A DNA stretch of 53,313 nucleotides from an uncultured Bacteroidota bacterium (GTDB lineage: Bacteria > Bacteroidota > Bacteroidia > Bacteroidales > CG2-30-32-10), in NCBI GenBank assembly GCA_903847905.1, contig CAINEZ010000350.1, forward strand, positions 1 to 53,313. Reading direction: 5' to 3'. The notes under the pieces are model-generated. The model had not been told where the DNA came from. It saw nothing but the letters and a program-made list of their open reading frames with translations, and searched no databases. Below, piece by piece: positions 1-53,313 of this stretch (position 1 is its first letter; each line of letters begins with the position of its first letter). A program made the position numbers and the translations under genes.

Positions 1-1
1 A

Positions 2-1255
2 TTTTCTTCTAAAAACAAAGAGATACCAAGATATGCGAAGTACTCTGGTGAGAATTTAGATGAATTTGTTAGAAAGCATAATTTGAGTATAAGTCAGTTA
101 GAGAAATTTAATAAAAAGAAATTATATGGATTTACATTTATGGATAGCTATCAAAAGAAACAAAAACAAAAAAGCCTTATTGGTTCGGATCTTATTATAG
201 GTCATAATAGTGAATCAAAAGATAAAATTCAAAATAGAGTCTCCTATGAAATTCAAAAACCAAGGATAGAAAACATAATAGGTGATGCACATTTTGAGCT
301 TCAAAAACCCAAAATATTTAGTGCCGATTCACAAAATAAAAATTTTGAAGTATTCCAGCAATTGGAATCAATGGAGAGAAGAATCCTTAATAAAATAGAC
401 GATCTTTCTTCAGATAGAGAATCTTCACAGAAAATTCTTAGTCTGCAAAAAGATATTGAGTCAATGAAAGAGAGAATAAATCAATCTAATAATGAAAAGG
501 AAAGGATAAAGATTGAGCATGATAATGTTCAATCAGAATTATTAAAAACCAAAAAAGAAAAGCAACAAGTTGAGCTAGAATATTCGCGTCATACAGAGAA
601 GGTAATATTCCTTGATTTTCTTGAACCTTATGCACGGGTTACATCTGAGTATTTTGCAATTGCTAAGTCGGGCTATCAAAGAGCTTTGGAATTATATGAA
701 AAAATAAGCGATACTGATTCGAAAAATTCTATTATAGTTGCACAACTAATACTTAAGTTTCAATTAAATATTCCATTAAAAACTGGTAACTGGGAAGAAA
801 TATTATTTGAAATTAAAGAAAATAAAGCAACATCAAATTCTGATTTGATAAGAAGTTTTAAACAAATTCCAAATAATGAAGAAAAGTTGAAAGAGTTTAA
901 GAGAATTCTTTTTAAAGATGTTTTTGAAAGATACGCAAGCTGTCTTATGATACTTGTTGAAGAATTGAGTAGGCTATCTAAATTTACGAATAGCTCTAGT
1001 GCTATTATTCAAGAGATTGAACAATATTATTTAAAGTTTTCATTAGAGTTGAAAAATAAAACAAAGGCAATTGGTTTAGATTTGAATTATGTACCATTAT
1101 TTGAAAATTATGAGAAATATGCAGCTTTCACAAAGTTGGCAAACCAAAATTGTAGTTTGCCGTATAAAGGCATTCAACACATGGAAAAAGATACCGTGTT
1201 AGAAATAATTAGTTATGGATTTGGTAATGAGGAAACAAAAGTAATTTTAGCATAA
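2..1255 (+). CDS. coiled-coil protein of unknown function; 5' end runs off the window (first visible gene of the tubulin-like operon)
   Basis: The frame of ORF 83..1255 stays open back to base 2 (FSSKNKEIPRYAKYSGENLDEF...), so the TTG at 83 is unlikely to be the start. It has a charged heptad-like stretch (SLQKDIESMKERINQSNNEKERIKIEHDNVQSELLKTKKEKQQVELE). The stop lies 2 nt before the next ATG. Confidence 0.6.
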   Translation, partial: FSSKNKEIPRYAKYSGENLDEFVRKHNLSISQLEKFNKKKLYGFTFMDSYQKKQKQKSLIGSDLIIGHNSESKDKIQNRVSYEIQKPRIENIIGDAHFELQKPKIFSADSQNKNFEVFQQLESMERRILNKIDDLSSDRESSQKILSLQKDIESMKERINQSNNEKERIKIEHDNVQSELLKTKKEKQQVELEYSRHTEKVIFLDFLEPYARVTSEYFAIAKSGYQRALELYEKISDTDSKNSIIVAQLILKFQLNIPLKTGNWEEILFEIKENKATSNSDLIRSFKQIPNNEEKLKEFKRILFKDVFERYASCLMILVEELSRLSKFTNSSSAIIQEIEQYYLKFSLELKNKTKAIGLDLNYVPLFENYEKYAAFTKLANQNCSLPYKGIQHMEKDTVLEIISYGFGNEETKVILA

Positions 1256-1257
1256 TT

Positions 1258-2460
1258 ATGAAAGTACTGTTTAATAATTTTGGAAAATATATAAAAACTG
1301 CAGAATATAGTTCTATAGAATTCTGGCTATTTCCAATAGTGACTATATTAGTAATATGGTTGATTACAATTATTGGGTTAAAGATTTTTTCAAAAAGAAA
1401 AAAACTCAAATCTATTTTCATTATACATAAGGCATGGATTTGTAGTTCATTGATTGTTGCAACAATTATTATTGGTTTGATTTGCTATTGGTGGTCAATA
1501 AATTTTTTTTCAGAGAAACCATTGCAATTATCATTACTAATCAGTCTTTTTATATCGCTCATTATTTCTATTATTAGCTTTCTTTCTTTAAGAAGATATT
1601 TTACTATTGATAATATTAAGGAAATTGTTCAACAACCTAAAACTCAAAACCAACTTGAAGAAACCATTACTTATACTAAAAAGACATACAGAAAAAAGAA
1701 ACTTTGTTATTTCATATTGCTTGTTGGATTTTTAATGTTGTTTTTTGTACTTAATAAAGGACAAAACCTGATATCAATTGTATTCGATAACTCTGGCAGT
1801 ATGGAAAGTAAGAATGCAACAGAAGCATTGTCTGAAACTTTTGACAACCTTGATAAAAACAATGAAATAATGTTAACAACATTAGAGGGCTTAAATGAAA
1901 ACTCTGTGGGTGGTAAGAGTTCATTAAATGAGATTTTAGCAATAAAAAAATATTCAAATTTACAGGCAGGTAATGTTGTTTTTTTTCCTGATCCTGCATC
2001 AGCAAAGGCAGGGCTTAATCAAATTTCAAATCAATGTTGGGGGTCTCCAATCTGCGAGTCAATCTGGAAATCATTCTTATTTATTAAAGAAACAAAAGCT
2101 AATGATAATTATAAAAATAAACTTTTGATAATTATTACCGATGGGGTGGATAATGTGAGCAATACAATACTTAATAATAAATTCTTTTTTGATAATCAAG
2201 ATTTTGTTGAATATTTCCCTCAGGATAAAGTTTTTATTATCGATTATTCTGGAGGAGCAATGAATCCATTTTTGCAGAAGTTTCAGGATGAGGGTTGTAA
2301 TAGTTATAATGTAACTAATGATAAGCAAGATTATATTAATGCACTGGATACAGCACTTAAACCATTTAAAAATAACTGGTATTTGATTTACTGGACAATA
2401 ATAATCACGGGTTTAATGACCCTTATTGCACTCTTTATTCAGCCCAAAAAAATAATGTAA
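1258..2460 (+). CDS. polytopic membrane protein with von Willebrand factor A (vWA) domain
   Basis: Several N-terminal hydrophobic helices are followed by a MIDAS-type DxSxS (ISIVFDNSGSMES) and LLIIITDGVDN. There is a C-terminal hydrophobic helix (WYLIYWTIIITGLMTLIALFI). The gene is tightly packed with its neighbours. Confidence 0.8.
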   Translation: MKVLFNNFGKYIKTAEYSSIEFWLFPIVTILVIWLITIIGLKIFSKRKKLKSIFIIHKAWICSSLIVATIIIGLICYWWSINFFSEKPLQLSLLISLFISLIISIISFLSLRRYFTIDNIKEIVQQPKTQNQLEETITYTKKTYRKKKLCYFILLVGFLMLFFVLNKGQNLISIVFDNSGSMESKNATEALSETFDNLDKNNEIMLTTLEGLNENSVGGKSSLNEILAIKKYSNLQAGNVVFFPDPASAKAGLNQISNQCWGSPICESIWKSFLFIKETKANDNYKNKLLIIITDGVDNVSNTILNNKFFFDNQDFVEYFPQDKVFIIDYSGGAMNPFLQKFQDEGCNSYNVTNDKQDYINALDTALKPFKNNWYLIYWTIIITGLMTLIALFIQPKKIM

Positions 2461-2462
2461 AC

Positions 2463-3602
2463 ATGAAAAAAAGTATTTTAATTACATTCTTTATTATCTT
2501 TTCATTTTCTTTATTTGCTCAGGATAATGTATTTGTACTTGTTGATATCTCCACATCGATTAAACAACATGAGCTTGAAGATGCGCAGCAATTAGTGAAA
2601 GATTTATTATCTGGGAACACTATAAATACAAATAAGTTTAAAGTTGATAATACACTTCCAAATTATACTGTAAAAACAGGTAATAAAATCATGATTATGC
2701 CTTTTGGCGACAAAACAACAATCATGAATTATATCCCCTTAATTAATACAATTAATAGTCAAGCGGATGTTAATAATTATATAAATTTATATTTTCCTGT
2801 TAGGCCCCATGACCCATGGACTTATATTTCTCTTGCCAAAGCACGTCTGGCTGAGATAGCAAAACGAAACAACATCAACGATTACAGGTTGATTATTGTT
2901 TCTGATAATACTTCTGATGCATATGGTGGGCATCCTAATTATAGTCTATTTGAACAACAATTAGTTGATGGATATAATACTAGTAATAATCCAGTAACTG
3001 AAAACCCTGGTATAAGAATAAAATTATTATCAAATAATGCATTTTCAGTTTTTGTTCAATCAGTAAATGTTTCTAGTTATAAACCACCCTCTATTAGCAA
3101 TGCTCAGAGTATAGATTCTATTAGTGCTCCTTTGAAAATCGAATTAACATCCTATAAAGGTGGTACAACTCAAAAGCCAATAATTGTAAATAAGAATAGT
3201 TTCCCATTAACATGGTTTTGTAAATCAGCGCCAACTAATGCAAAATATAAGATTAGTATTAGTCCTATAGATAACTCTGAGGAAAAATCACAAATTCTGC
3301 ATGCACAAAATTCTCCTTATAATATTCCTAATATAGCAGATGGTAGATGGAGGATTACTATATCTTCAGATAACTCAAGTTTTAATGCTTCATCGGATAG
3401 TACAACTATTGAAGTTAAAAATGGAAGTTCATTATGGATTTTATGGGTTTTACTAGTTCCTGTTTTGGGTGGTGGTGGATATTGGTATTGGAAAAAAACG
3501 CAAAATGATAAATTGAAAAAACTGAATGCTCTTTCTAATAGCGGTAGTTTTAGTACTGGTTCAACAATAAATACAAATTCTGACAATTCTGGTTATTTTT
3601 AA
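2463..3602 (+). CDS. exported, C-terminally anchored vWA-like protein
   Basis: Signal peptide MKKSILITFFIIFSFSLFAQ. DxSxS motif in VFVLVDISTSI, and RLIIVSDNTSD. C-terminal TM LWILWVLLVPVLGGGGYWYW followed by a Ser/Asn-rich tail. The ATG lies 2 nt after the previous stop. Confidence 0.7.
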   Translation: MKKSILITFFIIFSFSLFAQDNVFVLVDISTSIKQHELEDAQQLVKDLLSGNTINTNKFKVDNTLPNYTVKTGNKIMIMPFGDKTTIMNYIPLINTINSQADVNNYINLYFPVRPHDPWTYISLAKARLAEIAKRNNINDYRLIIVSDNTSDAYGGHPNYSLFEQQLVDGYNTSNNPVTENPGIRIKLLSNNAFSVFVQSVNVSSYKPPSISNAQSIDSISAPLKIELTSYKGGTTQKPIIVNKNSFPLTWFCKSAPTNAKYKISISPIDNSEEKSQILHAQNSPYNIPNIADGRWRITISSDNSSFNASSDSTTIEVKNGSSLWILWVLLVPVLGGGGYWYWKKTQNDKLKKLNALSNSGSFSTGSTINTNSDNSGYF

Positions 3603-3606
3603 TACT

Positions 3607-3990
3607 ATGGAGAACTTATTTTTTAACACTGATTATTTAAGCTTTCAGCAAACATTATTAAAGCTGATGCTTATGCTGGCTATAAGTGGTTTCATTATTT
3701 ATTTATTGTTCTTTATTTTTTCGAAATTGCTTTATAGAAAAAGCAAGTTTAGAAGGGAAGCTATCCTTAGATTGATCTTTTTATGGTCTTTATTTGTTTT
3801 TTTTATCCTTTTCAATATCTATATATTCTTTTTTTTCAACAAGGTAGGTATTGTTAATATGAATTTTACGAAAGCAATCTTTTATCTTGGAATTTTATCC
3901 CAAATAATAATTTATGTGACGGTTATTATTTCCTTTTTTGTAAAACGTCACTTTTTGCAAAAAGTAATTAACAATAACTCATTAAATTAA
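3607..3990 (+). CDS. small integral membrane protein
   Basis: A 127-aa ORF with 3-4 hydrophobic helices, 4 nt after the previous stop and 7 nt before the next ATG. No recognisable motif. Confidence 0.55.
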   Translation: MENLFFNTDYLSFQQTLLKLMLMLAISGFIIYLLFFIFSKLLYRKSKFRREAILRLIFLWSLFVFFILFNIYIFFFFNKVGIVNMNFTKAIFYLGILSQIIIYVTVIISFFVKRHFLQKVINNNSLN

Positions 3991-3997
3991 AGAAAAT

Positions 3998-6391
3998 ATG
4001 GCAACTCCAACTTTAATAATTGGTATTGGTACAAGTGGTCTATACACGCTTGAACATGTGCAGCGGTTTTATTATGAAACGTTTAAGAAAAACAAACCCG
4101 ATCATGTTGAGTATCTCTATATTGAAACAAATAAAGATAATCAAGTAGGAGTAACTCCTTTACCTAACGAAATTCGCAGGGTTTATGTTAGTCTGGGTGA
4201 AATGGAAAAAATGGTTGCTAACTTAAAAAATGACGGTTGTGGCGATTGGTTACCGCCTTCAAATCAAATAGTCAATGCTGGTATGGGTGCCGGTGGTATC
4301 AGGTCTTGTGGACGTTTGGCTCTTTGGGGAAATAACTCTGAAGGTGATAATTTTAAAAATGTCGTTGATGCGATTAATAATGCTTATGGTAGGATTGCTT
4401 CACATACTATCAAAGGTGCTGAAAATGCCAAACCTACAGTATTTATTACGGGTTCATTTACTGGAGGAACAGGATCTGGTATTTTTATTGACATGGGTTA
4501 TCTTCTTCGTCATTTAATTAAAGACATAAAAGAATTGTTCGGTCTATTTCTTCTGCCCAGCAAACCTTCTTCAATACGTGGTTATGAGGTCTTATATGCA
4601 AATAGCTATGGGGCTTTAAGAGATCTTGAACATTTTAATCAGGTTGAATCTGTATATAAAGAAAAGTGGCCTAATGGTGTCAAGAAAGAATTCGCTGTTC
4701 CTCCTTACGAGTTAGTTCAGTTTATCAGTCAGGATTATTATGATGGAAGTCCTGCAATGAGCAATTTGGGCGCATTATATAAAATGGCGGGTTTGTATTT
4801 ATTTTTGAACATTGCAGGAATAAAAGAGAAACGTATGGAACGGTTTGTTGATGCAAAATCCGCCGGTCATATTGATAAGTATGGTTCTTTTGGTCTTTCT
4901 GCTATTCAATTTCCAAAGGACCAAATTCAGGAATACGTTGCCTCAAAATTATCTGTTGATTTGATTAATCGTTGGACAGACTCAGCTCAATATTTTTCAA
5001 ACAATGAAAAGAAACCAATAAATGTTGCTGTAATTACCCAAAATACAAATAAAATTTTTGATGAATTTCTAGAAAATGCATTTCTCACATTAAATAGTAT
5101 TGGCGGTAGAGATTTAATAATTGATATTGAACGGGAAGCTATTAAAATAAATTCAAAAGATATAAAAGGAATTCCGGTTGATTATATTTCTCAAATGTTT
5201 ACCAGTTCTTCAAATAGTAACTTTTATTGTTTGGTTAAAAACAACATTCAATCAGCAGTTGATTCATTAATTGATGATATTCACGATTTAATCGTAAACA
5301 AACTTAATGAAACCGAAAATTTATATTTTACTAAACATGTTTTAGAATCAATCAGTCAAGTAATTGAAAAAACTCTGGAATATTGGAAACAATTAGGTCT
5401 CTCTTCTAAATCTGACATTTGGGAAAATATTCTACGCGAACAATGCGGTATAACTCAGAAAAATACTTATAAGAGTGTATTAGAGCAGAATTCTGTTTTA
5501 AAAGATAGGTTACTTGCTATTTTTGAAATTATGAAGATGCATTTGTTTATTAAAGGCATGATTGATATTGTACGCCATATTTCAAAAGAAGAGATTCCCT
5601 TCAAATCTTCTGTTTCAAATAAAGAGTTACCAAAATTAAAAACTATCGATTCTTTTATTCGGAATCTATCTGAAGTTACCGGCAGAGTTGTTTCTCAAGA
5701 CAATATTTTTACTTTTGAAAGACGAATAAAAAATATTGAACAAGATGTTAATGACGAAACATTACCTATTTTAAGAATTTATCCATCAGAATCATTTGTG
5801 AGTGAAACAGAAAATGCAAAACGTATTTATATTCAAAAAACAAATAATAATGCAAGGACAAAGGATGAGGTAATTACAACTTCATCTTTATGGGATTATT
5901 TTGTGAAAATTTCAAAATCACGTTTTCATGACGAAATCTATCGTGATTGTTTAAATTCATATAGGAAAAACATTGAATTAAAGGATTGTGTTCCAGATTT
6001 TGATGTTGCTAAGTATATTATTAGTCGACCTGAAGCAGGTATTAGAATTGCAAAAAGATCGCTTTCTCCATTCATTGCAATTGAAAAAATTCTTTCAAAT
6101 TCGGCATATCTTCCTAAATTTATTGCAGGAGGTGAATTAGGTTCTATTAAGGAGGTAATAAAAGTCTTTCAATTAAATAATTTCAATGATTACCCAGAAT
6201 CTAATGATCGAATGCTGGAGTTAAATGAACTAAAAAATATTTTGATTTTCTATGAGGAGAAAGGTGGATTTAATTTATTAAGCGATTTGAGTTATATAAA
6301 ACAAATGGAAGATGTCTATAAGAACCCATCTAATAATGAGAATAAGACTCCTGAAAGATGGACGAATGAGCGTAATGCGTATTTGTATTAA
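3998..6391 (+). CDS. non-canonical tubulin/FtsZ-superfamily GTPase-like protein (797 aa)
   Basis: N-terminal glycine loop LIIGIGTSGLYT, and TGSFTGGTGSGIFIDMG containing the tubulin signature GGTGSG. No TM segment. A long, mostly helical C-terminal extension is unlike FtsZ. Confidence 0.8.
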   Translation: MATPTLIIGIGTSGLYTLEHVQRFYYETFKKNKPDHVEYLYIETNKDNQVGVTPLPNEIRRVYVSLGEMEKMVANLKNDGCGDWLPPSNQIVNAGMGAGGIRSCGRLALWGNNSEGDNFKNVVDAINNAYGRIASHTIKGAENAKPTVFITGSFTGGTGSGIFIDMGYLLRHLIKDIKELFGLFLLPSKPSSIRGYEVLYANSYGALRDLEHFNQVESVYKEKWPNGVKKEFAVPPYELVQFISQDYYDGSPAMSNLGALYKMAGLYLFLNIAGIKEKRMERFVDAKSAGHIDKYGSFGLSAIQFPKDQIQEYVASKLSVDLINRWTDSAQYFSNNEKKPINVAVITQNTNKIFDEFLENAFLTLNSIGGRDLIIDIEREAIKINSKDIKGIPVDYISQMFTSSSNSNFYCLVKNNIQSAVDSLIDDIHDLIVNKLNETENLYFTKHVLESISQVIEKTLEYWKQLGLSSKSDIWENILREQCGITQKNTYKSVLEQNSVLKDRLLAIFEIMKMHLFIKGMIDIVRHISKEEIPFKSSVSNKELPKLKTIDSFIRNLSEVTGRVVSQDNIFTFERRIKNIEQDVNDETLPILRIYPSESFVSETENAKRIYIQKTNNNARTKDEVITTSSLWDYFVKISKSRFHDEIYRDCLNSYRKNIELKDCVPDFDVAKYIISRPEAGIRIAKRSLSPFIAIEKILSNSAYLPKFIAGGELGSIKEVIKVFQLNNFNDYPESNDRMLELNELKNILIFYEEKGGFNLLSDLSYIKQMEDVYKNPSNNENKTPERWTNERNAYLY

Positions 6392-6408
6392 TTAAATTCT
6401 ATCGTAAA

Positions 6409-7167
6409 ATGTTTACTGGTGTTACTGAATATATTCATGAAAATAACAGGGTTTCTATTCTGAAAAAAATAAGAATTGTTACTGCTCTTTTTATTTTAAC
6501 AATACTACTACCCTTTATAATTTATTTTCTTTTCTATTTTGGAATAGTAACTGGTAAAGGGGCTTTTAATTCTAACATTCAAGAACCTGTTGCAAAAGTA
6601 ATTGTAAGAGATGGTGTTGGAACAGCATTTTTAATAAGTCCTACCACTTTATTGACAGCTAGACATGTTGTCGAAAATTATAAAGTTGGTGATCAGGTTG
6701 ATTTGATTTTCGAACATTCAAAAAATCAGTTTCAAACAAAGGCAATAATTAAATTTATTACACCCACAACACAACTGACCACAAATGACGCTGTACCTCT
6801 TGATTATTTTTTGTCAGACGTTGCAATATTGGAAATACCTGAAGTAAATGATATTACACCATTAGTTTTAGGAGAATCAGATGCCGTCGTAAACCTTGAT
6901 GAAGTGATATTAATCGGATATCCTAATGGAGATTATTCTATTACAAAAGGAAATATCAATAGCAATACATATCAAGGTTTAAACCTTTTTAAGTTGGATG
7001 CAGCATCTAATCCTGGCAATAGTGGCGGGCCATGTATTCGTAAGGATGACAATACTGTAATTGGAATTTTAGTAGGAGGTAGTTTAATAGCGAAACAGGG
7101 CGAAAATATCGCAGTGAAAATAGATGATGTGAAAAAAATTTTAGAAAAGGCGAAGATAAATTATTAA
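6409..7167 (+). CDS. membrane-anchored trypsin-like (chymotrypsin-fold S1) serine protease
   Basis: An N-terminal TM (IVTALFILTILLPFIIYFLFYFGIV) follows KKIR. The catalytic residues occur in H-D-S order: LLTARHVV, SDVAILEI, GNSGGP. Confidence 0.85.
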   Translation: MFTGVTEYIHENNRVSILKKIRIVTALFILTILLPFIIYFLFYFGIVTGKGAFNSNIQEPVAKVIVRDGVGTAFLISPTTLLTARHVVENYKVGDQVDLIFEHSKNQFQTKAIIKFITPTTQLTTNDAVPLDYFLSDVAILEIPEVNDITPLVLGESDAVVNLDEVILIGYPNGDYSITKGNINSNTYQGLNLFKLDAASNPGNSGGPCIRKDDNTVIGILVGGSLIAKQGENIAVKIDDVKKILEKAKINY

Positions 7168-7190
7168 TTAATCGAAATCGTTTTAAAAAA

Positions 7191-7226
7191 TCTGTATGCC
7201 TCCGAATACAGAATATAATCTTTTTC
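7191..7226 (+). terminator. possible intrinsic terminator of the tubulin-like operon
   Basis: A 7-bp stem TCTGTAT/ATACAGA with an 8-nt loop. The T-run (TTTTT) starts only 8 nt after the stem, so this is weak. Confidence 0.4.
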
Positions 7227-8059
7227 TTGAAAATAGGAATTAGTATATAAATTCGACTGTTAAAGAAAACCTAAGCGCATAATTGATACTTCTTATAATG
7301 GTAATTTGCTTTCTAATATATGTGAATTGCACGAATTAATATTTTTTTTTTCTATGAATTTTGTTAATTATTTAAAACTTTATAATTTAGTTTTTTTAGT
7401 TGGGAAAAAAATCGGTTTTTAAATTGATTCATAGTATTAATAAATGTATAATTTATACGAATAAAATCTCAAAATCTTCTGAAGAGCCAATCAAGTAATA
7501 ATCACAAGTGGTTTTTATGAGTTAATTAACTTTCGATTTCAGTTTATTGAATGTTAAGACTATAAATATCAATATCCCCCTTTTTAGGTAGATTGAAAAG
7601 ATGCTGCAAAATGTTACTGATAATTTTTGTATATTCGATTCAGAAGGATTAAAAGCGCTAAATAGGTACAATACCATGCGGTATATACGTTATTATTTTA
7701 TTGAAAAAAGTTAAGCAGAATATATGATAAAATGAGTATTTTGAATTTTTCGCTCTTGTTTTTTAATAATTAATGAACGTAATTTGTTAACCGCAATTTA
7801 ATAAAAATATAATCAAATGATGAAGTTGAATTTTCAGTTTGGTTTAAATTTTTCAAGATTCCTTTATGAGGTTTTTACAAAAGGAAATAATTGTTTATTT
7901 GCTAATGCCAATTTTTGCGCTAAAAAAACTTATCCTACAAACAGGAAACTTTTACCACAATTAATTCTCTTTATAATCCAGTATTTTTTTTTTATTTTAG
8001 GCAATGCTTTGTCAAAGGATTGTTGGAAAAATTGAAACAAGAAAATTTTTATAGTATTT

Positions 8060-8118
8060 GTGGATACCAGAGACCACTATAATAAACGGGGCGGAACTGA
8101 AAAGCCAAATGAGTAGGG
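8060..8118 (+). promoter_or_regulatory. conserved upstream element, copy A (short form)
   Basis: GTGGATACCAGAGACCAC-TATAATAAACG-GGGCGGAACTGAAAAGCCAAATGAGTAGGG. It ends 22 nt before the ATG at 8141. Confidence 0.7.
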
Positions 8119-8140
8119 AAAATAAATAAGAATTATCATT

Positions 8141-8452
8141 ATGGATGAAATTCAAAATCAACAAGATCAGTCTACTCAAACTATAGTTATTAATCAGATT
8201 AAAAAGAAATCAAATGGATTAGGTACAGCAGGTTTTATTCTTGCATTAATAGCAGTTTGTTTAAGCTGGATTCCAATCATACAAATGGTAGGAGGGGTAC
8301 TATGGTTTCTGGGCTTATTATTTTCCTTTATCGGAGTATTTAAAGCCCCCAGAGGTTTAGCTATTGCAGGCTTAATAATTTCCTTGATTGATCTGATTAT
8401 ATTAATTGCAGTATTTGGAGCTCTCTTAGGGATTGGGTCTATATCACATTGA
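8141..8452 (+). CDS. small membrane protein (2-3 TM, DUF4190-like look)
   Basis: A polar N-terminus is followed by GLGTAGFILALIAVCLSWIPII, VLWFLGLLFSFIGVF and GLAIAGLIISLIDLIILIAVFG. Element copy A lies upstream. Confidence 0.6.
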   Translation: MDEIQNQQDQSTQTIVINQIKKKSNGLGTAGFILALIAVCLSWIPIIQMVGGVLWFLGLLFSFIGVFKAPRGLAIAGLIISLIDLIILIAVFGALLGIGSISH

Positions 8453-8470
8453 AGTATCATAAAGAATAAA

Positions 8471-8552
8471 GTGGAGACCAGAAACCACTAAAAAAAACGG
8501 CCTAATCCGATAGGATTATCGGGGGGCGGAACTGAAAAGCCAGATGAGTAGG
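8471..8552 (+). promoter_or_regulatory. conserved upstream element, copy B (long form with inserted hairpin)
   Basis: GTGGAGACCAGAAACCAC-TAAAAAAAACG-[GCCTAATCCGATAGGATTATCG]-GGGGGCGGAACTGAAAAGCCAGATGAGTAGGA. The inserted hairpin is TAATCC/GGATTA. Confidence 0.7.
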
Positions 8553-8567
8553 AAAAATATAAAGAAT

Positions 8568-8963
8568 ATGGACAATAATAAATTTAATAATTTCTATTCA
8601 AAGAAATCGGTAAGTGAATTATTAGGACAATTGCGTTCAAATAGAATGACTGGGGCTACAATGGATAAGGAATGGTATGAAGGTTTAATAGCACATCTTC
8701 GTGAAAGAAACTTATCATTTCAAGAAAGGAATATGTTTGAATATATTATTTCTACAGATCCGGAAACTCTTATGACCGAAAGTGAACCCCGAATAGTTGA
8801 AGAAAATATTAATAATAATAAAATGGCTCTAATAGATGAGCATGAAAAGTGGTACCATAATTGGGCTGCTATATTTTTTACAATTACTGCTGCAGTTACT
8901 ATTGGAGTGGTAGTTGGTATTATAATTATAGGAACATTACTTAGTAAAAAATTAGGATTTTAA
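8568..8963 (+). CDS. tail-anchored membrane protein, unknown function
   Basis: The ORF track starts at 8544, but that ATG is the invariant ATG inside the conserved element. The next in-frame ATG is 8568 (MDNNKFNNFY...). There is a single C-terminal TM (AAIFFTITAAVTIGVVVGIIIIGTLL). Confidence 0.55.
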   Translation: MDNNKFNNFYSKKSVSELLGQLRSNRMTGATMDKEWYEGLIAHLRERNLSFQERNMFEYIISTDPETLMTESEPRIVEENINNNKMALIDEHEKWYHNWAAIFFTITAAVTIGVVVGIIIIGTLLSKKLGF

Positions 8964-9056
8964 TTGAAACCTGTCTATAATAAAGTTCCTCATATTTGGT
9001 GGTTGGCACCGCCTTCATGGAAATATGAAATGAGATAATAATTGAAAATAAACAAA

Positions 9057-9551
9057 ATGGAAATAATAAATGTTTTATTAATGGCAGGGGGAGGTTCAGG
9101 AGGTAGTAGCATATGGTCACAATTTGTCGTTGGAATATTATTTGTTTTAATTTTTGGCTTTTTCTTTATTAGAAATCGGAAAAAAAACAAAAACAATCCT
9201 AAGATTAAGCGTGAAGGAATACCTCCTCAAAAGAAATTGACAATAGGTATTATCATATTTGTGGTTGGTATTGTTTCAATAATAATTGCAGCTATATTTC
9301 CATCTGACGGTTCAGCACAAAAAGAAGAAGAACGCTATTTTTTATATATTCCAGGTTTTATAATCTTAATAGTTGGTGCAATTAATATAGCTGTTAATAT
9401 TGGCCGTATTACCAAACAAAATAAAGTAATTCCTGAAATAAAAGACAATACTGACCAATTTGACAAGCTTGAAAAATTAGCAAAATTAAAAGATCAAGGT
9501 GTAATTACTGAAGAGGAATTTATTGAACAAAAAAGAAAAATATTAAATTAA
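9057..9551 (+). CDS. membrane protein with C-terminal SHOCT-like domain
   Basis: The track start at 9042 is TTG; the first ATG is 9057 (MEIINVLLMAGGG). It has 3 TM helices. The C-terminus DQFDKLEKLAKLKDQGVITEEEFIEQKRKIL matches the SHOCT pattern. Confidence 0.6.
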   Translation: MEIINVLLMAGGGSGGSSIWSQFVVGILFVLIFGFFFIRNRKKNKNNPKIKREGIPPQKKLTIGIIIFVVGIVSIIIAAIFPSDGSAQKEEERYFLYIPGFIILIVGAINIAVNIGRITKQNKVIPEIKDNTDQFDKLEKLAKLKDQGVITEEEFIEQKRKILN

Positions 9552-9559
9552 AAATAAAA

Positions 9560-9616
9560 GTGGAAACCAGAAACCACTATAAAAAACGGGGTTTGAATGA
9601 AAAGACAAACGACTAC
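9560..9616 (+). promoter_or_regulatory. conserved upstream element, copy C (short form, divergent 3' block)
   Basis: GTGGAAACCAGAAACCAC-TATAAAAAACG-GGGTTTGAATGAAAAGACAAACGACTAC. It ends 23 nt before the ATG at 9640. Confidence 0.55.
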
Positions 9617-9639
9617 ATTAAAAATTAAACCAAAACAAA

Positions 9640-9924
9640 ATGAAAAATTACATTATAATTTTTAAGTTATTTGTGATAGTAGGCATGCTTTACTTCACAT
9701 CATGCAAGAAGTGCGAAACCTGTACTCAAACTAAAACAACATCTATTGACGACCAAAGCTATGTACCCGGCTATCCGAAAACAACAACGTCAACCTTTGA
9801 AGCATGCGACGATTCCTTGGCAGAAATTGATGGAAAAACTATTACTTCGCATGATTATCTATACTTTGGACCAGGTTATAACAATGAATTTGTAACAATT
9901 ACAAATACTACAACATGTAAGTGA
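9640..9924 (+). CDS. small Cys-containing lipoprotein/secreted protein
   Basis: Signal peptide with a lipobox-like YFTSC. 94 aa. Element copy C lies upstream. Confidence 0.55.
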   Translation: MKNYIIIFKLFVIVGMLYFTSCKKCETCTQTKTTSIDDQSYVPGYPKTTTSTFEACDDSLAEIDGKTITSHDYLYFGPGYNNEFVTITNTTTCK

Positions 9925-9944
9925 ACCAATACCTACCTTTAATC

Positions 9945-9972
9945 ATTCGAGCGCAAAGGCGAATATTTTTTT
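9945..9972 (+). terminator. possible intrinsic terminator
   Basis: A 5-bp stem ATTCG/CGAAT followed by ATTTTTTT. The stem is short. Confidence 0.4.
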
Positions 9973-10068
9973 CAGCTATGTTAGTTTACAACTGGTTGAT
10001 ATTAGAATGAAGAAGTGTTGAATTTTGGAATACCAAAGATGGAATAGAATAACAATTCATAAAAAAAC

Positions 10069-10128
10069 GTGGAGACCAGAGACCACTGAAAAAAACGGGG
10101 CGGAACTGAAAAGCCAGATGAGTAGGGG
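10069..10128 (+). promoter_or_regulatory. conserved upstream element, copy D (short form)
   Basis: GTGGAGACCAGAGACCAC-TGAAAAAAACG-GGGCGGAACTGAAAAGCCAGATGAGTAGGGG. It ends 24 nt before the ATG at 10153. Confidence 0.7.
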
Positions 10129-10152
10129 TAATTTAAATAATGTGTACAGAAA

Positions 10153-11487
10153 ATGATGAAGCCTAAATTTTGTAATAAATTTATTTTGGGTATTCTATTT
10201 TTGCTTTCATTAAATTCTTATGGTCAGAAAGCACTATTAGAAAAAGATGGTATAATTTATTGTGCCAAAGTATATGGGTATAATATTGGAACAAATGACT
10301 TTATTATTGAATGGTTATCAAATTTTGATGAAAAATTTGAAACTTATAAAAATAATGAATTTGAATTAAACGCAAAAAGAAATGAAGCCTTGCAAGAAAT
10401 AAATGCATTATCTAATGAATTACAATTTACAGATATTTATACACAGAAAATGGATGCAGAATTTGGGCAGTATGATTTTAATACTAAAAATTTCGAATTT
10501 AAACCTTTACAATTTGCTGATGAAAAAAAGCAAATTAATACTTCATCTTATTTTTATGTGCATACAAATATTATAAGTGCTGATCATAATAGAGCCGAAG
10601 TTTACGCATTGAATTTTAAAGATTTTGATGGGATTCCTATGGAAACTAATGATGCAAACTTATTTATAAATAATAGAACTAAACAGGGATATAACTCTTC
10701 TTATGTCAATAGAAAAGTATATCTAAAAATTTATTTTTCGATATTACCTGAAAAAATGCAAGATAATTATGGTTGGGGTGGATTAAAAGATATTGGACTA
10801 TATAGTTATGTTTATAAGATTGAAGTATGGGGCGATGAATGTATGTCAGGAAATAAAATAGCAGTTCTTAATGCTAAACAACAACCTCCAACATACCTTT
10901 TAGCTACAGGAGAGGAATTTAATAAAAATTATGATTTAGGTAATACTCAAGAAAAATTGCCTTTGGAGCAAGGATGGATAAAAATTGTTGATCAAACTTT
11001 ATATAATAATAACAGTTCAAATTGTAATAAAAAAAATCATTTTGAAATACATCTTTCAATGGAGAAAGACTATGGTGATTTATATAAAATAAAATTTAAG
11101 TTTCGTACAAATGCTTGTTTAATTTTTTCACCAGGATTTTTTTATACAATTACTGATTTTAAAGAGAATAAATATCCATTATTAGTAACTGATGTCACTG
11201 ATAATATAGTAAATGATTATAAAATTGTATCTGTAAGAATTAATAAAGAAACTCTAAAAAGTCTCGGTGACGGTGGTTTAGCAGATATCAAATTTCAATT
11301 TAACCCAACTTCACAATATCAAGGGTCTTCTAATTATACAAAATATTTTACCAATAAAAAATGCACATCATCTATTTATTTGTATGTTAATTGGTCTTCA
11401 CTAAAAAAGGAAGCTCCTGAATATTGGTTGGATGAAAATGCAAATGATGATTTTAAAAAAATGATAAAAACAATTTTAAACCAATAA
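10153..11487 (+). CDS. secreted protein; N-terminal domain paralogous to 40056..41555
   Basis: Signal peptide ILGILFLLSLNSYGQ. The segment NRKVYLKIYFSILPEK...LYSYVYKIEVWGDE aligns by eye with NRKIYLKFTYSILNKQ...DIYVYSIDVLENE of the 40056 gene. Confidence 0.7.
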   Translation: MMKPKFCNKFILGILFLLSLNSYGQKALLEKDGIIYCAKVYGYNIGTNDFIIEWLSNFDEKFETYKNNEFELNAKRNEALQEINALSNELQFTDIYTQKMDAEFGQYDFNTKNFEFKPLQFADEKKQINTSSYFYVHTNIISADHNRAEVYALNFKDFDGIPMETNDANLFINNRTKQGYNSSYVNRKVYLKIYFSILPEKMQDNYGWGGLKDIGLYSYVYKIEVWGDECMSGNKIAVLNAKQQPPTYLLATGEEFNKNYDLGNTQEKLPLEQGWIKIVDQTLYNNNSSNCNKKNHFEIHLSMEKDYGDLYKIKFKFRTNACLIFSPGFFYTITDFKENKYPLLVTDVTDNIVNDYKIVSVRINKETLKSLGDGGLADIKFQFNPTSQYQGSSNYTKYFTNKKCTSSIYLYVNWSSLKKEAPEYWLDENANDDFKKMIKTILNQ

Positions 11488-11490
11488 AAT

Positions 11491-13122
11491 ATGAAAACAA
11501 AAATTTTAATTATTTTTACATTTATATGTTTGATTATAAGTTCTTGTGGAAATAAAGGTCATGAACTCAAATTAATACCTTATAAGGCTGGTGATCTTTG
11601 GGGTTATTTGGATAAAGATGGTAAAATTGTAATAAATCCACAATTTAATCAGGCTAATGTATTTGTTAATGGATTAGCCTTAGTACAATCTCCCGATAAT
11701 AAATATGGTTATATCGGTGAAGATGGCAAGTATATAATCAATCCAACCTATAAATATGCAACATCTTTTTCGGAAGGTTTCGCATGTGTAGTAATTGAAA
11801 ATGGCAAACCTCAATTTATCAATGAAAAAGGAGAAGTTAAATTTACAGTAGAAGGAAGCGAATATTGCGGTGTATTTAATGATGGATTTGCTCTGGTAAA
11901 AACTGGTGATTTGTGGGGTTATTGTGATAAAACAGGCAATATAAAAATCTCACCTCAATTTGATTATGCATTTCCTTTTTCAGAAGGTTTAGCTGCTGTT
12001 GCAAAAACAAATAAAGAAAAAAACGAAACTTTATGGGGATTTATTAATGATAAAGGAGTGATAATAATTCCATGTCAATTTCAACGAGTAAATTCATTTT
12101 CTGAAGGATTATCATTAGTGAGCGATGGAAAAAAATATGGATATATCGATAAGAGTGGTAAATATATTATAAACTCACAATTTGATAATGCAGGTGATTT
12201 TAAAAATGGTATGGCAATAATTTATCAAGGATCGTTATTTGGTTTTATAAATAAGGCAGGGAAAATAGTTATTAATCCACAATTTAAAAATGCTTTTGCC
12301 TTTTCAAATAACAATGATATTACATTGGTTTTTAGTTCTGATAATAAAGCAGGCTATATTGATAAAGAAGGTAAGTACGTTATCAACCCACAATTTGAAA
12401 ATGGAACTAATTTTTATAATAATATTGCATTTGTTTGTTCAGCAAATAAGTGGGGTATAATTGATAAAAAAGGCAAATATATAGTAAATCCTCAATTTGA
12501 AAACATTAATGTTGATTTTGAAAGGATCAAAACATCAATTATCGAATCAGATTATTTTGATATTCCTACTGTAGTAGACAAGTTTCTTACAGGTACTGAT
12601 ACGAAAAATTTCAGAGGTTTGAATGAAAAGACAATTTACTCAATTATTGATAATGCAATTCCAGCTGGAACGCCTCATTTGACAATTTATGGTAATAAAG
12701 CAACAACCTCAACACAAGAAGATTTGGATAAAATGGTTTTCATTAGTCAAAAATATTATTATTTTACTCAAGATATTTCTTCTCAAAAACCAGTATATAA
12801 AACAGAAAAACAATATAATGCTTATAGGGGCGGATATTATAATGCACAGATTTTTGACCATTATGATAACATTTATAATACAAATTCAGTTTTAATGGGT
12901 GCAGACTTTATACTTGGCTTTTCAGGAAAAGCGTATAATAAGAAGGTCGATATTATGACTGCGATCGGAGATGCAATAGCTCTTAAAATTGGTGTAAAAG
13001 ATAAAATTGATAATACAGGTAATAATGTGGAAATTAATAATAGTGATCTAGACATTCATATCGATAAAAATAAAGGTCAAGTTGGCTTTTATTTTATGCA
13101 ATATAATGCGGGCGGTGATTAA
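11491..13122 (+). CDS. lipoprotein with KWG/WG-containing beta-propeller-type repeats
   Basis: Lipobox LIISSCG. There are more than 8 repeats of the type DLWGYLDKDGKIVINPQF / NKYGYIGEDGKYIINPTY. Confidence 0.8.
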   Translation: MKTKILIIFTFICLIISSCGNKGHELKLIPYKAGDLWGYLDKDGKIVINPQFNQANVFVNGLALVQSPDNKYGYIGEDGKYIINPTYKYATSFSEGFACVVIENGKPQFINEKGEVKFTVEGSEYCGVFNDGFALVKTGDLWGYCDKTGNIKISPQFDYAFPFSEGLAAVAKTNKEKNETLWGFINDKGVIIIPCQFQRVNSFSEGLSLVSDGKKYGYIDKSGKYIINSQFDNAGDFKNGMAIIYQGSLFGFINKAGKIVINPQFKNAFAFSNNNDITLVFSSDNKAGYIDKEGKYVINPQFENGTNFYNNIAFVCSANKWGIIDKKGKYIVNPQFENINVDFERIKTSIIESDYFDIPTVVDKFLTGTDTKNFRGLNEKTIYSIIDNAIPAGTPHLTIYGNKATTSTQEDLDKMVFISQKYYYFTQDISSQKPVYKTEKQYNAYRGGYYNAQIFDHYDNIYNTNSVLMGADFILGFSGKAYNKKVDIMTAIGDAIALKIGVKDKIDNTGNNVEINNSDLDIHIDKNKGQVGFYFMQYNAGGD

Positions 13123-13197
13123 TATTATCCAACCCTTGGTTCAGGTTCCACCTCCATCGAAATATTAAATGAGTAAATGATTCTAAACAAAATAAAA

Positions 13198-13252
13198 ATG
13201 GAGACCAGCAACCATTAAAAAACGGGGCGGAACCGAAAAGCCAGATGAGTAG
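13198..13252 (+). promoter_or_regulatory. conserved upstream element, copy E (short form, compensated stem)
   Basis: ATGGAGACCAGCAACCAT-TAAAAAACG-GGGCGGAACCGAAAAGCCAGATGAGTAGG. Both stem sides are changed relative to the other copies (GTGG/CCAC becomes ATGG/CCAT). Confidence 0.7.
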
Positions 13253-13283
13253 GAAATAAGCTGTTTAACTTAAAACTAAGAAC

Positions 13284-14717
13284 ATGAAAAAGACAAACAT
13301 TTTTTTGCTGTTTTTAACCGCAACATTTTTGATTGCACTACTTTCAGGTTGTGCAGGAAAAAAAAACAATCTTAATACAGGATTAATACCTGTAAAAAGT
13401 AATGATAAATGGGGATATGTAGATAAAGAGGGAAAATACATCATCAATCCCCAATTTTCATACGCCGATTACTTTATCAATGGAATCGCATTGGTAAAAA
13501 GCAATGATAATAAGTATGGATTTATTAATGAAAAAGGTGAATATTTGATTAATCCACAATATAAAAATGCTATGCCATTTTCTGAAAATATGGCTTGTGT
13601 TATTTCAGAAGGTTGTGTTCCGAAATACATCAACAAAAAAGGTGATATTTTATTTGAAGTGCCAACAGCAGAGCAGGCGGGCAATTTTCATAACGGTTTT
13701 GCCAGAATAAAAAATAAAGACAACAAATGGGGATTTGTTGATAATACTGGGAATATTAAAATCAATTGTCAATACGATGGTGTAAATGATTTTAACGAAG
13801 GGATGGCTGCCGTAATGAATATAAATAAGAAAGACACTACTAAGACTTTTGAAGAATGGGGTTATATAAATGAAAAAGGTGAAATGATTATTAATTTCCA
13901 ATTTAAGGATGCGTCACCATTTATTGAATCTTTAGCCAGAATTACATTAGATTATAAACAATATGGATATATTGATACTAAAGGAAAAATGATAATAAAT
14001 CCTCAATTTGATGCAACTACGATATTTACCGATGGACTTGCTCCATTTAGATCGGGGAAATTATGGGGCTTTATTGATAAAACAGGTAAAATAAAGATCA
14101 ATCCTCAATTTGACGAAGTTGGTTTAATAAATAATAAACTAATTCCTGTAAGATCTGGCGAAAAATGGGGATATATTGATAAAGAAGGCAAGATTGTTAT
14201 TAATCCGCAATTTGACGATGCACTTTCATTTTTAGGCGATATTGCCATGGTGAAATCTTCCGACAAATGGGGTTTCATTGATAAATCAGGTAAATATATA
14301 GTAAATCCACAGTTTGAAGATATAAACAGAGATATATTAACATACCTAATTATCGGTTCTGATTGGGGAAATATTGTAGTGAGTGATAAAATACCACCTG
14401 TCGAAGAAATTGCTGAGAAATTTCTTACCTTTTTGAATAGAAAAGATTATGATGAAGCTAGAAAACTTGGTACCGAAAATACCAAACAAATGCTTGATAT
14501 GATGAAGAGTTTTGCTGGTGCTGCTGCAAAACCTACCGTTACAAAAGATGTAAAGATTGAGAATCTGAAATGTGATACAAATAATGATAAGGCTAGATGT
14601 ACATATACAGCCGAAGGGAAATTGGAATCAATTGATTTAGTAAAACAAGACAATAAATGGTTGGTTGATATGAAAAAGGAAGGTGGAGGGAATAATGCTT
14701 CATCACCAGGTGAATGA
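13284..14717 (+). CDS. lipoprotein with KWG/WG-containing repeats (paralogue of 11491..13122)
   Basis: Lipobox LLSGCAG. Repeats of the type DKWGYVDKEGKYIINPQF. The C-terminal roughly 110 aa are distinct. Confidence 0.8.
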   Translation: MKKTNIFLLFLTATFLIALLSGCAGKKNNLNTGLIPVKSNDKWGYVDKEGKYIINPQFSYADYFINGIALVKSNDNKYGFINEKGEYLINPQYKNAMPFSENMACVISEGCVPKYINKKGDILFEVPTAEQAGNFHNGFARIKNKDNKWGFVDNTGNIKINCQYDGVNDFNEGMAAVMNINKKDTTKTFEEWGYINEKGEMIINFQFKDASPFIESLARITLDYKQYGYIDTKGKMIINPQFDATTIFTDGLAPFRSGKLWGFIDKTGKIKINPQFDEVGLINNKLIPVRSGEKWGYIDKEGKIVINPQFDDALSFLGDIAMVKSSDKWGFIDKSGKYIVNPQFEDINRDILTYLIIGSDWGNIVVSDKIPPVEEIAEKFLTFLNRKDYDEARKLGTENTKQMLDMMKSFAGAAAKPTVTKDVKIENLKCDTNNDKARCTYTAEGKLESIDLVKQDNKWLVDMKKEGGGNNASSPGE

Positions 14718-14740
14718 TTTGCTGGAATTATTGATAATTA

Positions 14741-14779
14741 AGCTATTGCTCTGGTAACAGGGCAAAAGCTTTATTATTA
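14741..14779 (+). terminator. intrinsic terminator
   Basis: The stem AGCTATTGCTCTG / CAGGGCAAAAGCT pairs at 12 of 13 positions (one of them a G-T wobble). GTAA loop, followed by TTATTATT. Confidence 0.65.
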
Positions 14780-14825
14780 TGCGCAATATGAACTTTTAAT
14801 ATTTGGTATCTAAAATAGTATAAAA

Positions 14826-14878
14826 ATGGAGACTAGGTACATTTAAAAAATTGGAATACGGCCGAAAACCAAGTATTG
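14826..14878 (+). promoter_or_regulatory. conserved upstream element, copy F (degenerate)
   Basis: ATGGAGACTAGGTACAT-TTAAAAAATTGGAATACGGCCGAAAACCAAGTATTG. The order of blocks is recognisable but many positions are changed. It ends 34 nt before the ATG at 14913. Confidence 0.4.
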
Positions 14879-14912
14879 ATTTTTATTTAGTATAAATTAA
14901 TAAGAGATAATC

Positions 14913-16475
14913 ATGAAAGCGGTTTCAATAATTAGCAATAAAAAATATTGGGGAATTTATTTCTCTATTATTTTTTTACTCAATTCTGCAATAAAATTAT
15001 CTGGACAATCAACTTTATCTCCAGAAATTAATAAAGTATTTTTTGAAAATTCTGAATTTGACAAGTCAATATTACTTGAGATACCAAATGAAAGTTCATT
15101 AACACAATTCGATAAAATCTCTAAAAATCCTGATATCTATGAATCAGGGCTTCCAATAGCAACTTTGACAATCGGAAAAGGAGTGGAAGATTATGATAAA
15201 TCGCTACTAAATTTTCTTGTAAATAATGGGTATGCGAAAATTCAAACTACAATTCAAACAATACATAATTCAAGGTACGGCGATAACTCAACAGTTTATA
15301 ATTTTATATTTTACTCCGAACAATTTAAAAAGTTTATTCAATATTATAAAGTAGATGAAATTGGTACTACTGAAAGAAAATTATTTATAAAAATAGGACA
15401 TCGAAAACTTATTTCAATCGATTATAAAAATGAATACGAAGATTCACCACTAGGAATGAAAAGAAAATTTTATTCAATTGTTTTTTCTTATAAACTAATA
15501 AATGATTTGCCAAATTTTAAAGTCATTACAAAAGTTTTTACTGGCAAAGGAAAAATATTTTTAGATCCAGATGATGGTAAATGGAAAATGATAGGCTCTT
15601 TTGATAATTTAGGATTGACGCTTGGCGATAATAAATTTGACGAGTATTTACAGATTATTCATAATGATTATTCTCCTTTTGATTTTGAGAAAAATAAAAA
15701 AGACTGTGCAATTAAAAATGCCAATCGAAGGGATTCATTATTTGTAGCCGAAACTCGAGCTAAAGCTTATAATGATTCTATAACTTATCATGAAAAATTT
15801 CCAGATCAGGTAACTTATCCTGATGGAACTATTTATAAAGGACATTTAATTGACGGTAAAAAAAATGGATATGGGGAATATACTAACAGTGGAGGTTCTG
15901 TTTATGAAGGTGAATGGAAAGGTGATAAAAAAAATGGTCAGGGCAAAATGGTTTATAAAGATGGTTCATCATACGACGGTGAATGGAAAGATGATAAAAT
16001 TGAAGGTTATGGTACTATTATTTGGGCTAACGGTAATAAATATATTGGCAATTTAGTAAATAACCAACCAGAAGGTCAGGGTGCATCATATTACCCTAAT
16101 GGAAATAAAGCCGCTGAAGGTAATTATAAGAATGGGAGATTTGATGGAAAGCTAACTTTTTATTATGAAAATGGAAAAATATCATATTCTGGTGACTGGA
16201 AAATTGGTAAAAAAGATGGTACAGGTACGTTGTTTAATGAAGATGGTTTTAAATTATACGAGGGAGAATTTAAAAATGATGCTATGGAAGGACAAGGAGT
16301 TTATACGCCACCCCCAGATCAAGGTCCAGATAATGATGTAATAAAAGGTGTTTTTACTGGGGAATTTAAAAATGGCAATATGTATAATGGAAATTATATT
16401 AATACTCTTAAGGACGGAACAATATACCTTACTGAATTTAAAAATGGTGTGAAAGGAAAATCTAAAAGACAATAG
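14913..16475 (+). CDS. exported MORN-repeat protein
   Basis: N-terminal hydrophobic signal. The C-terminal half has tandem MORN repeats (YKGHLIDGKKNGYGEY, YEGEWKGDKKNGQGKM, YDGEWKDDKIEGYGT...). Confidence 0.8.
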   Translation: MKAVSIISNKKYWGIYFSIIFLLNSAIKLSGQSTLSPEINKVFFENSEFDKSILLEIPNESSLTQFDKISKNPDIYESGLPIATLTIGKGVEDYDKSLLNFLVNNGYAKIQTTIQTIHNSRYGDNSTVYNFIFYSEQFKKFIQYYKVDEIGTTERKLFIKIGHRKLISIDYKNEYEDSPLGMKRKFYSIVFSYKLINDLPNFKVITKVFTGKGKIFLDPDDGKWKMIGSFDNLGLTLGDNKFDEYLQIIHNDYSPFDFEKNKKDCAIKNANRRDSLFVAETRAKAYNDSITYHEKFPDQVTYPDGTIYKGHLIDGKKNGYGEYTNSGGSVYEGEWKGDKKNGQGKMVYKDGSSYDGEWKDDKIEGYGTIIWANGNKYIGNLVNNQPEGQGASYYPNGNKAAEGNYKNGRFDGKLTFYYENGKISYSGDWKIGKKDGTGTLFNEDGFKLYEGEFKNDAMEGQGVYTPPPDQGPDNDVIKGVFTGEFKNGNMYNGNYINTLKDGTIYLTEFKNGVKGKSKRQ

Positions 16476-16629
16476 TAAATTTTAATGTTTGATTTAATAT
16501 AATATAGTATGTTTGACCTTCATAAATATTATGCTTGTATCTATCAGTGTTTATGTGGAAAGGTGAAAAATAATATGGAATTGAATAATTAGATAATTAT
16601 TAATAAATTTAAAAATAAAATTCAAGAAT

Positions 16630-17208
16630 ATGAACAAATCAAACCCAACACAAAAAATCCTTACTATCGTTGCATCGGCAGTGATAATATTATCATTCTT
16701 TTTACCATGGGTGGCCACCTTTGGGCAAACTGTTTCGGCTGCTAAAGCAATTGAGCAAATTGCAGAGGCTCTAAAATATATTGACCAACTGCAAGATGAA
16801 CAAAAATTATATCTTTTAATCCCTATTTCGCTTTTAGTTATGCCAATATGTTCATTTATTATTTTAATAACAACTTCAACCTCACCAAAAAGCAGACCTA
16901 TGCCTTTTCCTAAAATTCTAATGGCAATTGTAATGACGATATATTTTGGATTTTTGATTTATGAAGAATCGAAAAATCCTTTTTCAAGCCATGGTGGTTC
17001 TATTTTTTCGATGCTTGGAATTGGATTTTATTTAACATTTTTAAACGTAATTTATTTATTTGTAACTGTTTTTTTGAAGGAAAAAGTGATTATAAAGAAC
17101 GTAAATAATGCTAATTTTGATGTGCAATTATATTGTTCGGGATGTGGCAAAAGTTACAATCCATCAAATGCAGGGAAATTTTGCACAAAATGCGGAACCA
17201 AATTGTAG
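16630..17208 (+). CDS. 4-TM membrane protein with C-terminal zinc ribbon
   Basis: Hydrophobic helices, then LYCSGCGKSYNPSNAGKFCTKCGTKL (CxxC-N13-CxxC). Confidence 0.7.
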   Translation: MNKSNPTQKILTIVASAVIILSFFLPWVATFGQTVSAAKAIEQIAEALKYIDQLQDEQKLYLLIPISLLVMPICSFIILITTSTSPKSRPMPFPKILMAIVMTIYFGFLIYEESKNPFSSHGGSIFSMLGIGFYLTFLNVIYLFVTVFLKEKVIIKNVNNANFDVQLYCSGCGKSYNPSNAGKFCTKCGTKL

Positions 17209-17244
17209 GTTATAAATAAGTGTTATTTTAATAAAACAACGATT

Positions 17245-17904
17245 ATGGAAAATCAAAATTTAAACTCTGAAAATTCACCAGTATTTGATAGTCATTCTTC
17301 AGTTAAAAATGTAATTGAAAAACGTCGTACATTTATTCCGATTTCTTTTGGTCTAATAATTATTATGTTTTTCTTTACATTCTGTACATTTAGTTGTGGT
17401 GGACAAAAAATAGATTCTGTTTCCGGTATTAACTTAGTAACAGGTACAAGAATAGAAAATAAAGATTCACAACAAAACCAAAGCCAAAACAATAATAATA
17501 ATGAAAAAATACCGGCAAATATGTGGGCATTTTTGGCATATAGTGCAGCGATAGTTGGTGCGATTTTCTTTTTATTTATAAAGAAAAAGGAAAGTTTAAT
17601 CGGTGTTATTGCAGGTGCCACTGGAGTTACTTCCTTGATAATATTACAAATTGTAATAAAAGGCGATGTTTATGGAAAATATAAAGACTCAATTACTGCG
17701 GATTTTAAATTTGGGTATTGGGCAGCTTTAATTTTATTTATTGTTGCAGGTGTATTATGTTTACTCCAATTAATAGAGGAGAATAAAACAAGCAAAACAT
17801 TAAGCCCAGTTAACAAATTGAAAAAATATTGTACTAACTGTGGAAAAGAATTAGAAAATAATTTTACTGGGCAGTTTTGTAAAAATTGTGGAAATAAAAT
17901 TTAA
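17245..17904 (+). CDS. membrane protein with C-terminal zinc ribbon
   Basis: TM helices and a Q/N-rich loop, then KYCTNCGKELENNFTGQFCKNCGNKI. Confidence 0.7.
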   Translation: MENQNLNSENSPVFDSHSSVKNVIEKRRTFIPISFGLIIIMFFFTFCTFSCGGQKIDSVSGINLVTGTRIENKDSQQNQSQNNNNNEKIPANMWAFLAYSAAIVGAIFFLFIKKKESLIGVIAGATGVTSLIILQIVIKGDVYGKYKDSITADFKFGYWAALILFIVAGVLCLLQLIEENKTSKTLSPVNKLKKYCTNCGKELENNFTGQFCKNCGNKI

Positions 17905-17919
17905 TTCAATAATAATCCT

Positions 17920-19608
17920 ATGAAAACATGCACTAATTGTAGTATTTCTTATCCCGATGACAAAAAGTTTTGTAAGAATTGTGGAAATCCATTGGTAGAA
18001 ACAGCTACTCAGGAAAATAAGGAAATTCTAAAAAAGAAGGTTGTAGTTAGGATACCTGATAAGAAACAGGCGAATAAAAATGATGATATACAAAGGATGG
18101 CTGATTTGTCTGAAATAGCAATATCTAAAGATGATTATGATGAAGCACTACTACTTATTAATAAAGGCCTTTTGATTGATCAGAATAATAAAAGCATTTT
18201 AGTAAAAAAAGCTGAGCTTTTATTTAAGATGAAAAATGAAACGGAATGTATTTCAACATGGAATAAAGTGTATGAATTAGATCCTGAAAATGTTTCCGCC
18301 TGCTTATTTCTTGGAATAGAAGCTGTGAAGTTTGAGGACTTTCAAAAAGCTTGCAATTTATTAGAATTGGTTATTTCGAAATCAAAAAATGAAAATGAAA
18401 AAAGCACTGCAATGTTCTATTGTGCATTTTCCATACTTAGACTAAATGTAGAAGATAAACGTCTGCCTTTTTTTATAATTCACTCAAAACTGGACTCATA
18501 TTTTGATACAGCCGATTCGTATCAAAAAAACATACTTGAAGAGCTATTATTTTTTTATGGTGATTATAATGTGCAGCAGAAAAACTACGAATCAGCAATT
18601 TATAATTTTGAAACGGCTTACCAATTAAATAAGGACAACAAATTTACATCTTTGATTGCTAATGCTTATTATAAACTGGCTAAGAACAAATTTGATTTAG
18701 GTGAAAGAAAAAATTCCAGAATAAATATTGAAAAAGCTCTCGCGCTTTTCCCAGGAAACAAAGAATATAGAAGTCTTCTCGAAAAGATTATTATACTTCA
18801 GAAAAAGAAAAAGAGAAAACTTATTATTGGGATAATTGTTGTAATGGTTTCAATAATATTAATATTGGTTGGTATATGGGTAAGCACTTTCTTGATTGAA
18901 AAAAATGCTTGGGATAAAGCACTAAGTGAAAACAAAATCGATTCCTATCAGAAGTATCTAAATACCTATCCCAACGGAAAATATATTGACGAAGCAAATC
19001 AAATGATATCTAAAACAGAAGCGATAATGATCGATTCTGTTGCCGAAGCAATTTTCGAAAGTATTCCAGATGCTAAAAAAAATACAATTACCATTAATTC
19101 AAAAGTAGAAGATATTTTAAAAGCTATTGGAAAAACAAATGAAGCTCTCCCTAACAAGAATAGTGGTGTTAATTCTTTTTCTACGGAGGAAAAAATATCA
19201 AAAAATATCATAAGTTCTGTTACTTATGGATTCAATTCTGATATTAAAGAGCCTATTAAAAAGATCACGGGTAAAAATTGGTATGGTGAACCAACATTCA
19301 TTATTTCCGGTTATCAAAATTCCACCAAAGCTTTATTTGATTCTTTTGATGAACAAATAAGACTTGATTCACAATTTGCAAGTAAAACGGAAGCAATATT
19401 AAAAGCAATTTGTGATAAAATAGAAAAAAGTGGATTTTCAAATTATTCTAAACAACAACAAAATAGTGATATAAAATGCTTTATTAACGAAAATGCTATT
19501 ATTATTGTAAAGAAAAGTGATAATTTGATTATAATTAGATATAATAATACAAATTTTATAGATTATTCAGATTTGTTACAAAGAGCAAAAGCAGGTATAA
19601 TTTACTAA
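17920..19608 (+). CDS. N-terminal zinc ribbon / TPR / TM / extracytoplasmic domain protein
   Basis: MKTCTNCSISYPDDKKFCKNCGNPL. TPR-like helical repeats cover about 250 aa. TM IIGIIVVMVSIILILVGIWVSTFLI, then the juxtamembrane module NAWDKALSENKIDSYQKYLNTYPNGKYIDEA. Confidence 0.75.
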   Translation: MKTCTNCSISYPDDKKFCKNCGNPLVETATQENKEILKKKVVVRIPDKKQANKNDDIQRMADLSEIAISKDDYDEALLLINKGLLIDQNNKSILVKKAELLFKMKNETECISTWNKVYELDPENVSACLFLGIEAVKFEDFQKACNLLELVISKSKNENEKSTAMFYCAFSILRLNVEDKRLPFFIIHSKLDSYFDTADSYQKNILEELLFFYGDYNVQQKNYESAIYNFETAYQLNKDNKFTSLIANAYYKLAKNKFDLGERKNSRINIEKALALFPGNKEYRSLLEKIIILQKKKKRKLIIGIIVVMVSIILILVGIWVSTFLIEKNAWDKALSENKIDSYQKYLNTYPNGKYIDEANQMISKTEAIMIDSVAEAIFESIPDAKKNTITINSKVEDILKAIGKTNEALPNKNSGVNSFSTEEKISKNIISSVTYGFNSDIKEPIKKITGKNWYGEPTFIISGYQNSTKALFDSFDEQIRLDSQFASKTEAILKAICDKIEKSGFSNYSKQQQNSDIKCFINENAIIIVKKSDNLIIIRYNNTNFIDYSDLLQRAKAGIIY

Positions 19609-19703
19609 TTTATTGAATAAATCCTAATTATATGACAAATTAAAAGGATTTTATATTTGCTTTAATAAATTAAAATGATTATTAATTTAATAGATTGAAA
19701 ATT

Positions 19704-20963
19704 ATGTACAAAAAAATTTCTTTTTCCATTGTATTTATTATTTCACTTAATTGTGTTAGCTTTTCACAAAATTTATTATTGGATATTCAGACTAAGAATT
19801 ATGAGCAAGCAAATTCGTATTTAATAAACAAGAAGAGTGGATGGAAATTTATTTCATCTGGTGTTAATTCTGACTTTTTTAATTACAACTATTATAAATG
19901 GTCATGTGATTATAATGCGAATACTAATGAGAATGATAGTTGGCTTAGTTTATGTCAAAAACCGGGTTATAAAAATGCAGTAATTTACAATACAACTAGT
20001 GAAAAATTCAAAATTTTCAAATCAACTATATCTAATGATAGTCATTGGAAATTTGTTGAATCAAGCCTAGATAAAAACGGGTTTGACCATATTTATTATA
20101 GTTGTTTAAACTTTTATATCGAATTTGTTGCATTGGAAAACAACCAGATATTGTTGTATAACAGTCAGGAAATTAAACAACAAATAGTAGAGAAAGAAAG
20201 ATCAGAATTTGTTGCTGATTCTATCGCTAAATTAGCTGAAGAAAAACGGATTAGAGACAAATATATACTGGATTCGATTATCGCAATCAAAGCTAAAAGG
20301 GAAAGTGATTCTATTAGGGAAGTTTTAAGAATTGAAGCAGCAATTGAGAAAAGAAATGTTCAAGGAAAAACCTATAACCTTCGGGATTTTGATATCTATA
20401 ATAAAATTTACTCAGGCATTATTACCGCAACTGCTGATTATTTAAAAACTATTCCATATGGAAAACGAATTAATGCAGTTTATAAAATCAATATATTAGT
20501 TGATACAAATAATATAGCTACTATTGAACCGGTTAATGACAATGGAAGTAATATCCCTTCTGAACTTTTAAGCTATCTTATTAAGTCATGTCAAACTTAT
20601 TATAATTCTTATCCTCGTATTAAGGGATATCATGTAAAAGCGGAAACAGATCTTTTATTGCCCATTGTTTACGAACAGGGTTCAGTAAAATTGTTTAAAA
20701 AAAAGAATGGAAAAATTAATTATAATAGAGGTAATCCTAGCCAGGAAATACATGGCGACATATATGGCAAGTTAAATAGCAAAGGCGTGTATTTTTTTGA
20801 TTATACTGAGCAGAAAATTGATAATAAAAGTAGCAATACTGTAACTCTGACTAATTATAAAAAAACAACCGTATTTCGTACTATTACAACAGTTTTTGGA
20901 AGTATCATCGGAATAGGAGGTTTGGTAACTATAGCTGTAATTACAGGAGCATTCTCCCAATAG
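19704..20963 (+). CDS. exported protein with C-terminal TM anchor, unknown function
   Basis: The track start at 19695 is TTG; the ATG at 19704 gives MYKKISFSIVFIISLNCVSFSQ (signal peptide). C-terminal TM TVFGSIIGIGGLVTIAVITGAF. Confidence 0.65.
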   Translation: MYKKISFSIVFIISLNCVSFSQNLLLDIQTKNYEQANSYLINKKSGWKFISSGVNSDFFNYNYYKWSCDYNANTNENDSWLSLCQKPGYKNAVIYNTTSEKFKIFKSTISNDSHWKFVESSLDKNGFDHIYYSCLNFYIEFVALENNQILLYNSQEIKQQIVEKERSEFVADSIAKLAEEKRIRDKYILDSIIAIKAKRESDSIREVLRIEAAIEKRNVQGKTYNLRDFDIYNKIYSGIITATADYLKTIPYGKRINAVYKINILVDTNNIATIEPVNDNGSNIPSELLSYLIKSCQTYYNSYPRIKGYHVKAETDLLLPIVYEQGSVKLFKKKNGKINYNRGNPSQEIHGDIYGKLNSKGVYFFDYTEQKIDNKSSNTVTLTNYKKTTVFRTITTVFGSIIGIGGLVTIAVITGAFSQ

Positions 20964-21035
20964 AGTTGGTTTAGAATAAGTTAAAAAAAATGCGATATAG
21001 TTGTATGAAAAGTTACTTAATGAAATAAAATAAAG

Positions 21036-22010
21036 ATGAAGACATGCACTAAATGCCTAATTTCTTATTCAAATAATAAAAAGTTCTGCAAGAAATGTGG
21101 GGCGATTTTAATTCCAGAAAATAATATTATTGAGCAAGAGGAGAATAATAATACAAATAACTTTATTAAAGAAAGCGGTTTAATTCCTGATGTTGAAACT
21201 TCTAAAGACCAAGTTTCACAAAAAGGGAATAAAAGTATCTTAAAGAAAATAATTATTATCGGCACCTCTTTTATTGCTGTATTTATTGTTGTAATTATCC
21301 TAGTCTTTTATTTCAGACAAAAAAGTGCCTGGAATGAAGCTGAACAAATTAATTCGATCAATTCATTTCAATCATACATAAATGATTATCCTACTGGAAG
21401 ATATGTTGATGAGGCTAAATTGAAAATAAAGCTAATCAATGAGTCTATTATAATACAAAGACAGCAAGCTATTCAAGACTCTATTGCTCATGTTCAAAAA
21501 GCAATTGCTGATTCTATTGCAGCAGTTGGGAAACAATCAAATATTACAATAAATCAAAAACCTTCCACATTGGCAATAAAAGGCATTAAAGTAAATATTC
21601 GTTCTTTTCCATCTTTAAGGTCAAATGTTATTTTTCAATTAAATACAGGTGATGTTTGTTATATAGTCGAAAAGGGTAATCTTGAAAATATAAATGGTAC
21701 ACCGGATTATTGGTTTAAAGTAAATTTCAACGGTAAAATAGGCTGGGTATTTGGGACGTTTACTAGTCTATCAACAATTAGTACCTCTTCAAATTCTTCT
21801 ACCTATAATGGAAATAAAACAGGAAAAGCTATTTATGATAGAGTTTATTTTTATTCATCCCCAAATTTAAACTCTCGATTGAATACATATATTGTTAGTG
21901 GCCAAAATGTTGAAATTATTTCGAATAATGGAGATTTTTGGAAAGTATCTTTTACATTTAATAATAAAACAACTAATGGTTTTATTAGGAAAATGGATCT
22001 CAGTTTGTAA
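21036..22010 (+). CDS. N-terminal zinc ribbon / TM / SH3b-like domain protein
   Basis: MKTCTKCLISYSNNKKFCKKCGAIL. TM, then SAWNEAEQINSINSFQSYINDYPTGRYVDEA. The SH3b-like segment is VNIRSFPSLRSNVIFQLNTGDVCYIVEKG...YWFKVNFNGKIGWVFGTF, with a second similar unit. Confidence 0.7.
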   Translation: MKTCTKCLISYSNNKKFCKKCGAILIPENNIIEQEENNNTNNFIKESGLIPDVETSKDQVSQKGNKSILKKIIIIGTSFIAVFIVVIILVFYFRQKSAWNEAEQINSINSFQSYINDYPTGRYVDEAKLKIKLINESIIIQRQQAIQDSIAHVQKAIADSIAAVGKQSNITINQKPSTLAIKGIKVNIRSFPSLRSNVIFQLNTGDVCYIVEKGNLENINGTPDYWFKVNFNGKIGWVFGTFTSLSTISTSSNSSTYNGNKTGKAIYDRVYFYSSPNLNSRLNTYIVSGQNVEIISNNGDFWKVSFTFNNKTTNGFIRKMDLSL

Positions 22011-22087
22011 ATATTATTAAATTGTAAATCAAATTAGATTAGTTTATTATTAATGCAAGAATTTATGTTAATCTTATTTAATACAAT

Positions 22088-23149
22088 ATGAAGACATGTC
22101 CAAGATGCCATATTCAATATCCTGAGGATAAGAAATTTTGTAAGAAATGCGGCGAATTGCTGGTTTTAGATTATTCAACAGAATCTTCAAAGATTAAATC
22201 AGAAATTAATCCTATAAAACAAATCACAGTTAAAGAGACTGTTCTAGCAAATAGCAACAGTAAAAAAATAATATTAAAGGCTATATCTATAGGAGTTTCT
22301 GTTATAGTGGTTGCCTTGATTGCAATTTTTATGATTATTTACTTTAAACAAAATAGTGCCTGGAAGGATGCAAAAGAAAAAAATTCAATTAATTCTTTTC
22401 AAGCTTATATCAATGATTATCCTAATGGAAGGTATGTTGATGAAGCAAAAAGTATTATTAAAGCAAAAGATGACTCTATTGCAGGTGCGCAGATGATTAT
22501 GGCTATTCATGATTCAATTTCCGCTGCAAAAAAATCGTTAGATAATGGGCAGGGTTTAAATATACTAATTGGAACATGGAAGGGCCCTTTTAATAAAAAA
22601 ACAATGGAATTGGTAGTTAATAGTGTTATTGATAATTCAGTTGCAGGCTATGATGTCTTAAATGGCAAAAAAAGACCATTTACAGGTACTTATTATGAAA
22701 ATGGTAATAGTTATAGTTTGACTTTAAATGAGCCTGGTGATGATAATGGAGATGGGAAATTTGAATTGAGCATTGACAAATCATCAAATATTATTACGGG
22801 ATATTGGAAACTATTTAAAGGTTCATTGAATTATAGTTTTAGTTTTAATAAAATAAATACCATTAATATTAACCAAAATGGAAATTCAAATAATAATAGT
22901 ATATATGGCCTTTATCCACAAGCCTCTGAAAAATTGCTTTATGCATCAGATTTGAGAGACCTAAACAAATATGATTTGAAAATTATGCGAAATGAAGTTT
23001 TTGCTCGCCATGGTTATATTTTTAAGACACCTGATATGATTTCATACTTCCAAAAGCAATCGTGGTATCGAGGTCAGTATAATGATGTAGCCTCAATGCT
23101 TACAATAATTGAAAAGAAGAATATTGAATTAATAAAAAAGTATGAATAA
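22088..23149 (+). CDS. N-terminal zinc ribbon / TM / YARHG-domain protein
   Basis: MKTCPRCHIQYPEDKKFCKKCGELL. TM, then SAWKDAKEKNSINSFQAYINDYPNGRYVDEA. C-terminal MRNEVFARHGYIFKTPDMISYFQKQSWY (YARHG motif). Confidence 0.75.
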   Translation: MKTCPRCHIQYPEDKKFCKKCGELLVLDYSTESSKIKSEINPIKQITVKETVLANSNSKKIILKAISIGVSVIVVALIAIFMIIYFKQNSAWKDAKEKNSINSFQAYINDYPNGRYVDEAKSIIKAKDDSIAGAQMIMAIHDSISAAKKSLDNGQGLNILIGTWKGPFNKKTMELVVNSVIDNSVAGYDVLNGKKRPFTGTYYENGNSYSLTLNEPGDDNGDGKFELSIDKSSNIITGYWKLFKGSLNYSFSFNKINTININQNGNSNNNSIYGLYPQASEKLLYASDLRDLNKYDLKIMRNEVFARHGYIFKTPDMISYFQKQSWYRGQYNDVASMLTIIEKKNIELIKKYE

Positions 23150-23903
23150 ATTTATTTTAATTAGTATAATATTCCTTTTGGGTTGCTCATTTAATGAAGC
23201 AAAAAACCAAGAAGCGAAAGATTGTAAAAATGTTATAAAATCTCCCCCAACTGGTAAATGTGTTGATTTTAATTCACTAAATAATAAAATACGTGATTGT
23301 TTAATTTCAAAGGAGGATGCTTTGAAACAAATTCAAATTTTGCTACCAGAATTAAAAATATATTTTTACAAAAATGGTGGCCAGGATTTTGCTAAATCTA
23401 ATTGGGTTTTTCCAGTTCAAGGTTATACTGCAAAATCTATCGGTGGGTCAAATGGAAGCGGGTACATTGATACAGGTTACGATTATTTTGATGGCAACAA
23501 ACATAAAGGCCATCCAGCGCAAGATATCTTTATTTTTGATAAAAATCAGGACTGCATTAGTGATATAACAAAAAAGCCTGTAAATGTTCTTTCGATGACA
23601 GGGGGGATTGTTATTGCGACTGAAACAATATGGGATTCGACCAGCGACTTAAGAGGAGGAAAATATATTTGGATTTATGACCCATCTACTAATAACTTTT
23701 TTTACTATGCACATAACAGTAAAGTTTTGGTTCATCCATGCAATATCGTGAAACCAGGTGACACAATAGCCACGGTTGGTAGAACGGGTTTAAATGCTTT
23801 TAAAAAACGATCACCTACACATCTTCATTTAATGCAACTTAAACTTGATGATAGAAGTTATCCCAGCCCGGTTAATTGTTATAAGGATTTAATATTATTA
23901 TAA
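23142..23903 (+). CDS. M23-family metallopeptidase lipoprotein
   Basis: Lipobox FLLGCS. HxxxD in KGHPAQDIF and HxH in PTHLHLM, plus GDTIATVGRTG. The start overlaps the previous stop by 8 nt (ATGAATAA). Confidence 0.8.
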   Translation: MNKFILISIIFLLGCSFNEAKNQEAKDCKNVIKSPPTGKCVDFNSLNNKIRDCLISKEDALKQIQILLPELKIYFYKNGGQDFAKSNWVFPVQGYTAKSIGGSNGSGYIDTGYDYFDGNKHKGHPAQDIFIFDKNQDCISDITKKPVNVLSMTGGIVIATETIWDSTSDLRGGKYIWIYDPSTNNFFYYAHNSKVLVHPCNIVKPGDTIATVGRTGLNAFKKRSPTHLHLMQLKLDDRSYPSPVNCYKDLILL

Positions 23904-23928
23904 TTAGTTGAACCTAATATTATTGAAT

Positions 23929-25623
23929 ATGAAAACATGTACTAAATGTGAACTTTCATACGCTGAAGGCACCAAGTTTTGCAAAAAATGTGGCAGCCTT
24001 TTAGTTTCTTCTTCCAATCTCAATTATATTAATACAGATCAAAATACAGAATCAAAAAATAAGATTGGATTAACTAAGAATATTGTGCCAAATAAAAAAT
24101 TTAAAATATTTGCGTTATCTTCTATTTCTTTTTTGTTAGTAGTTATTGCGATTCTATTAATATGTTATTTTGTAGAAAAGAGATCAATAGATTCTATGCT
24201 TAAAAACGTAAATGATTGTTTGATTATTACAAATGAGAATTTCAATAAAAAAGTCGAGGGTACATATGCGCAACTTGAAAAACAGTTGCTTATGAATAAG
24301 GCTAAAGTTCTTCCTACTTATGAAAAAGCTATGCAAGCTAAAAAAATAACACAGGAATTAGTTGATTATATTGAAAAGCTTAAAATAGAATTCGATTCAA
24401 AGAAAAAAATATATAGTTTTCTTGAAACACGCTCTGGTGGCAAAGAAAATGCTTCCTTATTGAAGGAAAAAATTGAACTTTATAAATCAGCAATACTTAA
24501 TCTGATAGAACCAAAATACAGAAATATTGTAAACCTAGGTTTATATACTGATGAATCTTTTAAAGACAAAAATGGGAAGGAAAGAAATTGGGAAATGCAA
24601 AAGTTTTATCAAATAAATAACATAACATTTATTATTACTTTGAATGGCCTTATTGGCGAAATAAAAAATGCTGAATTTAATGTTATAAATCAATTATTAG
24701 CAGATGTTAGTATAGAAGACTTTAAGTTTAATAATATTGATGCAAGAGTAATTTCTAAAAAAAATTATTTGTTAACTGGTGATACTTATGAAGCAGATAT
24801 TTTTGTTGCAGCTTATGATACTAAACAAAAACCTGAGATTATTGTTGGTTCTGGAGTTGATTTAAATTCTCTTGCTATATCAGGTGAACAAATGAAAGTA
24901 GAAAGTGTAGGTGGTATCGGAAAACTTAAACTTCCTACTAATGGACCTGGCTTAAAACAATTTGGTGGCGTAATTAAAATTATTGGAGTTGATGGGACAT
25001 TAAAGGCATATCCTTTTAACAGTGAGTATTTTGTTGGAACACCTTCTGCAATAATTTCTCCTTCAAAAATGAATGTTTTTTATATCGGTGTTGATAATCC
25101 TGTTTCTATTTCAGTTCCGAGTGCTTCTAACGAACAAGTAACAGCTACTATAAGCGGTGGTGGGGGATCAATAACTAAAGTTGCTGGCAATGGTACATAT
25201 AATGTAAAAGTAACTAATAAGGGAGAATGTACAATAAATGTAAATGCAAAAATGGGAAATGCTTCTCGATCAATGGGATCCATGAAATTTCGTATTAAAT
25301 CGATTCCAGACCCTGTGGCATACGTGGCTGGGGTAAAAGGAGGTCTGGTTAATAAGTCAACTTTACTTAATTCTGGAGGTGTGATTCCTAAAATGGATGG
25401 TTTTGATTTCAATTTATATCCAACAATAGTAAGTTTTACATTAACCATGAATAAATCAGGAGATTTAATTTCAGAATTTACCACTGGTAGTAGATTTACT
25501 CCAAAAATGATACAAATGCTAAATTCAGTCAGTAAAGGTCAGAAAGTTTTTTTTGAAGATATTAAAGCAAAAATGCCTGATGGCATACGTAATCTTGGAG
25601 CAATAGCATTAAAAATAAATTAA
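23929..25623 (+). CDS. zinc ribbon fused to a GldM/PorM-like protein
   Basis: The track start at 23908 is TTG; the ATG at 23929 gives MKTCTKCELSYAEGTKFCKKCGSLL. A single TM follows. The GldM-like N-terminal region is ITNENFNKKVEG...ITQELVDYIEKLKIEF. The C-terminal regions resemble F. johnsoniae GldM as I recall it: KMNVFYIGVDNPVSISVP, FRIKSIPDPVAYVAG, MDGFDFNL and GQKVFFEDIKAKM. Confidence 0.75.
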   Translation: MKTCTKCELSYAEGTKFCKKCGSLLVSSSNLNYINTDQNTESKNKIGLTKNIVPNKKFKIFALSSISFLLVVIAILLICYFVEKRSIDSMLKNVNDCLIITNENFNKKVEGTYAQLEKQLLMNKAKVLPTYEKAMQAKKITQELVDYIEKLKIEFDSKKKIYSFLETRSGGKENASLLKEKIELYKSAILNLIEPKYRNIVNLGLYTDESFKDKNGKERNWEMQKFYQINNITFIITLNGLIGEIKNAEFNVINQLLADVSIEDFKFNNIDARVISKKNYLLTGDTYEADIFVAAYDTKQKPEIIVGSGVDLNSLAISGEQMKVESVGGIGKLKLPTNGPGLKQFGGVIKIIGVDGTLKAYPFNSEYFVGTPSAIISPSKMNVFYIGVDNPVSISVPSASNEQVTATISGGGGSITKVAGNGTYNVKVTNKGECTINVNAKMGNASRSMGSMKFRIKSIPDPVAYVAGVKGGLVNKSTLLNSGGVIPKMDGFDFNLYPTIVSFTLTMNKSGDLISEFTTGSRFTPKMIQMLNSVSKGQKVFFEDIKAKMPDGIRNLGAIALKIN

Positions 25624-25724
25624 GAAAAAAATAACTTAAAAAAAAGTATTTAATATTTTATAAATGAGTACATTTGGAGTATAAAATTTATTAAAAAATA
25701 GAATTTTAACTAAAAGCTTATTAT

Positions 25725-27002
25725 ATGGCAGTAATAGACGTAGTCCGATGGGCGCCACAAGGTGACAAAACCATTTATGCCTGGAAATTTCGTGAGAGAA
25801 ATCGTGCATCAAACGATGGATTGAATTTAAGTACTTATACTCAGCTTATAGTTCAGGAATCGCAAGAAGCCATTTTATTTTCAAAGGGTCAGATTATTGG
25901 AAAATTTGGACCGGGAAAGCACACCTTAAACACCGAAAATCTTCCTTTACTAAGAAGGTTATACGGATTGCCTTTTGGTGGTAAGAATCCATTTACGGCA
26001 GAAGTGTGGTTTGTAAATAAACTTCAGCCTTATAATATTGAATGGGAGATCGACAGAATGGACATACATGATGTAGATTACAATACAGGTATCCCGCTTG
26101 TGGCTAATGGCTTGTATGGCCTTAAAATTAGTGATGCAGAGCGATTTTTAATAAAGATAGTTGGCGCAAGGGATGAATTTGATGAAATTGATTTGACCGA
26201 ACAGTTTAAAGGAGAGTTTGTAACTAAGACAAAATCAACTTTGATGCAGTTCATGATCCAGAACAAAATTGGTATTAAGCAAATTTCAGCACATCTGGAT
26301 AGCATTTCAGATCATTTGCGTACAATAATGCTTCCATTTTGGGAAAATATCGGCTTTGAATTAACGAAATTCTATATAACAAGCATACAAGTTGATAGTT
26401 CTACTGAAGTTGGACAAAGAGTACAAGATGCAATTTCGAGACAAAGTACACAGAATATTGTTGGGGCAACATATCAGCAGACACAAGCATTTGAAATCGC
26501 CAAAGATGCAGTTAACGGAATGTCGAATGGAAGTGGCGGCCTATTGGGAGCTGTTGTTGCAGCAAATATGATGGGCGGAGTTGGTGGCGCAGGCGGTATT
26601 ATGCAACCTCAATATAATCAGCCTACATTTAATTCAAATAATGGCGGTATGCAAGGTGGAAATCAGCAAACACCTACTCTTCCAAGAGAAGTTTATTGTT
26701 CTAATTGTGCAAAGAAATTTGCGAGTAATCTAAAATTTTGTCCTTTTTGTGGTGATGAATATTGTCCATGCCCAAAGTGTGGAACAGATAATGATAAAAG
26801 TGCGAAAAGATGTGTTAGTTGTGGTCAAACCTTGATGATTGAACAAAGTTTGTGTCCAAACTGTAATTCATCTGTTCCTGCTGGTAGCGGTTTTTGTGGT
26901 AATTGTGGAAAGCCTCTTGCTGAAAATAAATGTACAAGATGTGGTGCTCAATTAACACCAAGCATCAAATTTTGCCCAAAATGTGGTCAAAAAAATGGAT
27001 AA
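25725..27002 (+). CDS. SPFH/Band-7-like protein (YdjI/COG4260 type) with four C-terminal zinc ribbons
   Basis: The N-terminus VIDVVRWAPQGDKTIYAWKF...QLIVQESQEAILFSKGQIIGKFGPGKHTLNTENLPLL...NPFTAEVWFVNK matches the YdjI-like SPFH pattern. A Gly/Gln-rich linker follows. The ribbons are CSNC..CPFC, CPKC..CVSC, CPNC..CGNC and CTRC..CPKC. Confidence 0.75.
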   Translation: MAVIDVVRWAPQGDKTIYAWKFRERNRASNDGLNLSTYTQLIVQESQEAILFSKGQIIGKFGPGKHTLNTENLPLLRRLYGLPFGGKNPFTAEVWFVNKLQPYNIEWEIDRMDIHDVDYNTGIPLVANGLYGLKISDAERFLIKIVGARDEFDEIDLTEQFKGEFVTKTKSTLMQFMIQNKIGIKQISAHLDSISDHLRTIMLPFWENIGFELTKFYITSIQVDSSTEVGQRVQDAISRQSTQNIVGATYQQTQAFEIAKDAVNGMSNGSGGLLGAVVAANMMGGVGGAGGIMQPQYNQPTFNSNNGGMQGGNQQTPTLPREVYCSNCAKKFASNLKFCPFCGDEYCPCPKCGTDNDKSAKRCVSCGQTLMIEQSLCPNCNSSVPAGSGFCGNCGKPLAENKCTRCGAQLTPSIKFCPKCGQKNG

Positions 27003-27075
27003 CACAGATAATATTATTGTATGAAATTTTTTGTTGAGTTGAAAATTAATAGTTTATATTCTAACAGACAATATT

Positions 27076-27795
27076 ATGAAACCAAATAAACTTTTCACTA
27101 TTTTGCTTCTACTATTTGGAGAAGCATTGATTATTATAGGTTTTTTATATTTTGCGAAAAACCTTGAACTCAAAATATTAATACTAAATATAGCTGTAAC
27201 ATCGATTTTATATTTTGTCTGTTTTGTCTACTTTTCAGATAAAATCATTCCAATTGTTGATATAAAAGAGAAATCTCATAGTTCAGTTGGTTCCCTCGGA
27301 ATAAAATGGGTCTTTGTTACCATATATGCAATACTGGCCATTGGGGCTATGCTAATATTAAACACAGTTAAACCACTTGGTTTTACAGGGCAAATTATTA
27401 TTCAAGGAGTAATTTTATTCATTCTATTGCTCGGGATATATTTTTCTATTTACGCTTCAAATAAAGTCCATGAAGTTTATACTGAAGAGAAGCAAAATCG
27501 CAGTCGTATTGGTGATATGAAAAAAGCAACAAACGATGTAAAGTTGAGGATAGACCAAATGAAAGGTATGCCAGCAGATTTAATTGTGAGAATTACTACA
27601 TTATTGGATAATATGCGATTCATTTCTCCTGGAGATAACAATGATGCAATTGTTTTAGAAACAGATTATTTAAAAGAAATCAAAACAGTTCATGATTGTT
27701 TGTTTGAAATTCCCATTAATTATGAAAAGATTACGGAGAATATTTCCAATTGTGAGCGAGTCTATAATGAAAGAAAAAAAGTGTACTCAAATTAA
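27076..27795 (+). CDS. 4-TM membrane protein with helical cytoplasmic C-terminal domain
   Basis: Four hydrophobic helices in the first 125 aa or so, then a charged helical domain. The next ATG lies 23 nt downstream. Confidence 0.65.
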   Translation: MKPNKLFTILLLLFGEALIIIGFLYFAKNLELKILILNIAVTSILYFVCFVYFSDKIIPIVDIKEKSHSSVGSLGIKWVFVTIYAILAIGAMLILNTVKPLGFTGQIIIQGVILFILLLGIYFSIYASNKVHEVYTEEKQNRSRIGDMKKATNDVKLRIDQMKGMPADLIVRITTLLDNMRFISPGDNNDAIVLETDYLKEIKTVHDCLFEIPINYEKITENISNCERVYNERKKVYSN

Positions 27796-27818
27796 TAATA
27801 ATCTTAAACTTCAAAAGC

Positions 27819-30230
27819 ATGAAAGGTAAAATTTTTGCGGAATCAAGTAATATCTACCAGGATCAGGCGAAGATATTATTTAACTATTATCAGCAAATGG
27901 CTGAAAAGATAGTTCTAGAAGAAGAAAACACGGAAAAAGAGATCGCTAAACTGGAAGAAGAAAAAACAGTCTTAGAAAAAGATTTATCAAATGCCAAACT
28001 TTGGAAATGGGTGCTTTGCATTTTTATCATCCCTTTTATTTATTTTTTATTAAGAGAAAAAAATCTAATTACCCAAATAAGTGCACTTGAAGAAAGGATA
28101 GCTGAATATCAAAAACTGCACAAAGAAATATTCAGAGATTACAAAGTCAGTAAATTAGGGATAGCCTATGTGCCTGTTGCTAGTCAATTTAAATATGAAA
28201 ATAAGAGCTTTATTGTTGACCATACAGGAATGGTTGGAGAATCAGAGGTAAAGCTACAATTATCAAAACAAAATGATTTATTGATCGAAAAAATTGAAGA
28301 TTTGGAAAAATTGTCTTCAGAGGCCCCATTGGTTGAAAGTTCAAATGAAACTGAGGAAATTGATACTGAGAAATATTCACTTTCTATGCAGCAATTAAAT
28401 CAGCATGATTATTTTGGAAATCTGGAACGCTCACTAAGGACTATTTCATACTGTATGGATGATTTGGATGTTACATCAGTTTCATTACCTCTGGTTGCTA
28501 ACAATAGCCCTTACCTAAAATTTATCAATGAATATTCAACAACAGAGATCCCAGAGGGAGCACCTGTTTTTGAAGTTTTCGATACTAAAAAATATAATGA
28601 TGATATTGCAAAATTTCAGGAACTTAATAAATTAAAAGATTCACTTTCAAAAAATACTGCACAATTTGAAGATGTTTTAAAGGGTCTTATGGTTACTATG
28701 GCTAATTCTGTTCAGGCAATTTCGGCACTTAAAGTTGCTTCAACAGATAAGATTATATTTGAATCAAATAAAGTATTATTCAAAATTTTAAAATCCCCTT
28801 ATAATCATTACTCCCCAGTATTAGAAGCCGGAGAAATTGAAAGAATCAGAAATGAAAACTTTAATTATGGAGATTCGGTGCAGGATTATGTTCCTTTTCA
28901 ATTAAAAGATAGTTCGCGTGTAAAATACAATTTGTTATCCGATGCATGGGTTGCAGAAGATGGAAGTTCAACGAACTTCCCTTTTGGAATTCATCAGATA
29001 CACGAAGAAATTGTCGCTCCTATGGTACAGAATTTAATGAATGAGACGCGTATTGAAAGATTGAAAATATACAACCATATTAAAGACCAAAAGATAAGCT
29101 ATCTGAATAAATGGCACCAGGATACAGAAGATTTTTACGGTAGAAATCGGGCCGAAAGTGCAGATTTAATCAATTTAATGCGAGCAAGTTTGAGGGATTA
29201 CATAGCCGCCTATAATACATTTGCCGCACTTAAAAATACTGAAAATAGCATGACGGCATCAAAAGTATCAAGGGATTCTGATATCGAAGGAGAAAATGAT
29301 AATTCAGTTGGTTTATTAGATTCAACTGTTGTAACAGTAAATGATAATTCCGCTGAAGTATTGGCTGCTTTTGACATGCAATCAAAAGAATTTCAAAATG
29401 TTCAACTTGATTTTGAGGATTATATGGAGCGCCTCAAAGAGGATATTGATCAAAAAGCAGAAAAATTTGAGCATATTGATTATTATGATGCCCTCCTTCG
29501 AGATGGAAATTCAAAAGATACTGCTGTTGCAACAAATGAAATGCAAAAATTAGATGAAAGGAGAAAACCACTTATTTCGGTTAATCCTCTTTTTGCAAAA
29601 AATTCAGAAATGCCACCGATACCAAGCGTTGAAGATATTACATATGAGCACATCTCACTCAACTTGCCGGTAATAGCCAGAAATGCCCTTAAGGATCTTG
29701 ATGATGATTTAAGTACTGAATCAATAAATGACGATAATAATGGAGGACCAAAGATTGGAAGTCCCATTGAAAATAATGACGTAAAAGATGATGTTGAATC
29801 TGGCACATCCATCGAAAAATACTTTTGTACTGATTGTGGAGCAGAGTTAACATCGGATACTACTATTTGCACGGATTGTGGGGCCAAGATTGATACTGTT
29901 AATGAGGATAAAATGAATGAAGCCGAAAAAGTTCCCAACACAATAAATGAAGAACAGAATTTGGACGAAACTAAACAGTTTTTCTGCCCTGAATGCGGTT
30001 CAAAAGTCACATCAGATTCAAAACATTGTCCGGAGTGTGGAATTGAATTAAAGGTTGAAGAATTTGAGGAAAATGATATTAATCAGGAAAATCAAAGTGA
30101 AGAAGAAGCAGGACAATTTTTTTGCCCTGAATGTGGTATCAAGGTGACAACAGAAGTAACAATTTGTCCGGGTTGCGGCACTGAACTTAGTTTTGATGAA
30201 GACGATGAAGATAAAAAAATTAATAATTAA
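27819..30230 (+). CDS. 803-aa coiled-coil protein with one hydrophobic segment and three C-terminal zinc ribbons
   Basis: N-terminal coiled coil (EKEIAKLEEEKTVLEKDL), then the hydrophobic segment LWKWVLCIFIIPFIYFLL. The C-terminus carries YFCTDCGAELTSDTTICTDCGAKI, FFCPECGSKVTSDSKHCPECGIEL and FFCPECGIKVTTEVTICPGCGTEL, separated by acidic linkers. No P-loop is seen. Confidence 0.75.
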   Translation: MKGKIFAESSNIYQDQAKILFNYYQQMAEKIVLEEENTEKEIAKLEEEKTVLEKDLSNAKLWKWVLCIFIIPFIYFLLREKNLITQISALEERIAEYQKLHKEIFRDYKVSKLGIAYVPVASQFKYENKSFIVDHTGMVGESEVKLQLSKQNDLLIEKIEDLEKLSSEAPLVESSNETEEIDTEKYSLSMQQLNQHDYFGNLERSLRTISYCMDDLDVTSVSLPLVANNSPYLKFINEYSTTEIPEGAPVFEVFDTKKYNDDIAKFQELNKLKDSLSKNTAQFEDVLKGLMVTMANSVQAISALKVASTDKIIFESNKVLFKILKSPYNHYSPVLEAGEIERIRNENFNYGDSVQDYVPFQLKDSSRVKYNLLSDAWVAEDGSSTNFPFGIHQIHEEIVAPMVQNLMNETRIERLKIYNHIKDQKISYLNKWHQDTEDFYGRNRAESADLINLMRASLRDYIAAYNTFAALKNTENSMTASKVSRDSDIEGENDNSVGLLDSTVVTVNDNSAEVLAAFDMQSKEFQNVQLDFEDYMERLKEDIDQKAEKFEHIDYYDALLRDGNSKDTAVATNEMQKLDERRKPLISVNPLFAKNSEMPPIPSVEDITYEHISLNLPVIARNALKDLDDDLSTESINDDNNGGPKIGSPIENNDVKDDVESGTSIEKYFCTDCGAELTSDTTICTDCGAKIDTVNEDKMNEAEKVPNTINEEQNLDETKQFFCPECGSKVTSDSKHCPECGIELKVEEFEENDINQENQSEEEAGQFFCPECGIKVTTEVTICPGCGTELSFDEDDEDKKINN

Positions 30231-30250
30231 TTTTCCCAAATTTAGTAATT

Positions 30251-31165
30251 ATGGCAACATTTAATTATACAGTCGATACTCAGCCAATGGCTGAGGAAAT
30301 GAGCAGTGTTTCGCGACATGTTAACGTAACTACCGGTGCTGTTGTAGCAATGCAAACTTCATTAATTGCCGCAGAAGCAAGTGCTGCTGATCACATTTGT
30401 GAAAATGTTAATAAGGGTTTTTATTCTCTTATCCGGTCTCAGATTTCACAAAAAATGGCAAAGTTAAAAAGTGATGTAGACTCCCATTTAATGCAATTAG
30501 TTCAACAAAAAAAGGCCTTATTAAGTATTAAAAGCAGAATGTCTCGTGATTATAATATGATAGCAAATCGGTACAATAAACTCTTCAATAGCCTAAATGC
30601 GAATCTTAAACACAGGGTTTTTGAACTCGACAAGCCAACAATTGATTTTGCATGCAAGGAAATAGATAAAGTTTCGAACCGTACAAAATATTTAACGGCG
30701 ACAATTCCTATAACTCAATTAGAATCAATTTCGTTGAGCCAAAAAATAATTGCTTCAAATGTAAAGAAAAGAGGCTTTAATGTAATAAATTCCATGAAAG
30801 GCTTTATTCATGAAATGAACCTCCAAAAAAAGTTAACGGACCAGGTATTAATTGATAATAATAATATTATTAAAGTCGGAACATCATCTATCCCAATTTT
30901 AGTTTATGAATGCAACAGGGATAGAACAGAAAATAAAAATATTGATATTATTGTGCCAGTAGTTGAATTAGACAATATCACTGTATGTTCTATAAAAAAT
31001 AAAGCCTATAGTGAATTCTCGCAATTAAATTGGAATAATGAAACTAAACCAGCTCCAGAGGTATATGAAGAGTTCAGTAAATTATTGGCAATATCCTCTA
31101 AATCATCCCAAATAAAGGATTTAGCATTACAATTGTTTCAATCTAACAAGTATCAAACCATTTAA
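30251..31165 (+). CDS. unknown protein, paralogue A of tandem pair
   Basis: It shares with the next gene VDTxP...ENVN...A.V...GFYxxIRSxISQ...HLM.L......K..M..DY..I..RY.K.F..LN..L..R..ELD.P. The central region is helical. Confidence 0.65.
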   Translation: MATFNYTVDTQPMAEEMSSVSRHVNVTTGAVVAMQTSLIAAEASAADHICENVNKGFYSLIRSQISQKMAKLKSDVDSHLMQLVQQKKALLSIKSRMSRDYNMIANRYNKLFNSLNANLKHRVFELDKPTIDFACKEIDKVSNRTKYLTATIPITQLESISLSQKIIASNVKKRGFNVINSMKGFIHEMNLQKKLTDQVLIDNNNIIKVGTSSIPILVYECNRDRTENKNIDIIVPVVELDNITVCSIKNKAYSEFSQLNWNNETKPAPEVYEEFSKLLAISSKSSQIKDLALQLFQSNKYQTI

Positions 31166-31176
31166 TTGTTACGGAT

Positions 31177-32208
31177 ATGAGTTATACAAGAAGATATAGT
31201 GAAACTGTTTCCAAAACGATAACTGTTTCTTATCCAGAAGTCAAAGGAGGGGGGAGTAAATCTGTAACAGTTGATATTCCAATTGATGTGAATATCCATG
31301 TTGACACCAATCCATTTGATCAGAGCGTTGAACATTGTGGGGAAAATGTAAATCTACTTACTGCTGCTGTAGTGGCAACAGAATCTGCTGAAATTATCTC
31401 TAAAAAGAAAAATTCGGTTAAAGTTGCAAATTCTATTATTGGCGGTTTCTATGGTTATATTCGTTCAGAAATCAGCCAGCAAATTGCTGAATTGAGTCAA
31501 AACATTGATGCTCATTTAATGCATCTTAAAGAATTGGCACAATCCTGTTTTGCGAAAAAGAAACAGATGGAAACAGATTATCATAGAATTACCAGTCGGT
31601 ATGTAAAGATTTTTGAAGACTTGAATAACGAGTTATCTAATCGAATACATGAATTGGATAGGCCTTCATTTGTTTTTAAAAAAGAAACTGATAATCAAAA
31701 AATCAGAACTACCGACAACCAATTGGTTAATACAGTTGCAATAGGAGGGGCTGAAAGTGGAAGTTTACAGTCAAGAATTGGTGCATCATTAGCCAAAAAA
31801 CGCGCATTTGATGCTTTATGCAAGGCAAAGTCATTTCTATTACAGCAAAAGCAATTAAATACTACCATTCAGCGGAGTATGTTTAATGAAAGTGTTACTA
31901 ATTCAATTTATACTCCTATTTGTTTTATTGAAAAAAATAATGTTGGCAATCAATCTGATAAAACTGTCTTTACTCTGGAATACTTATCTATGCTTAAGGA
32001 AAATCTACAAAAAATTGCATTGATTGAGCATTTTTCTGCAAAATCAATAACATGGAATAAACTTTCTCAAGATGATCAAAAATCTATAGGATTATATTTT
32101 GACACTGAGCTTAATAATAATTCTGCAAATGATATACATTCCGAACGTGTCAGGGATATGATACGGAAGTTAGCAAACCTAAGTTCAATTAAAGTAATAA
32201 ATTATTAA
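31177..32208 (+). CDS. unknown protein, paralogue B of tandem pair
   Basis: GFYGYIRSEISQQIAELSQNIDAHLMHLKELAQSCFAKKKQMETDYHRITSRYVKIFEDLNNELSNRIHELDRP aligns with the same region of 30251..31165. The intergenic gap is 11 nt. Confidence 0.65.
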   Translation: MSYTRRYSETVSKTITVSYPEVKGGGSKSVTVDIPIDVNIHVDTNPFDQSVEHCGENVNLLTAAVVATESAEIISKKKNSVKVANSIIGGFYGYIRSEISQQIAELSQNIDAHLMHLKELAQSCFAKKKQMETDYHRITSRYVKIFEDLNNELSNRIHELDRPSFVFKKETDNQKIRTTDNQLVNTVAIGGAESGSLQSRIGASLAKKRAFDALCKAKSFLLQQKQLNTTIQRSMFNESVTNSIYTPICFIEKNNVGNQSDKTVFTLEYLSMLKENLQKIALIEHFSAKSITWNKLSQDDQKSIGLYFDTELNNNSANDIHSERVRDMIRKLANLSSIKVINY

Positions 32209-32219
32209 AATATAATATT

Positions 32220-33194
32220 ATGAAAGAATTAAAAGAAGTCCGGTATAACGAAACAAATATTCAACTTAAAGATAATTTAGTAAAAGGGTCAATTTTACCC
32301 GAAAAAATTGCTGAACTCGATAGAACAATAACCATTCAAGGTAATGCAATAATTGAGGGTGCCGTTTATGCCCATAAATTGGAGATTCAGCAAGGTGATA
32401 CTGAAATCCATGGAGCAGTGTTTACCCAACTTGAAATGTATGTTAATAGTGAGGCAAAAGGGAATATCTTTTTCAAAAAGAGTGTTGGTTCTGCAAATTC
32501 TATTGTTTCCAGAGCACTAAATTGTCATTTAATGTTTTACTCTGATATAAATGCTAAAAGTGTAACCCTATACAATGCATTTATAGCTGGCAGTATTTAT
32601 GCAGATGAAATAATTTTACAAAACTGCGTGGTTATTGGAGGTGTTTTTGCAACACAGAACATAGATATTACTAATTCTATTGTTGGGACATTTAATACCC
32701 CTTCAATAAAAGTAGCACAACAACTATGGCTTTTACTACCAAGTGCGTTTTCAATTGAAAAAATTATTACTGTACCCGGCACAAAGTTCTACAATTTAAG
32801 TTTAGCAGATCTTGGGTCCCTATATAAAGGGATGGTACAGTCAGTTAATTCTGGTAAGATAGAGATGAATATTGATACTGACGAAGTGAAAACGACACTG
32901 ACTAGTGAAGATATGCAGAAGACGATACGGAGTTATACTGTAGTTGGAAAAGTATTAGCAGCTGATCTATTAGATTTTGATAAATTTCAAAATCATTTTT
33001 TACTAACTGCTGCCAGTTTAGGTTCTCAACTACTTAAGAATTATGATCTGGGAGTTGATGATAAAGGGAAACCAGTTACGCTTTCATTTGAAAAAATCAG
33101 GGATTTCTTTTTTGGAATATTACATGGTAAAATTGAAGTGCAAGAAATTGATGGGAAGTTTGATATCTCTGATATTACAGGAAAATTCAATTAA
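32220..33194 (+). CDS. beta-helical repeat protein, bactofilin-like (putative polymer-forming)
   Basis: Periodic small/hydrophobic pattern ITIQGNAIIEGAVYAHKLEIQQGDTEIHGAVFTQLEMYVNSEAKGNIFFKKSVGSANSIV...IAGSIYADEIILQNCVVIGGVFATQNIDITNSIVG, typical of bactofilin or Toastrack-like beta-helices. It is the last gene of the operon. Confidence 0.45.
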   Translation: MKELKEVRYNETNIQLKDNLVKGSILPEKIAELDRTITIQGNAIIEGAVYAHKLEIQQGDTEIHGAVFTQLEMYVNSEAKGNIFFKKSVGSANSIVSRALNCHLMFYSDINAKSVTLYNAFIAGSIYADEIILQNCVVIGGVFATQNIDITNSIVGTFNTPSIKVAQQLWLLLPSAFSIEKIITVPGTKFYNLSLADLGSLYKGMVQSVNSGKIEMNIDTDEVKTTLTSEDMQKTIRSYTVVGKVLAADLLDFDKFQNHFLLTAASLGSQLLKNYDLGVDDKGKPVTLSFEKIRDFFFGILHGKIEVQEIDGKFDISDITGKFN

Positions 33195-33215
33195 TATTGT
33201 GTAATTGTATTAGAG

Positions 33216-33881
33216 CTATTTTTGAATTTTCTTTTTTATATTCTTATAATTCTTCACAAAATCACCATAGCATTTAACCTGCTTGAATTGTTCTTTATAA
33301 ACAGAATCTTCCTCATATAAGAAACCCATGCTGCACGATAATTGCCCGCAATCCTCCGTTAAAATATCAGTATAATATTTGTTTTCATCATCTTTTGATA
33401 GAATAACGACTATATCTCCGCTCCATCTGCCTTCAGGATCATCACTGTAATTGAAAACGGAAATAACATCTTTGTTACCCAATAAAGTAAACCACTCCAC
33501 TTCGAAATAATAATCCGCTCCAGCAAAATTATAAAGAAATCCTGCCTGAGTGCCACTTCCATCCGTATATTTTCTGAAAAACAATTTCCGAAAAGCAGAT
33601 GTTTTTAACTCCCGCCCACTAGTATAGATTTTATCAATTTTTTGGGTAGCTTCATGCGCAATTTTTAAATTGCACATCTTATCTATAAGCTCGTCCGATA
33701 AATCACTGCTTTTGTTTTGGCACAAAGCATAAACTTTTTCCGTTGTGCATCTATCTGTGTTTGCATCCTTGTAAGAGCTTGTTGTATCTGTTTTATTTAT
33801 TACGGTATCCGGCTTTTTGGTGTTGGAGTGGCATGAACAAATTACGCAAATAAATAATATGAATAAGATTTTGAAGTTCAT
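33216..33881 (-). CDS. lipoprotein, unknown function
   Basis: Lipobox in MNFKILFILFICVICSCHSN. It is convergent with the + strand block. Confidence 0.65.
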   Translation of the reverse strand: MNFKILFILFICVICSCHSNTKKPDTVINKTDTTSSYKDANTDRCTTEKVYALCQNKSSDLSDELIDKMCNLKIAHEATQKIDKIYTSGRELKTSAFRKLFFRKYTDGSGTQAGFLYNFAGADYYFEVEWFTLLGNKDVISVFNYSDDPEGRWSGDIVVILSKDDENKYYTDILTEDCGQLSCSMGFLYEEDSVYKEQFKQVKCYGDFVKNYKNIKKKIQK

Positions 33882-33884
33882 TTT

Positions 33885-34517
33885 TTATTTTTTTGATAAG
33901 TAATAAATTACTAATATTATTGCACCAATAATGAGAAAAATTATAGTTCTCCTAAATCTTCTTGCTCGTTTTTCTTTCTCAATCCTATCGTCTTCTTCAA
34001 TTTTTAAAAATTCTTTTGTTAATTGTTCATCAGTATATTCATCCCAAATTTTATTCTTTAGGTAAATATAAAAAACAATAGAGGAGATAATACCAATAAT
34101 TAATAGAGAAATACCAAGCCATTGTTTAATTGCGAATCCAATTACTGTTATCCAAAATGCAGCAGCAAAAAAATTGATAATTGCTTCATTTTTCCAAAAA
34201 AGTTTCTTTCTTACTCTGTTTTTTTCTTCGTAACTCAATTCTTTTCTGTGACAAAATGGGCAAACTAAGGCGTTCTCATTAATCAATTCTTGACAAAAGT
34301 TACAATTTTTTTTATTTTTTCGTTCATCCCTTTCTAATTTCATTTTCTCCAAAAAAGCACCTAATTTTTGCTCATCCAGCGAGCCATAATTGTTAAATAC
34401 TTTGTCACGAAAATGCAACCAATCCTCATGAGTCCATCCGTTTGGATGTATATATAAAAAATCATCAATCTCCGGACCTTTTTTGATTTTAATAAAAATT
34501 TCTTCCTGATATTCCAT
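33885..34517 (-). CDS. zinc-ribbon membrane protein
   Basis: CNFCQELINENALVCPFCHRK, followed by two or three TM helices. Confidence 0.65.
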   Translation of the reverse strand: MEYQEEIFIKIKKGPEIDDFLYIHPNGWTHEDWLHFRDKVFNNYGSLDEQKLGAFLEKMKLERDERKNKKNCNFCQELINENALVCPFCHRKELSYEEKNRVRKKLFWKNEAIINFFAAAFWITVIGFAIKQWLGISLLIIGIISSIVFYIYLKNKIWDEYTDEQLTKEFLKIEEDDRIEKEKRARRFRRTIIFLIIGAIILVIYYLSKK

Positions 34518-34598
34518 TCGTTTAAAAAAATTATTAATCCTTTTTAGAGTTAAATTCCAATAATAATATCATTTGAGGCTGTGAATTTTTAAATTCAA

Positions 34599-35291
34599 TT
34601 AACGACAATTTTTATATACTTCGTCTTTATTAATATAAGATTTAATTTGTTCGGGAGTCAAGTAGGTATTTCTTTTAAAGTCTTTATATTCTTTTGATGC
34701 ATTAGATTTATTTAGTACAAAATCAGCCCAATCATATAGTTGCCAACCCAAGCCATTTTTAATCGTCAAACTATCGATAAATTGTTCATATTCTTTCTTT
34801 TTCTCATCAGAAAGATAATCTAATCCTCTATTAATAACTCCAATTGTATTTTTATTTTCATAATCAATAATATGTGCGAGTTCATGTCCAATTACACCAA
34901 TCTGAGCATTAAATGGCACATTTTCTAAAAGAACACCTTCGAAATCTTTGCTATTATTAATATAAATAATGTACTCTTTTTGAGAAAGATTTTGAATTAT
35001 AGAGTGGATTGTTGGCCTACATTGCATAGTAGTAGTAATATTTAAAAAAACGAAATCAATATGCACATCCTTTAATGAAGGATAATAAGATAGTGCAATT
35101 AAACATTGTAACCTAAATCGTGGTATAAAAAATTTATTTGAACCAAATTTTGTTAAAAGTGTTTCTTTGTTTTTTGCAAAGTTTGCAGAATCAATATATC
35201 TACAAGGAATTGGTACTTGCGCATATAAACCGGGGTTATAGCTTAGAATAACAAATAATATCTTATATACTAGCTTAATTTTGAAATTCAT
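34599..35291 (-). CDS. exported putative zinc metallopeptidase (HExxH)
   Basis: Signal peptide ending LYAQ. HELAH motif in IGVIGHELAHIIDYE. Confidence 0.55.
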   Translation of the reverse strand: MNFKIKLVYKILFVILSYNPGLYAQVPIPCRYIDSANFAKNKETLLTKFGSNKFFIPRFRLQCLIALSYYPSLKDVHIDFVFLNITTTMQCRPTIHSIIQNLSQKEYIIYINNSKDFEGVLLENVPFNAQIGVIGHELAHIIDYENKNTIGVINRGLDYLSDEKKKEYEQFIDSLTIKNGLGWQLYDWADFVLNKSNASKEYKDFKRNTYLTPEQIKSYINKDEVYKNCR

Positions 35292-36183
35292 GGAATAATC
35301 TTTCTTTAAAAACTTTTTTTATGATAATGCTGAAAACAATTGCAGTCCAAAATGAGAACATTGAATATATTAATGATGGTTTTACCATGTCTTGATTTTG
35401 TAATAAAGTACCGGCTATAAGAAAAGCTAACGTAGTATTATGGACTGCTGCCTCAATGGAAATTGTATACGAATTTCTCTTGCCTAAACTAAATATAAAT
35501 CCAATAAAACAGCCTGTCAACATGCAACCTATGTTTAGCATTATAGCAAACGGTAAAATTTCAAAAATTTCACCAGATGTAATACCAGTACCTCCTTGAT
35601 TTTTATTTGCAAAAAATTTGACTATGAAAACAACTGCCAACGCAATAAGCAAAACTATTTTTAAAGGCTTTTGTATTTTTATCGCTGTAATGGGCTTTAG
35701 ATGTCTAAAAATCACACCAATCGAAGCAGGTAAAATTGTTACCATAAAAATTTGAATTACAGTTTCCACGAATGATAAATGAATATCAGTCCCCTTTCCA
35801 TAATAAAATTGAAGTGCCAAATTTGTTATAAATGGAATTGAGAATAAAGTCAAGATGCTATTTATTGATGTAAGAGTAATTGACAATGCAACATTGCCTT
35901 TAAAAAAGTATGTGATAAAACCAGAGGTTGTACCACCTGGACAAGAAGCTAAAAGAATTAATCCCACTTTATAAGGTATAGGTATATTTGAAATTGATGC
36001 AATAGCAAAAGCTATCAAGGGTAAAACAATCATTTGGGTTGTTAAACCTATAATGAAAGACTTTGGATAAATTGCAATAGTTTTAAAATTCATAGGGGTT
36101 AAGGATAAACCTATCCCAAACATTATAAAACCTAAAACACAACTTATTAAAATATCAATAAAAGAATATGATGATAATTCCAT
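35275..36183 (-). CDS. bile acid:sodium symporter (BASS/SBF) family transporter
   Basis: About 9-10 TM helices, with the family-typical LASCPGGTTSG motif. The track start at 36189 is TTG; the ATG is at 36183. The 3' end overlaps the next gene by 17 nt. Confidence 0.75.
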   Translation of the reverse strand: MELSSYSFIDILISCVLGFIMFGIGLSLTPMNFKTIAIYPKSFIIGLTTQMIVLPLIAFAIASISNIPIPYKVGLILLASCPGGTTSGFITYFFKGNVALSITLTSINSILTLFSIPFITNLALQFYYGKGTDIHLSFVETVIQIFMVTILPASIGVIFRHLKPITAIKIQKPLKIVLLIALAVVFIVKFFANKNQGGTGITSGEIFEILPFAIMLNIGCMLTGCFIGFIFSLGKRNSYTISIEAAVHNTTLAFLIAGTLLQNQDMVKPSLIYSMFSFWTAIVFSIIIKKVFKERLFHEFQN

Positions 36184-36213
36184 TAGCAAAAGTCTCTATT
36201 AAATTTTATTGTT

Positions 36214-36257
36214 AAAAAAATAAGCCAAACCTTTTACTAATTTGGCTTATTTAAAAA
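36214..36257 (-). terminator. intrinsic (bidirectional) terminator
   Basis: A 10-bp stem ATAAGCCAAA/TTTGGCTTAT flanked by A-run and T-run. It lies downstream of 36272..36682. Confidence 0.8.
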
Positions 36258-36271
36258 AACATAGAAATTTC

Positions 36272-36682
36272 CTAGTTTATGCATCCATTACTACATCCAG
36301 GAGAAAATCCGCCACTATCGGCAATCTTTTCCCAGGTTCTAGTCTTAGCAGTTGTATTAAATATTAACCTTCCTTTAATCCAATAACTGGCACCAGAAAT
36401 TGATCCAGTCCACGATGCCATCATTGTGATTGTGATATTTCCAGTTAATTTACTAATTCTTGTTTGGCAAGTTCCATTACCATCGGCATCCCAATAAACA
36501 GTTGCTTGTAAATTGTTACCGCCCCATTTCGAACAACAACTCATCAAGTTACTTGCTGCCTGATTTGCCAAATCCTGAATTTCAGATTTCGCATCAGGGT
36601 CATTTTTTAATTCAGAACAATCTTGTGCTTTAACGCCCATTGTCCATATCAACATCCAAAAAATTAAAAAAACTTTTTTCAT
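36272..36682 (-). CDS. small secreted Cys-containing protein
   Basis: Signal peptide MKKVFLIFWMLIWTMGVKAQ. Element copy G lies upstream. Confidence 0.65.
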   Translation of the reverse strand: MKKVFLIFWMLIWTMGVKAQDCSELKNDPDAKSEIQDLANQAASNLMSCCSKWGGNNLQATVYWDADGNGTCQTRISKLTGNITITMMASWTGSISGASYWIKGRLIFNTTAKTRTWEKIADSGGFSPGCSNGCIN

Positions 36683-36701
36683 AATATTAATTTATTAATT
36701 A

Positions 36702-36789
36702 CCCTACTCTTAAGGCTTTTCAGTTCCGCCCCCAAGTTTTTTACCTGACCGGGACAGGCTCGTTTATTTAGTGGGTTCTGGTCTCCACT
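36702..36789 (-). promoter_or_regulatory. conserved upstream element, copy G (long form)
   Basis: The minus strand reads AGTGGAGACCAGAACCCACT-AAATAAACG-[AGCCTGTCCCGGTCAGGTAAAAAACTT]-GGGGGCGGAACTGAAAAGCCTTAAGAGTAGGG. It ends 20 nt before the ATG at 36682. Confidence 0.7.
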
Positions 36790-36805
36790 TTTATTTATTA
36801 TTTCT

Positions 36806-36829
36806 CAAAAAAATAGACCGCTACGCGGT
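36806..36829 (-). terminator. intrinsic terminator
   Basis: On the minus strand: ACCGC-GTA-GCGGT followed by CTATTTTTTT. It sits between the stop of 36860..37453 and element copy G. Confidence 0.5.
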
Positions 36830-36859
36830 AAGTATCAAATTGTCAAATAGACAAATAAA

Positions 36860-37453
36860 TCAATAATCGCTAACACAACGCACAGAGAACCCAGAAGGCT
36901 TACTGGTAGTGTTTCTGTATACAACGCTGTCTTTACCGTCCATGCCCATGTGCCAAGCATTATCTATATCATACTCTGTAGAACTCCACCAGTTACCGTT
37001 GTATCCAATGTCGTAAAATGTTCCATAGTGGGCCCGTAAACCTCCCGGAAGGGCTGTAAAGCCACTGGTGTTAGTGCCATTGCCATTTTCATTCCATCCG
37101 TTCTTAGATTTCATTTTTTCACCGGCAACTAAAACTCCACCAAAATTATTAATCAGCGTTGTCCATTCTGCATCGCTTGGTAAATGCCAACCTGTGGGGC
37201 ATACATTTTTAGCTGTTCCCCAACTATAAAGATAACCATAGTTTTTCACATTGTTTTGATCATCATTATATGCCCAACAGCCACTATCTGCTTTAAAAGC
37301 AAGGTTCTCCGCCATCCATGTTTGGGTGCCAATTTTTACGGTTTTGTAAGTTTTACCATCTCTTGAATCGGTAAAAGAACCAATTTGTTGAGCAAAGGAA
37401 CTTATTGCAAAAATAAACATAGCAATTGTCAATGATAAATTTTTGTTTTTCAT
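36860..37453 (-). CDS. Fibrobacter succinogenes major paralogous domain (Fib_succ_major) lipoprotein/secreted protein
   Basis: FTDSRDGKTYKTVKIGTQTWMAENL...YLYSWGTAKNVCPTGWHLPSDAEWTTL...GFTALPGG...WWSST. The track start at 37492 is a TTG inside element copy H. The ATG at 37453 gives MKNKNLSLTIAMFIFAISSFAQQ. Confidence 0.8.
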   Translation of the reverse strand: MKNKNLSLTIAMFIFAISSFAQQIGSFTDSRDGKTYKTVKIGTQTWMAENLAFKADSGCWAYNDDQNNVKNYGYLYSWGTAKNVCPTGWHLPSDAEWTTLINNFGGVLVAGEKMKSKNGWNENGNGTNTSGFTALPGGLRAHYGTFYDIGYNGNWWSSTEYDIDNAWHMGMDGKDSVVYRNTTSKPSGFSVRCVSDY

Positions 37454-37470
37454 TTTAATAAATAATTTTC

Positions 37471-37553
37471 CCATAATCATCTGGTTTTTCAATTCCGCCC
37501 CCGATAAAATTACCTGATCAGGACAGGCTCGTTTTTTATAGTGGGTTCTGAAT
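37471..37553 (-). promoter_or_regulatory. conserved upstream element, copy H (long form, 5' hairpin half lost)
   Basis: The minus strand reads ATTCAGAACCCACT-ATAAAAAACG-[AGCCTGTCCTGATCAGGTAATTTTATC]-GGGGGCGGAATTGAAAAACCAGATGATTATGG. It ends 17 nt before the ATG at 37453. Confidence 0.6.
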
Positions 37554-37582
37554 TTTGTTATTTTTCAGATTTATTGTTATGT

Positions 37583-38023
37583 TTAATAAGACCACCATTC
37601 AAGAGTAAGTGCTAAACAAGTCAATTCTTTTCCATTCATATTTGCAATGGTTTTATTAATTCTCTGCTCAAATTTACTTTTTTGCTGATTTGAATTATTT
37701 TTGATGTAGTCTATTGCTAGATCTTTAATGTTTTCTATTGCACCAAAAGGGGACATCCAGGGGTCATCATCCTCAATAACATCAATACCTGTGAACCAAT
37801 TTCCATCTCTAAAAATTTTAACTATAGTTGGCCTTTTTTTATAATCAACTCTTACCCAAACATAACTATCATCAACAGTGAATTGACCAGAAACAAATGT
37901 ATTTGTAGGATGAGCACATTCTGCAACAATTCCAACCCCTTTACTTCTAAAAAAATCATCCATAGATTGGCTAAAACAAAATGCTGGTAATAAAAAACAC
38001 AAAACCAATAAAAGTTTTTTCAT
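37583..38023 (-). CDS. small secreted protein, unknown function
   Basis: Signal peptide MKKLLLVLCFLLPAFCFSQ. Element copy I lies upstream. Confidence 0.65.
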   Translation of the reverse strand: MKKLLLVLCFLLPAFCFSQSMDDFFRSKGVGIVAECAHPTNTFVSGQFTVDDSYVWVRVDYKKRPTIVKIFRDGNWFTGIDVIEDDDPWMSPFGAIENIKDLAIDYIKNNSNQQKSKFEQRINKTIANMNGKELTCLALTLEWWSY

Positions 38024-38044
38024 AATTGAACAATTTTAGTTTTT

Positions 38045-38132
38045 CCTACTCTTTAGGCTTTTCAGTTACGCCCCCGATTTTTTTGTCTGTTCGGGCCAGG
38101 CTCGTTTTTTTTAGTGGATTCTGAACTCCACT
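38045..38132 (-). promoter_or_regulatory. conserved upstream element, copy I (long form)
   Basis: The minus strand reads AGTGGAGTTCAGAATCCACT-AAAAAAAACG-[AGCCTGGCCCGAACAGACAAAAAAATC]-GGGGGCGTAACTGAAAAGCCTAAAGAGTAGGA. The stem is extended to GTGGA/TCCAC. Confidence 0.7.
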
Positions 38133-38832
38133 TCAGGTTATTTTCTAATTCTAATTTCAAGATTCTAATTTCGAATACTATATTTTTACTTTTTGAAATA
38201 AAAAGTCAAAGTACAATTAATTTTATTTGATAAACAAATTTTTTCTTTGAAATTTAACGAATATTTTTCAATTATTTTTTTTTACACGCTGGGTGCCTTA
38301 TACATTGTGCATTTCAGAATATTTGCGAACTGTCTGCGTACTGGGATAGGCATCTTATATGATTGAGTTGTCATTTCCGTTGATATTATGGCAATATAGA
38401 AATTTGCAAAATGTAGAATCTGCATTTATTTTTCATTTATTTTTTATACCCGTTATAAATTTCTTTTCGGGTTGGGCACATACAGATAAATCTACCGCCA
38501 AACGGCATCTTGTTTGTGCAAAATTTATTGATACTACATTGTATAAAATGAATTTCGTTTTCAATACATTGTTCAACTTTACACAAAGTGTGGTTTTCGT
38601 TTTTCAGACAGCTAAATTCTTTTTCTAAACAAAGAGTTTGGTTAATAGTTTTTTCGTTGATCTAAAATTTTATTGAAAGAATTTTCCACCTTCCAATGTT
38701 CCCTTTGTTGCAGTATACAAAATCTTAAATCTCTTTTCTTTTCAGGTATGCCAATCATCTTTCGCCACAAGTAAAAACGCCATGCTATTCTGCAATTATT
38801 ATTCAACCAAATAAAACTTACCTCCCATTGAA

Positions 38833-39150
38833 GTCATAATTCATTCCAACGCAGTCAAAATTCAGTTCAGTTTTGTCAATGTTGTTTTCTGGTGTGTAAA
38901 TGTCCTTTTCGGCTCTGTCACCGGGCTTTCTGTCAGTGTCAATCATGTTTTCTGCTCTGTCAACTTACTTTCTGTCAGTGTTAACAGTGTTTTCTGCCTT
39001 GTACATGCATTATTCTGTTATATAAATGGTGTTTCCCATTATGTCAGATGTTTTTTCCGGCATGTCAGTGAGGTATTCTACTCCGTATATGCATTATTCT
39101 TGTATGTAAAAGGTGTTTCCGGCTCTGCCAATGTCGTTATCGGGTATTTA
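38833..39150. repeat. degenerate tandem array, about 15 units of about 21 bp (GTCA-N6-8-TTTTCYG-N4-5)
   Basis: Read by eye: gtcaatgttgttttctggtgt / gtaaatgtccttttcggctct / gtcaccgggctttctgtca / gtgtcaatcatgttttctgctct / gtcaacttactttctgtca / gtgttaacagtgttttctgcctt / ... No ORF of 60 aa or more on either strand. Confidence 0.7.
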
Positions 39151-39323
39151 TCATGGGTCTCAGCCGTTCTTTTCAATTGTCCGGGTCATACATCTATCTT
39201 TTAGGATATTCTTCTTCAGATTGATTATCGTTTTCTGCAAGCCGGTATTAACTTCGAACAATTGCGCTTAGGGTGTTCGGGTATTGGTAATGAAGAGGTA
39301 TTAATTACCAATATGTCTTTATA

Positions 39324-39851
39324 TTGTTTTTTTTTAAAGAAACAAACTCACGGGAAGCGGAAATAATATTGCACGCCACGCAGGTAGCCGACCGTGATGA
39401 AAAGTATCATAATCTGATCGTTTATATGAAAACGATGCTGGATACGGCAGCGAAACCTTTCAGGAAAAAAGATCCTGCTTTTTTTAAGTTATACAAAAAA
39501 TGTCGTAAGCTGCATTTGCAAGGGCATAGAAAAAGAAAACCGGGCGACAACGGCGCTCCCGGAGAGTTTGATAAAATTATTCCGATGCTAAAAATTGTGC
39601 CTATGGGATTTCAGATTGAAGCAGGAAAAATTTATTTGTTCAGCAACCTGGGAAACCCTGACCTGAAATATTGGACACAGGCAACCCCTGATGCTCCGAC
39701 CACGATACCGGCAGGTTTCAAACTTATAACAGGAGGTGATGAAGCCACACAGAGTTCGGTGGATTTGGGATTTCCGGATAAGACATATTTGTTCGTGGCC
39801 AATGAAAGCAATACGGAGGATGGGGAGATAGGGATTGATGAAGTGGTTTAG
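39324..39851 (+). CDS. hypothetical protein in a locally GC-richer patch (start uncertain; alternative ATG at 39426)
   Basis: A 175-aa ORF starting at TTG, with an internal ATG giving MKTMLDTAAKPFRKKDP. A strong terminator follows. No motif is recognised, and it could be a gene remnant. Confidence 0.4.
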   Translation: MFFFKETNSREAEIILHATQVADRDEKYHNLIVYMKTMLDTAAKPFRKKDPAFFKLYKKCRKLHLQGHRKRKPGDNGAPGEFDKIIPMLKIVPMGFQIEAGKIYLFSNLGNPDLKYWTQATPDAPTTIPAGFKLITGGDEATQSSVDLGFPDKTYLFVANESNTEDGEIGIDEVV

Positions 39852-39890
39852 GAAGGTGTTTAGACTGTAGGCTTTTAGACTATAGGTAAA

Positions 39891-39927
39891 AAAACTCTCT
39901 TGGTTGTGGCTGGGGGAGTTTTTTTTT
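39891..39927 (+). terminator. intrinsic terminator
   Basis: AAAACTCTC ... GGGAGTTTT stem (one G-T wobble) followed by a T-run of 9. Confidence 0.7.
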
Positions 39928-39979
39928 GATGGTTTTTTTATTTTGAATTGAAAATTAGTTATTTTTGAGGTACAATAAA

Positions 39980-40037
39980 GTGGAGACCAGAAACCACTTA
40001 AAAAAACGGGGCGGAACTGAAAAGCCAGATGAGTAGG
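39980..40037 (+). promoter_or_regulatory. conserved upstream element, copy J (short form)
   Basis: GTGGAGACCAGAAACCAC-TTAAAAAAACG-GGGCGGAACTGAAAAGCCAGATGAGTAGG. It ends 18 nt before the ATG at 40056. Confidence 0.7.
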
Positions 40038-40055
40038 AAATTTATAATAAGAAAA

Positions 40056-41555
40056 ATGAAAATTAAATGCTTCTTAGCATTAGCCTGTATATTCACAAGC
40101 AGTTTCAAGCTATTAACTGCACAAGAACTTAAAAAGGAACAAGCATTTTTTTATTTCATGAATGTATACAATTTAAATCCAAGTTCAAGTACGTTTACTT
40201 ATGCCATGGAAATAAATAGGTGCGGAAGAAATTACTTGGACTACTATGCAATTGTATTTGATAACAATAATTATATTCAAAAACGAAACGATGAATTTGA
40301 AAGAAAAAGCTATTCGGACAAATTAAATGCCAAAATTTTAGATGGAATAAATAATGTAAATTTTGAAAACAAATACACTATAACTAGTAAAGCTGAAATA
40401 GGAGAATATTCATTTTCGAATAATTCTTTTCCTATTTATTTTACTATGGGATTGGGGGCATTACCTCTATATTATGATAATTCATGTTACTTAATGGTCT
40501 ATGTCGGTGAAATAGTGAATTACAAGTACTTTAATTGGTATCTTAATATGCCAGAAATTCAAGCAAAATCTTTTATTGCAAAAAGAAAAGACCCAAATGG
40601 TAAAATTAATAGAAAAATTTATTTAAAATTCACTTACTCAATTTTAAATAAGCAGACATCACATGCAAATTACACTTCAAATTTATTAGGTTCAAACCTT
40701 GATATTTATGTTTATTCTATTGATGTTTTAGAAAACGAATGGTCAGATCAAAAACTAGCGACTCTTTATCCAAGTATAGATTTTTATGACAAAGTTCATG
40801 GTATAAAAATTAAGGCTGGAGAAGAGAAAATTTACTTTGATAATAATTGGAATATACTTCCGAATGGACTGGGAGCTAAGTATTACAGGTTAATAAATTA
40901 TACTGATGGTAAAATTAGTGGTAAGGTTAAAGATTATTATATTTCAGGAAATATACAAATGGAAGGAACTTTTTCTGACTATTGGGCAAATAAAATACGT
41001 AATGGATTATTTATTTGGTACTATGAAAATGGGCAAAAAGAATCTGAAATAAATTACATTAATGGTTTACGAAATGGAAAGTATACAGCATGGTATAGTA
41101 ATGGGGCAAAATTGGAAGAAGTAAATTATGTAAATGATCAAAAAAATGGTTGCGATTATATATGGACAGAAAGCGGTGATCCAAAAACCGAACCTGGATG
41201 TACTTGGTATTATTTTACTGTTTATAAAAACGGAGCAAAAGATACTTATAACCGTGAATATCCATTCATGTCTATTACTGATAAAGAAAAAAATGAAAGT
41301 TTACCAAAACCTTTTTCTGGTTCAGCTACATTAAATGAAGGTGATACTGTTATAGCATGGTTTGATTCTTATACTGGAACAAAGGTGATACAAGGTAGGG
41401 TAAGATATACTTCTGTAGATAATCCATCATTTTATATTGAAGAAACACCAATGAATTTAGTGGGTGAATATAAGCAAAGATGGCTCTCAAAGCCAAGTGG
41501 ATTCTACAAAATCACTGGCAATGGTAAGATGAATTGGTATAATGAGAATCAATAA
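40056..41555 (+). CDS. secreted protein: N-terminal domain paralogous to 10153..11487 plus MORN-variant (YwqK-like) repeats
   Basis: The track start at 40029 is the ATG inside the conserved element. The ATG at 40056 gives MKIKCFLALACIFTSSFKLLTAQ (signal peptide). The repeats are YYENGQKESEINYINGLRNGKYTAWYSNGAKLEEVNYVNDQKNG. Confidence 0.75.
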   Translation: MKIKCFLALACIFTSSFKLLTAQELKKEQAFFYFMNVYNLNPSSSTFTYAMEINRCGRNYLDYYAIVFDNNNYIQKRNDEFERKSYSDKLNAKILDGINNVNFENKYTITSKAEIGEYSFSNNSFPIYFTMGLGALPLYYDNSCYLMVYVGEIVNYKYFNWYLNMPEIQAKSFIAKRKDPNGKINRKIYLKFTYSILNKQTSHANYTSNLLGSNLDIYVYSIDVLENEWSDQKLATLYPSIDFYDKVHGIKIKAGEEKIYFDNNWNILPNGLGAKYYRLINYTDGKISGKVKDYYISGNIQMEGTFSDYWANKIRNGLFIWYYENGQKESEINYINGLRNGKYTAWYSNGAKLEEVNYVNDQKNGCDYIWTESGDPKTEPGCTWYYFTVYKNGAKDTYNREYPFMSITDKEKNESLPKPFSGSATLNEGDTVIAWFDSYTGTKVIQGRVRYTSVDNPSFYIEETPMNLVGEYKQRWLSKPSGFYKITGNGKMNWYNENQ

Positions 41556-41594
41556 TAATTTTAAATTTGAGTATAAATCGTAATAATCTAAACT

Positions 41595-42464
41595 ATGAAA
41601 ACAAAAATTAAATTTTTATTTTATTTATGTTCAGTGTTTCTTTTTTCCTCATGTACTGATAAAGCAAATAAATTTCTTGGAACATGGCAAAATGTAACGG
41701 ATACAACAATTACAATCACTATTACTAAGACAGGTGATAATTGTGTTTTTGAAGGTGAAGACTTAAAAAAACATGTCGCTACTTATAATAAAGAGCATGA
41801 CAAATTAGAAGTAAACGTAGACAATAGCGTTGATAATAGTAGTGATAAGTTAGATTTTATTTATGTTGAAACAACCAAGCATTTAATAGGGGATAGAGAG
41901 GAATATAAAAAACAGGAATGGGGAGATACGTCTACCAAAAAATTTGGAAGGTTTAAAGACTCCCGTGATGGTAAGGTCTATAAAATAGTAAAAATAGGCA
42001 AACAAATTTGGATGGCTGAAAATCTCGCATATAAAACAGGCACTGGTAGTAAGGCATATAATAGTAATCAGCGTAATGTTTCGGTATATGGAGAAGAATA
42101 TAGTTGGGAATCTGCAATAAAAGCTTGTCCTTCTGGCTGGCATCTACCCACTGATGATGAATGGTATACGCTTATTGTTTATTTAGGTGGCAGGGATGTT
42201 GCAGGAGGAAAGTTAAAATCAACTTCAATTTGGACCCGTCCTAATACAGGAGCAACCAATAGCAGCGGATTTACAGCACTCCCGATATTCAGGCAAGGTG
42301 AGTATGGTACGACTATTGACGAATACGGCATCTGGTGGGGTTCGGATTTGGCAGGGTACCCCTCTGTCAGGACACTGCAATACGATGACAGCAAAGTGGG
42401 TTACAGTGGCGGCACCGAACTCGCAGGGGGTGGTTATTATTCTATACGCTGTATAAGGGATTAA
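41595..42464 (+). CDS. Fib_succ_major-domain lipoprotein
   Basis: Lipobox FLFSSCTD. FKDSRDGKVYKIVKIGKQIWMAENLAYK...YSWESAIKACPSGWHLPTDDEWYTL...GFTALP. Confidence 0.8.
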   Translation: MKTKIKFLFYLCSVFLFSSCTDKANKFLGTWQNVTDTTITITITKTGDNCVFEGEDLKKHVATYNKEHDKLEVNVDNSVDNSSDKLDFIYVETTKHLIGDREEYKKQEWGDTSTKKFGRFKDSRDGKVYKIVKIGKQIWMAENLAYKTGTGSKAYNSNQRNVSVYGEEYSWESAIKACPSGWHLPTDDEWYTLIVYLGGRDVAGGKLKSTSIWTRPNTGATNSSGFTALPIFRQGEYGTTIDEYGIWWGSDLAGYPSVRTLQYDDSKVGYSGGTELAGGGYYSIRCIRD

Positions 42465-42600
42465 TACCAGTTACAATAGATAAAAAATATTTATCCAACG
42501 AAACGCTAACAATAGAATAGATTCCAAAAGGTTCAATGAAATTCAAATAATATTGATTTAAACAAATTTGCTAATTTATCGTACAACTTGTTTTATCAAT

Positions 42601-43428
42601 ATGAACACAACTAAAACATCAAAAAGATATTTTCTAACCGTTGGATTAGGATTATTTACTCTATTTACTTTTTTTTTAATTATTGGCAGTACAGAAAAGC
42701 CATTGATTTTAGAGTTGAAAAAGGCAAACTCTCCATTTACTAATTTATATAAAGGCTTAACTACACAAATTGTTGATTCTAATTTAATAGTAAAAGATTC
42801 ATCTGAAATAAAACTTCAACTAGAGCCGGATTCAACAATAAATGATACCAATAGAGATAAAGGTGAAAGAGTTATGCTAATTGGTGATTCACAATTAGAG
42901 GGTTTAAGAAATCCGGTTTATGAATGTTGTGCAAAAAATCACCATAAACTTGTTGCATCAGTTTTATGGTATGGGTCATCAACAAAGCAATGGAGCAATT
43001 CAGATACATTGAGCTATTTTCTAAAAAAGTTTAAACCAACCTATTTGTTTATTGCTTTAGGATTAAATGAGCTATTTGTGAGGGATATGGATAGTAGGAG
43101 GATTTACATTAATAAAATAATTTCAACCGTAAAAAAACACCATGTGCGTTATTTTTGGATAGGACCTGCCGCATGGAAGCAAGACCAAGGAATTACGGCC
43201 TTACTTCAAGAAATTAATGGAACATTATTTTATCCTTCACACAAGTTGAAATTAGAAAGAGCAAGCGATCACATGCATCCTAGTAGAAACGCAGCTAAAA
43301 TTTGGTTTGATAGTGTTGCAGTTTGTGTTACAAAACTCAAAACATCTGGTATTGATTTAAGTTTTAAAAAGGATACAATACTTAAAATTAGTAATTCACC
43401 ATTAATTATTATTGGTCAAGAAAAATAA
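42601..43428 (+). CDS. membrane-anchored SGNH/GDSL-like hydrolase or acyltransferase
   Basis: The track start at 42568 is TTG; the ATG at 42601 gives MNTTKTSKRYF plus a TM. GDS block in VMLIGDSQLEG, and DHMHP near the C-terminus. Confidence 0.65.
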   Translation: MNTTKTSKRYFLTVGLGLFTLFTFFLIIGSTEKPLILELKKANSPFTNLYKGLTTQIVDSNLIVKDSSEIKLQLEPDSTINDTNRDKGERVMLIGDSQLEGLRNPVYECCAKNHHKLVASVLWYGSSTKQWSNSDTLSYFLKKFKPTYLFIALGLNELFVRDMDSRRIYINKIISTVKKHHVRYFWIGPAAWKQDQGITALLQEINGTLFYPSHKLKLERASDHMHPSRNAAKIWFDSVAVCVTKLKTSGIDLSFKKDTILKISNSPLIIIGQEK

Positions 43429-43435
43429 GAAATAA

Positions 43436-44884
43436 ATGGAATGGACCAAGATATTATTTCATAATTCTGCAGAACCATTTTTATTCCATAATGGTTTTTT
43501 TCTTTTCATATTTTCTTTGTTTTTAATTTTTTATGGTTTTATCTTTAAAAAAATAAGATGGAGAGATTTAGCAATTATATTGTTTGGATTTTACTTTTAT
43601 TATAAATGTAGTGGTATTTTTATTTTATTACTTGTTCTTTCATTATCTGCTGATTATCTATTTTCGATTTGGATGTGCCATAATAATAAGCAAAATCAGA
43701 AAAAAGCCATATTGATTTTAGGCATTCTATTTAGCCTTTCGTTTCTGATTTATTTTAAATACCGCAATTTTTTTCTTGAAAATTACCATAATATTCGTGG
43801 AGAAAATTACAACCTGACTCATTTGATTTTACCTATTGGAATTTCATTTTATACTTTTCAATCGATAAGCTATCTTGTGGATGTATACCAAAATAAACTC
43901 AAACCAAGCGGCTATAAAAATTACTTACTATATATGACTTTCTTTCCGCATTTGGTTGCAGGGCCTATTGTTAGAGCTAAAGATTTTTTACCTCAAATAA
44001 AAAAGAAAACAATACTAAACAAGGCCAAAATAAATGAGGCACTTTATTTAATTATCAAGGGACTGATAAAAAAGGCCATAATAGCTGATTTTATTGGTCA
44101 ATATGCGGACTCTGTTTTTTCGACACCAAATGGGTTCACAGGAGGTGAGCATTTGGTTTCTGTTCTATGCTATTCATTACAGATATTTTGTGATTTTAGC
44201 GGTTATACTGACATGGCTATTGGAATCGCTTTATTGTTGGGCTTTCGATTGCGGATTAATTTTGATTCGCCCTACAAAGCTTTGAACATTACAAATTTTT
44301 GGAGACGCTGGCATATCTCTCTTTCATCGTGGCTCCGCGACTATATATACATCCCTATGGGTGGCAACAGGAAGGGATTAATATTGCAATTATTATTTCT
44401 TCTCCTGACAATGCTTATTGGTGGTTTTTGGCACGGAGCCAACTGGAAATTTGTTTTTTGGGGTGCAGGTCATGGATTATTATTGGTATTTCACAAATTA
44501 ATTGTTTTAAAATTTCCAAAAAAAACAGAAAAAATACCTTTAAAGATATTATTCTGGACGATAACCTTTGTATGTGTTTGCTTGCTTTGGGTACCATTTC
44601 GGGCAGAAACAATGAATGATGCACTCATTATTTATAAAAAGTTATTTACTAACATGGATTTCCATTATTTTCCAGCAATTTTCCGAACCAATACTTTGCT
44701 TATAGTTCTTCTGATTTTTGGATTTGTTGCAACATTGTTTCCAAATAAATTGAAAGACTTCATAAAAATGAAGTTCTATGAAACTGATTTAATATTTAAG
44801 ATATTTTTCCTTGGGATAGTAATCCAAATGTTTTTGCAAATAAAATCATCATCAGTTCAACCTTTTATTTATTTTCAATTCTGA
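43436..44884 (+). CDS. MBOAT-family membrane O-acyltransferase (AlgI/DltB/PatA-like)
   Basis: Polytopic. NFWRRWHISLSSWLRDYIYIPMGGNR and FWHGANW (conserved His) are hallmark MBOAT blocks. Confidence 0.85.
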   Translation: MEWTKILFHNSAEPFLFHNGFFLFIFSLFLIFYGFIFKKIRWRDLAIILFGFYFYYKCSGIFILLLVLSLSADYLFSIWMCHNNKQNQKKAILILGILFSLSFLIYFKYRNFFLENYHNIRGENYNLTHLILPIGISFYTFQSISYLVDVYQNKLKPSGYKNYLLYMTFFPHLVAGPIVRAKDFLPQIKKKTILNKAKINEALYLIIKGLIKKAIIADFIGQYADSVFSTPNGFTGGEHLVSVLCYSLQIFCDFSGYTDMAIGIALLLGFRLRINFDSPYKALNITNFWRRWHISLSSWLRDYIYIPMGGNRKGLILQLLFLLLTMLIGGFWHGANWKFVFWGAGHGLLLVFHKLIVLKFPKKTEKIPLKILFWTITFVCVCLLWVPFRAETMNDALIIYKKLFTNMDFHYFPAIFRTNTLLIVLLIFGFVATLFPNKLKDFIKMKFYETDLIFKIFFLGIVIQMFLQIKSSSVQPFIYFQF

Positions 44885-46371
44885 TGGCCAAACGTTATTT
44901 TAAATATTGGGGAATTATTTTGTTGCTGATATTGAATTACAATGTTCAATCACAATCAATAAATAATGATAGTACTTTGTTTGAAAGTCCAATAAATATT
45001 GGCAAAAATAAAATAATTAATTTTACCGGTCTTGACAAATCATTTCAAAAATTAAAATCAATAAAGGAAGGAAGCAATAAACAATTTGTAATTGTTCATT
45101 TTGGTGATTCTCATATTCAAATGGGGCATTTTTCAGGAACAATAAAGAAAAATTTGCAAACGATTTTTGGAGACTGTGGTGAGGGAATTTTGTTTCCATA
45201 TTCAGCCTGTAAAAGCTTTGGTCCGACAAATCTAATTTCAAAATTTTCCGGCAATTGGATATGGAACAATCTTCTTGTAAATCCAGAAAGAACAGCACTG
45301 GGTATAACAGGTTACTGTATTAAGACTAATGATACAAATGCATCCTTCGATTTTGCATACTCGCAGTGCCCTTATTGTGATAGCCCAATTAATATTGGAA
45401 AAATAAAGATCTTTCATGGCATAAATAACTTTGGGATAGTTTCTCAAAATGATATTATCGATGATGGATATACAGAACTTGACAAAAACTCAAGTTGGGA
45501 AATAACTACGATTACTCCAAAAACTCGATCATCAAATTTTACTTTTAATTTTATAAAGACGAAGGAATCACAAAAGGAATTTGTGCTATATGGTATATTA
45601 TTCGAGAATTCACAGAAAACGGGAATTCAATATCATCATTTTGGTGTTGTGGGAGCACAATTTTTAGAAATAGTAAAAGTTGCCCCCTTATTAATTCCAC
45701 AACTTGAATCTCTAAAACCAGATTTAATTATTTTTTCTTATGGATCAAATGAATCTTACAATCCCACTTTTGATTCAATTTCTTACTTTAAAGAAATAGC
45801 CAATTTTATTAAAAAAATTCGAGTAGAATTACCTAACGTAGAGTTCATTATTACTTCTGCACCAGATACAAGAAGTAATAACGTCTATCCAACCTATACT
45901 AAATCTATAAACAATACTTTTAGAATGATAGCAAAAAACACAAATTCTGCCTATTGGGATCTAAATGCCATTATGGGAGGTGATGGCTCTATGGAATCAT
46001 GGTATAAAAATGGATTGTCGAAAAAGGACAAATTGCATTTTATAAAATCTGGTTATATGCTTCAGGGAAATTTGTTTAGTCTGGCATTTTTTAATGCTTA
46101 TAATGAGAAATATCCCAAATCGATAAAAACCACCCTTTTAATTTCGGAAATTGAGAAACAAGCTCAAACGTTTTCACAAATAAAAAAGGATTTATTACCT
46201 CAGATTCAGAACACAAATGAGTCAATTAAACATGTCGTAAAAGCTGGCGAAACCTTAGTAGGATTATCTAAAAAGTATCATTGTTCGGTTGAGTCAATAA
46301 TGAATCTAAACAATCTTACAAGCACAAAAATTATAGTTGGCAGATCTCTTAAAATACCTAATAGTCATTAA
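44884..46371 (+). CDS. SGNH-like protein with C-terminal LysM domain
   Basis: The start overlaps the previous stop (TGATG). VIVHFGDSHIQMGH and DKLHF are SGNH-like blocks. C-terminal LysM: HVVKAGETLVGLSKKYHCSVESIMNLNNLTSTKIIVGRSLKIP. Confidence 0.7.
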   Translation: MAKRYFKYWGIILLLILNYNVQSQSINNDSTLFESPINIGKNKIINFTGLDKSFQKLKSIKEGSNKQFVIVHFGDSHIQMGHFSGTIKKNLQTIFGDCGEGILFPYSACKSFGPTNLISKFSGNWIWNNLLVNPERTALGITGYCIKTNDTNASFDFAYSQCPYCDSPINIGKIKIFHGINNFGIVSQNDIIDDGYTELDKNSSWEITTITPKTRSSNFTFNFIKTKESQKEFVLYGILFENSQKTGIQYHHFGVVGAQFLEIVKVAPLLIPQLESLKPDLIIFSYGSNESYNPTFDSISYFKEIANFIKKIRVELPNVEFIITSAPDTRSNNVYPTYTKSINNTFRMIAKNTNSAYWDLNAIMGGDGSMESWYKNGLSKKDKLHFIKSGYMLQGNLFSLAFFNAYNEKYPKSIKTTLLISEIEKQAQTFSQIKKDLLPQIQNTNESIKHVVKAGETLVGLSKKYHCSVESIMNLNNLTSTKIIVGRSLKIPNSH

Positions 46372-46516
46372 TTTTATGATTCAATGAATTGATTAATTTT
46401 CGAAAATGCTGCAAATAATTGCATGATAATTGGCTGCCATAAAAAATGTTTTTAAGTTATTTTTTATTTTGATTACTTATTATTTTGCTTTGGAAAACCA
46501 TGAGTGAAAGAGATTA

Positions 46517-47761
46517 TTAAAGTTTGGTAACCTTTTCATTCATTTGTTTTAGACTCTGGTTATCCAGACCAGCAAAATATCCAACTGTCACTGAATTATC
46601 ACTGTGTTTGAATGCATCTCCAACCATGTCCATGGTATATCCATCCCTTAGGCTTTTGGTCGCGAAACTATGTCGGGCCCAGTAGGAACTTATTCTTACA
46701 GGCAAATTGTTGTTTTTTGCAAGGATTTGTAAGTGCTGGTTGATAAAGCGTGTAAAATTCCGTATTCCCCTGTGAATTTGTTTTTCATCCCATCCCGGTT
46801 TCAGAATATCAAAAACATAGTCGTTTGGTTTTTGGTCAGCAGTACCGTATCTTTTTAAAATATCCCTTGAAATATCTGTTAGATATACTTCGTGTTCTAC
46901 TACCTCTTTTTTTGATGTATTTTCAGTTTTGGATCGTATATAAGTGATTTTATCTTCTGAGATGTCCTTCCACTTTAATAAAAGAATATCCTTGACATTC
47001 ATTCCAAAAGTAGCAAAACTGAAAAACCAAAAGTCTCTGGCTTTATCCTGATAGGGTGGAGGTGCCGGGCAGGTCAGCAGTGCCTTGAGATGTTCATTAC
47101 TCAGAGCTTTCTTTACTTTTTTTACAGAGGGTCTTACATACTTCCTGGCCCCGAAAGGATAGATTTCTCCACTTATATCCTTATTATAAATGGCCATATT
47201 AAAAATAGCCTGTATAGCCCGGGCATATATAGAAACGGTAGTCCTGCTTTTATCCTTTTTGAGCATATAATCTTCAAAGTCTTGCAGCCACACTGGAGTG
47301 ACTTCAATAAACGCTAAATATTCAAGGTCATTACCTGTTTTGTTTTTACAAAAGGCCTTCATCATCTTAAGGCAACTGGAGTATATATCCAAGGTGCTAA
47401 ATTTATTATGTGCTTTTAATTCTTCTATTTTGGTTTCAAAATAAAAGAAGATATTTTTTCCATTTCCTCTGCTTTTAAACATTTTCCATTCGAAAATATC
47501 AAAGGTAAAGGGATCAAGACTTCTTATAATCTCCTCAGCTTCTGAGTAATAAGTATGCAAGAGGCCGTTATAAAACTGGTAATCCTTTGGGGGATTGTTA
47601 GTTCCCCAAGTTTTATTAAACTCAGACCTGCTTAAATTGATGTTAAGGTTGTAGAGCTTGGCCTTTTGTGTTGTGAGGTCATATACCCGTAATTTTACAG
47701 GTAAAGTATTGTCTGATTTGATTCTACGGGCATCTAAAATGATGTTTAAATTTGCATTCAT
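46517..47761 (-). CDS. tyrosine recombinase / site-specific integrase (Bacteroidetes type)
   Basis: N-terminal arm-binding-like region (LNIILDARRIKSDNTLPVKLRVY). The catalytic C-terminus has SYWARHSFATKSL and HSDNSVTVGYF. Confidence 0.85.
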   Translation of the reverse strand: MNANLNIILDARRIKSDNTLPVKLRVYDLTTQKAKLYNLNINLSRSEFNKTWGTNNPPKDYQFYNGLLHTYYSEAEEIIRSLDPFTFDIFEWKMFKSRGNGKNIFFYFETKIEELKAHNKFSTLDIYSSCLKMMKAFCKNKTGNDLEYLAFIEVTPVWLQDFEDYMLKKDKSRTTVSIYARAIQAIFNMAIYNKDISGEIYPFGARKYVRPSVKKVKKALSNEHLKALLTCPAPPPYQDKARDFWFFSFATFGMNVKDILLLKWKDISEDKITYIRSKTENTSKKEVVEHEVYLTDISRDILKRYGTADQKPNDYVFDILKPGWDEKQIHRGIRNFTRFINQHLQILAKNNNLPVRISSYWARHSFATKSLRDGYTMDMVGDAFKHSDNSVTVGYFAGLDNQSLKQMNEKVTKL

Positions 47762-48025
47762 AAAGCATTATATTAACAATATTAGTAAATTTGCACAAGA
47801 ATTTTACAAATGTACAAAATTAGATTAATAAAAGGCCTGTTAATCAAAAAAGATATGAACCAAAATTCGAGTTTTATGTGCACAAAATTTGCACAAAATA
47901 ATGTGAAAAATATCAAAAGAGGAGTAGTTACATGTCAGAATGGAATGTTAACAGACTTCATAAATAGCAATAAATAAAAGCATTAATAAATAATAACATT
48001 TAATCAATAAGTTAACCTCTTGCAT

Positions 48026-48065
48026 GGGGTACAAGTGGTCGGAAGTTCGAGTCTTCTCACCCCGA
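48026..48065 (+). pseudogene. orphan 3' fragment of a tRNA gene (T-arm plus acceptor 3' strand); candidate att site
   Basis: GGAAG-TTCGAGT-CTTCT T-arm followed by CACCCCG-A. No complementary 5' acceptor strand (CGGGGTG) lies within the preceding 70-95 nt. The left boundary is uncertain. Confidence 0.6.
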
Positions 48066-48077
48066 CATAAAATACAT

Positions 48078-48110
48078 AAAAGTCACTGATAAACAGTGGC
48101 TTTTATTATT
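48078..48110 (+). terminator. intrinsic terminator directly after the tRNA fragment
   Basis: AAAAGTCACTG-ATAAA-CAGTGGCTTTT (one G-T wobble) with the T-run continuing. Confidence 0.75.
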
Positions 48111-48679
48111 TATATACGTTAAATGTACAACATTCTAATTGCATAATAAATGTTAATTCTCCAAAACATACAAATTTTCTTTAAAAGTTGAGCATTTTTT
48201 TAAAACCAAATTTTTGCAAACGCCTTCATTATCATCAAATGTATTAATAATGAACTTTTTAATTATGGAAATTTGCATTTTCAAACACGAATAACAGAGT
48301 GTAACAAAAGGAAGCAAAAGAAATAAAGATAAAATGAGATGCATGGGGCAGAGATCCTGTCAAAAATAAATATAATATCCTGTAATTAAGAAGTTTGCAA
48401 GAATTTGTTTGATAGGGCATTTAACATTTCAAAATTAACCATCATGATCAGATTTACCAAGTAGGATTATCATTAAATATGATTGATGAAAGCCAAGAGA
48501 TTGATATTTATTAGCCTGTATAACTCCTTTCTTGATTTTTTCAGCACTATTAACTTTGGATTTATCCTCATCAAGTAAACACTTTTTATACGTTTGCGTT
48601 CAATTGCAACTGATTTACAACTTGTCTGAATTACTTAGATAAAAGAAAAAGAACCGACCGAAGGGAGCTCAGCGTAGCT

Positions 48680-49350
48680 AAATGAACGAAAAAATTCAAA
48701 GATGAACGAAGAAACTAAAAGATGGTCGAAGAAACTAAAAGATGAGCGAAGAAACTCAAAGATGAGCGAAGAAACTAAAAGATGAACGAAGAAACTAAAA
48801 GATGATCTTGAAAACTAAAAGATGAACTCGAAAACTAAAAGATGGTCTCGGAAACTAAAAGATGATCTCGAAAACTAAAAGATGAACTCGGAAACTAAAA
48901 GATGAACTCGAAAACTAAAAGATGGTCTCGGAAACTAAAAGATGGACGCTGGCGGTCAAAAAATGGACGCTGTCACTCAGAAGATGAGCTCGGAAACTTC
49001 ACTTTGAGTCATCGACACTCAAAAGATGGTCTCGGAAACTAAAAGATGAGCTCGGAAACTAAAAGATGAGCTCGGAAACTTCACTTTGAGTCATCGACAC
49101 TCAAAAGATGATCTCGGAAACTAAAAGATGGTCGCGGATTTTCAAAAGACGAGCATCGGCACTCAAAAGATGAACGCTGACACATAAAAAATGAGCGAAG
49201 AAACCTGAAAGAACGTCACTGAACATCAAAAAACGATCACTGTCACTCAAAAAACCTTCATCGCACATCAATTTACCATCACTGTCACTCAACCAACCAA
49301 CCCTGCCTCTCAAAAAATGCACACTATCTCTCAAAAATAATTCACTGCAC
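48680..49350. repeat. tandem array of about 30 units of 20-21 bp (RAAACTAAAAGATGRNCNCG core, decaying outward)
   Basis: Twelve well-conserved 20-bp units lie at 48711-48950 (gaaactaaaagatggtcgaa, gaaactaaaagatgagcgaa, aaaactaaaagatgaactcg ...), and the units decay toward 49350. A 48-bp segment (aagatgagctcggaaacttcactttgagtcatcgacactcaaaagatg) occurs twice, at 48981 and 49063. Confidence 0.85.
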
Positions 49351-49703
49351 CTTCCTTTCGGCGATAAGATTTATCTCAAAAGAAATATCTATCCTTAATT
49401 CATTACTACACCCTTCAATATTTTGCGCAGGCGACCCATCGTGCCGGCAACTTTATAATTCGCCGGGAAAGGTGAATGGAAATAGGTGTTTATACATAAT
49501 AACACATGTTGACATAAGTGTACGCATTAGAACATGCAATAACATACGTGTATATATACACACACACACACATTAATACGCAATTACACGCAAATATTTG
49601 CAATTACACGTAAATATACGTAAAAATCTGTCTAATTTTATACTGTAGGAAAAAGAGAGTACATACAAAAGCAGCAATTATTAATTTGACAATGATTATA
49701 AAT

Positions 49704-49736
49704 AAAAAAATGGAGGGTTTAACCCTCCATTTTTTA
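49704..49736 (-). terminator. intrinsic (bidirectional) terminator of the adhesin gene
   Basis: AAAAAAA-TGGAGGGTT-TA-AACCCTCCA-TTTTTT, 9 nt downstream of the stop at 49745. Confidence 0.8.
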
Positions 49737-49744
49737 CATGATCT

Positions 49745-52700
49745 CTAATTAATAATAATTTTTTCAACATGCGAGTAATTCTTTGAAATTACTCTTAAGA
49801 AATACATACCTTTCGGAATATATCCCAAATCAATAGACTTATTGACGAATCCTTCATTATTCAGGATATCGCTATAAACGATTTTTCCACTCATGTTGAT
49901 AATATTCAGATTAGCTGTTTCATACAAACCATTAATTGCAAGATGGAATATTCCATTTGATGGATTAGGATTGATATTGAATAAAATATTGTCGTTGACT
50001 TCCGATATACTTGCACATTGATCGAAAGTAACCAAGATCGAATCCGAAACAGAACATGAATTAGGTGAAGTTACAAGCACTGAAATCAAGTGAGTACCAA
50101 TACTAAGTCCTGATGAATCGAGTAATATGGATTGAGACGTTTGACCTCCCGGAGTCCAAAGATAGGAGGCATCGGAATTTCCTGCATCAAGTAATACGGA
50201 CTGCTTGGCACATACATAAGTGTCGTTGCCCAGATCCACAACAGGCAAAGTCTTTGGTTCAGCAAAACCATAAGCGGGAATGCTTGAAGTTCCGCCAATG
50301 GTCCGGGTCACAGAATATGTTCCTCCAGCAGTAACGGTGATCGATGAAGTCGTTGCTCCTGTACTCCACAACAATGACCCCGTGGCCGTTGTTGATAGTA
50401 TAGAGTTACCGCAATTGTTCACAACGGTCACCACAGGTGGAGTCGTTGTTCCCGGAGGTATAATATGAGGATCTGTTACACCTGATCCTGGTAAACTAGT
50501 ACACTGACCTACAGTTTGAGTTACAGTATAAGTTCCTGCAACAGTAACGGTAATTGATGAAGTCGTTGCTCCTGTACTCCACAACAATGACCCGGTGGCC
50601 GTTGTTGATAGTACAGAGTTACCGCAATTATTAACCACTGTTACAACAGGTGTTGATGGGGTAGGAGGTTGAGTAATTGTTATTGATGCTATAGCTGATA
50701 TTCCATGAGCATCTGTAACAGTAACCGAATATGTACCTGCACTCAATCCTGAAACAGAAGATGAGGTGCCGCCATTTGACCAATGATATGTATATGGTGA
50801 CTGACCATCACTTGCAATTACGGTGGCTGAACCGCTGCTGGTTCCATTACAAGGAGTATTTACTCCAGATATTGACAAGCTTATTGAACAGCTGAGGAAA
50901 TTACCATTTACAAGTCCATCGTCATAATTCTGATTGATATTATCAAGTGCAGTTGTAAGTGCTGAATAAGAATATGCAGAACCACACCCTCCAATTGCTC
51001 TGTTTGCTTCTGCAAGCAAACTGTTTACTGACCATCCCGAGAAGGTTCCAGAAGTTACTATAAGGTGTCCAAGAGATCCTGAGGATGGAGCAAAATTTGC
51101 ATCTGTACTGTCAAATCCAACATTTAAAGTCGCAGCCACTAATTGTCCGGCCAAGACATTGGAATAAGTTGAACCGGGATTAGTTAATGTTCCTGCTGGA
51201 AGCGCTGAAGGTGTCGTTCCTGATGGAAGGAATGCTTCAACAGCTGCTGCAGAAGTTAAAGTAAGATGGTTTATGCAACCTATTGTTAACCCTGATGGAA
51301 AAGCCGATGCGAAATGTGCATCTCTGTAGCATCCGGGGTTCGTCCCATGGCATACTGTTCCCCATCCTCCTTGTGTTTCTGTGCGGAAACCTGAACAAGC
51401 ATAAGGTTGACTAATCAGAATTTCATTTGAAAGGATACTGCAACCATGTGCATCTGTAACCACAACTGAATAAACGCCAGCCGGAATATTAACCAAATTT
51501 TGTGTTGTTGCTCCATTCGACCATAAATAACTATACGGTGAAGTACCTCCTGTAACGGTTAATGTTATCGACCCATTGCTACCTCCGGATGTTGTAACAT
51601 CAATAAAGGTATTACTTATCGAAAGTGCCAGTGATGGCTGAGTTATTGTAGCTGAAGTCATCGAGGTGCATCCTTTATAGTCAGTAACAATTACACTATA
51701 GGTTCCTGCTGAAAGACCTGAAACAGAACTAGTGTGTTGAACCGGACTTGTATTCCATGAATACGTGTAAGGAGCTGTACCACCACTTGCCAAAACTGAA
51801 GCACTTCCCGTTAATTGTCCAAAACAATTTACATTATTTTGACTTGAAATCGTAGAAGATAATACTGTTGCCGGCTGGGTAATAGTAACACTTGCTGAAC
51901 TTGTACATCCTGCATGATCTGTAATTGTAACAGAATATGATCCTGATGCAAGACCCGTAGCAGTTGGTGATGTTTGTGATGGTACCGTATTCCATAAATA
52001 AGTGTAAGGTAATGTCCCATTAGAAGCAGTTACAGTGGCGCTTCCGGATGACAGTCCAAAACAATTTACATTAGTTTGGCTTGAAATTGCAGAAGACAAT
52101 ACTGCTGCCGGTTGAGTGATTGTTACACTTGCTGAATTTGAACATCCGCCGCTTGTATTTGTTACAGTATATGTACCCGCGGTAGTTACATTTATAGACG
52201 GAGTCGTTGCCCCTGTACTCCATAACAATGATCCCGTAGCTGTTGTGGACAATATGGAATATCCGCAACTATTGACAACCGTTACAACAGGAGCTGATGG
52301 TATTGCTAATGGTGCTGCAATTCCTGAGCCTGAAGTGCTGGTACATCCGCCTACTGTTCTGGTAACGGAATATGTTCCGGCTGTAGTAACAGTGATAGAC
52401 GAAGTCGTTGCTCCTGTGCTCCATAACAATGATCCTGTTGAAGTTGTTGATAATACAGAATTACCACAGTTATTGACCACTGTTACAACAGGTGCTGATG
52501 GTGTTGATAAAGGTGCTGCTATCCCTGAGCCTGATGGACTGGTACATCCGCCTACAGTTCTGGTTACAGTGTATGTTCCGGCAGCAGTAACTGTGATGGA
52601 CGAAGTCGTTGCTCCTGTGCTCCATAACAATGATCCTGTAGCTGTTGTTGACAATACAGAGTTACCACAGTTATTAACTACGGTTACAACAGGTGCCGAT

Positions 52701-53313
52701 GGTATAACTAATGGTGAAGCAATACCATATCCTGAAGAACTATTACATCCTGTTCCATTGGAACTTAAAGTTTGAGTAACTGAATAAGTTCCTGCTGTTG
52801 TAACCATAATAGATGAAGTGGTTGCTCCGGTGCTCCATAGTAAAACTCCTGTAGCTGTTGTTGACAATACAGAGTAGCCACAGTTATTGACTACGGTTAC
52901 AACAGGTGCTGATGGTATTGCTAACGGTGCTGCTATACCTGAGCCTGAAGCGCTGGTGCATCCGCCTAATGTTCTGGTTACCGTATATGTTCCGGCTGTA
53001 GTAACAGTGATAGACGAAGTCGTAGCTCCTGTGCTCCACAACAAAGACCCTGAAGCCGTTGTTGATAATACAGAGTAGCCACAGTTATTGACTACGGTTA
53101 CAACAGGTGCCGATGGTATTGATAAAGGTGCTGCTATCCCTGAGCCTGAAGCGCTGGTGCATCCGCCTAAAGTTCTGGTAACGGTATATGTTCCGGCTGT
53201 AGTAATAGTGATAGACGAAGTCGTAGCTCCTGTGCTCCATAACAATGATCCTGTAGCTGTTGTTGATAATACAGAGTAGCCACAGTTATTGACTACGGTT
53301 ACAACAGGTGCCG
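49745..53313 (-). CDS. large T9SS-secreted repeat adhesin (SprB repeats plus LLWSTGATT-type repeats plus C-terminal sorting domain); 5' end off the window
   Basis: The frame is open to the window edge; the track's M at 53245 is a TTG Leu codon inside a repeat. There are at least 8 copies of a 67-aa unit (VVTVVNNCGxSVLSTTATGSLLWSTGATTSSITVTTAGTYTVTRTxGGCTSxSGSGIAAPLxIPSAP). SprB-type repeats follow (NVNCFG..SGSATV.ASGGT.PYTY.W). The C-terminal T9SS type-A sorting domain is INPNPSNGIFHL...GMYFLRVISKNYSHVEKIIIN. Confidence 0.85.
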   Translation of the reverse strand, partial: APVVTVVNNCGYSVLSTTATGSLLWSTGATTSSITITTAGTYTVTRTLGGCTSASGSGIAAPLSIPSAPVVTVVNNCGYSVLSTTASGSLLWSTGATTSSITVTTAGTYTVTRTLGGCTSASGSGIAAPLAIPSAPVVTVVNNCGYSVLSTTATGVLLWSTGATTSSIMVTTAGTYSVTQTLSSNGTGCNSSSGYGIASPLVIPSAPVVTVVNNCGNSVLSTTATGSLLWSTGATTSSITVTAAGTYTVTRTVGGCTSPSGSGIAAPLSTPSAPVVTVVNNCGNSVLSTTSTGSLLWSTGATTSSITVTTAGTYSVTRTVGGCTSTSGSGIAAPLAIPSAPVVTVVNSCGYSILSTTATGSLLWSTGATTPSINVTTAGTYTVTNTSGGCSNSASVTITQPAAVLSSAISSQTNVNCFGLSSGSATVTASNGTLPYTYLWNTVPSQTSPTATGLASGSYSVTITDHAGCTSSASVTITQPATVLSSTISSQNNVNCFGQLTGSASVLASGGTAPYTYSWNTSPVQHTSSVSGLSAGTYSVIVTDYKGCTSMTSATITQPSLALSISNTFIDVTTSGGSNGSITLTVTGGTSPYSYLWSNGATTQNLVNIPAGVYSVVVTDAHGCSILSNEILISQPYACSGFRTETQGGWGTVCHGTNPGCYRDAHFASAFPSGLTIGCINHLTLTSAAAVEAFLPSGTTPSALPAGTLTNPGSTYSNVLAGQLVAATLNVGFDSTDANFAPSSGSLGHLIVTSGTFSGWSVNSLLAEANRAIGGCGSAYSYSALTTALDNINQNYDDGLVNGNFLSCSISLSISGVNTPCNGTSSGSATVIASDGQSPYTYHWSNGGTSSSVSGLSAGTYSVTVTDAHGISAIASITITQPPTPSTPVVTVVNNCGNSVLSTTATGSLLWSTGATTSSITVTVAGTYTVTQTVGQCTSLPGSGVTDPHIIPPGTTTPPVVTVVNNCGNSILSTTATGSLLWSTGATTSSITVTAGGTYSVTRTIGGTSSIPAYGFAEPKTLPVVDLGNDTYVCAKQSVLLDAGNSDASYLWTPGGQTSQSILLDSSGLSIGTHLISVLVTSPNSCSVSDSILVTFDQCASISEVNDNILFNINPNPSNGIFHLAINGLYETANLNIINMSGKIVYSDILNNEGFVNKSIDLGYIPKGMYFLRVISKNYSHVEKIIIN
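52040..53313. repeat. near-identical 201-bp tandem repeats inside the adhesin gene (at least 6 copies, continuing off-window)
   Basis: The spurious + strand ORFs at 52887 and 53088 are 201 nt apart and almost identical. The protein units of 67 aa repeat head to tail. Two more diverged copies lie at about 50280-50700. Confidence 0.85.

Follow-up and report, generated by a model that had tools for sequence, protein, structure and literature searches.

Long-form copies of the DUF805 RNA leader in a Bacteroidota genome carry a probable pseudoknot domain

The DUF805 RNA motif (Rfam RF03081, clan CL00115) reportedly comes from the comparative-genomics survey of Weinberg et al. in 2017. The article text of that survey (PMC5737381) does not mention DUF805. 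Searches of the literature for DUF805, DUF805b and both accessions returned benchmark papers only and no experimental study of the motif, and a transcriptome paper on Flavobacterium psychrophilum does not mention it. The family consists of a 5' hairpin (hairpin 1, GUGG/CCAC with a AGACCAGAAA loop), an A-rich linker ending in ACGGGG, a short helix P2 (GGC/GCC, loop GGAACYGAAAA) and a GAGUAGG tail, and it lies just upstream of genes in Bacteroidota. In this short form, the Rfam consensus structure leaves the G-run unpaired. The related DUF805b RNA (RF02914, same clan) corresponds to the 3' half alone, that is P2 and the GAGUAGG tail, and lacks hairpin 1, the linker and the insert described below. 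In their fold class, the closest described leaders are the preQ1-I and guanidine-III (ykkC-III) riboswitches, whose aptamers are H-type pseudoknots; they are compact 5'-leader structures of 30-40 nt, in which a hairpin loop pairs with a downstream strand.

The repeated element in the window studied here, a stretch of 53,313 nucleotides from an uncultured Bacteroidota bacterium (contig CAINEZ010000350.1), is this already catalogued mRNA leader, DUF805 RNA. The pattern of linker, ACGGGG and P2 occurs in eight copies in the window against 0.05 expected. The linker and P2 were found in the long-form copies G, H, I and B (Table 1), with the linker interrupted in each of them between ACG and the G-run. 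Hairpin 1 with its AGACCAGAAA loop is present in G, I and B, and the tail (A)UGAGUAGG precedes a Bacteroidota gene. Copy H is degenerate, having lost the 5' arm of hairpin 1, acquired a C·A mismatch in P2 and changed its tail to GAUUAUGG. In covariance-model searches, the short copies matched RF03081 at 75-86 bits; copy B scored above the gathering score of 51.1 bits, G and I fell below it (E about 1e-7) and H was not matched. The low scores of G and I arise because the insert is penalised, and their core blocks all align. The Rfam model has 68 positions with none for the insert, which cmscan pushes into the P2 loop. The 3' half of copy I also matches DUF805b, slightly below the gathering score of that family (35.6 bits). 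The link to Rfam DUF805 was not made in the preliminary description of this locus.

Table 1. Positions of leader copies, their helices, neighbouring terminators and genes in the window
Feature	Position	Strand	Evidence or remark
Copy G, long-form DUF805 leader	36697..36793	-	RF03081 46.5 bits; long-form model R1 96.6 bits
Copy G hairpin 1, GUGG-AGACCAGAAC-CCAC	36771..36788	-	pattern match and family covariation
Copy G insert, 27 nt, AGCCUGUCCCGGUCAGGUAAAAAACUU	36734..36760	-	sequence
Copy G S1 hairpin, 7-nt loop, GCCUG 36759-36755 / CAGGU 36747-36743	36743..36759	-	sequence, covariation, -6.1 kcal/mol
Copy G S2, loop CCCGG 36753-36749 / UUGGG 36735-36731	36731..36753	-	family-wide covariation; weak, two G·U, -3.5 kcal/mol
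Copy G P2, GGC/GCC, loop GGAACUGAAAA	36714..36730	-	Rfam consensus structure; family 98.5% paired
Copy G conserved tail, GAGUAGG	36703..36709	-	20 nt before AUG at 36682
Copy H, degenerate long-form leader	37468..37563	-	RF03081 no match; R1 75.3 bits
Copy H insert, 27 nt	37503-37529	-	sequence
Copy H S1	37528-37512	-	-6.1 kcal/mol
Copy H S2, CCUGAU / AUCGGG	37522-37517 / 37505-37500	-	-5.2 kcal/mol
Copy I, long-form leader	38039..38136	-	RF03081 43.3 bits; DUF805b 33 bits on 3' half; R1 100 bits
Copy I hairpin 1	38131-38114	-	sequence
Copy I insert, 27 nt	38102-38076	-	sequence
Copy I S1, GCCUG / CAGAC	38101-38097 / 38089-38085	-	one C·A mismatch; -1.7 kcal/mol
Copy I S2, CCCGA / UCGGG	38095-38091 / 38077-38073	-	-6.3 kcal/mol; in minimum-free-energy fold
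Copy B, long-form leader, short-insert subtype	8466..8558	+	RF03081 54.3 bits
Copy B insert, 23 nt	8500-8522	+	sequence
Copy B hairpin of the preliminary description, UAAUCC / GGAUUA	8503-8508 / 8513-8518	+	
Copy B family-type helix, CCGAUA / UAUCGG	8507-8512 / 8517-8522	+	minimum-free-energy fold uses S2-type helix
Intrinsic terminator after gene H, ACCGCGTAGCGGT + U7	36807..36829	-	5-bp GC stem
Intrinsic terminator after gene G, 14-bp stem + U7	36214..36257	-	-16.5 kcal/mol, z -3.65
Gene G, 136 aa	36272..36682	-	signal peptide; no Pfam family
Gene H, 197 aa	36860..37453	-	exported; Fib_succ_major domain, PF09603, E 5.7e-34
Gene I, 146 aa	37583..38023	-	signal peptide; no Pfam family

The source genome has about 19 DUF805 copies, 18 of them as RF03081 matches, and long and short forms coexist in it. 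The leader was found in 23 of 41 relatives and in 169 of the 401 Bacteroidales genomes that were sampled (>40%). DUF805 is among the most abundant orphan RNA motifs in Bacteroidota. Among 122 distinct copies, the stretch from hairpin 1 to the G-run has a bimodal length, either 7-13 nt or 31-45 nt, which makes the long form a discrete class. The 63 distinct site-B long forms collected extend across Bacteroidales, Chitinophagales, Sphingobacteriales and Flavobacteriales, with carriers that include, besides Bacteroidales, Ginsengibacter, Ferruginibacter, Haliscomenobacter, Mucilaginibacter, Flavobacterium and Fluviicola. The Rfam model under-detects these long forms, and a model that contains the insert recovers them at 75-100 bits.

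As described earlier, the insert of G, H and I is exactly 27 nt in each copy, between ACG and GGGGGCG, and that of B occupies the same junction. The short copies at 8055, 9555, 10064, 13193 and 39975 are insert-free, as had been noted; the sixth, at 14826, is degenerate. The insert of copy B had been called unrelated in sequence, and the placement conserved but the sequence free. Neither holds: GCCTAATCCGATAGGATTATCGGGGGG of copy B differs from GCCTGCCCCGATAGGATTATCGGGGGG of a close relative by three adjacent substitutions only, and all the inserts, that of copy B included, are versions of a single homologous module that is spread across the phylum and keeps a conserved CCYG loop.

The covariation of S1 and S2 was assessed on an alignment (A2) of 110 sequences. 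The preliminary description had proposed that the inserted stem be examined in this way, and the stem S1 (GCCTG/CAGGY) does covary: it is 86.5% paired, with 65 cells changed on both sides, and none of 500 shuffles was as high, a count to be read with the facts that the aligning model contains S1, and so favours it, and that the sequences are phylogenetically related, so that shuffle statistics overstate their independence. A second helix, S2, which is absent from the aligning model, is formed between the S1 loop, CCYGNN, and the bases just 5' of the G-run together with the first three G of GGGGCG. Pairing in S2 reaches 84.9%, and 99 cells have changed on both sides, again with 0 of 500 shuffles as high (subject to the same relatedness), whereas slid registers gave 31-62%. 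Cognate loops and 3' strands formed a mean helix of 5.76, compared with 4.37 for non-cognate ones, and none of 20,000 permutations reached this value (maximum 4.90). In a blind all-against-all mutual-information scan, the top pair lay in S2 (CG 33, AU 21, UA 8, GC 6). More than 15 distinct complementary variants of S2 were observed, for example CCUGUU/AACAGG, CCUAAA/UUUAGG, CCCACU/AGUGGG and CCCCGCA/UGCGGGG.

The loop of S1 thus pairs with a 3' strand and both helices covary, as in an H-type pseudoknot, and the connecting loops are sterically feasible (L1 1 nt, L2 0-1 nt, L3 6-9 nt). Judged from sequence evidence, the insert of the long form is most likely an H-type pseudoknot and not a free optional hairpin. 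That the element is the DUF805 RNA motif and that its long form carries this pseudoknot domain, which is missing from the Rfam consensus structure, are together likely, and we hold this joint reading with good confidence.

The earlier view was of a simple second hairpin, a peripheral stem closed by CGA/TCG whose position is conserved and whose sequence is free. S1 does exist and covary, and truly variable hairpins occur at two other sites of the same leader. The CCTG-N7-CAGG fold described there is found in G and H as GCCTG-N7-CAGGT, but in copy I the stem contains a C·A mismatch (CAGAC). For the CGA/TCG closing helix, no covariation was seen: it is 69% paired compared with 66% in shuffles. 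The homology of the copy B insert to the others and the conserved CCYG loop, which covaries with its 3' flank, speak against the simple hairpin as well; S2 covariation largely refutes it, and we regard it as very unlikely. In copy B, the TAATCC-GATA-GGATTA hairpin described previously is possible, but it and the family-type helix are mutually exclusive, and the minimum-free-energy fold uses the latter (-6.9 against -6.0 kcal/mol).

Thermodynamic folding gave z-scores of -1 to -2.3, which are uninformative for the pseudoknot; ViennaRNA cannot model pseudoknots. The minimum-free-energy folds contain S1 in copy H, S2 in copies I and B, and a copy-specific CAGGU/ACUUG hairpin in copy G. S1 and S2 could be alternative folds instead of simultaneous ones. 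A reading in which S1 followed by a U-rich L3 is a weak intrinsic attenuator and S2 formation modulates termination seems barely credible. S1 of copy H with AAUUUUAU was flagged as terminator-like by a scan, and L3 is U-rich in many relatives (AUUUUAU, GUUUUUG), but it is A-rich in G (UAAAAAAC) and I (CAAAAAAA), the stem has only 5 bp at about -6 kcal/mol, and S2 does not compete with S1.

A comparison with the riboswitches named above raises the question of whether the pseudoknot is a small ligand-binding aptamer, so that long forms would be riboswitch-like members of a leader class that is otherwise constitutive. The H-type topology, an A/U-rich third loop (A-rich in some copies, as in the riboswitches), the conserved CCYG core, its conservation across several orders and the presence of both forms in one genome are compatible with this idea, and copy G has the string CCCGGUCAGG in common with a guanidine-III sequence. 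However, the likeness does not go beyond the fold class, and the two differ in helix topology and in their conserved positions. Outside the helices the insert has few invariant positions, L3 ranges from A-rich to U-rich, the downstream genes have no common metabolic theme, and no expression platform is evident. No Rfam aptamer family was found at E<=10: a cmscan search of 36690-36800, which covered preQ1-I, guanidine-III and the other Rfam pseudoknot aptamers, returned DUF805 only. We consider an aptamer unlikely.

Another question is whether the element acts as RNA at all, or as a promoter or operator in DNA with hairpins that are incidental or protein-binding dyads. The preliminary description had drawn attention to the small gap between the terminator and copy G, which is indeed only 18 nt from the U-tract to hairpin 1, and had argued from it for a promoter inside the element or overlapping it; the very high conservation of the primary sequence would also suit a DNA site. 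In Bacteroidota the sigma-A promoter consensus is -33 TTTG / -7 TAnnTTTG. The -7 box is named in PMC9723704. Upstream of 106 copies, TTTG and TAnnTTTG occurred at scattered positions between -67 and -5 and did not peak at any fixed distance, and the sense strand of the element core contains no TTTG. Hairpin 1, at the 5' edge, is 96% paired in the 110 sequences with GC, AU and UA types; it covaries and therefore must be transcribed. P2 is 98.5% paired and its base pairs covary. Read on the sense strand, G·U pairs are 2-4x as common as A·C (64 versus 16 in S1, 49 versus 23 in S2). The leader accommodates inserts of 20-45 nt at three different sites, a tolerance not expected of DNA sites that depend on spacing. 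Elsewhere, copies are found 4-40 nt past the stop codon of a same-strand upstream gene, a position that fits read-through or a variable-distance promoter. Thus the earlier argument for a structured RNA over a spacing-sensitive DNA site is borne out, and the proposed internal or overlapping promoter is not; as far as comparative data can tell, the whole element is transcribed RNA and not a promoter, and a DNA-level function appears highly improbable. A scan for sigma-70-type promoters found 12 sites, no excess over the 10.8 in shuffled sequence. An attC-like or cruciform DNA site was also considered and rejected: the element does not form one long imperfect palindrome, it is conserved in primary sequence, and its sense strand has more G·U than A·C.

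On the comparative evidence, the DUF805 leader is a cis-acting part of the mRNA with its 3' edge about 20 nt upstream of the start codon, and the long form is this leader with a conserved accessory domain, set in after the A-rich linker (…AAACG) and before the invariant G-run. In G, H and I, which make up the 27-nt subtype here, S1 is a local 5-bp hairpin, GCCUG/CAGGY. S2 joins 5-7 nt of its loop (CCYGNN) to the 2-4 nt preceding the G-run with its first three G, and an A/U-rich linker of 6-9 nt crosses S1. S2 abuts P2, so that the three helices could stack. Copy B and its relatives belong to the shorter subtype, whose geometry permits the S2-type helix alone, as a simple hairpin, so that the unifying feature of all long forms is a C-rich strand that captures the G-run. 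A quite different origin, in which the insert is a selfish or mobile palindrome that does nothing for the leader, is the least probable reading that we weighed. The module occurs in tandem in one relative (L082) and the leaders sit on shuffled accessory cassettes, but its junction and orientation are always the same, its 3' strand includes pre-existing conserved leader bases, and compensatory change keeps the pairing across several orders.

The distance from GAGUAGG to AUG has a median of 19-20 nt (interquartile range 17-22 nt) in both forms among 114 copies. The downstream genes are many and unrelated, mostly for exported or membrane proteins, with no shared metabolic theme; a hydrophobic segment was present in 69% of 121 downstream N-termini versus 41% in a crude ORF background, and about 30% of the proteins look cytoplasmic. 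Shine-Dalgarno initiation is largely missing in Bacteroidota. The leader may act post-transcriptionally, with a conserved trans-acting partner, the ribosome or a protein, most likely setting translation initiation or mRNA fate, and the pseudoknot may alter or gate this activity by sequestering the G-run and stiffening the P2 junction. We regard this functional part of the proposal as possible rather than probable.

That an optional domain captures the invariant G-run points to the G-run as a functional determinant, and the two forms are in effect natural variants of one leader, masked and unmasked, that in some cases share a genome as close neighbours. A more specific and rather doubtful idea is that the G-run is a single-stranded functional end by which the short form docks a partner, with the insert as a competitor in cis that captures it; the docking partner would then be a protein, the ribosome or the CC in the loop of hairpin 1. 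If this idea is true, Shine-Dalgarno-poor Bacteroidota use a portable translation-initiation module for accessory genes, and long-form leaders are a subclass of it that is gated separately, by temperature, ligand or helicase. One hint is that 50 of 54 short copies keep the first C of that loop, versus 43 of 63 long copies (Fisher p = 0.001, on non-independent samples). For a pairing between this loop and the G-run in short forms, both sides are nearly invariant, and the loop gives only a weak signal of relaxation.

The two intrinsic terminators described earlier are real. They lie after genes H and G, but the earlier claim of separate units does not extend to I and H: copy H lies about 40 nt past the gene I stop codon, no terminator intervenes, and the two genes therefore probably do not form separate units. 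For gene H, the true start codon is the ATG at 37453 rather than the TTG at 37492.

An Rfam scan of the window identified the repeated leader element as the DUF805 RNA motif (RF03081, in clan CL00115 with DUF805b). Short copies score 75–86 bits and the long-form copy B 54 bits; the long-form copies G and I fall below the gathering score of 51.1 bits (46.5 and 43.3 bits) and copy H gave no RF03081 match, because their insert cannot be accommodated by the 68-position model and is placed by cmscan in the loop of P2, the GGC/GCC stem 3' of the G-run. The genome itself holds 18 motif matches plus copy H, and the motif is present in 23 of 41 relatives and, by a search with a model built from long forms, in 169 of 401 Bacteroidales genomes. 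Our literature search found no paper on the function of the DUF805 RNA motif. The element belongs to a known family; the long-form domain and its G-run pairing are a well-supported structural variant absent from the Rfam model.

Long-form leaders make up a discrete class that spans the phylum. Among 122 distinct copies, hairpin 1 (the 5' GUGG/CCAC hairpin) lies either 7–13 or 31–45 nt from the G-run, a bimodal spacing. A pattern scan of species-representative genomes and an order-level search yielded 63 distinct copies with the insert exactly at the ACG/G-run junction, from Bacteroidales and also Ginsengibacter, Ferruginibacter, Haliscomenobacter, Mucilaginibacter, Flavobacterium and Fluviicola. 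Their inserts can be aligned, with the consensus G-GCCUG-yCCYGnn-CAGGY, 6–9 A/U-rich nt and (n)nCG before the G-run. As the preliminary description had it, the inserts of copies G, H and I are exactly 27 nt long (between AAACG and GGGGGCG), copy B is interrupted at the same point, and short copies lack the insert, save that one of the latter is degenerate. The insert of copy B is not, however, unrelated in sequence as had been thought: the close relative CAIWKO01, 92% identical over the upstream gene and leader B, has GCCTGCCCCGATAGGATTATCGGGGGG where copy B has GCCTAATCCGATAGGATTATCGGGGGG, a difference of three adjacent substitutions. This homology (window 8178-8556 against L119 6288-5910, covering gene 8141-8452 and leader B) does not extend past the leader's 3' end, and CAIWKO01 carries another gene downstream. 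The boundary between leader and ORF looks like a cassette-exchange junction.

The hairpin proposed earlier within the insert, S1 (GCCUG/CAGGY), is supported by covariation: pairing stands at 86.5%, both sides have changed in 65 cells, 0 of 500 shuffles scored as high, and slid registers gave 18–48%. The inserted stem had been considered free in sequence, but the CCYGNN of its 7-nt loop is complementary to a stretch made up of the 2–4 nt preceding the G-run and its first three G. This second pairing, S2, recurs in varied form (CCCCGCA/UGCGGGG, CCUGUU/AACAGG, CCUAAA/UUUAGG, CCCACU/AGUGGG, CCCGAC/GUCGGG, CUCCGGA/UCCGGGG), and in the window as CCUGAU/AUCGGG in H, CCCGA/UCGGG in I and CCCGG/UUGGG in G. 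In a register-free comparison of each loop region with the 3' strand of the same sequence and with those of the others, cognate pairs gave a mean helix of 5.76 and non-cognate pairs one of 4.37; 0 of 20,000 permutations came up to the cognate value. In an alignment of 110 sequences, made with a model that includes S1 and omits S2, pairing at S2 reaches 84.9% and 99 cells are doubly changed (0 of 500 shuffles as high; slid registers 31–62%). In a mutual-information scan run blind over every pair of columns, an S2 pair came first, followed by hairpin-1, S1 and other S2 pairs. With loops of 1 nt (L1), 0–1 nt (L2) and 6–9 nt (L3), S1 and S2 together match a classical H-type pseudoknot in geometry. 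The 5' strand of P2 begins directly where the 3' strand of S2 ends, which allows the helices to stack. The previously suggested CGA/TCG closing helix found no support (69% paired against 66% in shuffles, 4 doubly changed cells), its TCG belonging to S2. One leader, L082 (G084:C246:854-1158), carries the pseudoknot module in tandem duplicate, and each copy is matched by a separate complementary 3' strand (CCUGAC/GUCAGG, then UUCGAC/GUCGGG).

In a short-insert subtype (copy B, L023, L119, L132 and others) S2 is a 6–8-bp hairpin with a 4-nt loop, with which S1 is incompatible. The hairpin earlier drawn for copy B, UAAUCC/GGAUUA, can form (−6.0 kcal/mol), but it excludes the family-type helix CCGAUA/UAUCGG (−6.9 kcal/mol), which the minimum-free-energy fold uses. 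Since this subtype also has an S2-type helix, a strand capturing the G-run is common to all long forms.

Two further insertion sites were also seen. At the second site, which gives a different long form of the leader, a hairpin interrupts the P2 loop after ACCGA and before CAGGAAAGCC (for example CCUGUC-UGCC-GACAGG, or CCGUC-AGCU-GACGG in a relative). The third lies immediately 3' of hairpin 1, ahead of the A-rich linker, and there the hairpins are truly variable in sequence (ACCCGU…ACGGGU; CCGCCGCGGCGG); L086 and L134 combine this insert with the pseudoknot insert.

Features of the leaders and their genes (window coordinates unless a contig or locus is named)
Feature	Position	Strand	Description
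Gene I	38023-37583	minus	146 aa, signal peptide
Gene H	37453-36860	minus	197 aa, Fib_succ_major domain
Gene G	36682-36272	minus	136 aa, signal peptide
Copy G insert		minus	27 nt, AGCCTGTCCCGGTCAGGTAAAAAACTT
Copy H insert		minus	27 nt, AGCCTGTCCTGATCAGGTAATTTTATC
Copy I insert		minus	27 nt, AGCCTGGCCCGAACAGACAAAAAAATC
Copy B	8466-8558	plus	23-nt insert, same junction as G/H/I
Insert-free short copies	8055, 9555, 10064, 13193, 39975
Degenerate copy	14826
Terminator	36829-36807	minus	ACCGCGUAGCGGU + U7
Terminator 3' of gene G			14-bp stem + U7, −16.5 kcal/mol, z −3.65
P2-loop inserts	C328:154-234, C149:2406-2493, C27:6379-6466, C319:123-194 (own genome); L020, L021
Inserts 3' of hairpin 1	L019, L022, L027, L028, L029, L035, L086, L134
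Leaders with TGACA motif	C528:11028 and 11472, C621:11297, C319:123 (own genome); L020, L027

The consecutive small genes I, H and G each have one copy ahead of them. They had been described as three terminator-element-gene cassettes, and both terminators are real, each a stem followed by U7. Between the stop codon of gene I and copy H, however, lie about 40 unstructured nt with no terminator, and hairpin 1 of copy H is missing its 5' arm; the three are therefore not equal, independent units. Immediately upstream of copy I (38137-38175, minus), two occurrences of GAAATTAGAAT form a direct repeat with 3 nt between them. Three ORF calls that start inside a leader are spurious: 37492 is a TTG in GGAAUUGAAAA of copy H (real start ATG 37453), and 8544 and 40029 are ATGs in GCCAGAUGAGUAGG of copy B and the copy at 39975 (real starts ATG 8565 and 40053). 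On the plus strand, 8055-14900 is a one-strand run of small genes, most with a leader ahead of them in intergenic gaps of 4–140 nt and two without (9042-9551 and 11491-13122), an arrangement resembling a polycistronic array that has leaders within it.

The earlier argument for a structured RNA is supported. Hairpin 1, at the element's 5' edge, covaries (outer pair G-C 76, A-U 16, U-A 4), sense-strand G·U exceeds A·C (64 to 16 in S1, 49 to 23 in S2), the leader accepts inserts that form hairpins at three separate sites, and no TAnnTTTG or TTTG box lies at a fixed upstream distance in 106 copies. These sequence patterns indicate that the whole element is transcribed from hairpin 1 onwards. The tiny gap between terminator and copy G was formerly taken to argue for a promoter within or overlapping the element; other copies in the window begin 4, 14 and about 40 nt past the stop codon of the same-strand upstream gene, so the gap forces no such placement. 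For copy G, the explanation may be either read-through of the weak 5-bp terminator or an A/T-rich promoter overlapping it; TTTTTTTG is found 17 nt ahead of hairpin 1. Several leaders have, 25–40 nt upstream, the motif (T)TGACAC-TTCTTGACA-N6-10-GACTGAYAA with repeated TGACA units, absent upstream of copies G, H and I; its possible roles are those of a regulator site, an alternative promoter or a site of cassette recombination.

The GAGUAGG tail, conserved at the 3' end, lies a median of 19–20 nt from the start codon in both forms (interquartile range 17–22 nt). The downstream genes are unrelated (Fib_succ_major, DUF4852, WG repeats, MORN_2 and many orphans), and a hydrophobic segment is present in 69% of 121 N-termini, compared with 41% in a crude background. 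The best reading is of a portable post-transcriptional leader that would affect translation initiation or mRNA fate; its long conserved unpaired stretches suggest recognition by a conserved partner. In the long form, the pseudoknot would mask the G-run and stiffen the junction with P2. The pseudoknot might also sense a ligand, but this gains no specific support: a search at E<=10 matched no Rfam aptamer. In the hairpin-1 loop, the first C of the CC is conserved in 43 of 63 long forms and 50 of 54 short forms (Fisher p = 0.001, for samples that are not independent), which may hint at contact between this loop and the G-run in the short form.
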